Shown here one piece after another: positions 1-64,000 of a DNA stretch of 64,000 bases; positions within the stretch are counted from its first letter, which is position 1, and the number at the start of each line of letters is the position of its first letter. The stretch is from an uncultured cyanobacterium (lineage in GTDB: Bacteria; Cyanobacteriota; Cyanobacteriia; Cyanobacteriales; Microcystaceae), in the NCBI GenBank assembly GCA_963807635.1, contig CAWEDJ010000028.1, positions 1-64,000 of the forward strand. The letters run 5' to 3'. Under the pieces are notes generated by a model. The model made no database searches, was not told where the DNA came from, and saw only the letters and a list, made by a program, of their open reading frames with translations. A program made the position numbers and the translations under genes.

Positions 1-1171
1 TCATTTAAATAGCATATAATGAAAGTAAAAAAGGAGAAAAGTCATGCCAGTAAAAAATCATCTAAAAACGGATGAAAAACAGAAACTACAAAACGAACTG
101 AAATATAATGAACATCCAGATATCAGGGAGAGAATCCTGATATTATTATTACAAAATGATGGTAAAACTCAACAAGAAATAGCAGATTTTGTAGGATGCT
201 CATTAAGAAAGATAGCCTATTGGTGTGTTCATGGAGATGCCAATAACCTGGAAAGCCTAAAAGATAAAAGAATGGAAGGGAATTATCAAAAAGCGACTCC
301 AGAATATGTTAATAAACTTTTGGAGGTAATAAATAAAGACCCCGAAGAATTAGGTTACGAATTTGGGAGATGGACAGCACAAAGATTAGCAAAATATTTA
401 GAAAGAGAGACAGGAATAAAGTTAAGTGGAAGTCAAGTAAGAAGAATATTAAAATCAAAAAAGTATGTGTATATTTGGGCAAAATATAGCTTAGAAGAAA
501 GCCAAGACCCAGAGAAAAGAAAGCTATTTAAGGAAAAATTTGATAAATATTTAAAAATAGCAAAAGAGTCGCCAGAGCGTCTCCAGATATGGTTTTGGGA
601 TGAATCTGGGTTCGGTTTGAGGGTGTTAAGACGAAAAAATTGGAGCAAAAAAGGAAAAAGAAAGAAAGTGAAGGGAAATAGAAGAAAAGGAAGAGTAAAT
701 GTAATGGGAGCATTGAGACTTTCAGATAAAAAAACACGAGTAGAATTTCTAGAAAAAGGAACAGGAGAAAACTTCTTTAAAGTGTTGGAAGGGTTTTATG
801 AAGACATAAAAATAGAATGGTCAGAAAATGGTAATAAAATAGAAGAGTTTGAAATTAACGGGCCAAAAATACTGGTTATATTAGATAATGCAAGTATTCA
901 TAAAAAGAAAGAGTTTCTAGAGAAAATAAAAGAGAAAATGCCGAATTTAATAATAGAGTTTTTACCAGAATATAGTCCAGACTATAACTTAATAGAGTTG
1001 GTATGGCATTCAGCGAAAGAGTTTATTGCAAACCGTCTATTTAAGTCAATAGAAGAACTAGAAGAACTCCTTAACCGATTACTAAATGAGGGGGAGCTAG
1101 TTATAAATTGGGGGCGGAAGCTAAAAAACAAGGGTAACGCTGTCAATGCAGTTTAAATGCTCAACAGCTTA
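1..1171 (+). mobile_element. IS630-family insertion sequence; left end just outside the window
   Basis: Contains the transposase. Right end TTTAAATGCTCAACAGCTTA (1152-1171) ends in TA; its reverse complement (...CATTTAAA) matches CATTTAAA at 2-9, the inner part of the left inverted repeat. Confidence 0.85.
44..1156 (+). CDS. IS630-family transposase
   Basis: N-terminal HTH and winged-HTH (GRWTAQRL); DDE motifs FWDESGF, ILDNASIH, LPEYSPDYNLIELVW. Confidence 0.95.
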   Translation: MPVKNHLKTDEKQKLQNELKYNEHPDIRERILILLLQNDGKTQQEIADFVGCSLRKIAYWCVHGDANNLESLKDKRMEGNYQKATPEYVNKLLEVINKDPEELGYEFGRWTAQRLAKYLERETGIKLSGSQVRRILKSKKYVYIWAKYSLEESQDPEKRKLFKEKFDKYLKIAKESPERLQIWFWDESGFGLRVLRRKNWSKKGKRKKVKGNRRKGRVNVMGALRLSDKKTRVEFLEKGTGENFFKVLEGFYEDIKIEWSENGNKIEEFEINGPKILVILDNASIHKKKEFLEKIKEKMPNLIIEFLPEYSPDYNLIELVWHSAKEFIANRLFKSIEELEELLNRLLNEGELVINWGRKLKNKGNAVNAV

Positions 1172-1227
1172 GTTACATCTGCACTTGAATCAAATTAAAT
1201 TGGTGTAATTTAATTATAAAATTTTGA

Positions 1228-1634
1228 ATAACGATTCTTGTCGGTAGGAATTGAGGATTGAAACGTTTCATCAGTTAAAATTAATTTACCGTTACTAAGA
1301 TAACAATTCTCTCGAATGGGAATTGAGGGTTGAAACCATCTTATAATTTAATAATTGATGAATTGATGGGTCAAAAAATAGACTCATCACGACTCTTTTT
1401 AAAAGAGTTGAGGATTGAAACATTCTAAGGTATTCTAAATTTTTCCCAGTTCCCTAAAAAGGGAATTGAGGGTTGAAACGGGCTACTGGCCCCCTATTGG
1501 TTAGGGGCTGATAGTCAACGGTTTTCTCGACAAGAGACTGAGGATTGAAACGGGCTTCTAGCTCCGATTTATTTGGAGCTAATCGTAAGGTAATTTTACT
1601 GCGATTTTTCCGAGGAGAAATTGAGGGTTGAAAC
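1228..1634 (+). CRISPR. Degenerate CRISPR-like array: 6 repeats of 36-37 nt and 5 spacers of 35, 49, 21, 35 and 46 nt; no cas1/cas2/cas6/effector gene in the window
   Basis: Repeats at 1228-1264, 1300-1336, 1386-1421, 1443-1479, 1515-1551 and 1598-1634. All end TGAGG(A/G)TTGAAAC and carry an internal hairpin. Orientation inferred from the canonical 3' (A/G)TTGAAAC. Confidence 0.7.
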
Positions 1635-1829
1635 AAGTTTTTTTGCTCATGTAAAATAAATGGTTGTGGCGGGACTACAGCAGTTTGCGATCGGCATTCT
1701 ATAAGGAGAGAGCAATATACTGTTAGTTACCGTCATCGCTATCTTTTTTTCTTGAATTTACACTACTGTTCATTATGTTTTGATAATGCGATCGCATTCA
1801 GAATCTTTTTCCTAAATCGGCGATCGCTC

Positions 1830-2171
1830 TTAATTTTGTAACCAACGGATTAATTTTGCTCTAATGCGTGTTAGTCGTTCGAGTGAAATATTTCCTAGAC
1901 GAGCGTTAATCACGGATAATTCGACGCTCGTTAATCGTCCTAATCGAATGACGGAAGCAACTTTTAAACCTGTGGTGGTATAGTCCTGGTCTGCTAGGCT
2001 AATAATCTCGTCAAATTCTGGAGTTGCTTGATAAAGACGCGAAGAAATTAAAGCGAGTAATAGGTCAGAATGGCGACTCGGTGAAATGGCGATCACTAGT
2101 GCAGGACGAAGTTTTCCTTGTTTTAAGTCGGCTTGAGGAAAACGAATTAAGACAATATCACCTGGTTTCAT
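1830..2171 (-). CDS. Type II TA toxin, PemK/MazF family
   Basis: MKPGDIVLIRFPQAD...KLRPALVI and GLKVASVIRLGRL motifs; 4-nt overlap with the upstream small gene. Confidence 0.9.
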   Translation of the reverse strand: MKPGDIVLIRFPQADLKQGKLRPALVIAISPSRHSDLLLALISSRLYQATPEFDEIISLADQDYTTTGLKVASVIRLGRLTSVELSVINARLGNISLERLTRIRAKLIRWLQN

Positions 2172-2401
2172 GGTTTATAGATTTCTTGGGCATCTTCTAG
2201 GGAATATTCAATTTCTTCATCATCATTAAAAAAAATCTGTAATGAAAATTCTTGCCAGTCTTTATCTTCCCAGTTACTATACTCTGGCATATTGCTTTGT
2301 TGCGTTATTATAGATGAGGTGAAATTGGCAATTTGTTCAACGATGTGATCAGGGAGTTGATCAATCTGTTGATGGAGTTTTTCACGGGATGTTACAGACA
2401 T
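2168..2401 (-). CDS. Probable antitoxin (DUF2281-like) of the PemK toxin
   Basis: 77 aa with REKLHQQIDQLPD..VEQIANF start and acidic C-terminus; ATGA-type overlap with the toxin gene. Confidence 0.7.
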   Translation of the reverse strand: MSVTSREKLHQQIDQLPDHIVEQIANFTSSIITQQSNMPEYSNWEDKDWQEFSLQIFFNDDEEIEYSLEDAQEIYKP

Positions 2402-2456
2402 AGGCTAATTAGTTTGTTGATTACTGAATATATAAAGAAAATATAATGAATTAATA

Positions 2457-4693
2457 TTAATGCCACCACTGTTTTTCTCCTTCACGTTCTAGGTGATAGA
2501 GTCCTTTTAAAGTTTTATAGCCAATTTTATCTGACGAATAAATCGGCATAGGTATTCCTGCTTCTTTGTATGATCCATGATGTAATAAGCATAATTTTAT
2601 TACTGCTTCAAGTACATCATCTAAAGGAGGAATTTCCCCATCTTGGGCAATAGTTACCCGAATAGGTTGAACTAAACCAGTAAGAGGCTTTGTTGTTGCT
2701 ATTGTTGCCTCCCTTTCAGAATGCTTAAAAATCAGATATTGAGAAGGTTTTTGTAATGTTGTTTGACTTTTTTTTCCTTCTTGATCCAATAATGTTATCT
2801 GATTAAATAAACGACAAGCTCCTGTCTTAGTAATTTCTACAAAAATAAATTTAGCTCCAATTGCCTCTACTCTTTCCTTTAAAAAACTGATTTCTTTTCC
2901 TTTAAATCTACCATCACGAAAAATCAAGACTTTTTTTTCAAATAAATCGTCAAAAGGTAAAAGTTTTCGGATAACTTCAATCGGGATTTCTTCACCTTCA
3001 ATCCTACTATCAGCTAATTTATACTTGATAAATTCTCCACTTGAGCCATAAATTCTAACGCAAGCGCAAGCATTTTTTGTTCCTCCAGTTTTACGTTTTC
3101 GTTCATGAGCAACATCTAAACCAATAAAATAATCTGCTACTTTGAGCGGCTCAGCAAGAATAAAAGGAAGATTTCCTAATTTGGATAAAATTCCTAAAAT
3201 TATATTATTAATGATATAGTTATTAACTAAATTTTCTTCTTTTATCATTTGACTTGCTATTCCTCTTGGGATTAATTGATGAGAGGTATGATAATAATAA
3301 CTTCCTCTTTCAGTATGATTAAAGCCTTATCTCCGATAGGGAGAATAGTAATAACTAAGTCAGGTTCTAAGGCAACAATTCTTTCAACTTCTTTTTCTAT
3401 TAAAACAGCATCTTTCTCAGACATACTTCCTTCAATTTCTAAAGGAATTTTTTCAATAAATTTTATCGGAAAATTTAAATCTTTTAATTGTAATTCTATT
3501 CTTCTTAAAAATGGACTAGCTTGACTCTTTCCCAATTTTAATACACACACATTTAAATGGCTAGATAAATCTTTAAAGTCTTTATAGCGACGGTAAACTC
3601 CACCTTTTTTTAAACCTTCCTTGATTTGTGATCTGGGAACAATGGTACTGTTTCCGAAACAAAGTTTCACGCTATCTTGATTAAAATTAGAAACATAAAA
3701 ATTTTGATGATAATCTTGAGAGCTAACATATTCTTTTTCAAGCTTTATTTCCCAGGCACTAAGAGTTTTTGAAGAATTTTCATAAGCTTTAGTTAATAAT
3801 TTTTGCCATTCATCAAGACTAATTTTTGTTTTGCTACGATAAAATTCATAATCAATTCCCAAGTATTTAGAATTATTCTCATTAATAACAATGCTCAAAC
3901 CATCAAGAACATAATGAGCATAACTTTCCTTACCCCAATGTGTAGTTTTTACATTAACAATAGGATCAGAAATCTCACTATCTTCTATGATCTTACGAGT
4001 TCTAGGATGTAAATCAGGATAACTTAATAATCTAGCTTTTTGTTCATCATTACAATATTCAACAATTTCTTCAATGATGCCATTATTTCCTGAAATAAAT
4101 CTATTTTCAACATTTAAATCTTTAAGAATATCATTATTTTTTTGATTTTTTAGCCAATAATCTTTCAATGTTCCTGGATATTTGCCAGAAGTTCGCCAGT
4201 CAAAAATTAAAGCGGCCTTATTTGAGAATGTTTCTGGTGAAATTTTTAAATATCGATAAATACTTATTCGTTCAGCTATCTGCTTATCAATATCAAGAAA
4301 GACTTTCCATGAATCTTGGGAAACTTCACGACGCAAAATATGAGATGCTAATTGAGAAAGAATGTGTGATTCAGGATGTTCTACTTTATCTAATTTCTGT
4401 ATTGTAAGATTTAGAAATCCTTCTTTTATTTGTAAATTAATAGCTATTTCGTTGAGTTGTTCTTGCCACTCTTTTATTTTTTTTCCTTGATCATTTGGAT
4501 GGCGAATTAGCCAAAATTTTCCTTGACAATAAACAGCTTTGGTTAATTGATTCTTTTTAGAAAATTCGTAAGCGATTTGATTACCTTGCTCAACCGATAA
4601 ATTAGAAACAACGTTCATATAACCAAGACGTGCTTTCTCAGTTATTTTAATTGCAATCATATTACTTGTATAACTATTTAATTTATTAGACAT
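2457..4693 (-). CDS. ago: Long prokaryotic Argonaute (~745 aa), split in two ORFs (3272-4693 and 2457-3248) by a 1-nt frameshift near 3325
   Basis: PIWI tetrad GLDV / EGEE / FRDG / SSDK (DEDD). Shifting frame after GDK gives ...GSYYYHTSHQLIPRGIASQMI...ILGILSKLG (MID region), running into the second ORF. C-terminus EGEKQWWH resembles cyanobacterial pAgos. Confidence 0.9.
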
Positions 4694-5489
4694 ACTCTAA
4701 GTAATCCTCACAAATAGAATTAAATTGACAGTATTGACAACCTTTGCCTGGAGTACCAGGAAAAATATTCTCAAAAAGCCTAGGATCATCACGATATAGA
4801 GTTATTTGTTCCTGATGCTTAATTGCAATTTTAGCTAATTTGATTTTAACAAAATCTAATTCCTCCTTTGTTGCTGAGTATATTTCTGATTGTTTCTTAG
4901 ATTCTAAGTTATAAAAAGAAGCAATAGCTTTTTTATCTTCATATAAATATTGACTAGCCAATAAATAAATAAAAGCTTGCCTCAAATCATAACTATTATC
5001 ATTTTTTCCCGTTTTGAAATCTATAATATGTATTGTTTCTGCATTTTCTTCAATCACACAATCAAATTTGAAAAAAAGCTTATAATAAATACCATTTGCA
5101 AAAACTGAAATACTGGCAGGTTTATCTCCTTCTGATTCCAAATAAATGACTTTTTTATTCTTTAAAAAAGGGTAATCTAAATAATTTATTAGTACTTGGA
5201 AAACTCTCTCTTGAATTTCTTTAGTTTCTTGGTAAAGATTTAGAAATTCAGAAGCAATAACATTAATTCCAGACTGGGTAAGATGCTGTGGATTATGATA
5301 TAAGTAGTAAATTCCTCGTTGGGCTAATTTACCAATTTTTTGAGGAGTGGTATCTTGTTTGTTGAGAGAACCAATATTGGGAACTTCTTTACTTATTATT
5401 CTCGAATAACCACGTTTTTTGTGACAATGAGAATCTTCAAGTCCCTGTTGAGGAACAAATTCTCTCCATAATGAATAAGAAGACCACAT
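4686..5489 (-). CDS. Cas4-like PD-(D/E)XK nuclease, ACE1-like (Argonaute-associated)
   Basis: FDC...IIDFKTG nuclease motif; N-terminal Cys (HCHKK) plus C-terminal CQYCQFNSIC, the split Fe-S ligand pattern of Cas4/AddB; overlaps the pAgo start by 8 nt. Confidence 0.85.
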   Translation of the reverse strand: MWSSYSLWREFVPQQGLEDSHCHKKRGYSRIISKEVPNIGSLNKQDTTPQKIGKLAQRGIYYLYHNPQHLTQSGINVIASEFLNLYQETKEIQERVFQVLINYLDYPFLKNKKVIYLESEGDKPASISVFANGIYYKLFFKFDCVIEENAETIHIIDFKTGKNDNSYDLRQAFIYLLASQYLYEDKKAIASFYNLESKKQSEIYSATKEELDFVKIKLAKIAIKHQEQITLYRDDPRLFENIFPGTPGKGCQYCQFNSICEDYLEYV

Positions 5490-5556
5490 TAGATAGCTAG
5501 AAATTTTAAAAGAGTAAGCATTGAAGTTGTATAGATAGTATTATATCGCAGATTAA

Positions 5557-8028
5557 TCAAGTTAAAATCTCCTTACCAATCATTTTTTGATAACGAACCT
5601 CAAGCTCCTGCCTCAAAGACGGTAAATGACTCAAACTTTGATCCGCCATCATCAACTTTTCTGCCGCTTCCCTCGCCAATAATAAAACCTCCTGATCCTC
5701 CACCAAACTCGCTAACGCAAAATCAGGTAAACCCGACTGACGACTCCCCAAAACCTCACCAGGCCCGCGTAACCGTAAATCCATCTCCGAAATAAAAAAG
5801 CCATCCTGGGATTGTTCCAACACACTTAAACGCTGACGAGCATCCGCATTTTTACTACTGCTCATCAACAAACAATAGGATTGATGGGAACCCCGTCCCA
5901 CCCGACCGCGTAACTGATGCAATTGAGATAACCCAAAACGTTCGGCATTTTCGATTAACATCACCGTTGCATTCGGCACATCCACTCCGACCTCAATCAC
6001 CGTTGTCGAAACAATAATTTGCGTTTGGCGATCGCGGAAAGCATTGAGAGCGGCTTCCTTTTCAGCAGAACTCATACGGCCATGCAAAAGCCCAATTTGA
6101 AAATCAGGAAACACCACTTCCGATAAATGCTTATGCTCTTCAACGGCAGCTTTTAACGCTAATTTTTCAGACTCTTCAATCATCGGGAAAATAATATAAA
6201 CCTGACGACCTTGAGCCACTTCTCTGCGAATTAGATCAAAGGCTTGAGGGCGTTCTTTGGACGTTAAAGCGGTTGTTTGAATCGCCTGTCTGCCTGGCGG
6301 TAATTCATCAATTTGACTCACATCTAAATCCCCATGTAAGGTTAAAGCCATTGTCCGAGGAATGGGAGTTGCCGTCATCGTTAAAACGTGGGGAGATTCG
6401 CCTTTTGCTAACAATTTTGCCCGTTGTAAAACCCCAAAACGATGCTGTTCATCAATGACCACTAAGCCCAATTTTTGAAAATTTACCTTCTCTTGGATCA
6501 GGGCATGGGTTCCCACTAATAAAGGTAATTCTCCTGTTTCTAATTGAGCATAAATTTCTCGTCTTTTGGCAACTTTCGTGGAACCCGTTAATAATTCCAC
6601 AGGTAAATGGAGCATATTAAACCAACCCACTAATTTATGATAATGTTGTTCCGCTAAAACTTCTGTGGGAGCCATTAATGCCCCCTGATAACCCGATTGA
6701 ATGGCCGCTAAAAGAGCAATTACTGCGACAACCGTTTTACCTGAACCCACATCTCCCTGGACTAAGCGATTCATGGGGGTTGCTAACTCTAAATCTGCCA
6801 AAATTTCGTTAATGACTCGACGTTGAGCGTTGGTTAAACTGAAGGGCAAAATCTTATTAAAATTTTCAATTAATTCACCTCTGGGCGTAAAAATTGCACT
6901 TTTTTCCGTACTTTTTTGTTTTTGCCGACGGTGCAGAAAGCCTAATTGTAAATAGAAAAATTCATCAAATACTAATCGTCTTTTAGCATGAATTAAATGC
7001 TCCGAACTTTCGGGAAAATGGATATTTTTAATGGCTTCTGGTAAATCGATTAAACCGTAGGATTTTTTAATCCCCACAGGTAAAGGATCTTCCAGTTGTT
7101 TAATCGCTCCCATTGCCATCAAAACAGATTTACGAACCAGATCGGCAGGAACTCCTTCCGTTAAAGGATAAACGGGTAAAACGCGACCAATCGTGACAGA
7201 TTCAATATGGGAACTAATGCTATCGAGGATTTCTAATTCAGGATTATCCAGAGTTAAGCCATATTTAGTTTCCTTGACTAAACCCGATGCGGCGATCGCG
7301 GTTCCAGGGGCATAAATACGTTTAATACTTTCTTGCCAGCCCTTATTGCTGTAGCGATGACCCGCATAAAAACGATTTAATTTGATTCTGCTGGTATTGT
7401 CCCTAATTAATAGCTCAAAAATAGTTAAATTTCTCTTATTAGGACTAGAAAAACAATTACAACGAACAACTGTTCCCACTAATGTAACTGTTTCTCCTGC
7501 GGTTAATTGGGAAATAGTTACTTGACGGGCATAGTCGATATGATTGCGAGGATAATAAAACAATAAATCACGGACAGTTCCTAATCCTAATTTTTGCAAT
7601 AAACTACTTTTTCGCGTGCCAATTTCAGGAATTTCTTTTAATAATTGTTCGAGTTTAAGATCACTTGTTTGAGTAATAGTAGAGGCAATCGTGGTGATTT
7701 CTTTCACCTTAGGGACTTTGGGCGGAGGCGGTTCGGTGGGCTTCTCTAAATCTCGACGGAGTTCCAATAAAAAGCGACGAGTCTCCGCGATCAGAGTTTG
7801 TCGTTGGGATTGGGTAAATTGAGGATATTGGGCAAATTTCGCGCCGAATTCCTGCCAGCGACGACGCGAATCTGTCGGCGTTCCCTGGGGATGCCTATTC
7901 CCAAAGGTCAGACAAAAAAACTCACTAAAACGGTACTGATTGCCCTGAATATCCATAAAACCGCGCTCTGCTTCCACAGAGAGGGCTTTTTGTAAGCGTA
8001 ACCAATCGGGCGTGTCTTGTTCTCCCAC
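5557..8028 (-). CDS. recG: ATP-dependent DNA helicase RecG
   Basis: QGDVGSGKT, DEQHRFG, MTATPIPRT, QLHQLRGRVGRG, DLRLRGPGE. Confidence 0.97.
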   Translation of the reverse strand: MGEQDTPDWLRLQKALSVEAERGFMDIQGNQYRFSEFFCLTFGNRHPQGTPTDSRRRWQEFGAKFAQYPQFTQSQRQTLIAETRRFLLELRRDLEKPTEPPPPKVPKVKEITTIASTITQTSDLKLEQLLKEIPEIGTRKSSLLQKLGLGTVRDLLFYYPRNHIDYARQVTISQLTAGETVTLVGTVVRCNCFSSPNKRNLTIFELLIRDNTSRIKLNRFYAGHRYSNKGWQESIKRIYAPGTAIAASGLVKETKYGLTLDNPELEILDSISSHIESVTIGRVLPVYPLTEGVPADLVRKSVLMAMGAIKQLEDPLPVGIKKSYGLIDLPEAIKNIHFPESSEHLIHAKRRLVFDEFFYLQLGFLHRRQKQKSTEKSAIFTPRGELIENFNKILPFSLTNAQRRVINEILADLELATPMNRLVQGDVGSGKTVVAVIALLAAIQSGYQGALMAPTEVLAEQHYHKLVGWFNMLHLPVELLTGSTKVAKRREIYAQLETGELPLLVGTHALIQEKVNFQKLGLVVIDEQHRFGVLQRAKLLAKGESPHVLTMTATPIPRTMALTLHGDLDVSQIDELPPGRQAIQTTALTSKERPQAFDLIRREVAQGRQVYIIFPMIEESEKLALKAAVEEHKHLSEVVFPDFQIGLLHGRMSSAEKEAALNAFRDRQTQIIVSTTVIEVGVDVPNATVMLIENAERFGLSQLHQLRGRVGRGSHQSYCLLMSSSKNADARQRLSVLEQSQDGFFISEMDLRLRGPGEVLGSRQSGLPDFALASLVEDQEVLLLAREAAEKLMMADQSLSHLPSLRQELEVRYQKMIGKEILT

Positions 8029-8505
8029 AGATGTTCATCAAACCTTATTTGTTGACTGTTGATCTACTATTTTAATCAATTATCTCAAATTTTCATCTTT
8101 TTCTATCATTCAAATAAAATTTAGGGAATCTATGAACCCTGTTTTTTCAATTCCCAATAGTAACTAAAATTCCGAATCTTTATTCAAGAATTAACTTAAA
8201 GATTGTTAAATTGATTGATTTTAGGATTTGTTTTAAATTTTTCAGTAAAAAATATTTTTATCGAGTTAATTAATAATATTGAATTTCTCAATCTTCACAA
8301 AAAAAACATAAATGTGAACGTATTTTGTCATAAATATGGCAAAAAAAATGAGATGTAAAATGCTTTTTCATTAAATTTTATGGATAAACTGATTGAGTGA
8401 TTGAATTCCTATGCTAGTCTTGTATTTAAATAGATAAAAAATATCTGCGATCGCGATTTCTTTTTAATATGCTTTCGTGGTATTCCAGTTTGGATAAGAT
8501 AGAAT

Positions 8506-10650
8506 ATGAAAATAAATCAAAAATATATATTACTGATTAGCATACATGGTCTAATTCGAGGAAAAGAGCTTGAGTTAGGACGAGATGCAGATACGGGAGG
8601 ACAAACAAAATATGTTTTAGAGTTAGCACAATCTCTCTCAAAACATCCTGAAATCAAACAAGTAGATCTAATGACCCAGCTTTTAATTGATCCCCACATT
8701 AGTTCAGATTATAGTAAACCTATCGAAATATTAAACCCCAAAGCTAACATTATTCGTATTGCTTCTGGTACAAATAAATATATTCCTAAAGAAGAATTAT
8801 GGGACTATTTAGATAATTTTGCGGATAATGCCATTAGTTATCTACAAACTCAGGAAAAAATGCCCGATATTATTCATAGTCACTATGCAGATGCGGGATA
8901 TGTGGGAATACGGCTTTCCCATCAACTCGGCATTCCTCTCGTTCATACAGGGCATTCATTAGGACGTAGTAAAAGAAAAAGATTGTTAGCAAGTGGTATC
9001 ACTAGGGAAGTTATTGAAAAACGCTATAATATGACCCGCCGCATCAATGCAGAAGAAGATACTCTTAGTTCTGCCGAAAGGGTGATTACTAGCACGAATC
9101 AAGAAATTAATGAACAGTATGCCCAATATGATTATTATGAACCTCAACAAATGCGGGTTATTCCGCCAGGCACGGATGTAGAACAGTTTTTTCCTCCCGT
9201 TGGTAATGAATGGGAAAGTCATGCGTTTAAGGCGATCGCGAAGTTTTTAAAAGAATCTAATAAGCCCATCATTTTAGCTCTTTCCCGTTTAGATCAACGT
9301 AAAAATATTCAAATTTTAATTGAAGCTTTTGGTCAATCTCAAGCCCTACAAAATAAAGCAAGTTTAGTGATTTGTGCGGGAACAAGGCATGATCCCCAGG
9401 ATTTAGAAAGTGGCGCACAGGAAGTTTTTAGTAATTTACTTTTTGCCATTGATCGTTATGATCTTTATGGTAAAGTCGCTTATCCTAAAGGACTTCCTGC
9501 CGAAGATATTAGCGTTATCTATCGTTTAGCTTCTCTTTCTGGAGGAGTATTTGTTAATCCTGCTTTGACCGAACCATTTGGGCTAACTTTGATTGAATCT
9601 GCGGCTAGTTTTTTACCCATTATTGCAACGAAAGATGGTGGCCCTGTTGATATTATTAAAAATTGTCAAAACGGATATTTAATTGATCCCCTCGATCCCG
9701 ACAATATTACAGAGACGATTTTAAAAATTTTAAATGATTCTGAACATTGGCAAGCTTTAGCGCAAAATGGACTCAAAAAAGTTAAGGAATACTATACCTG
9801 GGATTCCCATGTCGATAGTTATATTAAGATGTTGCAACCGATTATTGATAAAACTGAACGACTACCAAGATGCTCTTTAAAACGCCGACCGATGATGTAT
9901 CATAACTGCGCGATCGTTTCTAGCATTGATCAAAATTTATTAGGTGATCCAGAATCCTTAAAAGAGTTAGTAAATCTATTAACTGAAAAACGTAAAGCTA
10001 TTAGTTTTTGTATTGCCACAGGAAGGCGGTTAGATTCAGCCTTAAGAGTATTGCGCCAACATAATATTCCCCAACCTGATACCCTAATTACTAGTATGGG
10101 AACGGAGATTTATTATTCTCCTGAATTAACAAGAGATGATGCATGGACAAATCATATTAATTACCTCTGGAACCGTAAAAGAGTAGTTTCTCTACTAACA
10201 GAATTATCTGGTCTCACCTTACAACCGAAAGAACAACAGAGTGCTTATAAAATTAGTTATTTCTATGATCCCAATATGGCACCGAGTGTGGAAGAAATCA
10301 AAAAGATTTTGCTCCAAAATGAGCAAACCGTCCATGTGATTTTCTCCTTTGGTCAATTTTTGGATATTGTTCCTATCAGAGCCTCTAAGGGTTACGCTTT
10401 ACGCTGGTTTGCCCAACAACGAGATATTCCCCTAACTCGCATTCTGACGGCTGGCGGTTCGGGAGGAGATGAGGACATGATGTTAGGAAATACCTTATCA
10501 GTAGTGGTAGCTAATCGTCATCGAGAAGAACTTTTAAAATTTAGTGAAGTAGAGCCAATTTATTTTTCTGAAAAACAATTTGCGGCAGGAATTTTGGATG
10601 GCTTAAATCATTATAATTTTTTCGCACTTTGTGAGGAAGTATCGGGATGA
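8506..10650 (+). CDS. spsA: Sucrose-phosphate synthase (GT-B domain plus C-terminal HAD-like domain)
   Basis: SIHGLIRG..LELGRDADTGGQTKY, HSHYADAG, NPALTEPFGLTLIE. Confidence 0.95.
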   Translation: MKINQKYILLISIHGLIRGKELELGRDADTGGQTKYVLELAQSLSKHPEIKQVDLMTQLLIDPHISSDYSKPIEILNPKANIIRIASGTNKYIPKEELWDYLDNFADNAISYLQTQEKMPDIIHSHYADAGYVGIRLSHQLGIPLVHTGHSLGRSKRKRLLASGITREVIEKRYNMTRRINAEEDTLSSAERVITSTNQEINEQYAQYDYYEPQQMRVIPPGTDVEQFFPPVGNEWESHAFKAIAKFLKESNKPIILALSRLDQRKNIQILIEAFGQSQALQNKASLVICAGTRHDPQDLESGAQEVFSNLLFAIDRYDLYGKVAYPKGLPAEDISVIYRLASLSGGVFVNPALTEPFGLTLIESAASFLPIIATKDGGPVDIIKNCQNGYLIDPLDPDNITETILKILNDSEHWQALAQNGLKKVKEYYTWDSHVDSYIKMLQPIIDKTERLPRCSLKRRPMMYHNCAIVSSIDQNLLGDPESLKELVNLLTEKRKAISFCIATGRRLDSALRVLRQHNIPQPDTLITSMGTEIYYSPELTRDDAWTNHINYLWNRKRVVSLLTELSGLTLQPKEQQSAYKISYFYDPNMAPSVEEIKKILLQNEQTVHVIFSFGQFLDIVPIRASKGYALRWFAQQRDIPLTRILTAGGSGGDEDMMLGNTLSVVVANRHREELLKFSEVEPIYFSEKQFAAGILDGLNHYNFFALCEEVSG

Positions 10651-11489
10651 TTCAGCCCCTTTTGATTTGTACGGATTTGGATCGAACCTTGATTCCCAAT
10701 GGAGAACAACCTGAATCTCCTCAAGCTAGACCCTTATTTCGTCAATTGGTATCCCATTGCCAGATAACCCTTGCCTATGTGACAGGGAGAGATCGAGTTT
10801 TAGTCCAAGACGCGATCGCGGAATACGAATTGCCTATTCCTAATTTTGTGATTGCCGATGTGGGTTCAACCATTTATGAGATTAAAAATAATCAATGGTT
10901 GCGTCTGACTGATTGGGATAACCAGATTTCTGTGGATTGGAAATATAAAACTCAACCCGATCTAGTCGCATTTTTTACCGATTTTGATCACATTAAATTA
11001 CAAGAAATAACTAAACAAGGTTTACACAAACTGAGTTACTATGTTTCTTTAGAGACTGAACTAGAACCTATCATCACAAAAATACGAGCAAAATTAGAAG
11101 CGGAAAAAATACAAGCTAATATTATTTGGAGTATTGATGAAAAGGCTCAAATTGGACTTCTGGATATTCTGCCCATTAGTGCGAATAAATATCACGCGAT
11201 CGCCTATATAATGAAAAATCAAAGTTTCACTCTCGATAATACTATCTTTACAGGGGATAGTGGTAATGATTTAGATGTATTAATGAGTCCCATCAAATCT
11301 ATTTTAGTGGCTAATGCTCATTTAGAGGTGAAAGAAACAATTCAATCCGAAATAGATCAAACAGGTCTAAAAGATTCAATTTATATTGCCCAAGGTAAAT
11401 CTTCTAAACTGAATGGAAACTACAGTGCTGGAATTCTTGAGGGCATCTTTCATTATTTTCCTGACCTTCAAATTGAGAGTAAAAATTAA
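10647..11489 (+). CDS. HAD-IIB hydrolase, probable sucrose-phosphate phosphatase
   Basis: CTDLDRTL, YVTGR, GDSGND motifs; overlaps sps. Confidence 0.85.
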   Translation: MIQPLLICTDLDRTLIPNGEQPESPQARPLFRQLVSHCQITLAYVTGRDRVLVQDAIAEYELPIPNFVIADVGSTIYEIKNNQWLRLTDWDNQISVDWKYKTQPDLVAFFTDFDHIKLQEITKQGLHKLSYYVSLETELEPIITKIRAKLEAEKIQANIIWSIDEKAQIGLLDILPISANKYHAIAYIMKNQSFTLDNTIFTGDSGNDLDVLMSPIKSILVANAHLEVKETIQSEIDQTGLKDSIYIAQGKSSKLNGNYSAGILEGIFHYFPDLQIESKN

Positions 11490-12370
11490 TGACCAATCAA
11501 TCCGTGATTATCTTTGGCGAAGTTTTATTTGATTGTTTTCCTGATGGCAATGTCATTTTAGGGGGCGCACCTTTTAATGTCGCTTGGCATTTACAAGCTT
11601 TTGGCCTTTCTCCCCTATTTATTTCTCGTATTGGTGATGATTCCTATGGCATTACTATCAAAGAAGCAATGAAAAATTGGGGAATGGATTTAAGGGGATT
11701 ACAAGTCGATTTAGAGCATCCAACGGGAACGGTTCAAGTTAATTTGATTAATAACGAACCCCATTATGAAATTGTCGAAAATAGTGCCTACGATTTTATT
11801 GAATTTTCTAGTCTTCCTTCTTTACCTAAAGATTCTATTTTCTATCACGGAACTTTGGCTTTAAGAAGTCAAGCTTGTGTTGAAACCCTCCAGAACATCA
11901 AGGCAGATATTTCTCCCTCAATATTTCTCGATGTTAATCTAAGAACGCCCTGGTGGAATCTAAAAACCGTTGAATTACTTTTAAAAAAAATTTCCTGGTT
12001 AAAACTAAATGAAGAAGAATTATCTCTCATTGTTCCCCAAGAAAGCAATACCGAAAGTCGTATTCAATATTTATTATCAACTTTTTCTCTGAATAACATT
12101 ACCCTAACTCAGGGTAAGGCAGGGGCGATTTCTTTTCAACCAAATGGCGATCGCCAACGAATTACTCCATCTCAAACGACCCAGATTGTTGATACCGTAG
12201 GAGCAGGAGATGCCTTTAGTAGTGTTTTAATTTTGGGGATTGTTAAGGGTTGGGATACACCAAAAACCCTAGTTCGAGCGCAGGAATTTGCCAGTGAGAT
12301 CGTCGGTATCCGAGGAGCAACCATTCAGGATAAATCTTTTTATGAATACTTTCTTAAAAAATGGAATTAA
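11489..12370 (+). CDS. PfkB-family carbohydrate kinase (fructokinase)
   Basis: GGAPFNVA, DVNLR, KLNEEE, DTVGAGDAF. Confidence 0.9.
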   Translation: MTNQSVIIFGEVLFDCFPDGNVILGGAPFNVAWHLQAFGLSPLFISRIGDDSYGITIKEAMKNWGMDLRGLQVDLEHPTGTVQVNLINNEPHYEIVENSAYDFIEFSSLPSLPKDSIFYHGTLALRSQACVETLQNIKADISPSIFLDVNLRTPWWNLKTVELLLKKISWLKLNEEELSLIVPQESNTESRIQYLLSTFSLNNITLTQGKAGAISFQPNGDRQRITPSQTTQIVDTVGAGDAFSSVLILGIVKGWDTPKTLVRAQEFASEIVGIRGATIQDKSFYEYFLKKWN

Positions 12371-12422
12371 TTTGTTAAATTTAGTTACTCTATATTAAAA
12401 ATTAACAACTTAAAAACTATCC

Positions 12423-12447
12423 GTAGGGACATAATATATTATGTCCT
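12423..12447 (+). repeat. GTAG-type REP-like palindrome
   Basis: GTAGGGACATAATATATTATGTCCT. Confidence 0.65.
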
Positions 12448-12483
12448 CAAAACTATATTCTTGAACTTTATAACATGTAATCT

Positions 12484-14441
12484 ATGTACGAGCAAATATC
12501 CCATTCTATTCTCAATGAAATTCTAGATCAACTTAAACCAGAAATCAAAGAACAAGAGCTAAGTCATTTTTATACTAGATTAGGGGCAAATTTCTATAGT
12601 CTTTTTTCCCTATTTCAAAAACTCTATGGAAACCGTAAAGACTTTAAACTTCAATTATTAAAATTACTAGAAGTAATGGCTCGTCAATATATTCTGCGAT
12701 CGCCTGAACTCAAACAAACAGATCTCGCCAGGGAAAAGGATTTTAATTGGTTTCTCAGTCCGAAATGGGTAGGAATGACCCTCTATGCCGATGGTTTTGC
12801 CGATAACTTAAAAGATTTACAATCAAAAATAGATTACTTTGAAGAATTAGGTATTAATTTAATTCACATCATGCCAATTTTGGAATGTCCTAGAAATGCC
12901 AGTGATGGTGGATATGCCGTTAGTAATTATCGAAAAATAGATGAACGAGTAGGAAATTTGGAAGACCTTCAAAATATTGCTCAAGAAATGAAAAAAAGAG
13001 ATATTTTATTAGCATTAGACGTTGTGGTTAATCATACCTCTAATGAACATGAATGGGCAGAAAAAGCTCGTCAAGGAAATCAAACCTATCAAGATTATTA
13101 TCATACCTTTAAAAATCGAGATATTCCTGATACTTTTGAAAAAAACTTACCTGATATTTTTCCCCAGACAGCCCAGGCAACTTTACCTGGGATGAAAGCA
13201 TGAAGAAATGGGTGATGACGGTCTTTAATAATTATCAATGGGATCTCAATTATCAAAACCCTGCTGTTTTCTCTGAAATGTTAGATATTTTACTCTTTTG
13301 GGCGAACCAAGGAGTGGATATTTTACGGCTGGATGCAGTCGCTTTTCTGTGGAAAAAAATTGGAGGAAGTAGTCAAAATGAACCCGAAGCTCATATTCTT
13401 TTACAATTGTTTAAAGATTGCTGTCAAGTCACCGCCCCAGGGACTTTGTTTATCGCTGAAGCGATTGTTGCTCCCGTCGAAATTGTTAAATATTTTGGGG
13501 AAGATGCGATTAATGCCAAAGAGTGCGAAATTGCCTACAATGCCACCTTGATGGCTCTATTATGGGATACTGTAGCAACTAAAAATGCCAAATTGCTCAA
13601 ACAAGGAATTAGAAATTTACCCGATAAATTAGAGCGTGCAACTTGGCTCAATTATATTCGTTGCCACGATGATATTGGCTTAGGTTTTACCGATGAAGAT
13701 ATTGCTCAAGCGGGTTATGAACCCAAACTTCATCGTCAGTTTCTCTTGAATTATTTTTCAGGAAAATTTGATCATACGGCGGCACGAGGTTTATTATTTG
13801 CCCAAAATCCTAAAAATAATGATGCTCGTATTTCGGGAACTTTAACCTCTTTAATTGGATTGGAAACTGCCTTGGAAGAAGGCAATTCAGAAAAAATTAA
13901 TCTGGCTACTCAACACATTATTTTGTTGCATAGTATGATTTTTTCCTTTGGTGGAATTCCTCTGATTTATTATGGGGATGAAATTGGAACAATCAATGAT
14001 TTTTCCTATATGGGAAATCTCAGTAAAGCGAATGATAATCGTTGGGCCCATCGTCCTAAAATTGATTGGAAAAAAGCCCAATTACGCAAAATAGCTGGAA
14101 CCATTGAACAGACGATATTTTCTGCATTACAACAGATGATTAGGGCAAGAAAAAAGATTTCTGCTTTTGGTGATTTTAATAATCGCGAATTAATTAATCT
14201 CAGCAATCCCCATTTATTTGCCTTTCTACGCATTGATCCTAACAACCAAGATCATGTTCTGGTTATTGGTAATTTTGATGAGAACTATCAATCTTTGAAT
14301 TTATCGGAAATTGATACTTCTAGGTTGCGATTAAATGATAACGAAAACATTAAAGATTTATATTCAGGGGAATCTCCAAGTTTATTCAAAAATGAACTGG
14401 TCTTATCTCCCTTTCGTTTCTATTGGTTATCTACCTATTAA
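12484..14441 (+). CDS. Amylosucrase (GH13), split by a 1-nt frameshift near 13172
   Basis: SDGGYAV, DVVVNHTS, RLDAVAF, AEAIV, YIRCHDDIG; one extra C in GCCCAG restores QTAPGNFTW. Confidence 0.9.
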
Positions 14442-14473
14442 ACTGCATCTATTTTGAGAACTTTAGTTTTTTC

Positions 14474-14558
14474 GCCCCCCTAGCCCCCCAACTTTGGGGG
14501 GAAAAGTTAAAATTAATCTGGATTTGGGAAGTCACCCAGAATTGGGGGATTTAGGGGC
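14474..14558. repeat. Dispersed cyanobacterial MITE-like palindromic element between convergent genes
   Basis: GCCCCCCTAG...CCCCCCAACTTTGGGGGG...CCCAGAATTGGGGG...TTAGGGGC: terminal inverted repeat plus internal hairpins. Confidence 0.6.
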
Positions 14559-14588
14559 AATAAGTGTGGTTTTTGAGTTAAATCGAGC

Positions 14589-15702
14589 TTAATTCAAATA
14601 TTTCCTAACAATTTCAATAATTCGATCGCTGGCTTTTCCGTCTCCAAAGGGATTAATCGCATTGGCCATTTGGTCATAGGCAACAGAATTACTTAATAAC
14701 TCACTGGCGGCATTGAAGATCACATCAGAATTGGTTCCGACTAACTTTCCTGTTCCTGCCGCGATCGCCTCTGGACGTTCGGTGGTTTCTCGCAAAACGA
14801 GTACAGGTTTCCCTAAACTGGGGGCTTCTTCCTGTAATCCACCTGAATCAGTTAAAAGCAGATAGGAACGCTGAATTGCGCCGACTAACTGGGCATAATC
14901 GAGGGGTTCGGTCAAAAAGACCCTGGGATTGTCGCCTAAAACTTTTTGGATGGGTTCCCTGACGGTGGGATTGCGGTGCATGGGTAGTAATAGGGCCGTA
15001 TCGGGAAATTTCTCTAAAATCAACCGAAAACCCGTCAAAATATCCTCTAAAGGCTCTCCCCAGTTTTCTCGACGGTGGACGGTCGCCAATAACACGCGAT
15101 GATTTTCCCACTCCAAGCCTGGAATCGGACAAGCGGGTTTCTGCTCGGCGACTCTTAACAGGGCATCAATCACGGTATTGCCTGTTAAATGGACTTCTCC
15201 CGTCACGCCCGATCGCTCCAAATTCCCCATTGCCATCTGAGTCGGCGCAAAATGCAATTGGGCGATTTGGGAAATTAAACGACGATTTGCTTCTTCAGGA
15301 AAAGGATTATAGATATTATCGGTTCTAAGACCCGCTTCCACGTGGCCAATGGGGATTTGTTGGTAAAAAGCCGCTAATGCCGCCGCAAAAGCCGTTGTGG
15401 TATCGCCCTGGACAATTACCAGTCGGGGATTCAGTTTCTCAAATAATTTTTCTTAATCCCTGCAAACTGCGATGGGTGATTTCCGTCAGGGTTTGTTTCG
15501 GTTGCATAATTTTCAGGTCTTCATTAGCCTCAATCTGAAAAAGCTGCATAACCTGCTCGACCATTTCCCGATGTTGTCCCGTCAAAATAACATGGGTTTG
15601 GAAATCTGCATGACGGCGGAATTCCTGAATGACAGGGGCGAGTTTAATGGCTTCAGGACGGGTTCCCAGGGTGATGCAAATAGAAAGGGGTGATGAGTTC
15701 AT
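14589..15702 (-). CDS. wecB: UDP-N-acetylglucosamine 2-epimerase (non-hydrolysing), frameshift near 15455
   Basis: GTRPEAIKLAP, TGQHREM in the 5' ORF; VQGDTTT, HVEAGLR, HRRENWG, TDSGGLQEEAP in the 3' frame. Confidence 0.92.
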
Positions 15703-15847
15703 GGAAAATTAACCGAAGAAATGACAGGTGATCGCAAAGCGGCACTGCGCGATCAAAAAAGTCAGAGCAACCCCCATTTTAATCAAGATTGTCCTTTTGA
15801 TGGAATTTTTTTTACTCGCGACAACATTCCCTTTAAGAGAACGGCGA

Positions 15848-17914
15848 TTAGCTATCTGTCATTAATGCCTGTCGGAGAGAGGGAAAAGTCTTAATAGTTA
15901 TAGATAAATTCTCTCCATCAAAATTAATCACTTGAGTTTCCAATCGGATAATATATTCCTGAAGTTGTCTAGCGGGATAAATTGAATGAAGTTCCTTTAA
16001 TCGTTGGAGGAATTGGCGTACATCTCGCATAATCATGCACTGATATAGTCTTGGCCAGAGGGTTTCTTCCTCTTTTTTGAGTGCTTCAAGTAATTCGGGA
16101 GAAATAACTTCCTCTTCAGTAGCGACAATCTCAGTTTGAGTTAATTTTTCTGAATTTATTAAAGATTCCCCATAGGGCAAAATATTTTTTAAAATACTGA
16201 CTAATTGAACGCGAGTCAGGGGCTTATGGAGAACACCTTGACAGAGAAGAGCCATTTCTTTTTGAGATTGATTGAAGTGGGATGCCGTAAGAATGACAAT
16301 GGGAATATCACAGGTTATTGGATTTTGTTTTAGGGTTTGGGCGACTACTTTTCCGTCCATATCGGGCATTCGCAGATCCAAAAGAATCAGATCGGGTCTT
16401 TCTTGCTGAATTTTTGCGATCGCTTCTTTGCCACTTTCTACCAAAGTAATCTGATGATGAGTATTTTCAAAATAGCCTTGAATCAGGTTTAAATTTGAAA
16501 CAATATCATCAACAACCAGAATTTTTGCGGGTTTAAATTGATTGAAATTAATATCAAGATTTTGGTCTGTTAAAGGGGCTGTGTGGGTATCTGCAACGAT
16601 AATTTCAGGAAACATAAACTGAAAACAGCTACCATGTCCAGTTTCGCTTTCAACTTGTACCGTGCCTTCTAGCATTTCCACTAATCGACGAGTAATAGCA
16701 AGTCCTAACCCCGTTCCGCCGTATTTACGGTTACTTTGCCCTTCACTTTGAGAAAAAGTATCGAAAATATGCTTAAGAGACTCTGGGGAAATACCAATTC
16801 CTGTATCAATAACACGAATCTTTAGGCCAATCGTAGGGGCATTGCCTGTTTCAGCCGTTTTTTCCGTTTGATACTTCGAGACTTCCACTCTGACTTGCCC
16901 CTTTTCCGTAAACTTGAGAGCATTACCCACCACATTAAATAAAATTTGGCGTAATCGAATTTCATCAAACAGAATAAAATTGGGGACATTTTCCGCGATC
17001 GCCCAGGATAAATCAATCTTTTTTTGTTGAGCCGTAATCGAAAAAATTTGTCCAATCTCTTCAATGAGCGATCGCAAATCAAAGAAATCGTATTGTAATT
17101 CCAACTTACCCGCTTCAATCTTAGAAAGATCGAGAATATCATTAATCAACGCCAACAAAGTTTTTCCCGCCGAATCAATGGAATCTATATAGGAACGAGA
17201 ACGAGGTTCCGCGATTATCTCCTGCAAAAGACTACAAAATCCGAGAATCGCATTCATCGGAGTCCGAATTTCATGACTCATATTAGCCAAAAACTCATTC
17301 TTTGTTTGGTTAGCCGATTCTGCTACCTTTCGGGCTAATTGAAGTTCAGTATTTTGCTTTTTTAATAACTCATTTGCTAATACCAATTCCTCGGTTCTAA
17401 GCCTTACCCTTGCTTCTAAATCTTTATTCGCTTGTTGTAAAAGAGACTGAGTTAATCGTTGCTCCGTAATATCATTAATCGCGATAACAACACTGATATT
17501 TTTTGAACTATTTCCTTCTCCCATGACCAAATACGTTGCCGAAATTTCTAAAACTTGTCGCCGATCACCCATCCTAAATTCATAATCCCCCGTAAACTTC
17601 TCTCGATGACGAAGGGCGAGATTCAAGGGATGAAACTCCAAGGGAACAGAGACATTAGACTGCAAAAGTGGCAACAAATCAACAAGATTTTGACCAAGAA
17701 TCAAAATGTGCCGTTTATTCATCAAAGTATCAAAGGTTTTATTACACCATTGAATTTTCCCCTGTTCATTAGTCCAGACAATAGCACTATCGACTTCTCC
17801 CAGGGCAACTTCCATTTTACCAAGAGTCGTTCGTAGTTCATTTAATTGTTGGGTTTTGTGGTCAGGAATAAACGCTTCTTGAGTCATGGCGATATTGATA
17901 AAAGTTATGCCCAT
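15848..17914 (-). CDS. PAS-domain hybrid histidine kinase with receiver domain
   Basis: ANMSHEIRTPMN, NVVGNALKFT, GGTGLGL; receiver ILLDLRMPDMDG. Confidence 0.93.
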   Translation of the reverse strand: MGITFINIAMTQEAFIPDHKTQQLNELRTTLGKMEVALGEVDSAIVWTNEQGKIQWCNKTFDTLMNKRHILILGQNLVDLLPLLQSNVSVPLEFHPLNLALRHREKFTGDYEFRMGDRRQVLEISATYLVMGEGNSSKNISVVIAINDITEQRLTQSLLQQANKDLEARVRLRTEELVLANELLKKQNTELQLARKVAESANQTKNEFLANMSHEIRTPMNAILGFCSLLQEIIAEPRSRSYIDSIDSAGKTLLALINDILDLSKIEAGKLELQYDFFDLRSLIEEIGQIFSITAQQKKIDLSWAIAENVPNFILFDEIRLRQILFNVVGNALKFTEKGQVRVEVSKYQTEKTAETGNAPTIGLKIRVIDTGIGISPESLKHIFDTFSQSEGQSNRKYGGTGLGLAITRRLVEMLEGTVQVESETGHGSCFQFMFPEIIVADTHTAPLTDQNLDINFNQFKPAKILVVDDIVSNLNLIQGYFENTHHQITLVESGKEAIAKIQQERPDLILLDLRMPDMDGKVVAQTLKQNPITCDIPIVILTASHFNQSQKEMALLCQGVLHKPLTRVQLVSILKNILPYGESLINSEKLTQTEIVATEEEVISPELLEALKKEEETLWPRLYQCMIMRDVRQFLQRLKELHSIYPARQLQEYIIRLETQVINFDGENLSITIKTFPSLRQALMTDS

Positions 17915-17940
17915 TAGATTGCCCTGACCCCATTATATTT

Positions 17941-18291
17941 CTATTGGGCGAGAGTAGCTCCAAAAAACCATTGTCCGTTAATTTTTTCAGCAATAATATA
18001 ATGTTCAGATAGAATTTCTTGATTATCTTTGGTGATAACCTTGAGTTCTAGAGGATGATTGAGAACCTGGGCAATTTCTGTTGAGCGAAATCTAGAAAAT
18101 CCTAAATGATGGGCATCCCGAAAGTAAATAGGTAAAATTACGGAAATCATTTGTCCCTTAATTTCTGCTTGCTTCCAATTAGTTAAGTGTTCAAATGCAG
18201 CATTGACTTCCGTAATAATGCCTTCCTGGTTTGCGATCACCAAAGGAAGGTACGTTTCTCGAAGTTCTGCTAGGGTCGAAGGATTTGACAT
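17941..18291 (-). CDS. Stand-alone PAS-domain protein
   Basis: ANQEGIITEVNAAFEHLTNW PAS signature; 116 aa. Confidence 0.8.
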   Translation of the reverse strand: MSNPSTLAELRETYLPLVIANQEGIITEVNAAFEHLTNWKQAEIKGQMISVILPIYFRDAHHLGFSRFRSTEIAQVLNHPLELKVITKDNQEILSEHYIIAEKINGQWFFGATLAQ

Positions 18292-18441
18292 AAACGAGCT
18301 ACTTTATTTAATGAGTGTGGACTTTTAATTTTACTAGAAAACAAACTTAAAAATACTGACAAAAGTAGATTAAGTTATGCTCAAATTTATTATTGATTTT
18401 TGATGACAAAATATTTTAAATAAGTCTGACCTTGGGAAATA

Positions 18442-19392
18442 TTATTCTGTGATAGAACAATTTCTACCACTGGATTTTGCTTTGTAAAGAGCCTGATCTG
18501 CCCGTTTAATAATTTGATTTACATCATCATCTAGAGAATTATAGCTTGCAATACCAATACTAACGGTTGTTTGAATAATATGTTCCTCAATGTTATGTAC
18601 AAAATTAGCAATTTTTTCCCGAACTCTTTCTGCAATAATAACGGTATTTTCTAAATTCGTATTGGGTAAAATAATAACAAATTCATCCCCTCCAAAACGT
18701 CCCAGATGATCAACATTTCTCAGACTATCTTTTAAGATTTTAGCAATATTTTTAAGAACTTCATCTCCCAGTGGATGTCCATAGATATCATTTATTTTTT
18801 TAAAATCATCTAAGTCAATCATCATTATCGAAAACAAGGAACGATAACGTTGAGCCAGTTTGATTTGTATGTCGCCAAACTCCACAAGAGAACGACGATT
18901 TTCCAGTCCCGTTAACGGATCGATAGTAACTAATCGCTCAAGCAACGCATAAGCTTCTAATAGTTGATCATTAGATTTTCTTAGTCCTGCATAAGCCTTA
19001 TTTAATTTCAACTGATTTTCGACTCGGAGCAGTAGTTCTGCTTTTTTAAATGGTTTTTTAATGTAATCGATCGCCCCCGTCTTAAAAGCCGTTACAAAAC
19101 TTTCTGGGCTGTCATCGGCTGTAATAAAAATAATAGGAATATCTTGATGCATAGGATTTGACTTGAGAATATTACAAACCTCTATTCCATCCATTTCTGG
19201 CATCATTAGATCAAGAAGAATTAAATCTATTTGTGTTGACTTATTTTCGATTATTTCTAATGCCTCTTTTCCTGAATTGGCAAAAGCTGTATTGTAGCCT
19301 ACTCTCTCTAATATTTTATCTAATAGACGGATATTATCAATGACATCATCTACAATTAAGATCAAACATTCTTGGGGTTTAAATAGTTCCAT
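18442..19392 (-). CDS. Receiver + GGDEF diguanylate cyclase
   Basis: LIVDD...LLDLMMPEMDG; DPLTGLENRR, DLDDFKKIND, RFGGDEF. Confidence 0.93.
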   Translation of the reverse strand: MELFKPQECLILIVDDVIDNIRLLDKILERVGYNTAFANSGKEALEIIENKSTQIDLILLDLMMPEMDGIEVCNILKSNPMHQDIPIIFITADDSPESFVTAFKTGAIDYIKKPFKKAELLLRVENQLKLNKAYAGLRKSNDQLLEAYALLERLVTIDPLTGLENRRSLVEFGDIQIKLAQRYRSLFSIMMIDLDDFKKINDIYGHPLGDEVLKNIAKILKDSLRNVDHLGRFGGDEFVIILPNTNLENTVIIAERVREKIANFVHNIEEHIIQTTVSIGIASYNSLDDDVNQIIKRADQALYKAKSSGRNCSITE

Positions 19393-19443
19393 GACTTACC
19401 TCTTGCCAGTTTTTTTAAATAAAAAATAATCTGTATTTTAGTA

Positions 19444-20133
19444 CTAACCATAGCCATTCTCACTAAGAAAGGCCAGACTGATTTCTTGATGACGCGATGA
19501 ACGCTGATCACGATCGCCGAGAAGTTTTTCCACGTATTTACCTAAAATATCACCCTCTAGATTGACCCAATCACCTATTTTTAAATAATTTAAATTTGTC
19601 TCGCCGTAGGTCACAGGGATAACTGCGACCTTAAACCAGTTCCCCTGGTCGTCACAATCTGCGATCGTCAAGCTAATGCCATTAACCGCAATACTTCCCT
19701 TAGAGACGAGAAAACGGGATAAATATTGTTGCCATTGTTCTGTAAGCCCAGTAGGAGCCGAAAAAGTCAATTCCCAAGAATTTTGCGTGATCACAGATTT
19801 CACTAAACTGCCGATGCCATCGACGTGACCCGACACAAAATGTCCACCGATTTTTCCCCCTGCCCTGAGAGAGGATTCAATATTCACGTAGGACGAGCCT
19901 TGACTCGCTTTTTCGAGGGTGCTACGTTGCAATGTTTCGGGGGAGACGGACGCAATAAAACCTTCTGACGCAATTTCTTCAGCCGTCAGACAAACGCCGT
20001 CCACTGCCACACTGTCGCCCAATTCCAGATCGGGTAGGATTTTTTGAGCAGTATCAGGAAGTAAGTGAACTAAGACACGGTTTTGGGAAAGGGCGTTGAT
20101 TTGTCCCAGTCCTTGAATAATCCCAGTGAACAC
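19444..20133 (-). CDS. ribC: Riboflavin synthase alpha chain
   Basis: MFTGII, GDSVAVDGVCLT, GGHFVSGHVDG, KGSIAVNGISLT. Confidence 0.95.
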   Translation of the reverse strand: MFTGIIQGLGQINALSQNRVLVHLLPDTAQKILPDLELGDSVAVDGVCLTAEEIASEGFIASVSPETLQRSTLEKASQGSSYVNIESSLRAGGKIGGHFVSGHVDGIGSLVKSVITQNSWELTFSAPTGLTEQWQQYLSRFLVSKGSIAVNGISLTIADCDDQGNWFKVAVIPVTYGETNLNYLKIGDWVNLEGDILGKYVEKLLGDRDQRSSRHQEISLAFLSENGYG

Positions 20134-20206
20134 AGCTTTTAGGAATAATGTTTTCTACTGTTTGAGCATAACATTCCTGTTTACTCGATTATTCCTATTT
20201 CAGCAT

Positions 20207-20437
20207 TCAAAAAACAGCCAGTTCTAAAATCCCCGCAAAGGTGGCGGCAACCAGACTAATTTTCAAAAAACGGCTACCTTCCGAGCAGAGCCAATCTCTT
20301 TGCTTTTGAATTTCGACATAGATGTGTAGCGCACCGACCATGAAGAAGAGGAAGGCGACTAGACTCATTTTTCGTTGTCCCGTCTCGATTGGAGACGCTG
20401 ACCAGGATTGTTGCTGTAGCATAATTGCTTTCTCCAA
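20207..20437 (-). CDS. Small hypothetical membrane protein
   Basis: 76 aa ORF with two hydrophobic segments; fills the gap upstream of ribC; no family recognised. Confidence 0.5.
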   Translation of the reverse strand: MEKAIMLQQQSWSASPIETGQRKMSLVAFLFFMVGALHIYVEIQKQRDWLCSEGSRFLKISLVAATFAGILELAVF

Positions 20438-20484
20438 TGGTTTTAAGGTTAATCATTAATCCTATGGTAAACGAGATCTTGTTA

Positions 20485-20502
20485 ATTGTAAAGTTTTGTA
20501 TC
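20485..20502 (-). promoter_or_regulatory. Putative HLR1 (RpaB-binding) motif
   Basis: Minus strand GATACAAA-AC-TTTACAAT versus consensus (G/T)TTACA(T/A)(T/A)-N2 direct repeat; one mismatch. Confidence 0.45.
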
Positions 20503-20602
20503 CGACTCTTGACAAAAGAAGCAGGAGTGAAGCCGAAACAAGATTTGGTTTTGGGGATTCAGATGCTATGCTATCCAACGGTTACCCAGATAATTTTATT
20601 AA

Positions 20603-21295
20603 ATGACACAGATACAATCTTTTGCGGAACTTGTCCCCCGATTTGAAGCAGAGCCGCCTCAAGTCATATTTTTCGACGCAATGGGAACACTTTTCGGTCT
20701 GCGGGGGAGTGTTGGCGATATTTATGGAAAAATTGCTCAATCCTTTGGTGTTCAAGTAAATTCAGCCCAATTAAATCAAGCTTTTTTTGACAGTTTTAAA
20801 AATGCTCCTCCTTTAGCCTTTGGGGAATCTGATCCGATTTTATTGGCTGATCTGGAATATCAATGGTGGTACGCGATCGCCTCCCAGGCATTTAGTCAGA
20901 TTGAGGCATTAGAAAAATTTGACGATTTTGATCAATTTTTTCAAACACTCTACGAACACTTTGCTAGTGAGGAACCCTGGTTTGTGTATGCTGATGTAAT
21001 ACCGCTCTTAAATGATTGGCAACAACAGGGCATTAAATTGGGAGTAATTTCTAATTTTGATAGTCGTCTTAATCAGGTTTTAACTCATTTAGAATTAATT
21101 AACTTTTTTAACCAAATTATTTATTCTTCGAGGTACAAAATTGCCAAACCCGACCCCAGAATTTTTCAATTTGCCCTAGATAAATTTAATTGTCTTCCTA
21201 GCCAGGCTTGGCATATTGGTGATAGTTTACGAGAGGACTACAATGGAGCAAACACAGCAGGAATAAAAGCTTTTTTGATTCAACGCTCAGATTAA
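20603..21295 (+). CDS. HAD-IA (REG-2-like) hydrolase
   Basis: FFDAMGTL, ISNFDSRL, KPDPRIF, HIGDS..EDY.GA. Confidence 0.9.
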   Translation: MTQIQSFAELVPRFEAEPPQVIFFDAMGTLFGLRGSVGDIYGKIAQSFGVQVNSAQLNQAFFDSFKNAPPLAFGESDPILLADLEYQWWYAIASQAFSQIEALEKFDDFDQFFQTLYEHFASEEPWFVYADVIPLLNDWQQQGIKLGVISNFDSRLNQVLTHLELINFFNQIIYSSRYKIAKPDPRIFQFALDKFNCLPSQAWHIGDSLREDYNGANTAGIKAFLIQRSD

Positions 21296-21365
21296 AAATT
21301 TAACCAGGATCATCACTCAAAAGACTCTTTGTTCAGCAAAAAACAATCATTTGTGTATTAATTAA

Positions 21366-21569
21366 TTATGTAGCTTGAGCCACTATAAGACTCTCTGGCT
21401 GTTTTGTCGGAAAAATTTTCTTCGCATCAGACCAAAATTCTGTATCCGTTTCTGGCGCATCCGAGAAATCAATCTCTTCATCACTGATTGCTCGAATTCG
21501 TTCTAATTCCTCCTCTGTGGGAGAGTATTTATCCGATAATTTATGAATTACAGTACTCATTAAAGGCAC
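21366..21569 (-). CDS. BrnA-like antitoxin, short form
   Basis: ISDEEIDFSDAPE..TEFW motif; overlaps brnT; no C-terminal RHH region. Confidence 0.7.
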   Translation of the reverse strand: MPLMSTVIHKLSDKYSPTEEELERIRAISDEEIDFSDAPETDTEFWSDAKKIFPTKQPESLIVAQAT

Positions 21570-21825
21570 TCCTTTCTTTTTTACTGGCTTTTCTCGCAGA
21601 AATAAGACGAATCCGTTTTCCTCTTTTAGTATAGGTTACGTGCAAAACTATATCACTAACAGATCCAATGACTTGCCAGCGAGTTTCTCCATAATCACGT
21701 CTATCATCAACCCTACAGAGGTGAGGACTACGAAAAATAAGACGGGCTAAATCGAAACTAATACTATGCTTTTCAATATTAATCCGATTTTTTTCTTCAT
21801 CCCACTCAAATTCAGTTTCTATCAT
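21541..21825 (-). CDS. BrnT-family toxin
   Basis: FEWDEEKNRINIEKHSISF, DYGETR, IRLISARKA. Confidence 0.92.
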   Translation of the reverse strand: MIETEFEWDEEKNRINIEKHSISFDLARLIFRSPHLCRVDDRRDYGETRWQVIGSVSDIVLHVTYTKRGKRIRLISARKASKKERSAFNEYCNS

Positions 21826-21881
21826 TAAATAGGGTATCCAGAAACTCTAGTATAATAACAAAAATCAATAGATAGATAACT

Positions 21882-22992
21882 ATGATAAAAGCCTCTAAAA
21901 CATTTGATCCCCTAATGAGTATTGCCGAGCAATTTTCCCATCAGGGCAACATCACCGATATTCAAGCCTTGGGAAATGGCAATATTAACGATACCTTTTT
22001 GGTGAGTTTGGACGACCTGGAGCAAACTCGGTTTGTTTTACAAAGGATTAATACCAACGTTTTTCGGCATCCCCAACGGGTCATGAAAAATATGTATATT
22101 TTGACCGAACACGTCCATAAAAAACTGCAAAATACCCCCCAAACTCGTCCCTGGAAATTCCTAGAGTTATTTTAACTAAAACAGGCCAGATCACTGGAAT
22201 ACGGTAGAAGGTGATTATTGGCGAGCCATTAGTTTTATTGAAGGTTCGGAATCCTTTGATCTGATTGCCGATGTTTCCCATGCCCAAGAGGTCGGTTATG
22301 CCCTGGGAATGTTCCATAACCTTATCAGCGATCTGCCCAGCGAACAGTTAACCGATACCCTCGAAGGTTTTCATATTACGCCCCTTTATTTAGAGCAATA
22401 CGAAAAGATTTTAGCCCAAAATACGGTTAAATCTTCCCCTGAAGTGGAGTATGGTTTAAACTTTGTCCGCGATCGCGCTGAATGGTGTTCTGTCCTAGAA
22501 AATGCCAAACAGGAAGGTACATTGCCCCTGCGTTTGATGCACGGTGATCCCAAGGTCAATAACGTCATGTTTGATAATCAAACGGGAAAAGCCATTAGTG
22601 TCATTGATTTGGATACGGTGAAACCTGGGCTTGTTCACTATGATATTGGCGATTGTCTGCGATCGGGCTGTAATCCGATGGGAGAAGAAACCCAGGATTG
22701 GCAGAATATTTATTTTGATTTAGAGCTTTGTCGGGGAATCTTAACGGGTTATTTAGAAGTTGCCAGAACATTTTTAATTGACAATGATTATGCTTTTCTT
22801 TTCGATGCTATTCGTTTAATTAGTTTTGAATTAGGATTACGTTTTTTTACTGATTATTTGGCGGGTAATATTTATTTTAAGGTCAAATATCCTGATCACA
22901 ATTTAGCAAGAGCCTTAGTCCAATTCAAATTAACCGAAAGTATTGAAAAGCAAGAATCCCAAATTCGTCAATTAATCACTGATTTAAGATGA
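21882..22992 (+). CDS. Aminoglycoside phosphotransferase-family kinase; two apparent 1-nt deletions near 22152 and 22188
   Basis: LGNGNINDTF, FVLQRINT; HGDPKVNN, IDLDTV; two added bases restore one frame. Confidence 0.85.
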
Positions 22993-23543
22993 CTCACTTT
23001 TCCCTAATTCCTTTTCCTGATAATCGTCCCCATCCTGAGATAGAAATTACTGGACAGATTGAACGTCTAGAACAACAAGTCAACATTACCTTTGAATTAA
23101 TAGGCGAAATTCAACAAGTCGCGGTTACGCCTCCTGATGGGAATCCTTCTCGACGCAATGAACTGTGGCAAACCACCTGTTTTGAATTTTTTCTAGGGTT
23201 AAAAAATAGTCCACAATATTGGGAATTTAATCTTTCTCCTGGGGGCCATTGGAATATTTATTGCTTTGATGATTATCGACAGGGCATGGCTGAAGAATTA
23301 GCCTTTGAATCTTTACCATTTTTAGTGAAAGTTAAACCCAATAGTTTAACCCTATCTTTAAGTTTGGATTTAGAGCCAATTATTCCTTCGACGCAATCTT
23401 TAGAAGTCGGTATTACCGCAGTGATTGAGCGTAAAATTAATAACCTAATTTCTAAACAAGATGCAATCACCTACTGGGCGTTAACTCATGTAGCAAAAGA
23501 GGCAGATTTTCACCAAAGAAAGAGTTTTATTCTCAATTTATAG
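22989..23543 (+). CDS. DOMON-like domain protein
   Basis: ELWQTTCFEFF, YWEFNLSP.G.W, YWALTH...DFH; overlaps the upstream kinase. Confidence 0.8.
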   Translation: MTHFSLIPFPDNRPHPEIEITGQIERLEQQVNITFELIGEIQQVAVTPPDGNPSRRNELWQTTCFEFFLGLKNSPQYWEFNLSPGGHWNIYCFDDYRQGMAEELAFESLPFLVKVKPNSLTLSLSLDLEPIIPSTQSLEVGITAVIERKINNLISKQDAITYWALTHVAKEADFHQRKSFILNL

Positions 23544-23588
23544 TAACAATTCGGCGCGATCGCATTGATTATTCTTGTCACTGTAAAC

Positions 23589-24878
23589 TTACTGAGATTC
23601 TAAACGTTTTTGCCATTCTTGATCAATTTTGTCAGAACGATTAGCTTCCTGTTCTAACAAATCCTGATCGGTGGAATAGGTAATATCTACCGCCGTGATG
23701 ACGGTTTGATTGGCAAATTGTTGGGCAAATTGTAATTTTTGGCGCAGGGTTGCAGTGGGTTTAAGAACTTTTTCTGACATCTTTTGACGTTGTTGATTAC
23801 GAGATTCAATCCGTTTATTTTTATTTTGAATCCAAAAATAACGAATGAGAGGAATAGTTAAAAAAGCAATTCCATAGGTTAATAGTGCGGGATAAATTCC
23901 CTGAACAAAGGTAATTAAAACCATATCAACCACATATTTTTGCAGAAGATTTCCTAATACCAACGCCAAAATAATGTAGAGTCCTCCTAACCCAATAGAC
24001 AACATAATTTGACTACTTTCGGCTTGACTAAATTTCCAGAGTTTTTCTTGTAAATAGTTGGTGATGTCATCCGATCGCCGTCGTTTGGCCATGACTTGTA
24101 GTTCGGGAAAGGAATAAATGAGATTACCTTCAGGGGAAACCTGAGGATAACCATTAAAACGAGCTAGAACGGGTAGAATATAATCTTCTGTTTCCTGATT
24201 AAGAGTTGTCACATTATCTAAATAGGGTGCGATTTGTTCGGCGGTTACAGCTCCCTGATTATTACGAATAACGGCTCCAATGTCTTGCCAACGTTTCTCT
24301 TCTAAATTGTAGTTAGGATTGCCGTCTCCAAACAGAAAGGAAAAGACAGATTCGAGAAAATTCATCTCACTTTTTGCTTTTTGGGGTCTGTTGTAATCTC
24401 CTTCATAACGGTTATAATTGCCGCCTGGACTAAAAAACCAGAAAATATCCGTCGGAAAAAAGAAAAAACCACCGCCACGATCATCACGAGAATCATTGCT
24501 ATCTTTTCCTGAATTGACTGCAATCAAAATTGCCGCGATCGCGACCATCATCAAAATAATAGAAGCGACTAAAACAATGCCAAAGGAAATGCGAATAATA
24601 TAAAAAAGTACCTTCCAAATCTTTTCCCAGGTTTCCTGGAGCCGTAATCGCCAATATTTATTACGCAGAACCGTGCGATAGTTTTTCGGAAACTGAAAAA
24701 CTATTTCCCCTGAATCTGCCACTTGCAAATGCCCTCCCACCTCTGAGGCGAGGGTCATTAATCCCTGTTGGGCAAAATTAATTTCTAAACCCGCTTTAGC
24801 GGCTACATCTCCAACTGTTACAGCATAATCTAGCTGTTCAATCGATTTCATGATAGCGGGATTGGGAGTTACCGTCAT
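23589..24878 (-). CDS. Conserved cyanobacterial/plastid membrane protein of unknown function
   Basis: 429 aa; TVGDVAA.AGL, FLESVFSFLFGDGNPN, several TM segments. Confidence 0.8.
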   Translation of the reverse strand: MTVTPNPAIMKSIEQLDYAVTVGDVAAKAGLEINFAQQGLMTLASEVGGHLQVADSGEIVFQFPKNYRTVLRNKYWRLRLQETWEKIWKVLFYIIRISFGIVLVASIILMMVAIAAILIAVNSGKDSNDSRDDRGGGFFFFPTDIFWFFSPGGNYNRYEGDYNRPQKAKSEMNFLESVFSFLFGDGNPNYNLEEKRWQDIGAVIRNNQGAVTAEQIAPYLDNVTTLNQETEDYILPVLARFNGYPQVSPEGNLIYSFPELQVMAKRRRSDDITNYLQEKLWKFSQAESSQIMLSIGLGGLYIILALVLGNLLQKYVVDMVLITFVQGIYPALLTYGIAFLTIPLIRYFWIQNKNKRIESRNQQRQKMSEKVLKPTATLRQKLQFAQQFANQTVITAVDITYSTDQDLLEQEANRSDKIDQEWQKRLESQ

Positions 24879-24979
24879 AGCGCATCCTCGGTGATGTCCA
24901 TTCTGTCTTTCTATCTCTTAGTATAGGGGTTGGGACATTGAAGTGAGTTCCCTTGTTATTTATTCAGCTACTAGAGACC

Positions 24980-25492
24980 ATGAAATCTTGGATTTTCCTA
25001 TTTTCCGTCATCGGCTCCCTGGGCGCGATCGCCCCTGTCCACGCCGCAGAAACAGTTATTTTAAAATATAACGTTTTACAAGAATCTATTTCTGTCGCGC
25101 AATTGAGTACATTGAGCCAAACGGGGGAAGCTTCTCCTGAATTGCATACCTACTTGGATTTGGTCAATAAAAAACCTGAAGAGTTGCGACAGATTCTTAA
25201 TCAATCCATTACCGTTACACCAACGGTTTTATCTAATCTCCTCGATAGCTTTGCAGGAAAATATCTTTTAAATAAATTGACTGAAGTGATCAGTTCACCT
25301 TCATCACAAAACAGTAAGGAATCCCTACGGAACGCCCTCATCGCCTCAGTCAACACCAATGATGATATTCGGTTGATCGAAGTTTTGGAAAATTATCCCG
25401 ATCCCGAACTCCAGATCGAAGGCGATCGCCTGATGGAACTCTACCAACAAGTCAAAGCGATCGCGGGAAATCTTTCAAACCTTCCTTTTTAA
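24980..25492 (+). CDS. DUF1400-domain protein with signal peptide
   Basis: AAETVILKY, LRNALIAS, LIEVLENYP. Confidence 0.8.
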   Translation: MKSWIFLFSVIGSLGAIAPVHAAETVILKYNVLQESISVAQLSTLSQTGEASPELHTYLDLVNKKPEELRQILNQSITVTPTVLSNLLDSFAGKYLLNKLTEVISSPSSQNSKESLRNALIASVNTNDDIRLIEVLENYPDPELQIEGDRLMELYQQVKAIAGNLSNLPF

Positions 25493-25744
25493 TTAAATTA
25501 ATCCCGATTAAAGCCAATTTTGTTGAAAAATTTAGTTTCTCAAAGATGCTTAAACAAGCCCCGTTGTCCTGGAGATCGGTTGAAAACTGAGATTTTAAGA
25601 TTTACTTTAGATTTAAAAAATGTAATTTCTGAAGCCCGATTAGATAAGATGCGTTAATGATACAAATCTTTATTAAACCCCCTAAATACTATAAACTAAC
25701 CAGAAGCGGTTTTATTTTTCACGGATAAGGAGCATATCAGCGAG

Positions 25745-26662
25745 ATGCAGGCGACCCAAACGCTGCCAACTGTCCCCAAGGAGTTTTTAAAAGCTCAGGG
25801 GGGAATTAATCCAAATGTCATCATGTTTTTTACGGCGTTATCGCTGATCACTTGCTCGATCTTCGCCTATTGGCAATGGGGTTGGCCCGATTGGATTTGC
25901 TTTAGTGCGGATGTGCTGGCTTTACATATTTCGGGAACAGTGATTCATGATGCGTCCCATAATGCGGCCCACCGTAATCGGGTGATGAATGCCATTATGG
26001 GTCATGGCAGTGCTTTGATGTTGGGTTTTGCCTTTCCCGTCTTTACTAGGGTTCATCTGCAACACCATGCCCACGTTAACGATCCTGAAAACGATCCCGA
26101 TCATTTTGTTTCAACCGGTGGCCCGTTACTGTTGATTGCGGCCCGTTTTTTCTATCATGAGATTTTCTTTTTTAAACGAAAGCTGTGGCGCAAAAATGAA
26201 TTGTTAGAGTGGTTTTTGAGTCGTTTATTTCTCTTCACGATTGTTTTTCTAGGAATTCACTACGGTTTCATCGGTTATGTGATGAATTTTTGGTTTGTTC
26301 CCGCCCTCGTCGTGGGTGTCACCCTCGGATTATTTTTTGATTATTTACCCCATCGCCCCTTCCAAGAACGCGATCGCTGGAAAAACGCCAGAGTTTATCC
26401 CAGCCCTATCTTAAATTTGATGATTTTTGGTCAGAATTATCACCTCATTCACCATTTATGGCCCTCTATTCCCTGGTATCAATATCAACCCGCCTATATC
26501 ACCACCAAACCCCTTCTAGATCATAAAGGCTGTGACCAATCCCTGGGATTATTAGAAGGGAAAAATTTCTGGAATTTTCTCTATGACGTTTTTTGGGGAA
26601 TTCGTTCCCATGAAACCAATGAAAAAGAAACTGTTAAGTCAGTTAAGTCAGACAAAGACTGA
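25745..26662 (+). CDS. crtR: Beta-carotene hydroxylase
   Basis: His boxes HDASH, HLQHH, HLIHH; DPENDPDH; FFDYLPHRPF. Confidence 0.95.
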   Translation: MQATQTLPTVPKEFLKAQGGINPNVIMFFTALSLITCSIFAYWQWGWPDWICFSADVLALHISGTVIHDASHNAAHRNRVMNAIMGHGSALMLGFAFPVFTRVHLQHHAHVNDPENDPDHFVSTGGPLLLIAARFFYHEIFFFKRKLWRKNELLEWFLSRLFLFTIVFLGIHYGFIGYVMNFWFVPALVVGVTLGLFFDYLPHRPFQERDRWKNARVYPSPILNLMIFGQNYHLIHHLWPSIPWYQYQPAYITTKPLLDHKGCDQSLGLLEGKNFWNFLYDVFWGIRSHETNEKETVKSVKSDKD

Positions 26663-26704
26663 GTTGATTATTTAAAAATAACCCGTCGCAATCAGCCCTT
26701 TCGA

Positions 26705-27172
26705 CTAAAGCCGACACCGCCCCGTTTCCCCTGATTTTAACCGTTCTTCCCGTTCCGCCAAAATTGTCTTCAGATCAGGTCGTCCCGTTAAAGCCAATCG
26801 CCAATCAGCCCAAATACCATAAATGGCATCGACAACGGGGCCAATGATTGGCCATTTAGTCGCCCCATAGATCCAACCGATCCCCAAAATTTCATAGACG
26901 CGACGAAAGACTTCCACATTTTGAATGACAGAACCATCGGCTAACACCGCATGAATTCGTCCCATTGCAGTGGCAAAATCTACGCCACCGTTTTCTGCCG
27001 GATCATAATCATCTTCGGCAATATCCACAAAACTGACTAATCCTCGGCCGCGATCGCGCTTTTGCAAAAAATTCACTTCTCGCACACAGAGAGGACACTC
27101 CCCATCATAGAGAAGTTTTATTTGCCATTGGGTTGATGAGGATGATGATTCGAGAGTTTGATTAGTCTGCAT
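26705..27172 (-). CDS. DCC1-like thiol-disulfide oxidoreductase (DUF393)
   Basis: LLYDGECPLCVREV. Confidence 0.9.
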   Translation of the reverse strand: MQTNQTLESSSSSTQWQIKLLYDGECPLCVREVNFLQKRDRGRGLVSFVDIAEDDYDPAENGGVDFATAMGRIHAVLADGSVIQNVEVFRRVYEILGIGWIYGATKWPIIGPVVDAIYGIWADWRLALTGRPDLKTILAEREERLKSGETGRCRL

Positions 27173-27255
27173 AACGAATTTGATAAGGGGGATTTTATCT
27201 TCCATTATGCAGGCTTATTTCCTTGAAAGTTACGGTCATCTCCAAGAATTGAGTA

Positions 27256-27280
27256 AGGGCAATTCATGAATTGCCCCTAC
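27256..27280 (-). repeat. GTAG-type REP-like palindrome
   Basis: Minus strand GTAGGGGCAATTCATGAATTGCCCT. Confidence 0.75.
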
Positions 27281-27334
27281 CAGGATTTTCAATTTATTAT
27301 GAAATGCTGGCATTTTGCGCAAGAAAATCTCTCT

Positions 27335-28813
<1,479 letters not shown>

Positions 28814-29686
28814 TTAAACCATCATCAATTCCAACTCTTTTTCCGCAGAGGGGACAGGAGGTTGTTCAGGATTGAGATAGAAATCAGACAATAAGCTAAA
28901 CAATTCCCGATCAGGAGAATCTTTAGGAATCACACCTTCGGGTTGGGATAAAATTTGATCGGCAATATTCAAATAATAATCACAGACATAATTCAAAGAA
29001 GGATCGGTTTCAGCCATTTCAAAGAGGGTTTTACCCTTGACGCGAGAAACCCGAATATCTTCAATTAAGGGCAAAATTTCTAACACAGGCATGGGAACGG
29101 CTTCGATATATTTATCAATCAAATCCCGTTTCGAGGTTCGATTTCCAATCAAACCCGCTAACCGCAATGTATGTGTCCGAGCTTTTTCCCGAACGGAAGC
29201 GGCAATGCGATTGGCGGCAAATAGGGCATCAAAACCATTGTCTGTGACGATTAAACAATAGTCCGAATAGTTCAAAGGAGCCGCAAAACCACCGCAAACT
29301 ACGTCACCGAGGACATCAAACAAAATCACGTCATACTCATCAAAGGCATTTAATTCCTTGAGTAGTTTGACCGTTTCGCCGACGACATAGCCGCCACAAC
29401 CCGCACCCGCAGGAGGGCCACCCGCTTCTACGCAATCAACTCCTGCATAACCTTTGTAGATGACATCTTCGGGCCAAATATCTTCGTAGTGGAAATCTTT
29501 TTCTTGTAATGTGTCGATGATGGTGGGAATGAGAAAACCTGTCAGCGTAAAGGTGCTGTCGTGTTTGGGGTCACAGCCGATTTGTAAGACTTTTTTACCC
29601 CGTTTTGCCAAAGCTGTGGAGATATTGCAACTGGTTGTGGATTTGCCGATGCCGCCTTTTCCGTAAACTGAGAGTGTTAAAGTCAA
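28814..29686 (-). CDS. chlL: Dark-operative protochlorophyllide reductase Fe-S ATP-binding subunit L
   Basis: [31 protein letters not shown]; probable TTG start at 29686 behind AGGAG. Confidence 0.97.
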
Positions 29687-30155
29687 AGTCTTTTCTCCTA
29701 GTGATGTGTTGGTTTTGTTTTTAATGTCATTAGTTGCATTATTGACCAAGTTTTCGAGAAAGGAAAGGTCTGGATAATCTCAAAAATAGCTTAAATAAAA
29801 GTAAATAAGATTATATAAACTTTTTTAATATTAAATATCTGTTTAAAACTCATAAAAGCCTTATAAATAGATTTTAAGACAATTTATAATTTTATTTATA
29901 GTAAAGCGGAACAATAAGCAAACAATCATGGGCGATCGCATCAAATCCCATGAGTATTTTTTCTCAAGACCACGCTATAGCAAGGAAAATCGGCGATTAA
30001 TCTGACTGGGATCAATTCTTTGGATAGACTTCAATCTATGAAAAAATTTCAGAAAAACCTACCCAAAGGACTTTTGGGCTTGGGAAAAGGCAAGTCAAGA
30101 TGATTTTGTTAAGCTTTATAAATTTTTTGAAAAATCCAAGTTTTATTACATTCTC

Positions 30156-30857
30156 TTAACGTAAACGCTTCCGAACTTGGGCATTGGGAGGGCGAGAAGG
30201 GCGATCGCGGTTAGGATTACCCCCTAATTCACTACTGATAACCTTGAAATAATCCCGTCGTAAAAAAGGATAATCCCCCACCCACAAATCAAACTGGGGT
30301 AAATAAATATCGGTGATCTTGTCAATACGTTCTAATTCAGGTTGTTTTGATAAAACTAACATTTCTGCGACCTGTCCCCTCGCGATCGGTTTATAGCTCC
30401 GTTTGATAGGAGCCTGGATAGTCGCCCGAAATCCTTCGCGATCGCCGACTTCCACATTAATGCGCCGTTCTCGATTTTCAATAATTTCTAATTCCCCAAA
30501 TTTATTAGCCCGTTGCTCTTCATTAATTAATTCTTCGGTGATAAATACATCTAAAACTTTTCCGCGCCAAAATCCTGCGTAGGGATAGCGACGATAGGTA
30601 TTATTGCGAACACTGGCGACATAAACAGGCGACCAAAACCAATAGAGTCCCCCGATAAAATACAACAATAATTTCAAGGATTCCCCAGTTTTTCCCATTA
30701 ACAAACCGATAATCCAAAGAGTAACGACAATGACCAAAGAAATTAGTAATCGCCGCAAAAAGTCACGCCATTTTCCCCAAACGTAGGAATATTGTGGGCC
30801 TGTAGCAATCACAGGAATCATTTGTTCAAAGGTTTCGCGAGTGAGGGGAATAAGCAT
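30156..30857 (-). CDS. Conserved cyanobacterial membrane protein, unknown function
   Basis: MLIPLTRETFEQ.IP.IATGPQY start; two TM segments; HIP1-rich like core genes. Confidence 0.75.
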   Translation of the reverse strand: MLIPLTRETFEQMIPVIATGPQYSYVWGKWRDFLRRLLISLVIVVTLWIIGLLMGKTGESLKLLLYFIGGLYWFWSPVYVASVRNNTYRRYPYAGFWRGKVLDVFITEELINEEQRANKFGELEIIENRERRINVEVGDREGFRATIQAPIKRSYKPIARGQVAEMLVLSKQPELERIDKITDIYLPQFDLWVGDYPFLRRDYFKVISSELGGNPNRDRPSRPPNAQVRKRLR

Positions 30858-30887
30858 AGGTAATTTGAAAATTTTGAATTTTGAAAA

Positions 30888-31678
30888 TTAGGATAAATTA
30901 TTAGGATCAATGCCTAATTCTCGTAAACGGTCTGCTAATTTTTGAGAGCGTTCTTTTCCTGTTGTAAGTTTTCGTTTTCCTGTTGTAATTGAAGTTCCGC
31001 TTTGTCGGCTCTCAGTTGTTCTTGAGCTGCGCGTTCATTACCTGTTGGTAACAAATTCCCCTCACGATCCCACCATCGCAACCAAGGTAAATCCAGATTT
31101 TGGTAGTGTCCTTGCCAGATTCCTAACTCAACTCCTAGCGGTTCAATAGGATAATGTCCCCGTTCATTAGGAGTCGCTAATTGATAGCGATTTTCAATGA
31201 GATGATAAACTTCGACCCGCGCTAATTTAACTTCATAAATAGCATAAAAAGCGGGACGAATGACGGTTTCATAGACCCAAAATTTACCTTGCCAAGGGGT
31301 TTTATCTCGTTCTTCTGAACCATTACCTGAAACAAATTCAATGGCAATTAAAGGAGGAATAGATTCTCGCCATAAAACATAGGAACGTCGAATTTCTCCT
31401 GCTAAAATTGGGGGGACATTACTAACATAAAACCAGTCTGGGGCTTCGGCTCCTGTTTCGGGAGGATCGACCATTCTCCAATAAATTCCTGAATCTTGAC
31501 CAATGCAGTATTGTCCATCGGGATGAATGTTTTGTAGGACAGGGGTAATAGAATCCGTTAATAGAATCCCCTGGGGATGTTCTTGAAAGTTTGCCCCAAT
31601 AGTTCCATCCGATTCAGGTAATTGGGTGTGATCGGGAAATTCGATATAGGGTTTTTCTACTAGATTTTGAGTGTTCAT
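30888..31678 (-). CDS. Uma2 (DUF820) family endonuclease; frameshift near 30955
   Basis: PDHTQLPESDG, APDWFYV, IEFVSG; the shifted frame ends LADRLRELGIDP. Confidence 0.88.
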
Positions 31679-31714
31679 AATTGACTCAACTTATTATCTA
31701 AAATTATCTAAAAA

Positions 31715-32143
31715 TCATTCAGGAAACCAATCATTATCTAAGGTTTTTTCGAGGGGAATATAAGCATCTTTTTCTAACGGAAACAATTGGGAGACAGATT
31801 TAATCGCAACGGGAAAAATTTCAGCGTAAATAAATTCTAATTCTGGGCGTAGGCTAGGTGATTCTTTTAATCTTTTATGGATTTGATAACGAAAATTAAC
31901 GATTTCTGATTTCCAACGATTGCCATTTCTTTCTTTTTCAGATTCCCAATAGGAGAGTTTGAGAAGATGTTCCACTAAACGGGTTAAAAAGCTTTCCAAT
32001 GCTCGTTTTTGGCTTTTTCCCATATCTTCAATTTCTTCAATTAAATTGTCCCAATCCACTCCGTCAAATTGCCGTTCTCGTAATTGTTGCACGGTTTCAT
32101 TGACCCATTGATTGTAATCCGTTTCATATAATACTCTTGTCAT
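31715..32143 (-). CDS. DUF29-family protein
   Basis: LYETDYNQW, DWDNLIEEIEDMG, HLLKL, SPSL. Confidence 0.92.
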   Translation of the reverse strand: MTRVLYETDYNQWVNETVQQLRERQFDGVDWDNLIEEIEDMGKSQKRALESFLTRLVEHLLKLSYWESEKERNGNRWKSEIVNFRYQIHKRLKESPSLRPELEFIYAEIFPVAIKSVSQLFPLEKDAYIPLEKTLDNDWFPE

Positions 32144-32204
32144 ATTAACTCCAAATTGAAAAAAGGTGATCGCGCCTCAACTGAGGGATTTTTTAATAAT
32201 GTTA

Positions 32205-33740
32205 CTAAACTTTTTTGACAGAGGATATTTCCCATTTTTGATTAGATTCATTCCAAACCAATTCATAACGTACAGTCATTGATAGAGGTTTTCCGTTCAG
32301 AAGAGAACTATATTGAACATTAACTATTCCAATATTTGAACCTGCGACTTTCGGGGCTGAATAAACATTGGTAAGAGTTATAGGCGTAATTTTCTGAAAC
32401 CAGTTTTTAAAAGAATAATAACCATCAGGATGAATTTTTTTATTATTTTGTAAACTAAAGGGTAACATATTCCACGCTTGTTGATATTCACCTCTATTGA
32501 GAGCATCATAATATTTTAAAACTACTTGCGTTGGATCAGGTAAATGTTCAGGTTTACTTTCAGAGATTCGTTCTGTCGGTAATTGTGAAGTTTTAGAAGG
32601 ATTTGTTTGGGATGCTTCAGAAGTAGTTGGAACAGAAGAGGAAGGTACTTTTGTTTTCAGTAACAGATTCAACCCTGTTATTGTTATTCCTCCCACCGCA
32701 AATGATCCTAACATTACCAACAACTTTTTTAAAGATGTCTTATTCTGTTGAACAGATGGAGAAACCACTAAATTCTTTGAAGTTTTTGGGAGTGAATGCG
32801 ATGCTAGGGCGATAGTTGGTGATAATGTAGAAGTAGGTTTATAACTTGCTTCTAATACAGATAATTCTCTTAAAACAGATTGAGTATTGCGAGGTCTGTC
32901 TTCTAAATCAGCACACATAAGACGATTAATAAAGTCACGCAAAGCTTGACTATACAATTGAGCTTCTTCCTGCCATTGTAAACCCTGTTTTAAACTTTCA
33001 ATAAACTCGTGGGGATGCTTGCCCGTTAATAAAAAAACAAAAGTACGACCCAACGCAAAAAAATCAGAGCGGTATTCTGCCTGACCATTAGATTGTTCAT
33101 GGGGAGTATAGCCTATAGAAATAATTCCTGTTACTGCTTGTCCCTGTTGCTTTTGTAAATAGGTTTGAGTTTCTTCTCGTGCTGTCCCAAAATCAATTAA
33201 AGCTAATTGACCAGTATTACGAATCATGATATTGCCAGGTTTAATATCTCGATGAAAATAGTTAGCTCTATGTACCAAATCTAAAATTTCTACCAATTCG
33301 CGTAACCAACGAACTGCCGCCTGTTCAGAAATGGGACGATAATTCCGTTTCTCTAAATAATTTTCTAGGTTTTCACCTTCAATAAATTCCATTACCAAGC
33401 AACGCAATGGTATATTACTTCCCTTGGGATAGTAATTAAAACGTCCCCCTACTTCGACTTTTGGGATACCTGAATGATTTAGTCTCTGTAGAACCTCAGC
33501 TTCTTGATCAAATAAACTAATTGCCTTGGGATCGGTATTATGTAAAACTTTGAGAACTTTTAGAGAATCTCCATCATCGACTAAGGCTGTCCAACCAAAT
33601 CCCCCAACTCCCAAATAACGTAGAACTCGGTATATATCATTGATCAATAAACTCGAACCACAATCTGAGCAAAAAAGATTTTGCCTTTGGTCAACTTGAT
33701 TTTTAGCTAGTTCACACTTGGGATTAATACAAAGACTCAT
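32205..33740 (-). CDS. Hanks-type Ser/Thr kinase with N-terminal Cys motif, TM segment and C-terminal extracytoplasmic domain
   Basis: CINPKC...CSDCG; GVGGFG, VLKVL, HRDIKPGN, LIDFG. Confidence 0.92.
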   Translation of the reverse strand: MSLCINPKCELAKNQVDQRQNLFCSDCGSSLLINDIYRVLRYLGVGGFGWTALVDDGDSLKVLKVLHNTDPKAISLFDQEAEVLQRLNHSGIPKVEVGGRFNYYPKGSNIPLRCLVMEFIEGENLENYLEKRNYRPISEQAAVRWLRELVEILDLVHRANYFHRDIKPGNIMIRNTGQLALIDFGTAREETQTYLQKQQGQAVTGIISIGYTPHEQSNGQAEYRSDFFALGRTFVFLLTGKHPHEFIESLKQGLQWQEEAQLYSQALRDFINRLMCADLEDRPRNTQSVLRELSVLEASYKPTSTLSPTIALASHSLPKTSKNLVVSPSVQQNKTSLKKLLVMLGSFAVGGITITGLNLLLKTKVPSSSVPTTSEASQTNPSKTSQLPTERISESKPEHLPDPTQVVLKYYDALNRGEYQQAWNMLPFSLQNNKKIHPDGYYSFKNWFQKITPITLTNVYSAPKVAGSNIGIVNVQYSSLLNGKPLSMTVRYELVWNESNQKWEISSVKKV

Positions 33741-33942
33741 GACACTCCCATAAGATCTGAATTCAATTCGTCTAACAATATTCACTAAGTTAACATTATT
33801 TTAGATGAATGCAGTTAAATCTAAATTTAATAAGAAAATAAAGTTTTTATTTCAGAATAAATCAGACTTTACCTTATGCCGAACCTAATAGAAAGGCGAT
33901 CGCGCCTCAAATTTTTTTATAAAACGCGATCGCCCTCTTAAG

Positions 33943-34293
33943 CTAAAGGGGTAAAAATCGATAAATCAGAGAATTAATAAAACCTAATAAAAAGGCTCCG
34001 ATTAAAGCACTCCAAAATCCCCATCTGAGAGAAAAACCATCCACTAAAGCGGCGGCTAAACCAAAAATAATCGCATTGATGACAACAGAAAATAATCCAA
34101 AGGTTAAAAATGTGATGGGCAAAGCAAAGAACGCGATCACAGGACGGACAAAAGCGTTGAGTAACCCGAAAACAATGGCAGAAATTAACGCTTTTTGAAA
34201 ACTACTAATTTCCACACCAGTTGGTAACTTGGAAATCAAGAATAGGCTAACAGAAGTCACTAACCAAGCGACTAATAAACCAACGAGATTCAT
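33943..34293 (-). CDS. 4-TM phage-holin-family (DUF360/YvlD-like) membrane protein
   Basis: FGLLNAFVRP, LPITFLTFGLFSVVINA. Confidence 0.85.
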   Translation of the reverse strand: MNLVGLLVAWLVTSVSLFLISKLPTGVEISSFQKALISAIVFGLLNAFVRPVIAFFALPITFLTFGLFSVVINAIIFGLAAALVDGFSLRWGFWSALIGAFLLGFINSLIYRFLPL

Positions 34294-34337
34294 CTTTTAG
34301 CTCCTATATTCATTAAATGAGTTTTAAATATCTTTAT

Positions 34338-35429
34338 TTAAACATTAAAACGGAATAATAACACATCCCCTTCTTGGACGACATATTCTTTGCCTTCACT
34401 GCGGACTAATCCTTTTTCTTTAGCCGCTTGCATTCCCCCTGTGGCAACTAAATCGTTAAAGGCAACGGTTTCCGCTCGAATAAAACCCCGTTCAAAATCC
34501 GTATGAATGACTCCTGCGGCTTGGGGGGCTTTCATTCCTGCCTGGATTGTCCAAGCGCGAGTTTCTTGCGGGCCTGTGGTTAAATAAGTCCGTAATCCCA
34601 ATAACTCATAGGTTGCTTTAATCAGCGATTTGAGTCCTCCTTCCGTCGCGCCGAGAGATGCTAAATAATCCAATTGTTCCTCTTCGGGTAATTCCAGTAA
34701 TTCTGCTTCCACTTGAGCGGAAACAATAACAACTTTAGCCCCTTCTTGGGTCGCGATCACTTCAACTTTTTTAACCCAATCATTACCCGATGCCAAATCT
34801 TCTTCTGAGACATTCGCGGCAAAAATAATCGGTTTACGAGTTAATAATCCCAAAGGTTTAATTAATAATTCTTCTTCTTCGGTTAAAGTTAATTTACGCG
34901 CAGGTTGGCCTTCATTTAAAAGAGCGACAATTTTTTCTAAAACTTCAATTTCGACTTGCAGATCCTTATTGCCTTTAGATTGTTTTTTTGCCCGTTCTAA
35001 ACGTTTTTCGACTTGGGATAAATCCGCTAGGGCTAATTCTAAATTAATCACTTCAATATCGCGTTCAGGATCAACCGAGCCAGAGACATGAATAATATCG
35101 TCATCATCAAAACAGCGCACCACATGAACGATCGCGTCCACTTCCCGAATATTGGCTAAAAATTGATTCCCTAAGCCTTCCCCTTGACTCGCTCCCTTAA
35201 CCAATCCCGCAATATCCACAAATTCCATACGGGTGGGAATAATCTTAACCGATTGGCTGATTTTGGCTAAAATTCCCAGGCGATCGTCGGGAACAGAGAC
35301 AACCCCCACATTGGGTTCAATGGTACAAAACGGAAAATTTGCCGCCTCCGCCTTAGCATTTGCCACCAGAGCATTAAAAAGAGTTGATTTTCCCACATTG
35401 GGCAGTCCGACGATTTCAGCTTGTAACAT
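34338..35429 (-). CDS. ychF: Ribosome-binding ATPase YchF
   Basis: GLPNVGKSTLFNA, ANFPFCTIEPN, DIAGLV, IHTDFERGFIRAE. Confidence 0.96.
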   Translation of the reverse strand: MLQAEIVGLPNVGKSTLFNALVANAKAEAANFPFCTIEPNVGVVSVPDDRLGILAKISQSVKIIPTRMEFVDIAGLVKGASQGEGLGNQFLANIREVDAIVHVVRCFDDDDIIHVSGSVDPERDIEVINLELALADLSQVEKRLERAKKQSKGNKDLQVEIEVLEKIVALLNEGQPARKLTLTEEEELLIKPLGLLTRKPIIFAANVSEEDLASGNDWVKKVEVIATQEGAKVVIVSAQVEAELLELPEEEQLDYLASLGATEGGLKSLIKATYELLGLRTYLTTGPQETRAWTIQAGMKAPQAAGVIHTDFERGFIRAETVAFNDLVATGGMQAAKEKGLVRSEGKEYVVQEGDVLLFRFNV

Positions 35430-35599
35430 AATAAGTTTAGACTTGATGAGCAATAGTTGATTGACAATGAGGCAATCCATTATACCAAATTCACTTCGGC
35501 CCTTTGATAAAGCTTTAAGAATAAAATTGCAGGTCAAAACTTTTGGGTTTGTGGTTTAATAATTGAATGTTCGATAAAAATCGTTGGGTATTAAAGAAA

Positions 35600-35977
35600 A
35601 TGAACAGTTTATTTTTTAAAAAATCATTATTTACGAAAGCAATTATTACATTGTTAGTAATGACAAGTACAGCCGTTTTAGGGACTAGTTTTGCTCAAAA
35701 AGCCTCTGCTTCTACTAGTGTTTGTGGACTAACCAGAGAATATGCTTTTTTTAAAACCAAGAATTATTTGATTACGATTTGCGTTGGAGAAGCTAGTTTT
35801 CAAATGATAAAGCTCTTCCACGATGGAACGGGTTATCAACGGATTCCTGTCCAAAAGGAGGGAAACAAATTCATAGGTTCGGATGATAAACACAATTATA
35901 TTTTGGATTCCAGACAATTATTGATTGGAACTGACGGTGAACCACCTGTTATCGAAAGAGTAATTCAACGCAAATAA
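35600..35977 (+). CDS. Hypothetical secreted protein
   Basis: Signal-peptide-like N-terminus; FKTKNYLITIC motif. Confidence 0.65.
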   Translation: MNSLFFKKSLFTKAIITLLVMTSTAVLGTSFAQKASASTSVCGLTREYAFFKTKNYLITICVGEASFQMIKLFHDGTGYQRIPVQKEGNKFIGSDDKHNYILDSRQLLIGTDGEPPVIERVIQRK

Positions 35978-36144
35978 ATTTTAAATATAACGAAAATAGT
36001 CAGATTTGGAATGGGGGACGATGATTATCACGCGATCGCCCGTAAGCCCCTCAAGAAACCCCAGGATTACGGACAAAACATGGTAGGATTGTCTTTAAAT
36101 CAACCAATTTGTTATATTTGTCTGTTAAAAAGGGAACTCAAACA

Positions 36145-36282
36145 ATGGAAATTACGCTATTATTGGCTAAACTGCCCGAAGCCTATCAGATCTTTGATCC
36201 TCTCGTGGACGTTCTGCCTGTTATTCCAGTCTTCTTTTTGTTACTTGCTTTCGTTTGGCAAGCCGCCGTTGGTTTTAAGTAA
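36145..36282 (+). CDS. psbK: Photosystem II reaction centre protein K (absent from the ORF track)
   Basis: Manual translation: [45 protein letters not shown]. Confidence 0.97.
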
Positions 36283-36304
36283 ATTACCTATTCAGGCGAA
36301 ATTT

Positions 36305-36330
36305 GGGGCATCTGTCATGGATGCCTTTTT
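36305..36330 (+). terminator. Probable intrinsic terminator after psbK
   Basis: GGCATC-TGTCATG-GATGCC followed by TTTTT. Confidence 0.6.
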
Positions 36331-36425
36331 GTTATGAGGGTTTTCGCGATCGCCTTTTTAAGTTCACAAAAAAATCCCCTGTTACCTAAAACAAGGGAAA
36401 TTAATATTTCACAATTCAATCAAAA

Positions 36426-38339
36426 TTAACCGACTGCAACAGGCGTTTTGCTCTCACTGAAAAATGCTTCCAAAACCTGATCCGCAATTTGGGGAGTGGT
36501 TAAACCCAAGCTAGCAAAAGATTCATTCGGTTCAGCATGATCCACCAAAATATCAGGAACGCCCAAGCGTTTGACGGGAACCAACACATTATTGTCCGAA
36601 AAAGCTTCTAAGACCGCCGAACCAAAACCGCCCATGAGACAGCCTTCTTCGAGGGTGACAACTTTACCGATACGTTTCGCTAGGGGCAAAATCAATTCCG
36701 TATCTAGGGGTTTCACAAAACGAGCATTAATCACCGTAGCCTCTACCCCATGTTCACTGAGAATTTCGGCGGCTTGCAAAGCAGGATAAACCATAGAGCC
36801 ATAGCCCAAAATCAGGACATCATCCCCACTCCGCAAAATCTCTGCCTTGCCGATGGGTAACGCTTCCCAACCTTCTTCCATCAGAGGAACGCCTTGACCA
36901 TTGCCCCTGGGATAACGCATCGCGATCGCGCCTTCGGTATATTCAACCCCCGTGACCACCATCCGTTGCAGTTCGGCCTGATCCTTGGGAGCCATAATCA
37001 CCAGATTGGGAATACACCGCAGATAGGCAATGTCATACATTCCTTGATGGGTGGGGCCATCCGCACCGACAATTCCTGCTCGGTCTAAACAGAAAAAGAC
37101 GGGTAAATTTTGAATACAAACATCATGGATAATCTGGTCGTAACCCCTCTGTAAGAACGTCGAATAAATCGCCACCACAGGACGCATTCCCTCACAGGCC
37201 AGACCTGCGGCGAGGGTAACGGCGTGTTGTTCTGCGATACCGACATCTATGTATTGTTTAGGCAGTTTCGCCTGAAATTTATCCAAGCCTGTTCCCGTGG
37301 CCATAGCCGCCGTAATGCCAATAATTTTAGGATTGTTTTCGGCGAGCGTCGTGAGAGTATGGGCAAAAACCTTGGAATAACCAGGGGGTTTAGGTTTACT
37401 GGAAGGAATCGCCTTACCTGTCGCCAAGTTAAAGGGACTTTGGGCGTGGTAACCAACCTGATCTTTTTCGGCTAACTCATAACCCTTGCCTTTAATCGTA
37501 GCAACATGGACAAAAACGGGGCCTTGTACCTTATGGGCCTGTTTAAAGGTATCGATTAATTCCTCTAAATTATGCCCATCAATAGGGCCAAAATATTTAA
37601 AACCAAGTTCTTCAATGACGGCTCCCACCTTGGGAACGGCCAAACGTTTCATGCCTTCCTTGACTCGTTCCATCTCTGGGGTTAAAGAGTCACCGAAAAA
37701 GGGTAAATGTTTAAATTGTTCTTCTAAATTGTCCGCTAAATTTTGGACAGCAGGATTAAGTCGGACTTTATTGAGATAGCGAGAAATTGCACCCACATTA
37801 GGAGAAATGGACATCTCGTTGTCGTTGAGGATCACCATCAAGTTTGTATGGGGTAAGTGGCCCGCGTGGTTAATCGCCTCTAGGGCCATACCCCCCGTGA
37901 GTGCGCCATCGCCGATGATAGAGACAACTTTAAAGTCTTCCCCTTTGGCATCCCGCGCCAGAGCCATCCCTAAACCCGCCGAAATACTGGTAGAAGCGTG
38001 ACCTGCGCCAAAATGGTCGAATCTGTTTTCAGAACGTTTTAAATAACCTGCGATCCCGTCTTTTTGTCGGAGGGTATGGAAACGATGATACCGACCCGTT
38101 AACATTTTGTGGGGATAGGCTTGATGTCCCACGTCCCAGAGGACTTTATCATGGTCTAGATCTAAGGTGGAATAGAGGGCGACGGTGAGTTCAACTACGC
38201 CTAGACCTGGCCCTAGATGACCACCGCTTTTGGCAACGGTCTCTAAGTGCTTTTCTCGGATTTGTCGAGAGATTTCCTCTAGTTGACGTATTGACAACCC
38301 GTGCAACTGGTTTGGATGTGTCAGTTCACTGATGTGCAT
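36426..38339 (-). CDS. dxs: 1-deoxy-D-xylulose-5-phosphate synthase
   Basis: [43 protein letters not shown]. Confidence 0.97.
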
Positions 38340-38662
38340 AGAGTACAATTCTTATTCATTTTTATCGCTTCTCACACTTTAATCTATTTCAACGTCCTGG
38401 GTTAGTTTTTGGGGTCTGGAAACCCAACTGTCGCGATCGCATTCCTGAAACCCTAGACTCCACTCTTACCAAATTCAAGCCCAAATTCAATTGGTCGGAC
38501 TTGCTGACTTTTCTTTGTGAAAGCTTATCAGAGAGTAAATTTAAACTTGCTTAGCAATCAAAAATCTGATTTTTGGATTATTTTAGACTTAGGTACTGAT
38601 AACCTGGATTATTTGTGATTATATGAGTGGTTTAGCTCGTCACTTTAAATAATTTTAGATAA

Positions 38663-38989
38663 ATGGATATTCGACAATTCCGCACACTACATCGCAAGGT
38701 AGCCCCCCTTGTATTGCTACCCCTGACTGTTACAGTTTTCACAGGAGTTTCCTATCGGCTGGGAAAAAGTTGGCTAGGACTCAATCGAGATCAACTACAT
38801 TTTTTAATGGTGATTCATGAAGGGGAATATTTGGGGACAACCCTTGAGCCGCTTTATGTACTCTTAAATGGTGTGGGTCTGCTGTGGATGTTAGCAACTG
38901 GTTGCGTTATGCTGTGGCAAAATATCAGTCACTCAAGTTGGTTCCAACAGTTAATCTCTTTCAGGCAAAAAGTTTCTGATGATTCATAG
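38663..38989 (+). CDS. PepSY-associated-TM-like small membrane protein
   Basis: RTLHRK.AP, TG.SY, IHEG motifs. Confidence 0.7.
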   Translation: MDIRQFRTLHRKVAPLVLLPLTVTVFTGVSYRLGKSWLGLNRDQLHFLMVIHEGEYLGTTLEPLYVLLNGVGLLWMLATGCVMLWQNISHSSWFQQLISFRQKVSDDS

Positions 38990-39010
38990 TTCTAAATATC
39001 GAAAAGTACG

Positions 39011-39391
39011 ATGTTTGAGAATCTTCTCCCTCCCCTAAATGACCATGATTTACCCTATCCTGATACGATTCATCTGTACGAAGTGAGTTGGTTAAATGGG
39101 TTAAAAAGTATCGAAAAAAGTCTAGATGATTTTCATCGTGGCATCATGCACCCGCGTGGAGAAGTTCCTCTAGAGGTTATGGCGAATCAGTGCGGAATCT
39201 GTCGTTTTGGCGATGCTCCCCAAACGTCGGTTTTAGACGAAGATTGTCGCGCCCATGATTTGGATAATCTCTATGTGGTGGATGGCAGTTTTTTTCCTTC
39301 TAATGCGGCGGTGAGTCGAGCTTTAACGATTATTGCAAATGCTCTGCGCGGTCAGCGATCGCTTAATCGCTTAATTGAGAGGTTGAGATAG
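39011..39391 (+). pseudogene. Chimeric remnant: DUF2231-type N-terminus fused to a GMC oxidoreductase C-terminus
   Basis: PPLNDHDLPYPDTIH, then QCGICRFG...SVLD..CRAHDLDNLYVVDGSFFPS; no GMC FAD-binding domain. Confidence 0.65.
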
Positions 39392-39444
39392 ATTCCCTAC
39401 ACTGATGATTGGGCGATCACTTTTTTTGTGGTTAGTTGGGCGAC

Positions 39445-39520
39445 CGCATTTTAAACTGGAGTAAAGGCCCATTGCTGTTTAACAATCTAGGATTAATAAT
39501 CGCATTTTAAACTGGAGTAA
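39445..39520 (+). repeat. Exact 20-bp direct repeat
   Basis: CGCATTTTAAACTGGAGTAA at 39445-39464 and 39501-39520. Confidence 0.8.
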
Positions 39521-39568
39521 GAGGCGATAAGAAATGACATTCAATTTAAAAACGGAGAAAATAGAACT

Positions 39569-40624
39569 CTATCGACTAACCCTTTCTAGCCATGTTTGCA
39601 ATGCTTTATTAATGAGAAACTCCGTATGATGAAGACATATAGTATTATCAGACAATGCCCATACTGTTCTAAATCCATTTCCTGAAAATACTTGTTGTTT
39701 TACAAATGAATTACCTGGAGCCGAAAAAAAAGTATGTCCAATATTAATATTATTTAGTGCTTCTTCTGGTATAAATCCTGATTTTAGGGGAATATAACGA
39801 AAATATGAAGTATATTGATCGAACGTATGAATCTGCATTCTAGCAATAGTTTTATTTTTTCGACTAGGAACAATTAACCATAAAAATAATGCTATTGTTT
39901 TAGATTTTTTATCAAAATAAAATTCTGCGCAGTTTCTCGATTTATCTTTTCCATAATTGCTGGCGTAAATAACAGTTTTATTGCTAATTATTCTTTCTAC
40001 AATTCTTTGATCAAAGCTTAATATTTTATGCCTGATTTGCATTAAGTTATTAGCTTCTATTTCCGTTAAACTTCCTAGCCAATCTAATAATATCCTTGGA
40101 GGTTCAGAAATATTCTCATTTACATGATTTTGCCAGTTAAATTCTTGATAATTTATCTTTACTATCTTTGTTTTTGGTTTTTCGTCAACCTGAGACAGAT
40201 GAAAATAAAATTCTTCATTTTTGTTGACAATAGAAAACCTGAATAAATCAAATTTTAACTGGCTATGTTTTTGATCAATTAAATTGTGACGGTGAAAAAT
40301 TGGACATATTGCAAATAAAAGAATTTCTTTATTATAGTTAAGCTTCTCCTGAAAAGGCTTTTCTTCAATTAAATTATCATAGTAGCGCGTTAGCTGATTA
40401 ATAACATAACGATCTTCCACATTTTTTAATTCGATAATGACCAACTTGCCATCATCACTGATTGCCAAAATATCACAGATTTCTCCTTTGATAGAATATT
40501 GACGTGCTAAGGGTTTAAATCCAAATATTTCTTGTAAATTATTCCAAACAAAATTTTCAAGTTCTGCTTCATCAATAAAAGCCCAACCTTGATTTGTTTT
40601 TTGTAAAGCTACACCGTCATTCAT
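39569..40624 (-). CDS. NucS/DUF91-like PD-(D/E)XK endonuclease domain protein
   Basis: EAELENF, ARQY, CDILA, IIELK, QLTRY; AT-rich. Confidence 0.8.
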   Translation of the reverse strand: MNDGVALQKTNQGWAFIDEAELENFVWNNLQEIFGFKPLARQYSIKGEICDILAISDDGKLVIIELKNVEDRYVINQLTRYYDNLIEEKPFQEKLNYNKEILLFAICPIFHRHNLIDQKHSQLKFDLFRFSIVNKNEEFYFHLSQVDEKPKTKIVKINYQEFNWQNHVNENISEPPRILLDWLGSLTEIEANNLMQIRHKILSFDQRIVERIISNKTVIYASNYGKDKSRNCAEFYFDKKSKTIALFLWLIVPSRKNKTIARMQIHTFDQYTSYFRYIPLKSGFIPEEALNNINIGHTFFSAPGNSFVKQQVFSGNGFRTVWALSDNTICLHHTEFLINKALQTWLERVSR

Positions 40625-40713
40625 TTTTCTTCTAAAAATAAACAATAAATAAAAAGGGAGCCGCTTAACTGATGCGATACTCACTTAAATTATAAATCAT
40701 TCACAAACAAATA

Positions 40714-40782
40714 AAGTGCGTTAGAACCTGCTACAACTTCTAACAATTCTTGAGTAATCGCAGCCTGACGAGTCTTGTTGTA
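40714..40782 (-). pseudogene. Orphan 3'-terminal fragment of an ATP synthase gamma subunit gene
   Basis: Manual translation YNKTRQAAITQELLEVVAGSNAL, the F1-gamma C-terminal signature. Confidence 0.8.
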
Positions 40783-40948
40783 GTGCGATCATTGATCTTG
40801 TGGGTTGGGTTAGGGAACGCAATCCAAATATGGGAAATGATAACCTGATTGTGGGTTATTGCGATCACTTTCTCTGATGAAGTGCGATCGCGTTTTGGTT
40901 TGAGTGGTTAGGCGATCGCGTTGTGAGTAATTGGGCGATCGCCATACA

Positions 40949-41245
40949 TTAGCTCTGCTTAAATACCTCCTCAATATCCCTTGAACCATGAAGCAACCGA
41001 ATCACATCAATACCACCATCAATTTGCTGATAAAACACAACATAATTATCAATCGGAAAACTTCGTAAATCTGGCAACAATTCTGACCTTTTTCGACCCA
41101 AACCCGAATTCTGAGCTAAAGTCATCAACTTACTTTCAATTCGATCTAAAAAATCATCTGCCCTATCTGGACTATCATCCGCAATATAATCCCAAATATC
41201 CAGCAAGTCTAACTCAGCAAGCGGACGCTTTAAAAGGATTGGCAT
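40949..41245 (-). CDS. ParE/RelE-family toxin
   Basis: AELDLLDIWDYIA.D, G..R.EL...LRSF, VIRLLHGSRD. Confidence 0.92.
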   Translation of the reverse strand: MPILLKRPLAELDLLDIWDYIADDSPDRADDFLDRIESKLMTLAQNSGLGRKRSELLPDLRSFPIDNYVVFYQQIDGGIDVIRLLHGSRDIEEVFKQS

Positions 41246-41502
41246 TATTGAACCTGCTTCTGTTGCTTGCGTTGCCGAGCTTTTGCCTTCACTGCCTGTA
41301 TATCGAAGGGTGTAGCATCACCACTATCTAAACCTGCCTGAATATCTTGACGTAACTCCTGCAAACGCAATTGCTGAAGTTGATCCCGTTCTTGCAACAA
41401 TCTCAACCCTTCGCGCACAACTTCACTGGCAGAATAGTACAAGCCAGTATTCACCTTTCCCTGTATAAAGCTTTCTAGCTCAGGCGTTAGAGACACATTC
41501 AT
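41245..41502 (-). CDS. ParD-family antitoxin
   Basis: MNVSLTPELE, G.Y.SASEVVREGLRLL. Confidence 0.92.
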   Translation of the reverse strand: MNVSLTPELESFIQGKVNTGLYYSASEVVREGLRLLQERDQLQQLRLQELRQDIQAGLDSGDATPFDIQAVKAKARQRKQQKQVQ

Positions 41503-41713
41503 AAACCCAATCCTATAATAATCGTGATATCAATATTGTCGCTGTAATAACAGTAAATAGCAATAACTGTTATCAGATTTATTAGCGTTATTGTTTGCTG
41601 GTTGGTGAGTGATTAGGCGATCGCGTTTGGAGGGAAAAAATTTAGGCGAGCGTGTAGTGAATTTAGAAACCGATCAGTTGAGCAATTGGGTTATTTTTGA
41701 TGGGAATTGAGAG

Positions 41714-42950
41714 CTAATGTAAGACCTGTCGATCTAAAACTTCTAAAACAGCTTTTGCATTGAGTTTATCCTTAAACCAAATAATCTGAGCAGGAGTATC
41801 GGTAAATTTAACGCCCGCTTTTTCCAAATTAAGCCTTTCTGAAATCGCCAAAATCAAATTATCTACCTCAGCGCGACGTACTTGATAAAATTTCTTCTGT
41901 AAATATTCAGGTCCGCCAATAACCGACAATTTCTAATAAAAAAGTTCTGCCATCAGGATGGACTAAGCGAAAATCGGGAATCATGACACTCCCCGGTAAG
42001 GGAATTAAATCGACTTCTCGCTCTAATCGCCAATCGGTTTTCAGTTTCTCCCAACTATTAGCAAAAGAAGCTTCTAACATACTGTCGTAGGGTTTGCCTG
42101 GTGGATAATGGGTGACTAAATCACAGCGATCGCTTAACTGAAAATAGGTAATTTTTTCTTCTCCACTATAACTATCTTGACTGGTTAACTTAGCCTGGAG
42201 ATTCCACTTACTGACGTGCAGTAGGGCGGGAAGTAATTTTGCTAAAGCCAGACCGTAGCGGGTATTAGCTTTAAATAAACTGGTGGGGCCATCAATAGTA
42301 ATGGTAAAACCTGTATCGGCATCGCCTTCAATGTAGGCCATTAATTGAAATAATTTAAGATAACGAAAGAGTAGTTTATATTCCCCTGGATCATTGCGAT
42401 GGGCATTAATAATAATATGATTCGCTCGATAGAAAATTCCTTGAACCTGAGAGAGATTATAACGATGAATTAACGTCTCCGTTACAGGAGGTTCAAATTG
42501 GGTGAAAATACGATTTTCGGGTAAGTCTGCATAAAGTCCCTTTTCAATTTCTGGCGGCAAAACCTCTCGATTTAACTCCTGGTTTAAAGTCGTTGCTAAT
42601 TTTTCTAATAGTTCTTGTCTTTGTTGGGGGGTGAAAATCTTAGAGGCGGCTGCGGTAAAAACTTTTTTTCTGAGGGCGATCGGCTCTAGGGGGCTAATGA
42701 TTTCAAAGGTTGAAAAATGATTTTTTAAAAGGTGTGCCAAGCCCCGAATGACTTTATAATTAGGACTATCTCCTTCTAATTCTAGACATTTTTGATCAAG
42801 GATTCCCTGGGTTTCTCCTAAGGTTGCTTGAAATAAATCAATTTGTTCCTGAGCTAAATCAGTAATACTATTGTCAATCGGCAAACGTTTAGGGATAATA
42901 GTTTCACCACTACGTCGATGGATTAGTAATTCAGACGGTAACATTATCAC
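41714..42950 (-). CDS. DUF790-family putative nuclease; frameshift near 41914
   Basis: MLPSELL, YNLSQVQG, DGPTSLF, IPDF, LEIVGYW, continuing as (R)PEYLQKK in the next frame. Confidence 0.85.
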
Positions 42951-43048
42951 CCACTCATAACTTGTTATTAAAGAATTATTTATCTTAATTTTTGCATTGT
43001 GTCAAAGTTTGATTACCTAAAAAATTGCTCACGATTCCCTTCATCCCT

Positions 43049-43909
43049 ATGGCTAAATCTACCTTTGTGACTGTTTTTAATACCCTAGAATGCCGTCCTG
43101 ATAATTACCAAGGCTGGTATCAGCAGGCTAATGCCCTGTCAGATCAGGGGCGTTATCCCGAAGCATTGATGAGTTATGAGAGAGCTTTGGATTATTATCC
43201 CCAGGATTATTGGTCATGGTACAAACGAGGGGTGATTTTAGAGAATCTGGGACGACATGAGGCGGCGATCGCAAGTTATGACAATGCCCTAAAAATTGAT
43301 CCCCAAAACTATTGGGCTTGGTATGACCAGGGTTACGTTTACCTCGAAGGCTTAAAGCAATACGAACAGGCGATCGCGTGTTTTGAAAAAGCTCTGTTGA
43401 CTCTCCCGAATGATTACTGGGCGCATTACCGAATAGCAGAAGCCTATCGTCTTTGGGGGCGGTATTCCCAAGCTTTGAGGGCCTTTGATCAAACGTTGGC
43501 GGTTCGTCCCGATGATTATTGGGCAACCTACCGAAGGGCCGATTGTCTGCGCTACTGGGGACGCTTTGCCGATGCTCTTAGGAATTATCAGCAAGCCTTA
43601 TTAATAAAACCCAAGGATTATTGGTCGTGGTATCAACAGGGACAAATTTTCCAAACTATTGGTCGTTTTAATCAAGCGATCACCTGTTATCAAAAAGCCC
43701 TGGCGATCAATCCAGACGATGATTACGCTTGGTATGACCAGGCTCTTTGTCAGATGGCCGCAGGTCACTGGGAACTAGCGGTGGATTGTCTCGAAAAAGC
43801 GATCGCTCTCTTCCCCGATACCTATACGGATTTAGCGATGACGGAACCGCTCTTTGCTCCTCTCCAACAGTATCCTCGATTTAAGTTATTAATGACTGAA
43901 TATCTCTAA
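43049..43909 (+). CDS. Tetratricopeptide-repeat protein
   Basis: About 7 TPR units with recurring P.DYW(A/S)WY. Confidence 0.9.
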   Translation: MAKSTFVTVFNTLECRPDNYQGWYQQANALSDQGRYPEALMSYERALDYYPQDYWSWYKRGVILENLGRHEAAIASYDNALKIDPQNYWAWYDQGYVYLEGLKQYEQAIACFEKALLTLPNDYWAHYRIAEAYRLWGRYSQALRAFDQTLAVRPDDYWATYRRADCLRYWGRFADALRNYQQALLIKPKDYWSWYQQGQIFQTIGRFNQAITCYQKALAINPDDDYAWYDQALCQMAAGHWELAVDCLEKAIALFPDTYTDLAMTEPLFAPLQQYPRFKLLMTEYL

Positions 43910-43964
43910 TTTTAAATAGCTTGTTGGATCAATTCTTCGATTACTCGGTTAAAGCCGCGATCGC

Positions 43965-44561
43965 CTATGGTTGAATCCTTTCTTTAACAATTTGATCAAT
44001 CTGTTGATAAAGAAAATCTAGACCACCAGAATTATCTAAGAGCACATCCGCCCTACTTATTTTTTCGGTAAGGGGTAATTGATTTTTAATACGGGCGATC
44101 GCATGTTCTTCTGTTAATTTATTGCGTTGCTGTAGGCGTTGAATTTGTTGGTCATAGTGACAAAAAACGACCCAGATTTCACTCACTAAATGGGTTAAAT
44201 TTGCTTCTATTAATAAAGGAATAGATAACACAATAATTTGGTTGTCTAGAGAATTAATCACCTCCTGAAAACGCTTTCTGACGTAGGGATGAATCTGAGC
44301 TTCTAGCCATATTTTTTCATCTGTATTATTAAAAATAATATCGCCTAACTTTGTTCTATTTAATGCCCGATTTTCTAATTGAATCTCTGATCCGTAACGT
44401 TGAATAATTTTTTCAAAAATAGGCGAATCAACTTCTACGGCTTCTTTGGCATAGATATCCGCATCTAAAATAGGGAAACCATAGCGATCGCTTAGATAAT
44501 TAGAAACCGTTGTTTTTCCTGTGGCAATTCCCCCCGTTAACCCAATTAGGCATTGATTCAT
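43965..44561 (-). CDS. coaE: Dephospho-CoA kinase
   Basis: IGLTGGIATGKTT, DAD, IHP.V, IPLL.E. Confidence 0.95.
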   Translation of the reverse strand: MNQCLIGLTGGIATGKTTVSNYLSDRYGFPILDADIYAKEAVEVDSPIFEKIIQRYGSEIQLENRALNRTKLGDIIFNNTDEKIWLEAQIHPYVRKRFQEVINSLDNQIIVLSIPLLIEANLTHLVSEIWVVFCHYDQQIQRLQQRNKLTEEHAIARIKNQLPLTEKISRADVLLDNSGGLDFLYQQIDQIVKERIQP

Positions 44562-44577
44562 ATCACTCTGAAAAATC

Positions 44578-45551
44578 CTATAAATCAATCTCCACATTAA
44601 GGGCAGGATTATTTTCCCAGCGATCGGCAACGTGGGCATAAATCGCCGTCGTTCTAGGATCGGCATGACCTAACAGATCCTGAAGCTGTCGTAATTCTGC
44701 CCCTGATCGCAACGCCAAAGTCCCCGCCGTATGACGCAAACTATGGGTCGAAATCACTCGACCAGGCATATATTTTAACTCTGTTTCTATTAGATACCCA
44801 TCTACAATTAAACGAATCCCCCGTCGAGAAATGCGTTTTCCCTTGGCACGATTACCCACCGCAATAAATAAAGGAGTATCGGGCTTTAATTTTTCACCTT
44901 TTTCAGTGCGGACTGTTAAATAATTTAATAATAAATTGGCCAAATCAGTCGTTAGGGGAACAATCCGAATACTCCGCTTTCCTTCCACTCGAATACCGTA
45001 ATTACTGCCCTGTTTGATTAAATCTTTGATATTGGCACGGTGTAATTCTACCGTCCGAGGCCCCTATGGGCCATAATCGCAATTAATGCCTTATCCCTCA
45101 CAGATTTTAAGCTATTATCATCAGGAATCCCGGCGAGTAAAGATTCAACTTCATCTTTTTCTAGATAATTTATATTAGCCGTCGTATCTCGTTTAGACTT
45201 GGGTGGTTTAATGCCACTAGCAGGATTCAAACTAATTAATCCTCGTTCTAGGGCCGCTTGATAAAAACGTCGAACAACGGATAATTTGAGGGCAACAGTC
45301 GCAGGTTTGAGTTGACGGGAATCAATCAACCAGCGTCGATAGCGTTTAATTTGTTCTGCGGTAATTTGGGCGGGATGGATCGCTAAACTATTACACCAGA
45401 GAAGAAATTGTTGGAGTTGCCGACGATAGGTGATTAGGGTATCCGTGGCCGCATCTCCCGCACTCACATCGATCGCGAGAAAATCAGCAAAAACTGCTAG
45501 CAGATCATCTTGACTAACGCTCGCAATGGGAGAAGACGGCAACGGTAACAT
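44578..45551 (-). CDS. Tyrosine recombinase (XerC/D-like); frameshift near 45065
   Basis: N-terminal SAM-like domain; GPRTVEL (after shift), GK, HSLRHT, LGHADPRTT..Y. Confidence 0.88.
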
Positions 45552-45571
45552 AGGATGTACAAAAATAGAAT

Positions 45572-46943
45572 TTAACTACGACCAATGCCAATATAACGGA
45601 AACCAGCTTGCTCTAAAGTCCTTTGATCTAAGAAGTTACGACCATCAATCATCACAGGATTGACCATTAATTTGCTCATTTTGCCGTAATCTAACTTGAG
45701 AAATTCTTGCCATTCAGTGACGATCACGAGAGCATCACAGGCATCCGCCAAACGTTGAGGATCGGTTTCGATTAACACTCCCGATAATCCATGACTCAAA
45801 CCTGATGCGGAGACGATAGGATCATAGGCTTTGACCTTTGCCCCTAAGCGATTGAGTTGTTCAATGATGTTTAATGCAGGAGCGTCCCTCATGTCATCGG
45901 TGTCGGGCTTAAAGGTTAGTCCCAGAGAGGCCAATCACTTTTCCTTTGAGAATTTTAAGCTCGTGCTGTAATTTTTCAATAATAATAACCCGTTGACGAG
46001 TGTTGACATTTACTGCCGCATTGAGTAATTCGGTCGTATAACCATAATCGGCGGCCGTGTGAATCAAAGCAGATACATCCTTGGGAAAACAGGAACCGCC
46101 CCAACCAATGCCTGCTTGGAGAAATTTGTTGCCAATCCGAGAATCGAGTCCAATTCCCTTGGCAACCTGGGTGACATTTGCCCCGACGCGATCGCAAATA
46201 TTAGCGACTTCATTGATAAAACTAATTTTGGTTGCCAGGAAAGCATTGGCCGCGTACTTGATCATTTCGGCAGAACTGAGATCGGTTACCACCACAGGCA
46301 CAGGGGGAAGGCCGGAATCTTCCGAGAATTTCCGCTCCACAATGGGCTGATAAAGTTCTTGCATCATCGCGATCGCTTTTTCGCTATTTCCGCCCAAGAC
46401 AATGCGATCGGGATTAAAGGTATCATAAATCGCCGAGCCTTCTCGAAGAAACTCTGGGTTACTGATCACCTCAAAGTTAACATCACTGGCATTTCCCGTT
46501 GCCTCTTCAGACATTTGTCGTTCGGCCAAACCATCCAGAACAATTCTTCTTACCCAGTCTCCCGAACCAATGGGAACCGTTGACTTATTCACAATCACCC
46601 GAAATCCACTATCCAGATGCGCTCCAATCCCGCGCGCAACGGCTTCCACATAACGGGTATCGCTTTCTCCTGTGGGTAAAGGAGGGGTTCCCACTGCGAC
46701 AAATAAAATTTCACCGTGCTTGACTCCTAACCCTAAATCTGCCGTAAACTCTAACCGTCCTGCTTCGGTTGCAGATTGCATCAGTTCCGATAGGCCAGGC
46801 TCATAAATCGGAGATTGCCCCGACTTCATCAGCTTAACTTTTTCCTCATTATTGTCCACACAGATCACTTGATGGCCAATGTGAGCCAAACATACTCCCG
46901 TCACCAAACCAACGTAACCCGTTCCAATAACACAAACGCGCAT
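45572..46943 (-). CDS. ugd: UDP-glucose 6-dehydrogenase; frameshift near 45925
   Basis: GTGYVG, KSTVP, NPEFLREG, GGSCFPKD, GLTFKPDTDDMR. Confidence 0.93.
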
Positions 46944-47027
46944 TTAGTTGTCTCCTTTAATTTGAGTCGTTTTGAAAAATCATCCTGTCAGTCATGACTG
47001 ATTAGCGACATGAAACTAACCTAGATA

Positions 47028-47959
47028 TTAAACCCGATCAACGCGAGATTTAAAATCTTTAATGGTCATCTCCAATCCTTCCTTGAGGGGAATCGTTGGC
47101 TCCCAATTTAAATACGTCTGGGCGCGGGTAATATCGGGTTGACGCTGTTTGGGGTCATCTTCGGGTAGGGGTTTATAAATTAACTCTGTATCGGGATTAA
47201 TCATGCCTTGAATAATTTGGGCAAGCTCTAGAATGGTGTATTCTCGAGGATTTCCCAGATCGACAGGGCCAATAAAATCGCCATTCATTAACCGCATTAA
47301 TCCTTCTACCAGATCAGACACATAACAAAAACTGCGAGTTTGGGAACCATCACCATAAACCGTCAAGGGTGTCCCTTTAATCGACTGAACAATTAAGTTA
47401 CTAACCACTCGACCATCTTGTTCCTGCATCCGTGGCCCATAGGTGTTAAAAATTCGTGCGACTCGAATATCAACTTTATGTTCACGGTAATATTCAAAGG
47501 CTAGGGTTTCTGCCACACGCTTCCCTTCGTCGTAACATGATCGGGGGCCGATGCAGTTGACGTTGCCGCGATATTCTTCACTTTGAGGGTGAACATCAGG
47601 ATCGCCATAGACTTCTGAAGTAGATGCCAATAGAAACCTCGCTTTTACCCGTTTAGCAAGACCCAGCATATTCAACGTCCCCATTACGTTGGTTTTAATG
47701 GTTTTAACGGGATTGAACTGGTAATGGACGGGAGAAGCAGGACAGGCGAGATGATAGACCTGATCAACTTCTAGCCGAATGGGTTCGGTAACATCATGGC
47801 GAATGAGTTCAAATTTAGGATTATCCAGCCATTGAAGAATATTTTGTTTACTACCTGTATAAAAATTATCTAAACAAAGAACTTCGTGGCCCGGTTCATC
47901 AGCCGATCAATGAGGTGGGAACCAATAAAGCCTGCACCACCTGTCACTAAAATTTTCAT
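47028..47959 (-). CDS. UDP-glucuronate decarboxylase / NAD-dependent epimerase; frameshift near 47892
   Basis: [15 protein letters not shown] (manual translation), [32 protein letters not shown]. Confidence 0.92.
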
Positions 47960-48075
47960 TGTTGAAGAATTTTTCTTAAATGATTATTGAGTATATACCC
48001 CTAAAATACCCCAAGTTTGGATTGCTCGATAATTTTTTTGTCTTGATTTTTCGGAAAATATCCACAAGGGACATC

Positions 48076-49263
48076 TTAATAGGCTCTACCCCGCCATTGC
48101 TTTGGTTTTTGAGTTGCAGATAACACAATCCTGAAAACAGCCAGGGGATCGGCAAAAGGAGAGAGGAAGAAAAATAGGGATTTAATTGACGCTTTGGGAC
48201 GGTAATACGAGGGATAGACCGCTAATAGTAGGGCAAAACGGATGAATAGTAAAACAATATTCAAAGCGATCGCCCATCTTATCATCAAGAAATCGTAACC
48301 TGAGAATAGACTAATACTCAAAATTCCCAGGAAGAATAACGGCAACCCCTGAACGAGCGTTAATAAGGCCACATCTCCCCAGAGTTGAGCCACCGAGGAG
48401 GCATCTTTGAGATCCAGCGATCGCCCCCATTCCCGCCAGGTTTCTTGAAAACCCTCATACATTCTGACTCGAATTACCTTAGAGCCGTCGAAAAAGCCGA
48501 CTTTATAACCCTGTTGGGCGGCATAACGGGCGAGAGTGACATCATCACAAAAAGAACTAGCCGCGATTTTGTAACCCTCTATTTTTTCTAAAACCGTCCG
48601 ACGACAGAGAAAACATTGACCGTTGGCCATTACTCTTTCAGGGGATTGATTACGGACTCCTGCTGAATCAAAACGATACAACAGGGTCATTAATAGGGCG
48701 GGTTGTAGCCACCATTCCCCCGCAGATTCCAGAATAAATTGGGGAGCTAGGGACAATAAATCATACCCTTCTGCTTGGGCAGCTTTGACCATACTGGGAA
48801 CTAATCCTTTTTGGGGTTGGGTGTCGGCATCAATCCCTAGAAACCATTCACTTTCGGGGGAACTTTGGTAAAAACCGTAATTTAAAGCCCAGGGTCTGCC
48901 CACCCATCCCTTTGGCAACGGATCATCCGTTAGTAACTGAAAACGGTGATCTATTTCGGAGATCGCCTTAACTTTTTCCCTAGTCCCGTCCTGGGATTGA
49001 CTATCAACAATGAGAATTTCTCGAACTTCTGAGGTTTGTTGATGGAGTCCCGCCAAACAGGGGCCAATGCGATCGACTTCATTGAGGGTCGGAACCACCA
49101 CCGTGACCTTACCAACCATTTCAGGGGTAACTTTTTCAGGCAAAAGGGGAGGCCGACGAACGGCCCCTTTGCATAAACGAGAAAATAGGATTAGGGTGGC
49201 ACTACCTTGAAATAATAGGATCAAGATAGAAAATAAACCAATTAGCGGAGATAAGTCACTCAC
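48076..49263 (-). CDS. cruG: Carotenoid 2'-O-glycosyltransferase
   Basis: GT2 motifs IDADT, ANGQC, DDVTL; directly downstream of cruF. Confidence 0.88.
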   Translation of the reverse strand: MSDLSPLIGLFSILILLFQGSATLILFSRLCKGAVRRPPLLPEKVTPEMVGKVTVVVPTLNEVDRIGPCLAGLHQQTSEVREILIVDSQSQDGTREKVKAISEIDHRFQLLTDDPLPKGWVGRPWALNYGFYQSSPESEWFLGIDADTQPQKGLVPSMVKAAQAEGYDLLSLAPQFILESAGEWWLQPALLMTLLYRFDSAGVRNQSPERVMANGQCFLCRRTVLEKIEGYKIAASSFCDDVTLARYAAQQGYKVGFFDGSKVIRVRMYEGFQETWREWGRSLDLKDASSVAQLWGDVALLTLVQGLPLFFLGILSISLFSGYDFLMIRWAIALNIVLLFIRFALLLAVYPSYYRPKASIKSLFFFLSPFADPLAVFRIVLSATQKPKQWRGRAY

Positions 49264-49269
49264 AATTGC

Positions 49270-50181
49270 CTATTTAACCGCCGCTAAATCTGTTTTATCC
49301 CTTTCAATCACGCCTTTAAGTCTTTCAACTGCAATAGAGCGAGATTCGGATAAGGACATCCGATAAAAAATATAGGCGGGAAGCACCCCTAAAATTAAAC
49401 CTAAGAAAATGGGGGGATAAATGCCTGCTCCCAAGCTCATAATGGTGGCAAAGCCAAAGTTACTCAGATAAATCGCAAAGGGAACGCCAGGCTGTTCTTC
49501 GGGCAAGTTAAGGGGCTTTAGTCGCCAAATCAGGGTCGCAACAGTCATAAAGACGGCTCCTGTGCCGAACCAACCCGCAAAATTTTGGTAGGGCATCCCA
49601 AAGAAGGCACCAGGTTGATCCCAGACCCAAAAGGGCATCGTGGTCTGACTCATGGCAGGATCAAGTACAAAATCCCAGGACATTAATATTAAGGAACCAA
49701 AGGCGATCGCGCCCAATTCCTGTCCCCAGACGGGCAAAGATTTTTTCGCTAAACCCATGCGAACGATGAGATAGGCACTAAAACCGAGATAAAACCAAGA
49801 TAGGGGGATGGTAAACGGGACTAAACCTGAAATTTTGTAACCCAATCCCGATAAATAGCGATAATCTCCAAAGGGAAAACCCGTACTGGTTCCCAATAAT
49901 TCGCTGGACAATGAAAGGGCGATCGCAGGAATCATAAATCCCAACCAATGCCAAATTCCCAAAGTTCGATAGGCGTAGAGCGCGACGGTTGCCGTACCGA
50001 GTAACATATACATCACACCACCGCCCGCCATTGACCAGGCAAAGACCGTTTTGCCAAATTCGGGTAAATTCGCAATAAAATCGGCATTAGGAAGAACGAT
50101 TAGTAGACCTGCTAATCCGAAAGCCATCGACGCAATGTGGCCAATCAGCAGAGAACGTTCCATAGATATGAGTTTATTCAT
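49270..50181 (-). CDS. cruF: Gamma-carotene 1'-hydroxylase
   Basis: SELLGTSTGFPFG.Y, WDFVLDPAM, GMPYQNFAGW. Confidence 0.9.
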   Translation of the reverse strand: MNKLISMERSLLIGHIASMAFGLAGLLIVLPNADFIANLPEFGKTVFAWSMAGGGVMYMLLGTATVALYAYRTLGIWHWLGFMIPAIALSLSSELLGTSTGFPFGDYRYLSGLGYKISGLVPFTIPLSWFYLGFSAYLIVRMGLAKKSLPVWGQELGAIAFGSLILMSWDFVLDPAMSQTTMPFWVWDQPGAFFGMPYQNFAGWFGTGAVFMTVATLIWRLKPLNLPEEQPGVPFAIYLSNFGFATIMSLGAGIYPPIFLGLILGVLPAYIFYRMSLSESRSIAVERLKGVIERDKTDLAAVK

Positions 50182-50223
50182 TAAGTTCTGAGTAGAAGTA
50201 AAAATTATTTGACTAACTTATAG

Positions 50224-50241
50224 TTTACAAATCTTTACGAA
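50224..50241 (+). promoter_or_regulatory. Putative HLR1 (RpaB-binding) motif upstream of cruF
   Basis: TTTACAAA-TC-TTTACGAA. Confidence 0.5.
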
Positions 50242-50338
50242 AAAAAATAAGAAAATTAAAAACGTGCCGAGGGAAAACGTACCATAGGGTAGAAATAACG
50301 GCTAAGATAGGGGCATCAGCCATACCTCCCAGAAGATT

Positions 50339-51562
50339 ATGACTTTGTCAACAGACCATTCTGGCGTTCTCATCCGTCCAGTCCAGTATCGGGACTTAGA
50401 AAGTATTGACAGCTTAACATCAAATTCTCTAAAAGCTGAACTAGGCAATACTGAATTTAGTCTGACCGAGCAATTGCAGCAGGCCCGTTCTTGGTATGGA
50501 TTATTGAAATTTTTAAGTTATTTTCCCAATCCCTTTCAGCACCTCTTTTCAGGTTATGTGGCAGAAAGGACAGAATCGGGTCAAATTGGTGGTTTTGTAC
50601 AGGTTTCTCCTTTTAATAGTAGTCGTAGCACCTGGCGAGTTGAGCGGATTGTAGTCGAAGAACTCGCGATTCAGCCTGATTTGGTAACTGACCCTAAAGG
50701 AATTGGTTCTCAGTTGTTGCGTTTTTGTTTTGAAAGAATTTGGGAAGCCCGCACCTGGTTATTAGAAATTAATATCCACGAAAAAAATCTGCTGGCCCTC
50801 TATCGGCAAAATGGCTTCCAACCCCTGGCCCAAATGACCTATTGGTCGCTCCCTCCCGAATTATTAGCCCAATTGGCAGAAAATGACCCTGATTTACCAA
50901 ATCTCCTGCCCGTTAGTCATGCCGATGCCCAATTGCTTTATCAACTCGATTGCGTCTCTATGCCTCCTTTGATGCGTCAGGTTTTTGATCGTCACACTCA
51001 GGATTTTAAATCTCGTTTTCTGATGGGTTTAATCAATAAAATTCAGCACTGGTGGTTGAAACGGGGTGTTGTCAGTGGTTATGTTTTTGAACCCCAACGG
51101 AAAGCCGCGATCGCCTATTTCGAATTAATTTTGTCGAAAGATGGTTCCCGTCCCCATCAAGCAGAACTCACGGTTCATCCCGCCTATACCTGGCTTTATC
51201 CCAAACTGTTATTCCAAATGTCGAGATTAGTTCAGGGACTTCCGATTCAATCTTTAGAACTGCTTTCAGCCGATTATCAACACGAACGGGAAGAATATCT
51301 AGATCAATTAGGGGCCGAGCGGGTTGAGCATACGTTATTAATGTCTCGTTCTGTCTGGCATAAATTGAAGGAAACCAAGCTGGAAAGACTGCAACTCTCG
51401 GAAATGTTACAAGGTCTGCAACCCGTTCCCAGAACGCCCATTCCGAGCCGCATTTCCTGGTTAAAAGTGTCGGATTCGGTTGAAGCTGTGCCTAAAAGTA
51501 GCAATGGCGATAAAAATCTCGACCAAACGCCTGATTTACCCGAAAAAGGACACCAAACTTAA
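50339..51562 (+). CDS. Conserved cyanobacterial GNAT-family acetyltransferase
   Basis: IRPVQYRDL, GIGSQLL, LYRQNGFQ. Confidence 0.85.
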   Translation: MTLSTDHSGVLIRPVQYRDLESIDSLTSNSLKAELGNTEFSLTEQLQQARSWYGLLKFLSYFPNPFQHLFSGYVAERTESGQIGGFVQVSPFNSSRSTWRVERIVVEELAIQPDLVTDPKGIGSQLLRFCFERIWEARTWLLEINIHEKNLLALYRQNGFQPLAQMTYWSLPPELLAQLAENDPDLPNLLPVSHADAQLLYQLDCVSMPPLMRQVFDRHTQDFKSRFLMGLINKIQHWWLKRGVVSGYVFEPQRKAAIAYFELILSKDGSRPHQAELTVHPAYTWLYPKLLFQMSRLVQGLPIQSLELLSADYQHEREEYLDQLGAERVEHTLLMSRSVWHKLKETKLERLQLSEMLQGLQPVPRTPIPSRISWLKVSDSVEAVPKSSNGDKNLDQTPDLPEKGHQT

Positions 51563-51609
51563 AAATAATTAATAATTGACAATGGATAGTTGATAATTTA
51601 CGAATTTTT

Positions 51610-52041
51610 ATGGAACGAGTGGCGGCGTTAGGTTTGGACGTGGGAAAAAAAAGAATTGGTGTAGCGGGTTGTGATGGCACGGGTCTAATTGCAACAGGAT
51701 TGACGACGATTGAAAGAACAACGTTTGAGGCAGATATTCAGCAGTTAAAAAATCTGATTGAGGAGCGACAGGTAGAAATTTTAGTGATTGGTTTTCCCTA
51801 CTCGATGGATGGCAGTATTGGTTTTCAGGCAAAGCACGTCCAGAAATTCAGTCGTCGTCTTGAAAAGATTTTACAGTTGCCCATTGAGTTTATGGATGAG
51901 CGATTATCTTCGGTAGAAGCAGAAATCCAATTGAAGGAACAAAAACGTTTTTCTAGCTATAACAAGGGATTAATTGATCAGCAAGCGGCGGAAATTATTT
52001 TACAACAATGGTTAGACCAGCGACGTTTTAATTCAATTTAA
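51610..52041 (+). CDS. ruvX: RuvX/YqgF RNase H-fold nuclease (pre-16S rRNA processing)
   Basis: LGLDVGKKRIGVA, DERLSS, IDQQAA.IILQ. Confidence 0.93.
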   Translation: MERVAALGLDVGKKRIGVAGCDGTGLIATGLTTIERTTFEADIQQLKNLIEERQVEILVIGFPYSMDGSIGFQAKHVQKFSRRLEKILQLPIEFMDERLSSVEAEIQLKEQKRFSSYNKGLIDQQAAEIILQQWLDQRRFNSI

Positions 52042-52071
52042 GCAATCCTTTCTCTAGTCAATCAATCGATT

Positions 52072-53199
52072 TTAAACGTAAGACATCAAAAGATTAATGA
52101 CAGCATAAATAGAGGCTAAAGAAGCCGTTTCTTCTGTGGTGTGATAACCCGTTGTCGGAATTTGTAGGGTTGTTCCATTAATATTTCCATCAGTAGCCAC
52201 TACTAAACGACCTAATTCTGTTCTACCCAGGGAAAGTGGTTTACTCCGTTCCCGATTTCGTGCTTCAATATAGACATCTTTAAAACTGTAAGTAATGCCT
52301 AATTTTAAACATTTTTGAACAATTTCTTCGGTAATTTCTGTTGCAAATAATCCACTGGCATCTTTGTGACGCAGAACAATATGTTGGGCATCTGCCGCTT
52401 CTCGCGTTGGGTAAGGACTAGTATCTAGGACGATTAAACGTTGTGTGCTGAGATTATGACGCAAAAACCAAGCCAGAGCATACCGCCAACTTCGTCCCGC
52501 TTCTTCTTGGGCCGTAAAAAGAGCCGTTCCTTGAAAGCCACAACGAAAAAGATAAACGATAATTGCCGCACTTAATACGTTATCCAATTGGGCAGAAGCG
52601 TAACCATCGTTAATTTTTAATCTATCTAAAAAAGAAACGGGTGTACCAGGTTGCAAAAAATCTAAGCCATTCAATTCAAAAATGAGATTTTTTCGGGCGG
52701 GACAGATATAGGAATTGGTAATTACGCCTTGTCCTAAATAAGTTCCTGTATAGGGTAAATGAGCTTGGACACGCTGGCCTTGAAAGCGATTATCGATGGT
52801 GTACATCATTTGTTCGGATACGGAATCACCCGTTAATTCGCTTTGGTTGCTGGCGATAAATGCTGCATACTGAAATTCATTAGCTCCTGTACATAAAAGT
52901 CCATGACGGTCAATATGGGCTGATAAAACGAGACTTTCGGGTTCTTTTCCTTGGGCAACTAAAATTCCTTGATAATATTGCACATTAACACCAACTTCCT
53001 CTAATTCTCGTTTCAGCGATTGAAAAAAAGCATCTTCACAGCCGACAACGGACGGTTCACGAATCAAGTCGTGTAAAATATTGATAAAATCCCTTAATTC
53101 GACGGAAAGATCGACGCTTTTACCGTTCTCTTCAGCCATTTTTTCTGTCGTTAAGTCTAATTTGCTCATTTTAATCTCTCGTCTTCCTAACAAAGACAA
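52072..53199 (-). CDS. M42/M28-like metallopeptidase
   Basis: SAHIDRHG, QLDN, QEEAG, GYHT metal-ligand pattern. Confidence 0.8.
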   Translation of the reverse strand: MSLLGRREIKMSKLDLTTEKMAEENGKSVDLSVELRDFINILHDLIREPSVVGCEDAFFQSLKRELEEVGVNVQYYQGILVAQGKEPESLVLSAHIDRHGLLCTGANEFQYAAFIASNQSELTGDSVSEQMMYTIDNRFQGQRVQAHLPYTGTYLGQGVITNSYICPARKNLIFELNGLDFLQPGTPVSFLDRLKINDGYASAQLDNVLSAAIIVYLFRCGFQGTALFTAQEEAGRSWRYALAWFLRHNLSTQRLIVLDTSPYPTREAADAQHIVLRHKDASGLFATEITEEIVQKCLKLGITYSFKDVYIEARNRERSKPLSLGRTELGRLVVATDGNINGTTLQIPTTGYHTTEETASLASIYAVINLLMSYV

Positions 53200-53683
53200 T
53201 TATTAATTGTTTTTTTAAACAATACAACCAATGTCAGATACACTGTCGTTAATTTTGATACCATTACAAAATTTTTCTTAGAGAGATTTTCTATTATTTT
53301 TTGATTATTTATCTAACATTTCAGCAATCATTAAACTGTTAATTATTTAAAATATATACAGGTAAGGGGTTTAAGCTCCTTTTTACAAGACTTTTAAGAA
53401 AACCATTGCACAATCTAAATTTTTGACAGCTTAGGATTAATTTTTATTCCAAAATTTAACCATTTACTATTCAAAAAAACTGAATTGACTAAATTTATAA
53501 CCATAACTCACCCATTAATCACTTGTTCAACCTTCGTAATTTTCTATGATTTTGGATTTGAGTTTCAATAAGGTAAGCATAGTAATAATCTAGTCGCACT
53601 TTTTTTAGGAATCAATTAATAATTCAAACGGTTTTAAAATTTATGTTATTCTAGCTGATACGGTTAGTCGAAGGAGTCCAGCG

Positions 53684-54427
53684 ATGACAACTACTCTACC
53701 TTTAATTATTTCAGATACTGACTATCCTGATAGTGACGGTTCGCCGATGGCAGAAAGTGATGTGGCTCGTAATTATTTGGTCTATGGGGTGGAGGCTCTG
53801 AATTTTTATTTTCGGGATCAACCCCAGGTTTACGTTTCGGGTAATTTGTTTATTTATTACGAAAAAGGTAACCCGAAAGCGGTTATTTCTCCCGATGTCT
53901 TTGTCATTTTTGGGGTTACAAAAAAGGAAAGACGTTCCTACAAAGTCTGGGAAGAAGATAATAAAGTTCCTGCTTTTGTATTAGAAATTACCTCAAAAAG
54001 CACTGTTAGCGAAGATCAGGGTACAAAATGGGGACTCTATGCTTATCTGGGGGTAAGGGAATATTTTCAGTATGATCCTACTGCGGATTATCTCAAACCT
54101 GCGCTTCAGGGTTATCGTTTAGTGGGGAAGAGTTATGAAGCAATTTCTGCTCGTAGTACATCACAAAAATCTATTTTATTTTCAGAAGTATTAGGGTTAG
54201 AGTTACATCTCGAAAATGGAGAAATGCGTTTTTATAATCCTCGCTCTGGGGAAACTTTATTAACACCTCTCGAATTAGCCGATCGCGATCGCCTTTCTCA
54301 GCAAGCTTTAGAGGAATCAGAAAAAATCAGATTAGCAACGGAAGAGGCTCTTTCTATTGCTGAACAACGTAATCGCCAACTCAGGGAAAAGTTAATGGCA
54401 TTGGGAATTGATCCAGACTCTCCTTAA
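53684..54427 (+). CDS. Uma2 (DUF820) family endonuclease
   Basis: YPDSDGSPMAES, SPDVFV, LEITS, EYFQYDP, LGIDPD. Confidence 0.92.
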   Translation: MTTTLPLIISDTDYPDSDGSPMAESDVARNYLVYGVEALNFYFRDQPQVYVSGNLFIYYEKGNPKAVISPDVFVIFGVTKKERRSYKVWEEDNKVPAFVLEITSKSTVSEDQGTKWGLYAYLGVREYFQYDPTADYLKPALQGYRLVGKSYEAISARSTSQKSILFSEVLGLELHLENGEMRFYNPRSGETLLTPLELADRDRLSQQALEESEKIRLATEEALSIAEQRNRQLREKLMALGIDPDSP

Positions 54428-54607
54428 TGTTCTAGCTTCGATAATTTTGCCATTTTCTAGGAAATCAATCGAATTTTTGGGACGATCGCATTCCCAATCA
54501 GCCTGATCTAGAAGAATTTGATTTAATGATAGGCTTAGTAAAGGAAAACTTGAGCCTAGAAAAGCTTAGTTATTTCCATCACAATTCAAGGACAAAAGGA
54601 AAAAACA

Positions 54608-56143
54608 ATGGCACGTTTAGCTCTGCTGAGTGTATCGGATAAAACAGGTTTAATTGAATTTGCTCGTCAGTTAGTAGAGGAGTTTCAGTTTGATCTCATC
54701 AGCAGTGGCGGAACTGCCCAGGCATTAAAAGCGGCAGGATTGCCCGTTACCAAGGTGAGCGATTACACAGGTTCCCCCGAAATTTTGGGCGGAAGGGTCA
54801 AAACCTTGCATCCCAAGATTCATGGTGGGATTTTAGCCCGTAAGGATTTGGCGCAGGATTTGGCGGATTTGGAGGCTAATGGGATTCGTCCGTTGGATTT
54901 AGTGGTGGTTAATCTCTATCCCTTTGAACAAACGATCGCTAAACCGAATGTCACCGTTGCCGAAGCTGTTGAACAAATTGATATTGGTGGCCCTGCCATG
55001 ATTCGAGCGACAGCCAAAAACTTTTTCCACACGACGATTTTATCCAATCCCAATCAGTACGACACTTTTTTAAACGCTTTACGGGAAAATAGTGACATTT
55101 CCTTGGAATTGCGCCAACAATTTGCAGGAGAAGCCTTTGCCCTGACCTGCCGTTATGATTCGGCGATCGCCACTTATTTTGCCGAGTTAAATCATCTTGC
55201 AGCCCCAGGCTTTGCCCTCAGTGGAACCTTATTACAAACCCTACGCTACGGCGAAAATCCTCACCAAAGTGCCGCCTGGTATCAAACGGGCAATGAAGCT
55301 TCGGGCTGGTCTAGCGCGGAAAAATTACAGGGAAAAGAATTAAGCTATAACAATTTAGTCGATTTAGAAGCCGCACGACGAATTATTGCCGAATTTGCTC
55401 CCATTGAACCTGCCGTTGCCATTCTCAAACATACCAATCCCTGCGGTGTGGCGATCGGCGATAGTTTAGTGAATGCCTACGAAAAAGCCTACGGAGCCGA
55501 TTCGGTGTCTGCTTTTGGGGGAATCGTTGTTTTGAATCAGTCCCTAGATGCGGCCACTGCCCAGGTAATGACCAAGACCTTTTTGGAATGTATTGTTGCC
55601 CCCGCTTGTACCCCAGAAGCTAAGGCGATTTTAGAGAAAAAACCGAATCTACGAGTCCTGATTCTGCCCGATTTAACCACTGGCCCCGCCCAAACCGTCA
55701 AGGCGATCGCGGGAGGATTATTAGTTCAAGCTTCGGACGATGTGGTTGATAAAGCTGAAAATTGGCAAGTTGTCACCGAAAAACAACCGACCCCAGAGGA
55801 ATTGGCTGAATTATTATTTGCATGGAAAGTTGCCAAACACGTTAAATCCAATGCGATCGTCGTGACCAAAAATCGCGCCACCTTGGGAGTGGGGGCAGGA
55901 CAAATGAATCGAGTCGGTTCCGTCGAAATTGCCCTTAAACAAGCAGGAGAAAGCGCGATCGGGGGTTTTCTAGCGAGTGATGGCTTCTTTCCCTTTGATG
56001 ACTCGGTGAGAACAGCCGCAGCCGCAGGAATTACGGCCATTGTTCAACCTGGTGGCTCAGTCCGAGATAAGGATTCCATCCAAGCCGCAAACGAATTGGG
56101 ATTGGTCATGGTCTTAACGGGAATTCGTCATTTCCTGCACTAA
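54608..56143 (+). CDS. purH: Bifunctional AICAR transformylase/IMP cyclohydrolase
   Basis: ALLSVSDKTG, GRVKTLHP, LRYGENPHQ, KHTNPCG, RHFLH. Confidence 0.97.
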   Translation: MARLALLSVSDKTGLIEFARQLVEEFQFDLISSGGTAQALKAAGLPVTKVSDYTGSPEILGGRVKTLHPKIHGGILARKDLAQDLADLEANGIRPLDLVVVNLYPFEQTIAKPNVTVAEAVEQIDIGGPAMIRATAKNFFHTTILSNPNQYDTFLNALRENSDISLELRQQFAGEAFALTCRYDSAIATYFAELNHLAAPGFALSGTLLQTLRYGENPHQSAAWYQTGNEASGWSSAEKLQGKELSYNNLVDLEAARRIIAEFAPIEPAVAILKHTNPCGVAIGDSLVNAYEKAYGADSVSAFGGIVVLNQSLDAATAQVMTKTFLECIVAPACTPEAKAILEKKPNLRVLILPDLTTGPAQTVKAIAGGLLVQASDDVVDKAENWQVVTEKQPTPEELAELLFAWKVAKHVKSNAIVVTKNRATLGVGAGQMNRVGSVEIALKQAGESAIGGFLASDGFFPFDDSVRTAAAAGITAIVQPGGSVRDKDSIQAANELGLVMVLTGIRHFLH

Positions 56144-56221
56144 AACAAAACTAGGAAATCAGTTTTTTGCTACTCTGCGATCGCCACTTCCCTTGTCAAC
56201 GTGTCAATCACAACTTTAATT

Positions 56222-57097
56222 TTAGGAATTAGCTTGCAATTGTTTGAGCATTTTTCTCAAAGAATCCCGCCAATAGGGAGGATAATCTCCTAAAGTATCT
56301 GTGATCTTTTTACCCGAAAGCACGGAGTAGGCAGGACGGACGGCTGGAGTTGGATAATCTTCGGTAGTAATCGGTATCACCCGTTGAACTTTGAGGGGAA
56401 ATCCTAATGCCCTAGCTTCTTCAAAAATCGCGATCGCAAAATCATACCAACTGACCACACCGCTATTGGTGAAATGATAAATTCCCCTTGCGTCAGTTTG
56501 CAGTAATTGGGCGATCGCGTCGGCAATATCCTTTGCCCAACTGGGACTACCCACTTGATCAGCGACAACTTTCAATTCTTCTCGATCTTGACCTAATCGG
56601 AGCATGGTTTTCACAAAATTACCTTTGCCATAAACGCCATAGACCCAAGCAGTTCTAAGAATTAAATAGTTATCTGTGACCTGTTGAATACCCATTTCCC
56701 CCGCTAATTTACTTTTTCCGTAACTACTGAGGGGATAGGTGGGATCAGTTTCGAGATAGGGCGTATTTTTTTTGCCATTAAAGACATAATCCGTAGAAAC
56801 TTGCAATAACAAAGCTCCTATTTTTTCCGCCTCTTCGGCCATAATTGTCGGAGCTGTTCCGTTAACCGCTTGAGCCAAATCAACTTCACTTTCTGCCTTG
56901 TCCACCGCCGTATAGGCCGCCGAATTAACAATTATGCTGGGTCGAACTTGCTGAACAAGCTGACGAATTTGCTCACCCTGACTGAGATCCAATTCTTGAC
57001 GAGTCAGGGCAACCACCTCTCCCAAGGGCATTAGGGTTTGCTGGAGTTGTTGTCCTAGCTGTCCATCTGCACCTGTCAGCAAAATACGGTTAGTCAT
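56222..57097 (-). CDS. rfbD: dTDP-4-dehydrorhamnose reductase
   Basis: GADGQLG, AAYTAVDKAE, STDYVF, YGKSK. Confidence 0.95.
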   Translation of the reverse strand: MTNRILLTGADGQLGQQLQQTLMPLGEVVALTRQELDLSQGEQIRQLVQQVRPSIIVNSAAYTAVDKAESEVDLAQAVNGTAPTIMAEEAEKIGALLLQVSTDYVFNGKKNTPYLETDPTYPLSSYGKSKLAGEMGIQQVTDNYLILRTAWVYGVYGKGNFVKTMLRLGQDREELKVVADQVGSPSWAKDIADAIAQLLQTDARGIYHFTNSGVVSWYDFAIAIFEEARALGFPLKVQRVIPITTEDYPTPAVRPAYSVLSGKKITDTLGDYPPYWRDSLRKMLKQLQANS

Positions 57098-57142
57098 GGC
57101 GGGTTAAGGATTGAGTGTTATTGAGTAATTGGGAATAATCAA

Positions 57143-58351
57143 TTAGTTACTCACTTTACCAATAACGCCCTCCACTAACCAATTCATTTTTTCCAATTCA
57201 GGATTGCCCTGATCAAAGGATTTACCCGCAGGAATAACAATTTTACCCGTATTATCTTTAATCGGCCCTTTATAGATGACCATGCTACCATCCATAAATT
57301 TAGCCTTGGCAGCATCGGCTTCCGTTTTGGCTTTTTCACTTACCGCCGCTCCATAGGGCGACATTTTGACAAAACCTTCCTTGAAGCCCCCCCGAACTAG
57401 ATGGGGAATTTCTCCATTCATCAGGGTTTTACCCCCTTGGATTTCTTTGACATACCGAGAATAAATGGTTGCCCAATCCCATTCCGCACCAGTAAGATAC
57501 CCTTTAGGGGCTAATTTTGCTTGGCTGGCATGATAGCCAGAGGAGAAAATACCCCGTTTTTCAGCAGTTTCTACGATAATTTTAGGGCCATCCACATGGG
57601 AGGTAAGTACATCAACCCCTTGATCCGCCATACTATTGGCCGCTTGCGCTTCTTTAATAGGTTCTGACCAATCCCCCGTAAAAATCACCTGGGTTGTGAC
57701 CTTGGGATTAACGCTTTTGGCTCCCAGGGTAAAGCTATTAATATTCCTCAATACCTGGGGAATGGGTTTGGCGGCCACAAAGCCTAATTTATTGGTTTTG
57801 GTGGTTAATCCCGCGACGATACCCGCGACATACTGGGCTTCATCAATGTAGCCAAAATAACTACCCACATTTTTGGGGTGAACGCCTTCTTGATAGAGTC
57901 CGCCTGCGTGGAAAAACTGGACTTCAGGGTATTGTTTGGCCATGACTAACACATGGGGGTCAAAATAACCGAAAGAAGTGGGAAAGAGGACTTTTGCGCC
58001 ATCCTGGTCGATCATACTCCGCATGGCTTCTTGAACTTCGTTGGTTTCGGGAACACTAGCCTGCTCTACGATTTTAATTCCAGGTAGGGCTGCGATCGCG
58101 GCGGCTCCTTCTGCGTGGGCTTGGTTATAGCCAAAATCATCCTTTGAACCCACATAAATAAACCCGACTACTAACGGTTCTCCCGTTGTGCTAGAGGTAG
58201 CAGGACTCGCTCCTGTTGTGGTTTCTGGAGTCGTTTCCTTAGCGGGGGTACAACCTGTGCCGAATTTTACCGTTGCAGCAAAGGCTGATGTAGCGAGCAA
58301 TCCTCGAATGATTTGACGACGGGAGAGGGAAAATTTTTCGGGTTTCATCAT
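57143..58351 (-). CDS. BMP-family ABC substrate-binding protein with Tat-like signal
   Basis: SRRQII signal; GFIYVG...D.GYNQAH, TSFGY. Confidence 0.88.
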   Translation of the reverse strand: MMKPEKFSLSRRQIIRGLLATSAFAATVKFGTGCTPAKETTPETTTGASPATSSTTGEPLVVGFIYVGSKDDFGYNQAHAEGAAAIAALPGIKIVEQASVPETNEVQEAMRSMIDQDGAKVLFPTSFGYFDPHVLVMAKQYPEVQFFHAGGLYQEGVHPKNVGSYFGYIDEAQYVAGIVAGLTTKTNKLGFVAAKPIPQVLRNINSFTLGAKSVNPKVTTQVIFTGDWSEPIKEAQAANSMADQGVDVLTSHVDGPKIIVETAEKRGIFSSGYHASQAKLAPKGYLTGAEWDWATIYSRYVKEIQGGKTLMNGEIPHLVRGGFKEGFVKMSPYGAAVSEKAKTEADAAKAKFMDGSMVIYKGPIKDNTGKIVIPAGKSFDQGNPELEKMNWLVEGVIGKVSN

Positions 58352-58560
58352 TATTTAAAAAGTCCTGATTGAGCTTGAATCGTAAAGAAATTATTGGCAA
58401 AATCATCCATTTCAAGAAAAATAAAATACTATTGGATAATTTTGTCGGTTTTTATGGTGAATGTGAACTGACTGGTTGGATAACGTTAAATTTTAACTAA
58501 AAGAAGATTACCGAAAAAAAGCGATTCCAAACCATCTAATCATTTTTTCGTAAATGGATT

Positions 58561-58574
58561 GTATCGTTGATTAC
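58561..58574. promoter_or_regulatory. Putative NtcA site
   Basis: GTA-TCGTTGAT-TAC (GTA-N8-TAC) between the BMP and kinase genes. Confidence 0.5.
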
Positions 58575-58711
58575 GGTTAACTGAGCTTTTTCAATAATTG
58601 CGATCGCTGATCACCTCTCTCCCTTATCAGAGATAAAAAATCATCCCTAATCGACAAAAGATAACCGATAATTAATCCATTACAAGTCAAGAGCCTGATC
58701 TATCTTCCCCG

Positions 58712-60637
58712 ATGAACCAGCCCATCAAACCCGGTAAATTAATCAATGATCACTATTTAGTCAAGCTCATCCTTGGTCAGGGAAGATTTAATCGAACCTA
58801 CTTGGTAGAAGATACCCATCGTTTCAATGAACCTTGTGTTGTTAAGGAATTCGCCCCTAAAATTGAAGATCCTGTTATTCGACAAAAGACGGCAGAACTC
58901 TTCCATCGTCAAGCAGAAATTCTTTATCATCTATATCATCCGCAATTAGCTAATTTTAGGGAAATTTTCCAAGTATCCCAAGAAAATCCAGATTCGATTT
59001 TCCTGGTTCAAGATTATGTTGAGGGGCAGACCTATCAGGATTTATTAAATTTACGGCGGAGTCGGGGCAAATTTTTCAATGAAGCCGAAATAAAATCTCT
59101 ATTGCAACAAGTTTTGCCAATTTTGCAGTATCTCCACGAGCAAGGAATTATTCATCGCGATATTTGCCCTAAAAATATTATTCAGCGTGAATTTGACTCA
59201 TTACCCGTTTTAATCGATTTTAGTAGCGTCAAACTTTTAGAACCCAAATCATCACAAGAGCAGTCAACTCAAGCTGTTAATGGCCAACCAAAAACTTCTT
59301 GGGTTTTAAATCAATTGGGAAAGATGACCTATGGGAGTAAGGAACAGGAATCGCTTAAATTGGTCTCTATTGATAGGGATTTATACGGTTTAGGGGTTAC
59401 GGCGGTGGTACTGTTGACGGGAAAGGATATTTCTCTTTTAACGGATACCCAGCAAACCCTAGCAGAAATATTGCACCAGCACTCTGTTAGTCTCCAGCTA
59501 ACCCAGATTTTGTTGAAAATGTTAGCTAGTCCAACGGAGCCTCGCTTTTCTTCTGCTAAGGAAATACTCGATGATTTAAACCAAGATAATTTTTTCGATT
59601 CTGTTGATAATGAGGGAAAAAGTAAGGGCAATATCAGCGAAATCCCAGCCGATAAGTCTAAATCTAATTCTGTAGCTCCTGTCGTTCAAAATTCTGATAT
59701 GGCCGCTATTTCTCCTCCTTCTCAAAAAGTTCTCTGGGGTTGTTTAGGTAAATTAAGTTTATTTCTCTTACTGGTCACTATTTCTGGACTAATGGGCTGG
59801 TTTGCGGGTAAAACTTGGCTGGTGAAAATGTTGCAACCGACGGCGATTAATTCGACAAATTCCGATATTTTAACCTCAAACAACGGTTCCACTGGGACGA
59901 CTCCCCCCCCAGAAGAGGGAAATAACAATAAGGATCTGGTCACTCGACGGCGAGAGTTGGGGATTGATCGCCTCTTTTTTAATCAATTAGTTGACCAAAG
60001 TTTAGCCATTCAAGATACCGCTTCCCAGGAGAAGGCAACTTCTAAGGAACAAGCCTGGGAAAAAGCCGCGAATAACCTATTGGATAAACTCACTCCCTTA
60101 AGTCCAGACGCATTGAGGGGATTAGGCCGCTATGGCATTGAACAACGGTCTGAATGGGCCAGACGGGTTAATCAATTGCATTTGAGTAGTCGCGCCCTCT
60201 CCAATTTGGCTAATATTCGTTTCTTAAAGGATTTTCCTGAGCTAGAAAACCAGAATTTTATGGATCAGCCCCTGGGTCAGGTTTGGTACGCGATCGCGTT
60301 TGATACGGTGCAATCTCTTGAATCTAAAAAAAACTATGAACTATTAACCAAGGACGGAAGCCAGACCACCCAACAGGTCATGGGCAAACTCGAACCTGGA
60401 GAGGGAAAAGCCTATAGTATTTCTTTGCCCGCATCTAAACCAATGGAAATTAAACTCCAAGCCAGTCCCGATGCCCTGCTGACTATTTATTCCCCCACTG
60501 GACAGGAAATTTTATTAGACAACTCTCGCACCCATCAGTGGTCGGGAATTCTACCCGAAAGCGGTTACTACGAAATTCTGGTTACGTCAAAAGCCAAAGA
60601 AGCCTTTGATTACCAACTGACTCTCAGTGTTTGGTAG
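58712..60637 (+). CDS. Membrane Ser/Thr kinase-like protein with degenerate motifs and a C-terminal PPC-like domain
   Basis: CVVKEF and IHRDICPKN present; DFG reads DFS; TM segment near residues 345-365. Confidence 0.85.
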   Translation: MNQPIKPGKLINDHYLVKLILGQGRFNRTYLVEDTHRFNEPCVVKEFAPKIEDPVIRQKTAELFHRQAEILYHLYHPQLANFREIFQVSQENPDSIFLVQDYVEGQTYQDLLNLRRSRGKFFNEAEIKSLLQQVLPILQYLHEQGIIHRDICPKNIIQREFDSLPVLIDFSSVKLLEPKSSQEQSTQAVNGQPKTSWVLNQLGKMTYGSKEQESLKLVSIDRDLYGLGVTAVVLLTGKDISLLTDTQQTLAEILHQHSVSLQLTQILLKMLASPTEPRFSSAKEILDDLNQDNFFDSVDNEGKSKGNISEIPADKSKSNSVAPVVQNSDMAAISPPSQKVLWGCLGKLSLFLLLVTISGLMGWFAGKTWLVKMLQPTAINSTNSDILTSNNGSTGTTPPPEEGNNNKDLVTRRRELGIDRLFFNQLVDQSLAIQDTASQEKATSKEQAWEKAANNLLDKLTPLSPDALRGLGRYGIEQRSEWARRVNQLHLSSRALSNLANIRFLKDFPELENQNFMDQPLGQVWYAIAFDTVQSLESKKNYELLTKDGSQTTQQVMGKLEPGEGKAYSISLPASKPMEIKLQASPDALLTIYSPTGQEILLDNSRTHQWSGILPESGYYEILVTSKAKEAFDYQLTLSVW

Positions 60638-60736
60638 GGTCTGGGAACTTGAATTTTTGACCCAATTATCCCGTAACGAAACGCCACAACGCCCTATAAT
60701 AACAAAATATTAAGGTGAAAACGCAACTCGAAGACT

Positions 60737-61720
60737 ATGGCAGAAACCCTACTATTCAAAGCATTACAACAGGCGATCGACGAAGAAATGGGGCGGGATG
60801 AAACCGTCTATGTTCTTGGAGAAGATGTAGGGCAGTACGGCGGTTCCTACAAAGTAACGAAAGATTTATACGAAAAATACGGTGAATGGCGGGTACTGGA
60901 TACACCCATTGCTGAAAATAGTTTTACAGGCATGGCCGTCGGTTCAGCGATGACAGGTTTGCGTCCCATTATTGAAGGAATGAACATGGGCTTTTTGCTG
61001 CTCGCCTTCAATCAAATTGCCAATAACGCGGGAATGCTCCGTTATACTTCTGGGGGAAATTTTAAAATTCCGATGGTGATTCGGGGGCCAGGCGGAGTGG
61101 GCAGACAACTCGGTGCAGAACATTCCCAACGACTAGAAGCCTATTTTCACGCCGTCCCAGGGCTAAAAATTGTCGCTTGTTCTACTCCCTACAATGCCAA
61201 AGGTCTTTTAAAGGCTGCCATTCGTGACGATAATCCCGTCCTATTTTTTGAACACGTTTTACTCTACAACCTCAAAGAAAACCTGCCCGATGGGGAATAT
61301 ATTGTTCCCCTAGATAAGGCTGAAATCGTTCGTCCTGGGAAAGACATTACTATTCTCACCTATTCTCGGATGCGTCACCATTGTTTACAGGCTCTCAAAC
61401 AAATCGAAAAAGATGGTTACGACCCTGAAATTATTGATCTCATTTCCCTCAAACCCTTTGACATGGAAACGATTGGAGCATCTATTCGCAAAACCCATCG
61501 GGTAATTATTGTCGAAGAATGTATGAAAACGGGCGGGATCGCAGTGGAATTAATGTCTTTGATCACCGAGCAGTTTTTTGATGAACTAGATTCTCCTGTG
61601 GTGCGATTATCTTCCCAGGATATTCCGACTCCCTATAACGGAGCCTTGGAACGGTTAACCATTGTTCAGCCTCATCAGATTGCCGAAGCCGTTAAGAAAA
61701 TGATGAATTTAGGTTTCTAA
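60737..61720 (+). CDS. pdhB: Pyruvate dehydrogenase E1 beta subunit
   Basis: [26 protein letters not shown]. Confidence 0.96.
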
Positions 61721-61848
61721 TCGTAGATTTAGGTTAAATAAATCGCAATCCAGCAAACACGCACGATGGATTACAGTTTATTTAAGGATTTGTTCCATTT
61801 CTTTGGGGTTAATCTAGGTTATTGGGTTCTACAGACTATTTAAGTTTA

Positions 61849-61872
61849 AGGGCGCACGCCATGCGCCCCTAC
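61849..61872 (-). repeat. GTAG-type REP-like palindrome
   Basis: Minus strand GTAGGGGCGCATGGCGTGCGCCCT. Confidence 0.75.
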
Positions 61873-62049
61873 TAAAACTAATTTTTTTACACAACTGTAT
61901 AGTAAATTAGACTCTGTTTTGTTGGGTTTGTCTGTATTTAACCCAACTTACTTTTTTAATGTCATAGCGTTAAGACCCTATTTTTTGGTAGAGTTCAAAA
62001 ATATCAGGCTCAACACCTATCTTTCTATTTCTTACTTCCTTCTTCCCGT

Positions 62050-63468
62050 ATGCAAAAACAGCGTTGGTTAATTGCCCTCATCCTAACTCTAGTGGTCGGT
62101 TCCTTTGTGGTTTTGTTTAAACTACCTCTACAACTCGGTTTAGACCTCCGAGGGGGGGCGCAGTTAACGATGGAAGTCCAACCGACCAAAGAAGTCACTC
62201 AAATTAAACCAGAAGATCTGGCCGCCGTTAAAACCGTAATTGAAAATCGGGTCAATGCCTTGGGGGTATCGGAACCCTTAGTGCAAACAGTGGGGCAGGA
62301 TAAAATTTTGGTGCAATTGCCTGGGGTCACTAATCCTGAACAGGCAGAACGGATTTTAGGGGGAACGGCTCAACTAGAATTTCGGGAACAAAAGCAGGGA
62401 ACGGAAGGAGAATTTCAGGCTGAATATAGCATTAAACGCCAATTAGAGGCTCAATCGGTTTTTTTGAGAAAGCAAAATGTTGATCCGACTAAATTAACAG
62501 AATTAATTAAATCTCTAGATGGTTCTAATCAAGCGATTCTAAAACTATTTGAACCGGTTGGATTGACAGGAAAAAATCTCAAGGATGCTCGTCCTTCTCC
62601 CACTCAGGCGGGTAATGCGTGGGAAGTGGCGATTCGTTTTGATGAATTTGGTGGTCAGAAGTTTGCCGAGTTAACCAAAAATTTAGCGGGAACGGGTCGG
62701 AGTATCGGAATTTTTCTGGATAATAGTTTGATTAGTGCGCCAGTGGTCGGGGTTGAGTTTGCGAGTACGGGAATTTCGGGCGGTAGTGCGGTTATTACGG
62801 GCAATTTTACGGTAGAAACTGCCAATGATTTAGCAGTGCAGTTGAGAGGCGGATCTTTACCTTTCCCTGTAAAAGTGGTGGAAAATCGGACGGTGGGAGC
62901 AACTCTTGGGCAAGATAGTATTCGTCGTAGTATTGTTGCTGGGGCGGCTGGATTATCCTTGGTTCTCATCTTTATGGCGGTTTATTATCGCTTGCCTGGG
63001 GTTATTGCCGATGTATCCTTGTTAATCTATACCTTATTGAGTCTGGCGGCTTTTGCTTTGATCGGGGTGACGTTAACTCTTCCAGGAATTGCGGGTTTTA
63101 TTCTGAGTATTGGGATGGCAGTGGATGCCAATGTGCTGATTTTTGAGCGGACTCGTGAGGAATTGCGGGCGGGGAACACGCTCTATCGGTCAGTTGAAGG
63201 CGGTTTTTATCGGGCTTTTTCCAGTATTTTGGATAGTAATGTGACGACTTTGATTGCCTGTGGCGCACTTTTTTGGTTGGGTTCAGGTTTGGTTAAGGGC
63301 TTTGCGTTGACCTTGGCGATCGGGGTTATGGTCAGTATGTTTACGGCTTTGACCTGTAGCCGCACGTTACTCTTAATGGTCGTTCTGGGAGTGCCTGGCA
63401 TTCGTCAAAAACCTGAGTTATTTTGTCCCAACTTAGACAATGCCGCGATCGCGAAAGGTTCGGTGTAG
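62050..63468 (+). CDS. secD: Protein translocase subunit SecD
   Basis: LGLDLRGG, RVNALGVSEP, GMAVDANVLIFER, DSNVTT. Confidence 0.97.
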   Translation: MQKQRWLIALILTLVVGSFVVLFKLPLQLGLDLRGGAQLTMEVQPTKEVTQIKPEDLAAVKTVIENRVNALGVSEPLVQTVGQDKILVQLPGVTNPEQAERILGGTAQLEFREQKQGTEGEFQAEYSIKRQLEAQSVFLRKQNVDPTKLTELIKSLDGSNQAILKLFEPVGLTGKNLKDARPSPTQAGNAWEVAIRFDEFGGQKFAELTKNLAGTGRSIGIFLDNSLISAPVVGVEFASTGISGGSAVITGNFTVETANDLAVQLRGGSLPFPVKVVENRTVGATLGQDSIRRSIVAGAAGLSLVLIFMAVYYRLPGVIADVSLLIYTLLSLAAFALIGVTLTLPGIAGFILSIGMAVDANVLIFERTREELRAGNTLYRSVEGGFYRAFSSILDSNVTTLIACGALFWLGSGLVKGFALTLAIGVMVSMFTALTCSRTLLLMVVLGVPGIRQKPELFCPNLDNAAIAKGSV

Positions 63469-63515
63469 GCGATCGCGATTAAATCAGTAATTAAATTATT
63501 AGGAGAAGCAAAAAA

Positions 63516-64000
63516 ATGAGAATTGATGTGATTAAACGGGAAAAATTTTGGTGGTCAACTTCCGTTTTTATTATTGCCTTTGGTCTGATTGCGATGGCGG
63601 TTTCCTGGTCAATTATTGGCACACCTTTAAAGCCTAGCTTAGATTTTATCGGTGGAACTCGTTTACAATTGCAACTAGAATGTGCCGTTAATAAGAGTTG
63701 TGCCGAACCGATTGATGCGGCTAAGGTACGTTCTGTTTTAGATGAGGAAGGATTGGGAGCAAGTGGCATTCAAATTGTTGAAGATTATACTTTGTCCATT
63801 CGTGCTAAAACCCTGGATGTGGGAGAAAGAACCAAACTTCAACAAGTTCTAACGGAAAAAATTGGTAAATTTAATCCTGAAACCATTCAAATTGACACAG
63901 TTGGCCCGACCATCGGCAAAGAATTATTTACTTCTGGACTGTTAGCGTTAATTCTTTCTTTTGCGGGTATTGCTGTTTATTTAAACTTTCGTTTTCAATC
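63516..64000 (+). CDS. secF: Protein translocase subunit SecF (5' part; runs off the window)
   Basis: Manual translation MRIDVIKREKFWW...LDFIGGT...DTVGPTIGKEL; follows secD. Confidence 0.93.
   Translation, partial: MRIDVIKREKFWWSTSVFIIAFGLIAMAVSWSIIGTPLKPSLDFIGGTRLQLQLECAVNKSCAEPIDAAKVRSVLDEEGLGASGIQIVEDYTLSIRAKTLDVGERTKLQQVLTEKIGKFNPETIQIDTVGPTIGKELFTSGLLALILSFAGIAVYLNFRFQ

Follow-up and report, generated by a model that had tools for sequence, protein, structure and literature searches.

The regulatory crRNA-like RNAs described so far are single units of intact immune systems, or weapons that phages direct against them. The closest to the locus studied here are the type I-C crlRNAs of CRISIS (Shu et al., bioRxiv 10.1101/2024.12.27.630466), which are guides with an 11-nt handle, a 16-bp match and a non-repeat 3' hairpin. 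On our reading, they resemble our locus in a pseudo-repeat cut by Cas5c to leave the 11-nt handle, in a short match with position 6 free, in a 3' hairpin for which a repeat is optional and in the repression of promoters by Cascade. As described there, a single unit lies between cas3 and cas5c of a complete immune system and, with a TTC/TTA PAM, targets an adjacent defence gene, whereas here five or six tandem units follow cas7c in a locus without cas3 or cas1, the candidate sites carry an STY or NTY flank, and the candidate targets are unlinked and mostly not defence genes. Among the marks of a crlRNA, hairpin, handle and seed-limited conservation are found here; a linked target and a complete immune locus are not.

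Other relatives differ in further respects. The CreR/CreA RNAs and mini-arrays (bioRxiv 10.1101/2023.03.10.532045 and 10.1101/2023.03.03.530964), have degenerate repeats, conserved stem-loops and seed-only spacer conservation as this locus has, and Cas3 is dispensable for their repression. They target the cas promoter or a linked toxin or cargo gene, of which we find none here, and they accompany an immune array that the present array has replaced. The Cracr arrays of phages (bioRxiv 10.1101/2024.10.29.618823) likewise place several crRNA-like units in one array-like transcript and use Cas proteins as repressors. They are borne by phages or plasmids and hijack host Cas proteins to silence cas or creT, whereas our array is chromosomal with Cascade genes of its own, and searches of phages, plasmids and IMG/VR did not recover it. 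Haloferax volcanii s479 likewise resembles a crRNA and is connected with host genes outside defence, namely those of zinc transport, but it is a single, Cas6-matured RNA of a complete type I-B system that binds an mRNA (PMC8155600). Finally, canonical minimal type I-C systems of cyanobacteria (among them G086, L035, G294 and G218) share the repeat family, a Cas7 that is 75-78% identical and the lack of cas1 beside the operon. They differ in having a cas3-like gene, a leader of about 250 nt, uniform repeats and diverse spacers; of cas3, cas1, leader, uniform repeats and variable spacers, none was found at our locus. Our searches of open-access papers and preprints returned no description of a Cas3-less type I-C system with a multi-guide array directed at unlinked host genes.

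Here, we analyse a window of 64,000 nucleotides from an uncultured cyanobacterium of the Microcystaceae (contig CAWEDJ010000028.1, assembly GCA_963807635.1; this genome is called G000 below). With a little more than even confidence, we favour the reading that, in the cas-bearing relatives of this genome, the frozen array found here supplies five crRNA-like guides with which a Cascade lacking its nuclease represses host genes, several of them cell-surface genes. If true, this would be natural multiplex CRISPRi serving ordinary physiology through a chromosomal Cascade without nuclease or adaptation, and it would provide a directly testable case for the long-argued regulation of host surface genes by CRISPR-Cas. 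Even if the targets were wrong, a conserved Cas3-less type I-C system with fixed guides would still need explaining. The locus also suggests a rule for finding similar systems, namely repeats that differ yet stay paired, handles and seeds without variation, and no cas3; array finders that require near-identical repeats are likely to miss such arrays. In addition, it would offer a compact, recombination-resistant array design.

Array anatomy and repeat structure

Positions 1228-1634 hold six repeats of 36-37 nt and five spacers, all on the + strand, with every stem and tail where the first-pass annotation had put it. Each repeat consists of a stem followed by an 11-nt handle: repeat 1 (1228-1264; stem 1232-1253, handle 1254-1264, with the predicted Cas5c cut after 1253), repeat 2 (1300-1336; stem 1304-1325, handle 1326-1336), repeat 3 (1385-1421; stem 1390-1410, handle 1411-1421), repeat 4 (1443-1479; stem 1447-1468, handle 1469-1479), repeat 5 (1515-1551; stem 1519-1540, handle 1541-1551) and repeat 6 (1598-1634; stem 1602-1623, handle 1624-1634). 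The stem of unit 3 has at most 9 bp and a loop of 3 nt. The sequence 3' of repeat 6 is of low complexity and includes a conserved T-run, possibly a transcript end or a sixth guide.

The spacers are of uneven length, and three of them have hairpins of their own. S1 (1265-1299) has 35 nt, the first 12 of which are invariant in four orthologues; S2 (1337-1384) has 48 nt with an internal hairpin at about 1364-1389; S3 (1422-1442) is short, with 21 nt; S4 (1480-1514) has 35 nt and a hairpin at about 1481-1516 whose loop varies among orthologues; and S5 (1552-1597) has 46 nt and a hairpin at 1559-1581. The internal hairpins overlap part of the S4 and S5 seeds, which differ from each other at positions 6 and 9 only.

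The repeats end in the constant TGAGGRTTGAAAC tail, which occurs six times in the window, always on the + strand and within 1252-1634 (expected 0.27; matched in 0 of 100 shuffles). Exact copies are confined to these six places in the whole genome of 4.03 Mb, where 11 further matches with one mismatch lie scattered. The tail had been described as a near-invariant 13-nt element; it comprises the last two bases of the stem and the 11-nt handle.

When all units are placed in register, pairing holds at 47 of the 48 stem positions, which bears out the observation of six differing but paired stems ahead of a fixed tail. When the same number of stem bases was substituted at random in a canonical relative's repeat, 29-39 pairs were left, and the excess of pairing over random decay persists (P <= 0.0002) even with transitions only. 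A covariation check was made on 23 mutually related repeats (six from the window, 13 from orthologous arrays and four canonical ones): 91.8% of cells pair and 21 cells are changed on both sides, values that none of 500 shuffles matched and that compare with 36-62% pairing in slid controls. Two-sided changes are confined to four of the eight stem pairs. Because the rows are related and only these four pairs change on both sides, much of the apparent covariation amounts to tolerance of G-U pairs; the suggestion that selection maintains the pairing is supported. The segment 1200-1680 folds with z = -3.7, and a search of the window against Rfam returned no matches.

Type I-C identity and predicted processing

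The first-pass annotation had noted that the stem ends 11 nt from the repeat end, instead of the 8 nt usual for Cas6, and had suggested an atypical processing partner. The offset is instead the one at which Cas5c of type I-C systems ordinarily cuts, and relatives carry cas5c-cas8c-cas7c directly upstream of the array. The standard Cas5c substrate is a stem with an 11-nt 3' overhang, recognized through the base of the stem and the overhang while the loop is ignored (PMC8524198). All six units present a stem-loop with such an overhang, and this mode of recognition accounts for the 11-nt offset as well as for the conservation of structure over sequence. In the same-genus relative G065, cas5c, cas8c and cas7c all score above their NCBIfam cut-offs, and Cas5c of the array-bearing clade retains the residues that are invariant in canonical members. 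A tracrRNA had also been considered, and no exact anti-repeat was found outside the array in the whole genome; neither was any match to the RAMP family found in G000.

The repeats belong to a 37-nt family with a CAATT...AATTG stem base and a AGGATTGAAAC tail that is common to the canonical relatives, among which repeats vary between species in the same way. The array almost certainly derives from a type I-C CRISPR. Comparisons of repeats and arrays also support the first-pass view that it is CRISPR-derived, not actively acquiring and read from the + strand.

Orthologous arrays and the Cas3-less operon

A search for the tandem tail pattern matched three of 89 family genomes: G000, G065 and G086. 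The array of G065 has the same five spacers and is 96% identical over 1218-1827 of the window; that of G086 has 17 uniform repeats of the same repeat family. Two metagenome contigs, L033 and L034, carry the same array 3' of cas7, so that the same five spacers recur in four assemblies. Linked to the array are all three cas genes in G065 and L034 and cas7 in L033, with 31-77 nt between cas7c and repeat 1 in the three loci (31 nt in G065), and the leader of about 250 nt seen in canonical relatives is gone throughout this array-bearing clade. In a further genome, G068, the cas5c-cas8c-cas7c genes were found and the array is absent from the assembly. The chromosomal neighbours of the locus are hoxH, ftsH or recG. 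In both L034 and L032 (from G068), hoxH lies directly 5' of cas5c with no cas3 between them. Searches for cas3 in G065 (99% complete), G068 (84%) and G000 gave no match, and neither did searches for cas1 in these three genomes. By comparison, cas3 is present in canonical G086 (by HMM), and in 11 of 11 further canonical loci an ORF of 630-700 aa with a Cas3-like start can be recognized by eye. The Cas7 proteins of the array-bearing loci form a clade with support of 100/99, and its sister group consists of the cas3-bearing, uniform-array systems of G086 and L035. Among the listed matches of 30 Cas7 loci from 401 genomes of the order, G065 is the only one with the array.

Sequencing runs extend this distribution. 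Fourteen DNA runs contain 37-47% of the array's words, and the whole array with the same spacers was recovered in all four DNA runs examined; three of these arrays lie behind a cas7 end and one has the cas-less junction of the window. Contigs from RNA libraries span the array in four of four runs examined, and one of them links the cas7 end to repeat 1; their strand and ends are unreadable and DNA carry-over is uncontrolled. Such contigs in different studies end at 1265/1266 and 1429/1430, positions that need not be RNA ends.

The copy in this genome and its neighbourhood

The window begins with an IS630-family element (1-1171, + strand; DDE_3 transposase ORF 44-1156) at the contig start, with at least five near-identical copies in the genome, which occupies the position that cas5c-cas8c-cas7c has in relatives. 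It is followed by what is left, in 47 nt, of a short repeat dispersed in the genome (1170-1217, +), and the junction at 1217/1218 replaces the 3' end of the relatives' cas7. Downstream, a trailer (1635-1827, +) is common to G065, with homology ending at a GCGATCGC octamer, and diverges by 16-29% in the two more distant orthologues. Neither cas5c, cas8c and cas7c nor hoxH was found in G000, which is 93.7% complete; its array copy is therefore probably an orphan, and it is nearly as intact as its orthologues though the cas genes are missing. The lack of a hoxH match in this genome leaves room for the operon and the hydrogenase genes having been lost, or left unassembled, together.

Crude ORF calls place a PemK-like gene, a broken Argonaute gene, a PD-(D/E)XK nuclease gene and recG downstream of the array. 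The PemK/MazF-like toxin gene (1830-2171, - strand) directly follows the trailer; G065 has other small toxin-like and HNH-like genes at this position, and because these small genes differ, the interval between array and recG is best regarded as a variable cassette. The Argonaute gene (2457-5489, -) is split between two frames by a break near 3270-3300, one piece covering 3272-4693 and the other, with PIWI, 2457-3248. It sits behind the nuclease gene and resembles the cyanobacterial pAgo-ACE1 pair (PMC12094033), either broken or mis-assembled. The Argonaute and Cas4-like neighbours were considered as partners of the array and rejected, being absent beside it in G065, L033 and L034.

Selection on seeds, handles and Cascade

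The first-pass annotation overlooked the strongest conservation of the locus, which lies in the first 12 nucleotides of the spacers, and the absence of cas3 and cas1. When four orthologous arrays are compared in all six pairs, not one of 59 sites within spacer positions 1-12 is changed in any pair; one column with a gap in the C-run of S4 is left out of the 59, and by eye L033 differs at position 12 of S4. Over the same pairs there is at most one change in 66 handle positions, 4-6 in 104 stem positions, 2-11 in 25-27 loop positions and 5-37 in 128-130 trailer positions. Even if the seeds changed as fast as the trailer, finding none of the 59 sites altered would have a probability of 3e-5. Conservation falls off after position 12 in every spacer, and position 6 is invariant in the four orthologues, which Cascade pairing does not need. 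The synonymous sites of cas7 differ by 34-45% over the same lineage, and cas5c, cas8c and cas7c are intact and under purifying selection (dN/dS 0.04-0.09, pS 0.18-0.45). A function under selection in this lineage is very probable.

Candidate host targets

An exact seed match was defined as identity at spacer positions 1-5 and 7-11. G000 has 36 such matches, six with a GTY and seven with an STY flank (background 5.7%, P 0.004). Three GTY-flanked sites lie 42-102 nt upstream of genes, where 0.12 would be expected from shuffled seeds (P 0.0007) or 0.30 from real intergenic 11-mers (P 0.010), P values that precede correction for the post-hoc choice among at least eight PAMs. The S3 sites among them are upstream of a PEP-CTERM metalloprotease gene and of an rfbF-type gene that heads a sugar-nucleotide cluster. 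The third belongs to S2: flanked by GTC, it precedes a GT4 glycosyltransferase gene by 83 nt, in G065 and G068 as well as in G000.

S3 has sites upstream of PEP-CTERM genes, the rfbF-type nucleotidyltransferase gene, an HTH-AAA_35 gene and priA; given the last two, the target class is not purely one of surface genes. Without any PAM imposed, S3 matches two of ten PEP-CTERM upstream regions of G000 (P 0.0002-0.001), the functional class of the targets having been named after the matches were seen. In G065 and G068 together, 10 of 22 exact S3 matches are upstream-intergenic, and an STY flank accompanies seven of these ten and none of the 12 coding matches (P 0.0007). In three genomes without this Cas7 (G066, G067 and G069), which are also the more distant ones, 2 of 22 matches are upstream and none has an STY flank, and upstream of their PEP-CTERM orthologues the motif is missing (best matches with 3-4 mismatches). 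A second PEP-CTERM promoter of G065, beside the exosortase gene, has a GTC flank where cas-less G000 has GCC, and a third has GTT and one mismatch in both G065 and G068. In G068, one PEP-CTERM site is changed at the PAM-proximal base (GTC to CTC) and another carries a seed mismatch; a fourth PEP-CTERM match is flanked by CAA.

For S4, three of five matches in G065 have a GTY flank. One, flanked by GTC, lies inside wzc; G065 and G068 keep this site intact, and in G000, G066, G067 and G069 it is broken. Another, flanked by GTT, falls at the 5' end of a G065 gene for a predicted outer-membrane beta-barrel protein. The S1 sites in relatives are upstream of a Ser/Thr kinase gene (TTY) and at the junction of amt and a TPR gene (GTT). 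In G065, the PEP-CTERM site beside the exosortase gene, the wzc and beta-barrel sites of S4 and the S1 site at amt were picked up by applying GTN-flanked patterns to relatives. Between G065 and G068, orthologous sites differ at 1 of 90 seed bases, 3 of 9 position-6 bases and 162 of 972 flanking bases; four of these nine sites, which are not independent, were found by pattern in both genomes, and the five found without that bias have 1 of 50 seed bases changed (P 0.003).

Over 133 nt, the cas5c upstream region itself shares 77% identity with the upstream region of a Wzz/Wzc gene, a likeness that the cas5c promoter of canonical G086 lacks. Tandem TTCACAAAAA-type boxes are common to the cas5c and Wzz/Wzc-gene promoters (L034:5480-5660 and L257:1097-1229), with two more single copies in G000 (C52 and C99), and are likely to be sites of a regulator. 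Autoregulation through the cas promoter was considered and rejected, since no S1-S5 seed run longer than 9 nt occurs in L026, L032, L033 or L034.

The flanking motif

Partial promoter matches flanked by the putative PAM show enrichment in the case of S3 and S2, a suggestive result in that of S4 and a negative one in those of S1 and S5, the PAM, [G/C]T[C/T], having been read off the candidate sites themselves. In an out-of-sample test, S1 matches showed no STY enrichment (3/23 versus 4/31), and the S1 site at amt contains a start codon and is retained in Cascade-less genomes. S4 alone is not significant (4/7 versus 1/8, P 0.12); pooling S1, S3 and S4 gives STY flanks at 14/52 versus 5/61 (P 0.011), a result driven by S3. 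For S5, no exact site with a GT flank was found in G000, G065 or G068, and its 10-nt matches, seven in all, occur in G066, G067 and G069 only, all antisense to coding sequence. Counts of GTN-flanked seeds do not divide the genomes by presence of Cascade (7 in G065, 4 in G068, 5 in G066, 4 in G067 and 1 in G069), and reversed-pattern controls are of similar size.

The described type I-C PAMs are TTC and TTA (bioRxiv 2024.12.27.630466), and TTN-flanked targets in G000 are at shuffle level. Spacers of canonical relatives were also searched for protospacers. Five canonical arrays against plasmids gave repeat matches only; further searches covered one canonical array against phages, three against relatives' genomes and two single spacers against IMG/VR. 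Among 175 canonical spacers, one independent protospacer was found, flanked by GTT and matching at 30 of 35 positions. GTN is reported as the PAM of cyanobacterial type I-D adaptation (PMC5896167), and that it was borrowed from there would be no more than a guess; cas1 is present elsewhere in the genome in four of five canonical hosts, and none was found in G086.

Proposed mechanism and alternatives

In the cas-bearing relatives, the array would be co-transcribed with the cas operon from the cas promoter, and Cas5c would cleave below each stem to release RNAs of 72, 85, 58, 72 and 83 nt. If only stem base and handle are read, upper stems and loops could drift and yet stay paired. Divergence of the repeats is to be expected because Cas1-Cas2 no longer copy them, and it might also shield the fixed guides from recombinational loss. 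Cascade would then pair about 11-14 nt of guide with DNA beside [G/C]T[C/T], or possibly any NTY, the short spacers or internal hairpins perhaps keeping R-loops short as in the described I-C crlRNAs. Without Cas3, it would block RNA polymerase instead of cutting, either at -10 regions or as a roadblock within wzc, where polymerase would reach the PAM side first, in line with the polarity rule for such roadblocks. The candidate targets are the PEP-CTERM promoters, the GT4 glycosyltransferase gene, rfbF, wzc, the outer-membrane protein gene, priA, the kinase gene and the HTH-AAA gene. Because the cas promoter resembles that of the Wzz/Wzc gene, the system may form a feedback arm of a surface-polysaccharide programme. 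The parts of this proposal differ in strength. That the guides bind DNA is probable; that they serve a host-gene regulon is evenly balanced, as, approximately, is the view of a domesticated, nuclease-less Cascade acting as a multiplex transcriptional repressor. The complete scenario, in which loss of Cas3, Cas1 and the leader and capture of an exopolysaccharide promoter yielded a five-guide, RNA-programmed transcription factor that tunes the sheath and colony form of a freshwater cyanobacterium via unlinked PEP-CTERM and capsule genes, is more tentative and falls somewhat short of even.

The most serious alternative, unlikely in our estimate, retains a nuclease-less Cascade with fixed guides but aims it, as a defence by silencing, at something unsampled, for instance conserved promoters of phages, plasmids or transposons, the host matches being partly due to chance. 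System anatomy and seed conservation would be the same, S5 and largely S1 are without convincing host targets, and the locus borders variable toxin and defence genes in G000 and G065. However, searches of 50,697 phage and 72,556 plasmid records gave nothing better than E 0.6, though BLAST is blind to 11-nt matches, and the S1 pattern has two matches in IMG/VR, flanked by AGT and CTC and with no sign of cyanophage origin. Moreover, the host matches of S3 are enriched, and fast-evolving invaders would not normally keep seeds constant over a dS of 0.4-0.7.

Only marginally less probable, and unlikely too, is a role without DNA targeting, in which Cas5c releases small RNAs, or the array is a structured RNA, that act as antisense RNA, Cas7 sponge or toxin/antitoxin RNA, and the S3 motif is a protein-binding promoter box. 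In its favour, the crRNA-like H. volcanii RNA s479 binds an mRNA (PMC8155600). Three spacers form hairpins, that of S4 covering its own seed; the S1 seed can pair with S2; and position 6 of the spacers is conserved. The S3 sites overlap -10-like TAnnnT hexamers, the -10 consensus, and position 6 is the centre of their half-palindromic motif, ATTCT-N-AGGTA; their conservation could accordingly reflect constraint on a promoter or on transcription-factor binding. Against this reading, Cas8c, the PAM-reading subunit, is intact with a dN/dS of 0.06-0.08, conservation drops past position 12 in all spacers, one class of flank stands beside three different seeds, and the S3 sites, present in either orientation, are missing upstream of the PEP-CTERM orthologues of G066, G067 and G069. 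For S4, in addition, pairing with the wzc mRNA is impossible, since its match is to the coding strand of that gene.

It is improbable that the array is a decaying relic of an immune array, whose hairpins persist because drift is biased towards transitions or because stability of the cas-operon mRNA is weakly selected. In G000, cas5c, cas8c, cas7c, cas1 and RAMP genes were not found and an IS630 element lies upstream, and many stem changes are transitions to G-U; decay may describe the G000 copy since its loss of the cas genes, but not the element. For the lineage it is disfavoured by 0 of 59 seed changes against synonymous divergence of 34-45%, by 47 of 48 intact pairs and by the same five spacers in four assemblies and four of four DNA runs examined.

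CRISPR-associated transposons typically have a Cas3-less Cascade and divergent repeats, and homing guides of such an element at a tRNA gene, or a CreR acting at the cas promoter, could leave a similar locus. In L033 and L034, a gene resembling tRNA-Phe can be made out by eye some 350 nt downstream, and three canonical relatives have single repeats after cas7. We nevertheless hold known guides of these kinds to be very improbable, as no transposase-like or tns ORF was seen by eye around the operon in L034, L032 or L026, the operon is fixed in position beside hoxH, and no run of S1-S5 exceeds 9 nt in these loci, cas promoter included. Least probable of all is processing by an unusual Cas6, another RNase or a tracrRNA-dependent route, since the departure from the 8 nt of Cas6 is the 11-nt signature of Cas5c, whose cognate gene adjoins the array in relatives with canonically invariant residues kept, and no anti-repeat was found.

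Related repeat units elsewhere

Several loci related to the array by repeat family were encountered during the searches. In three canonical cyanobacterial I-C loci, single or double repeats lie between cas7 and the leader, with conserved sequence 3' of them (L076:4263, L077:12324 and L078:12129-12198). It is possible that such post-cas7 repeats are regulatory units and the source of the cassette; no targets of theirs were found within 16-17 kb of the three loci. The complete genome of G086 (L024/L025) combines its canonical 17-repeat I-C array and cas3 with no cas1 that we could find, and a lone repeat tail lies just 5' of cas3 in its divergent cas5c-cas3 gap (L025:7150-7190). In L043 and L067, a cas7 that is stop-interrupted or truncated stands beside one or two repeats, as in decaying canonical I-C loci. 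Plasmids of Calothrix and Planktothrix carry single repeat-like units of the same I-C family (matches H30-H36); these may be solitary repeats or serve as RNA anti-CRISPRs. The second array of G000, on contig C102, belongs to Cas12k and was set aside as unrelated; at L001:6009-8640, this locus comprises cas12k, an upstream restriction gene with a MerR-like head, and an array of five repeats.
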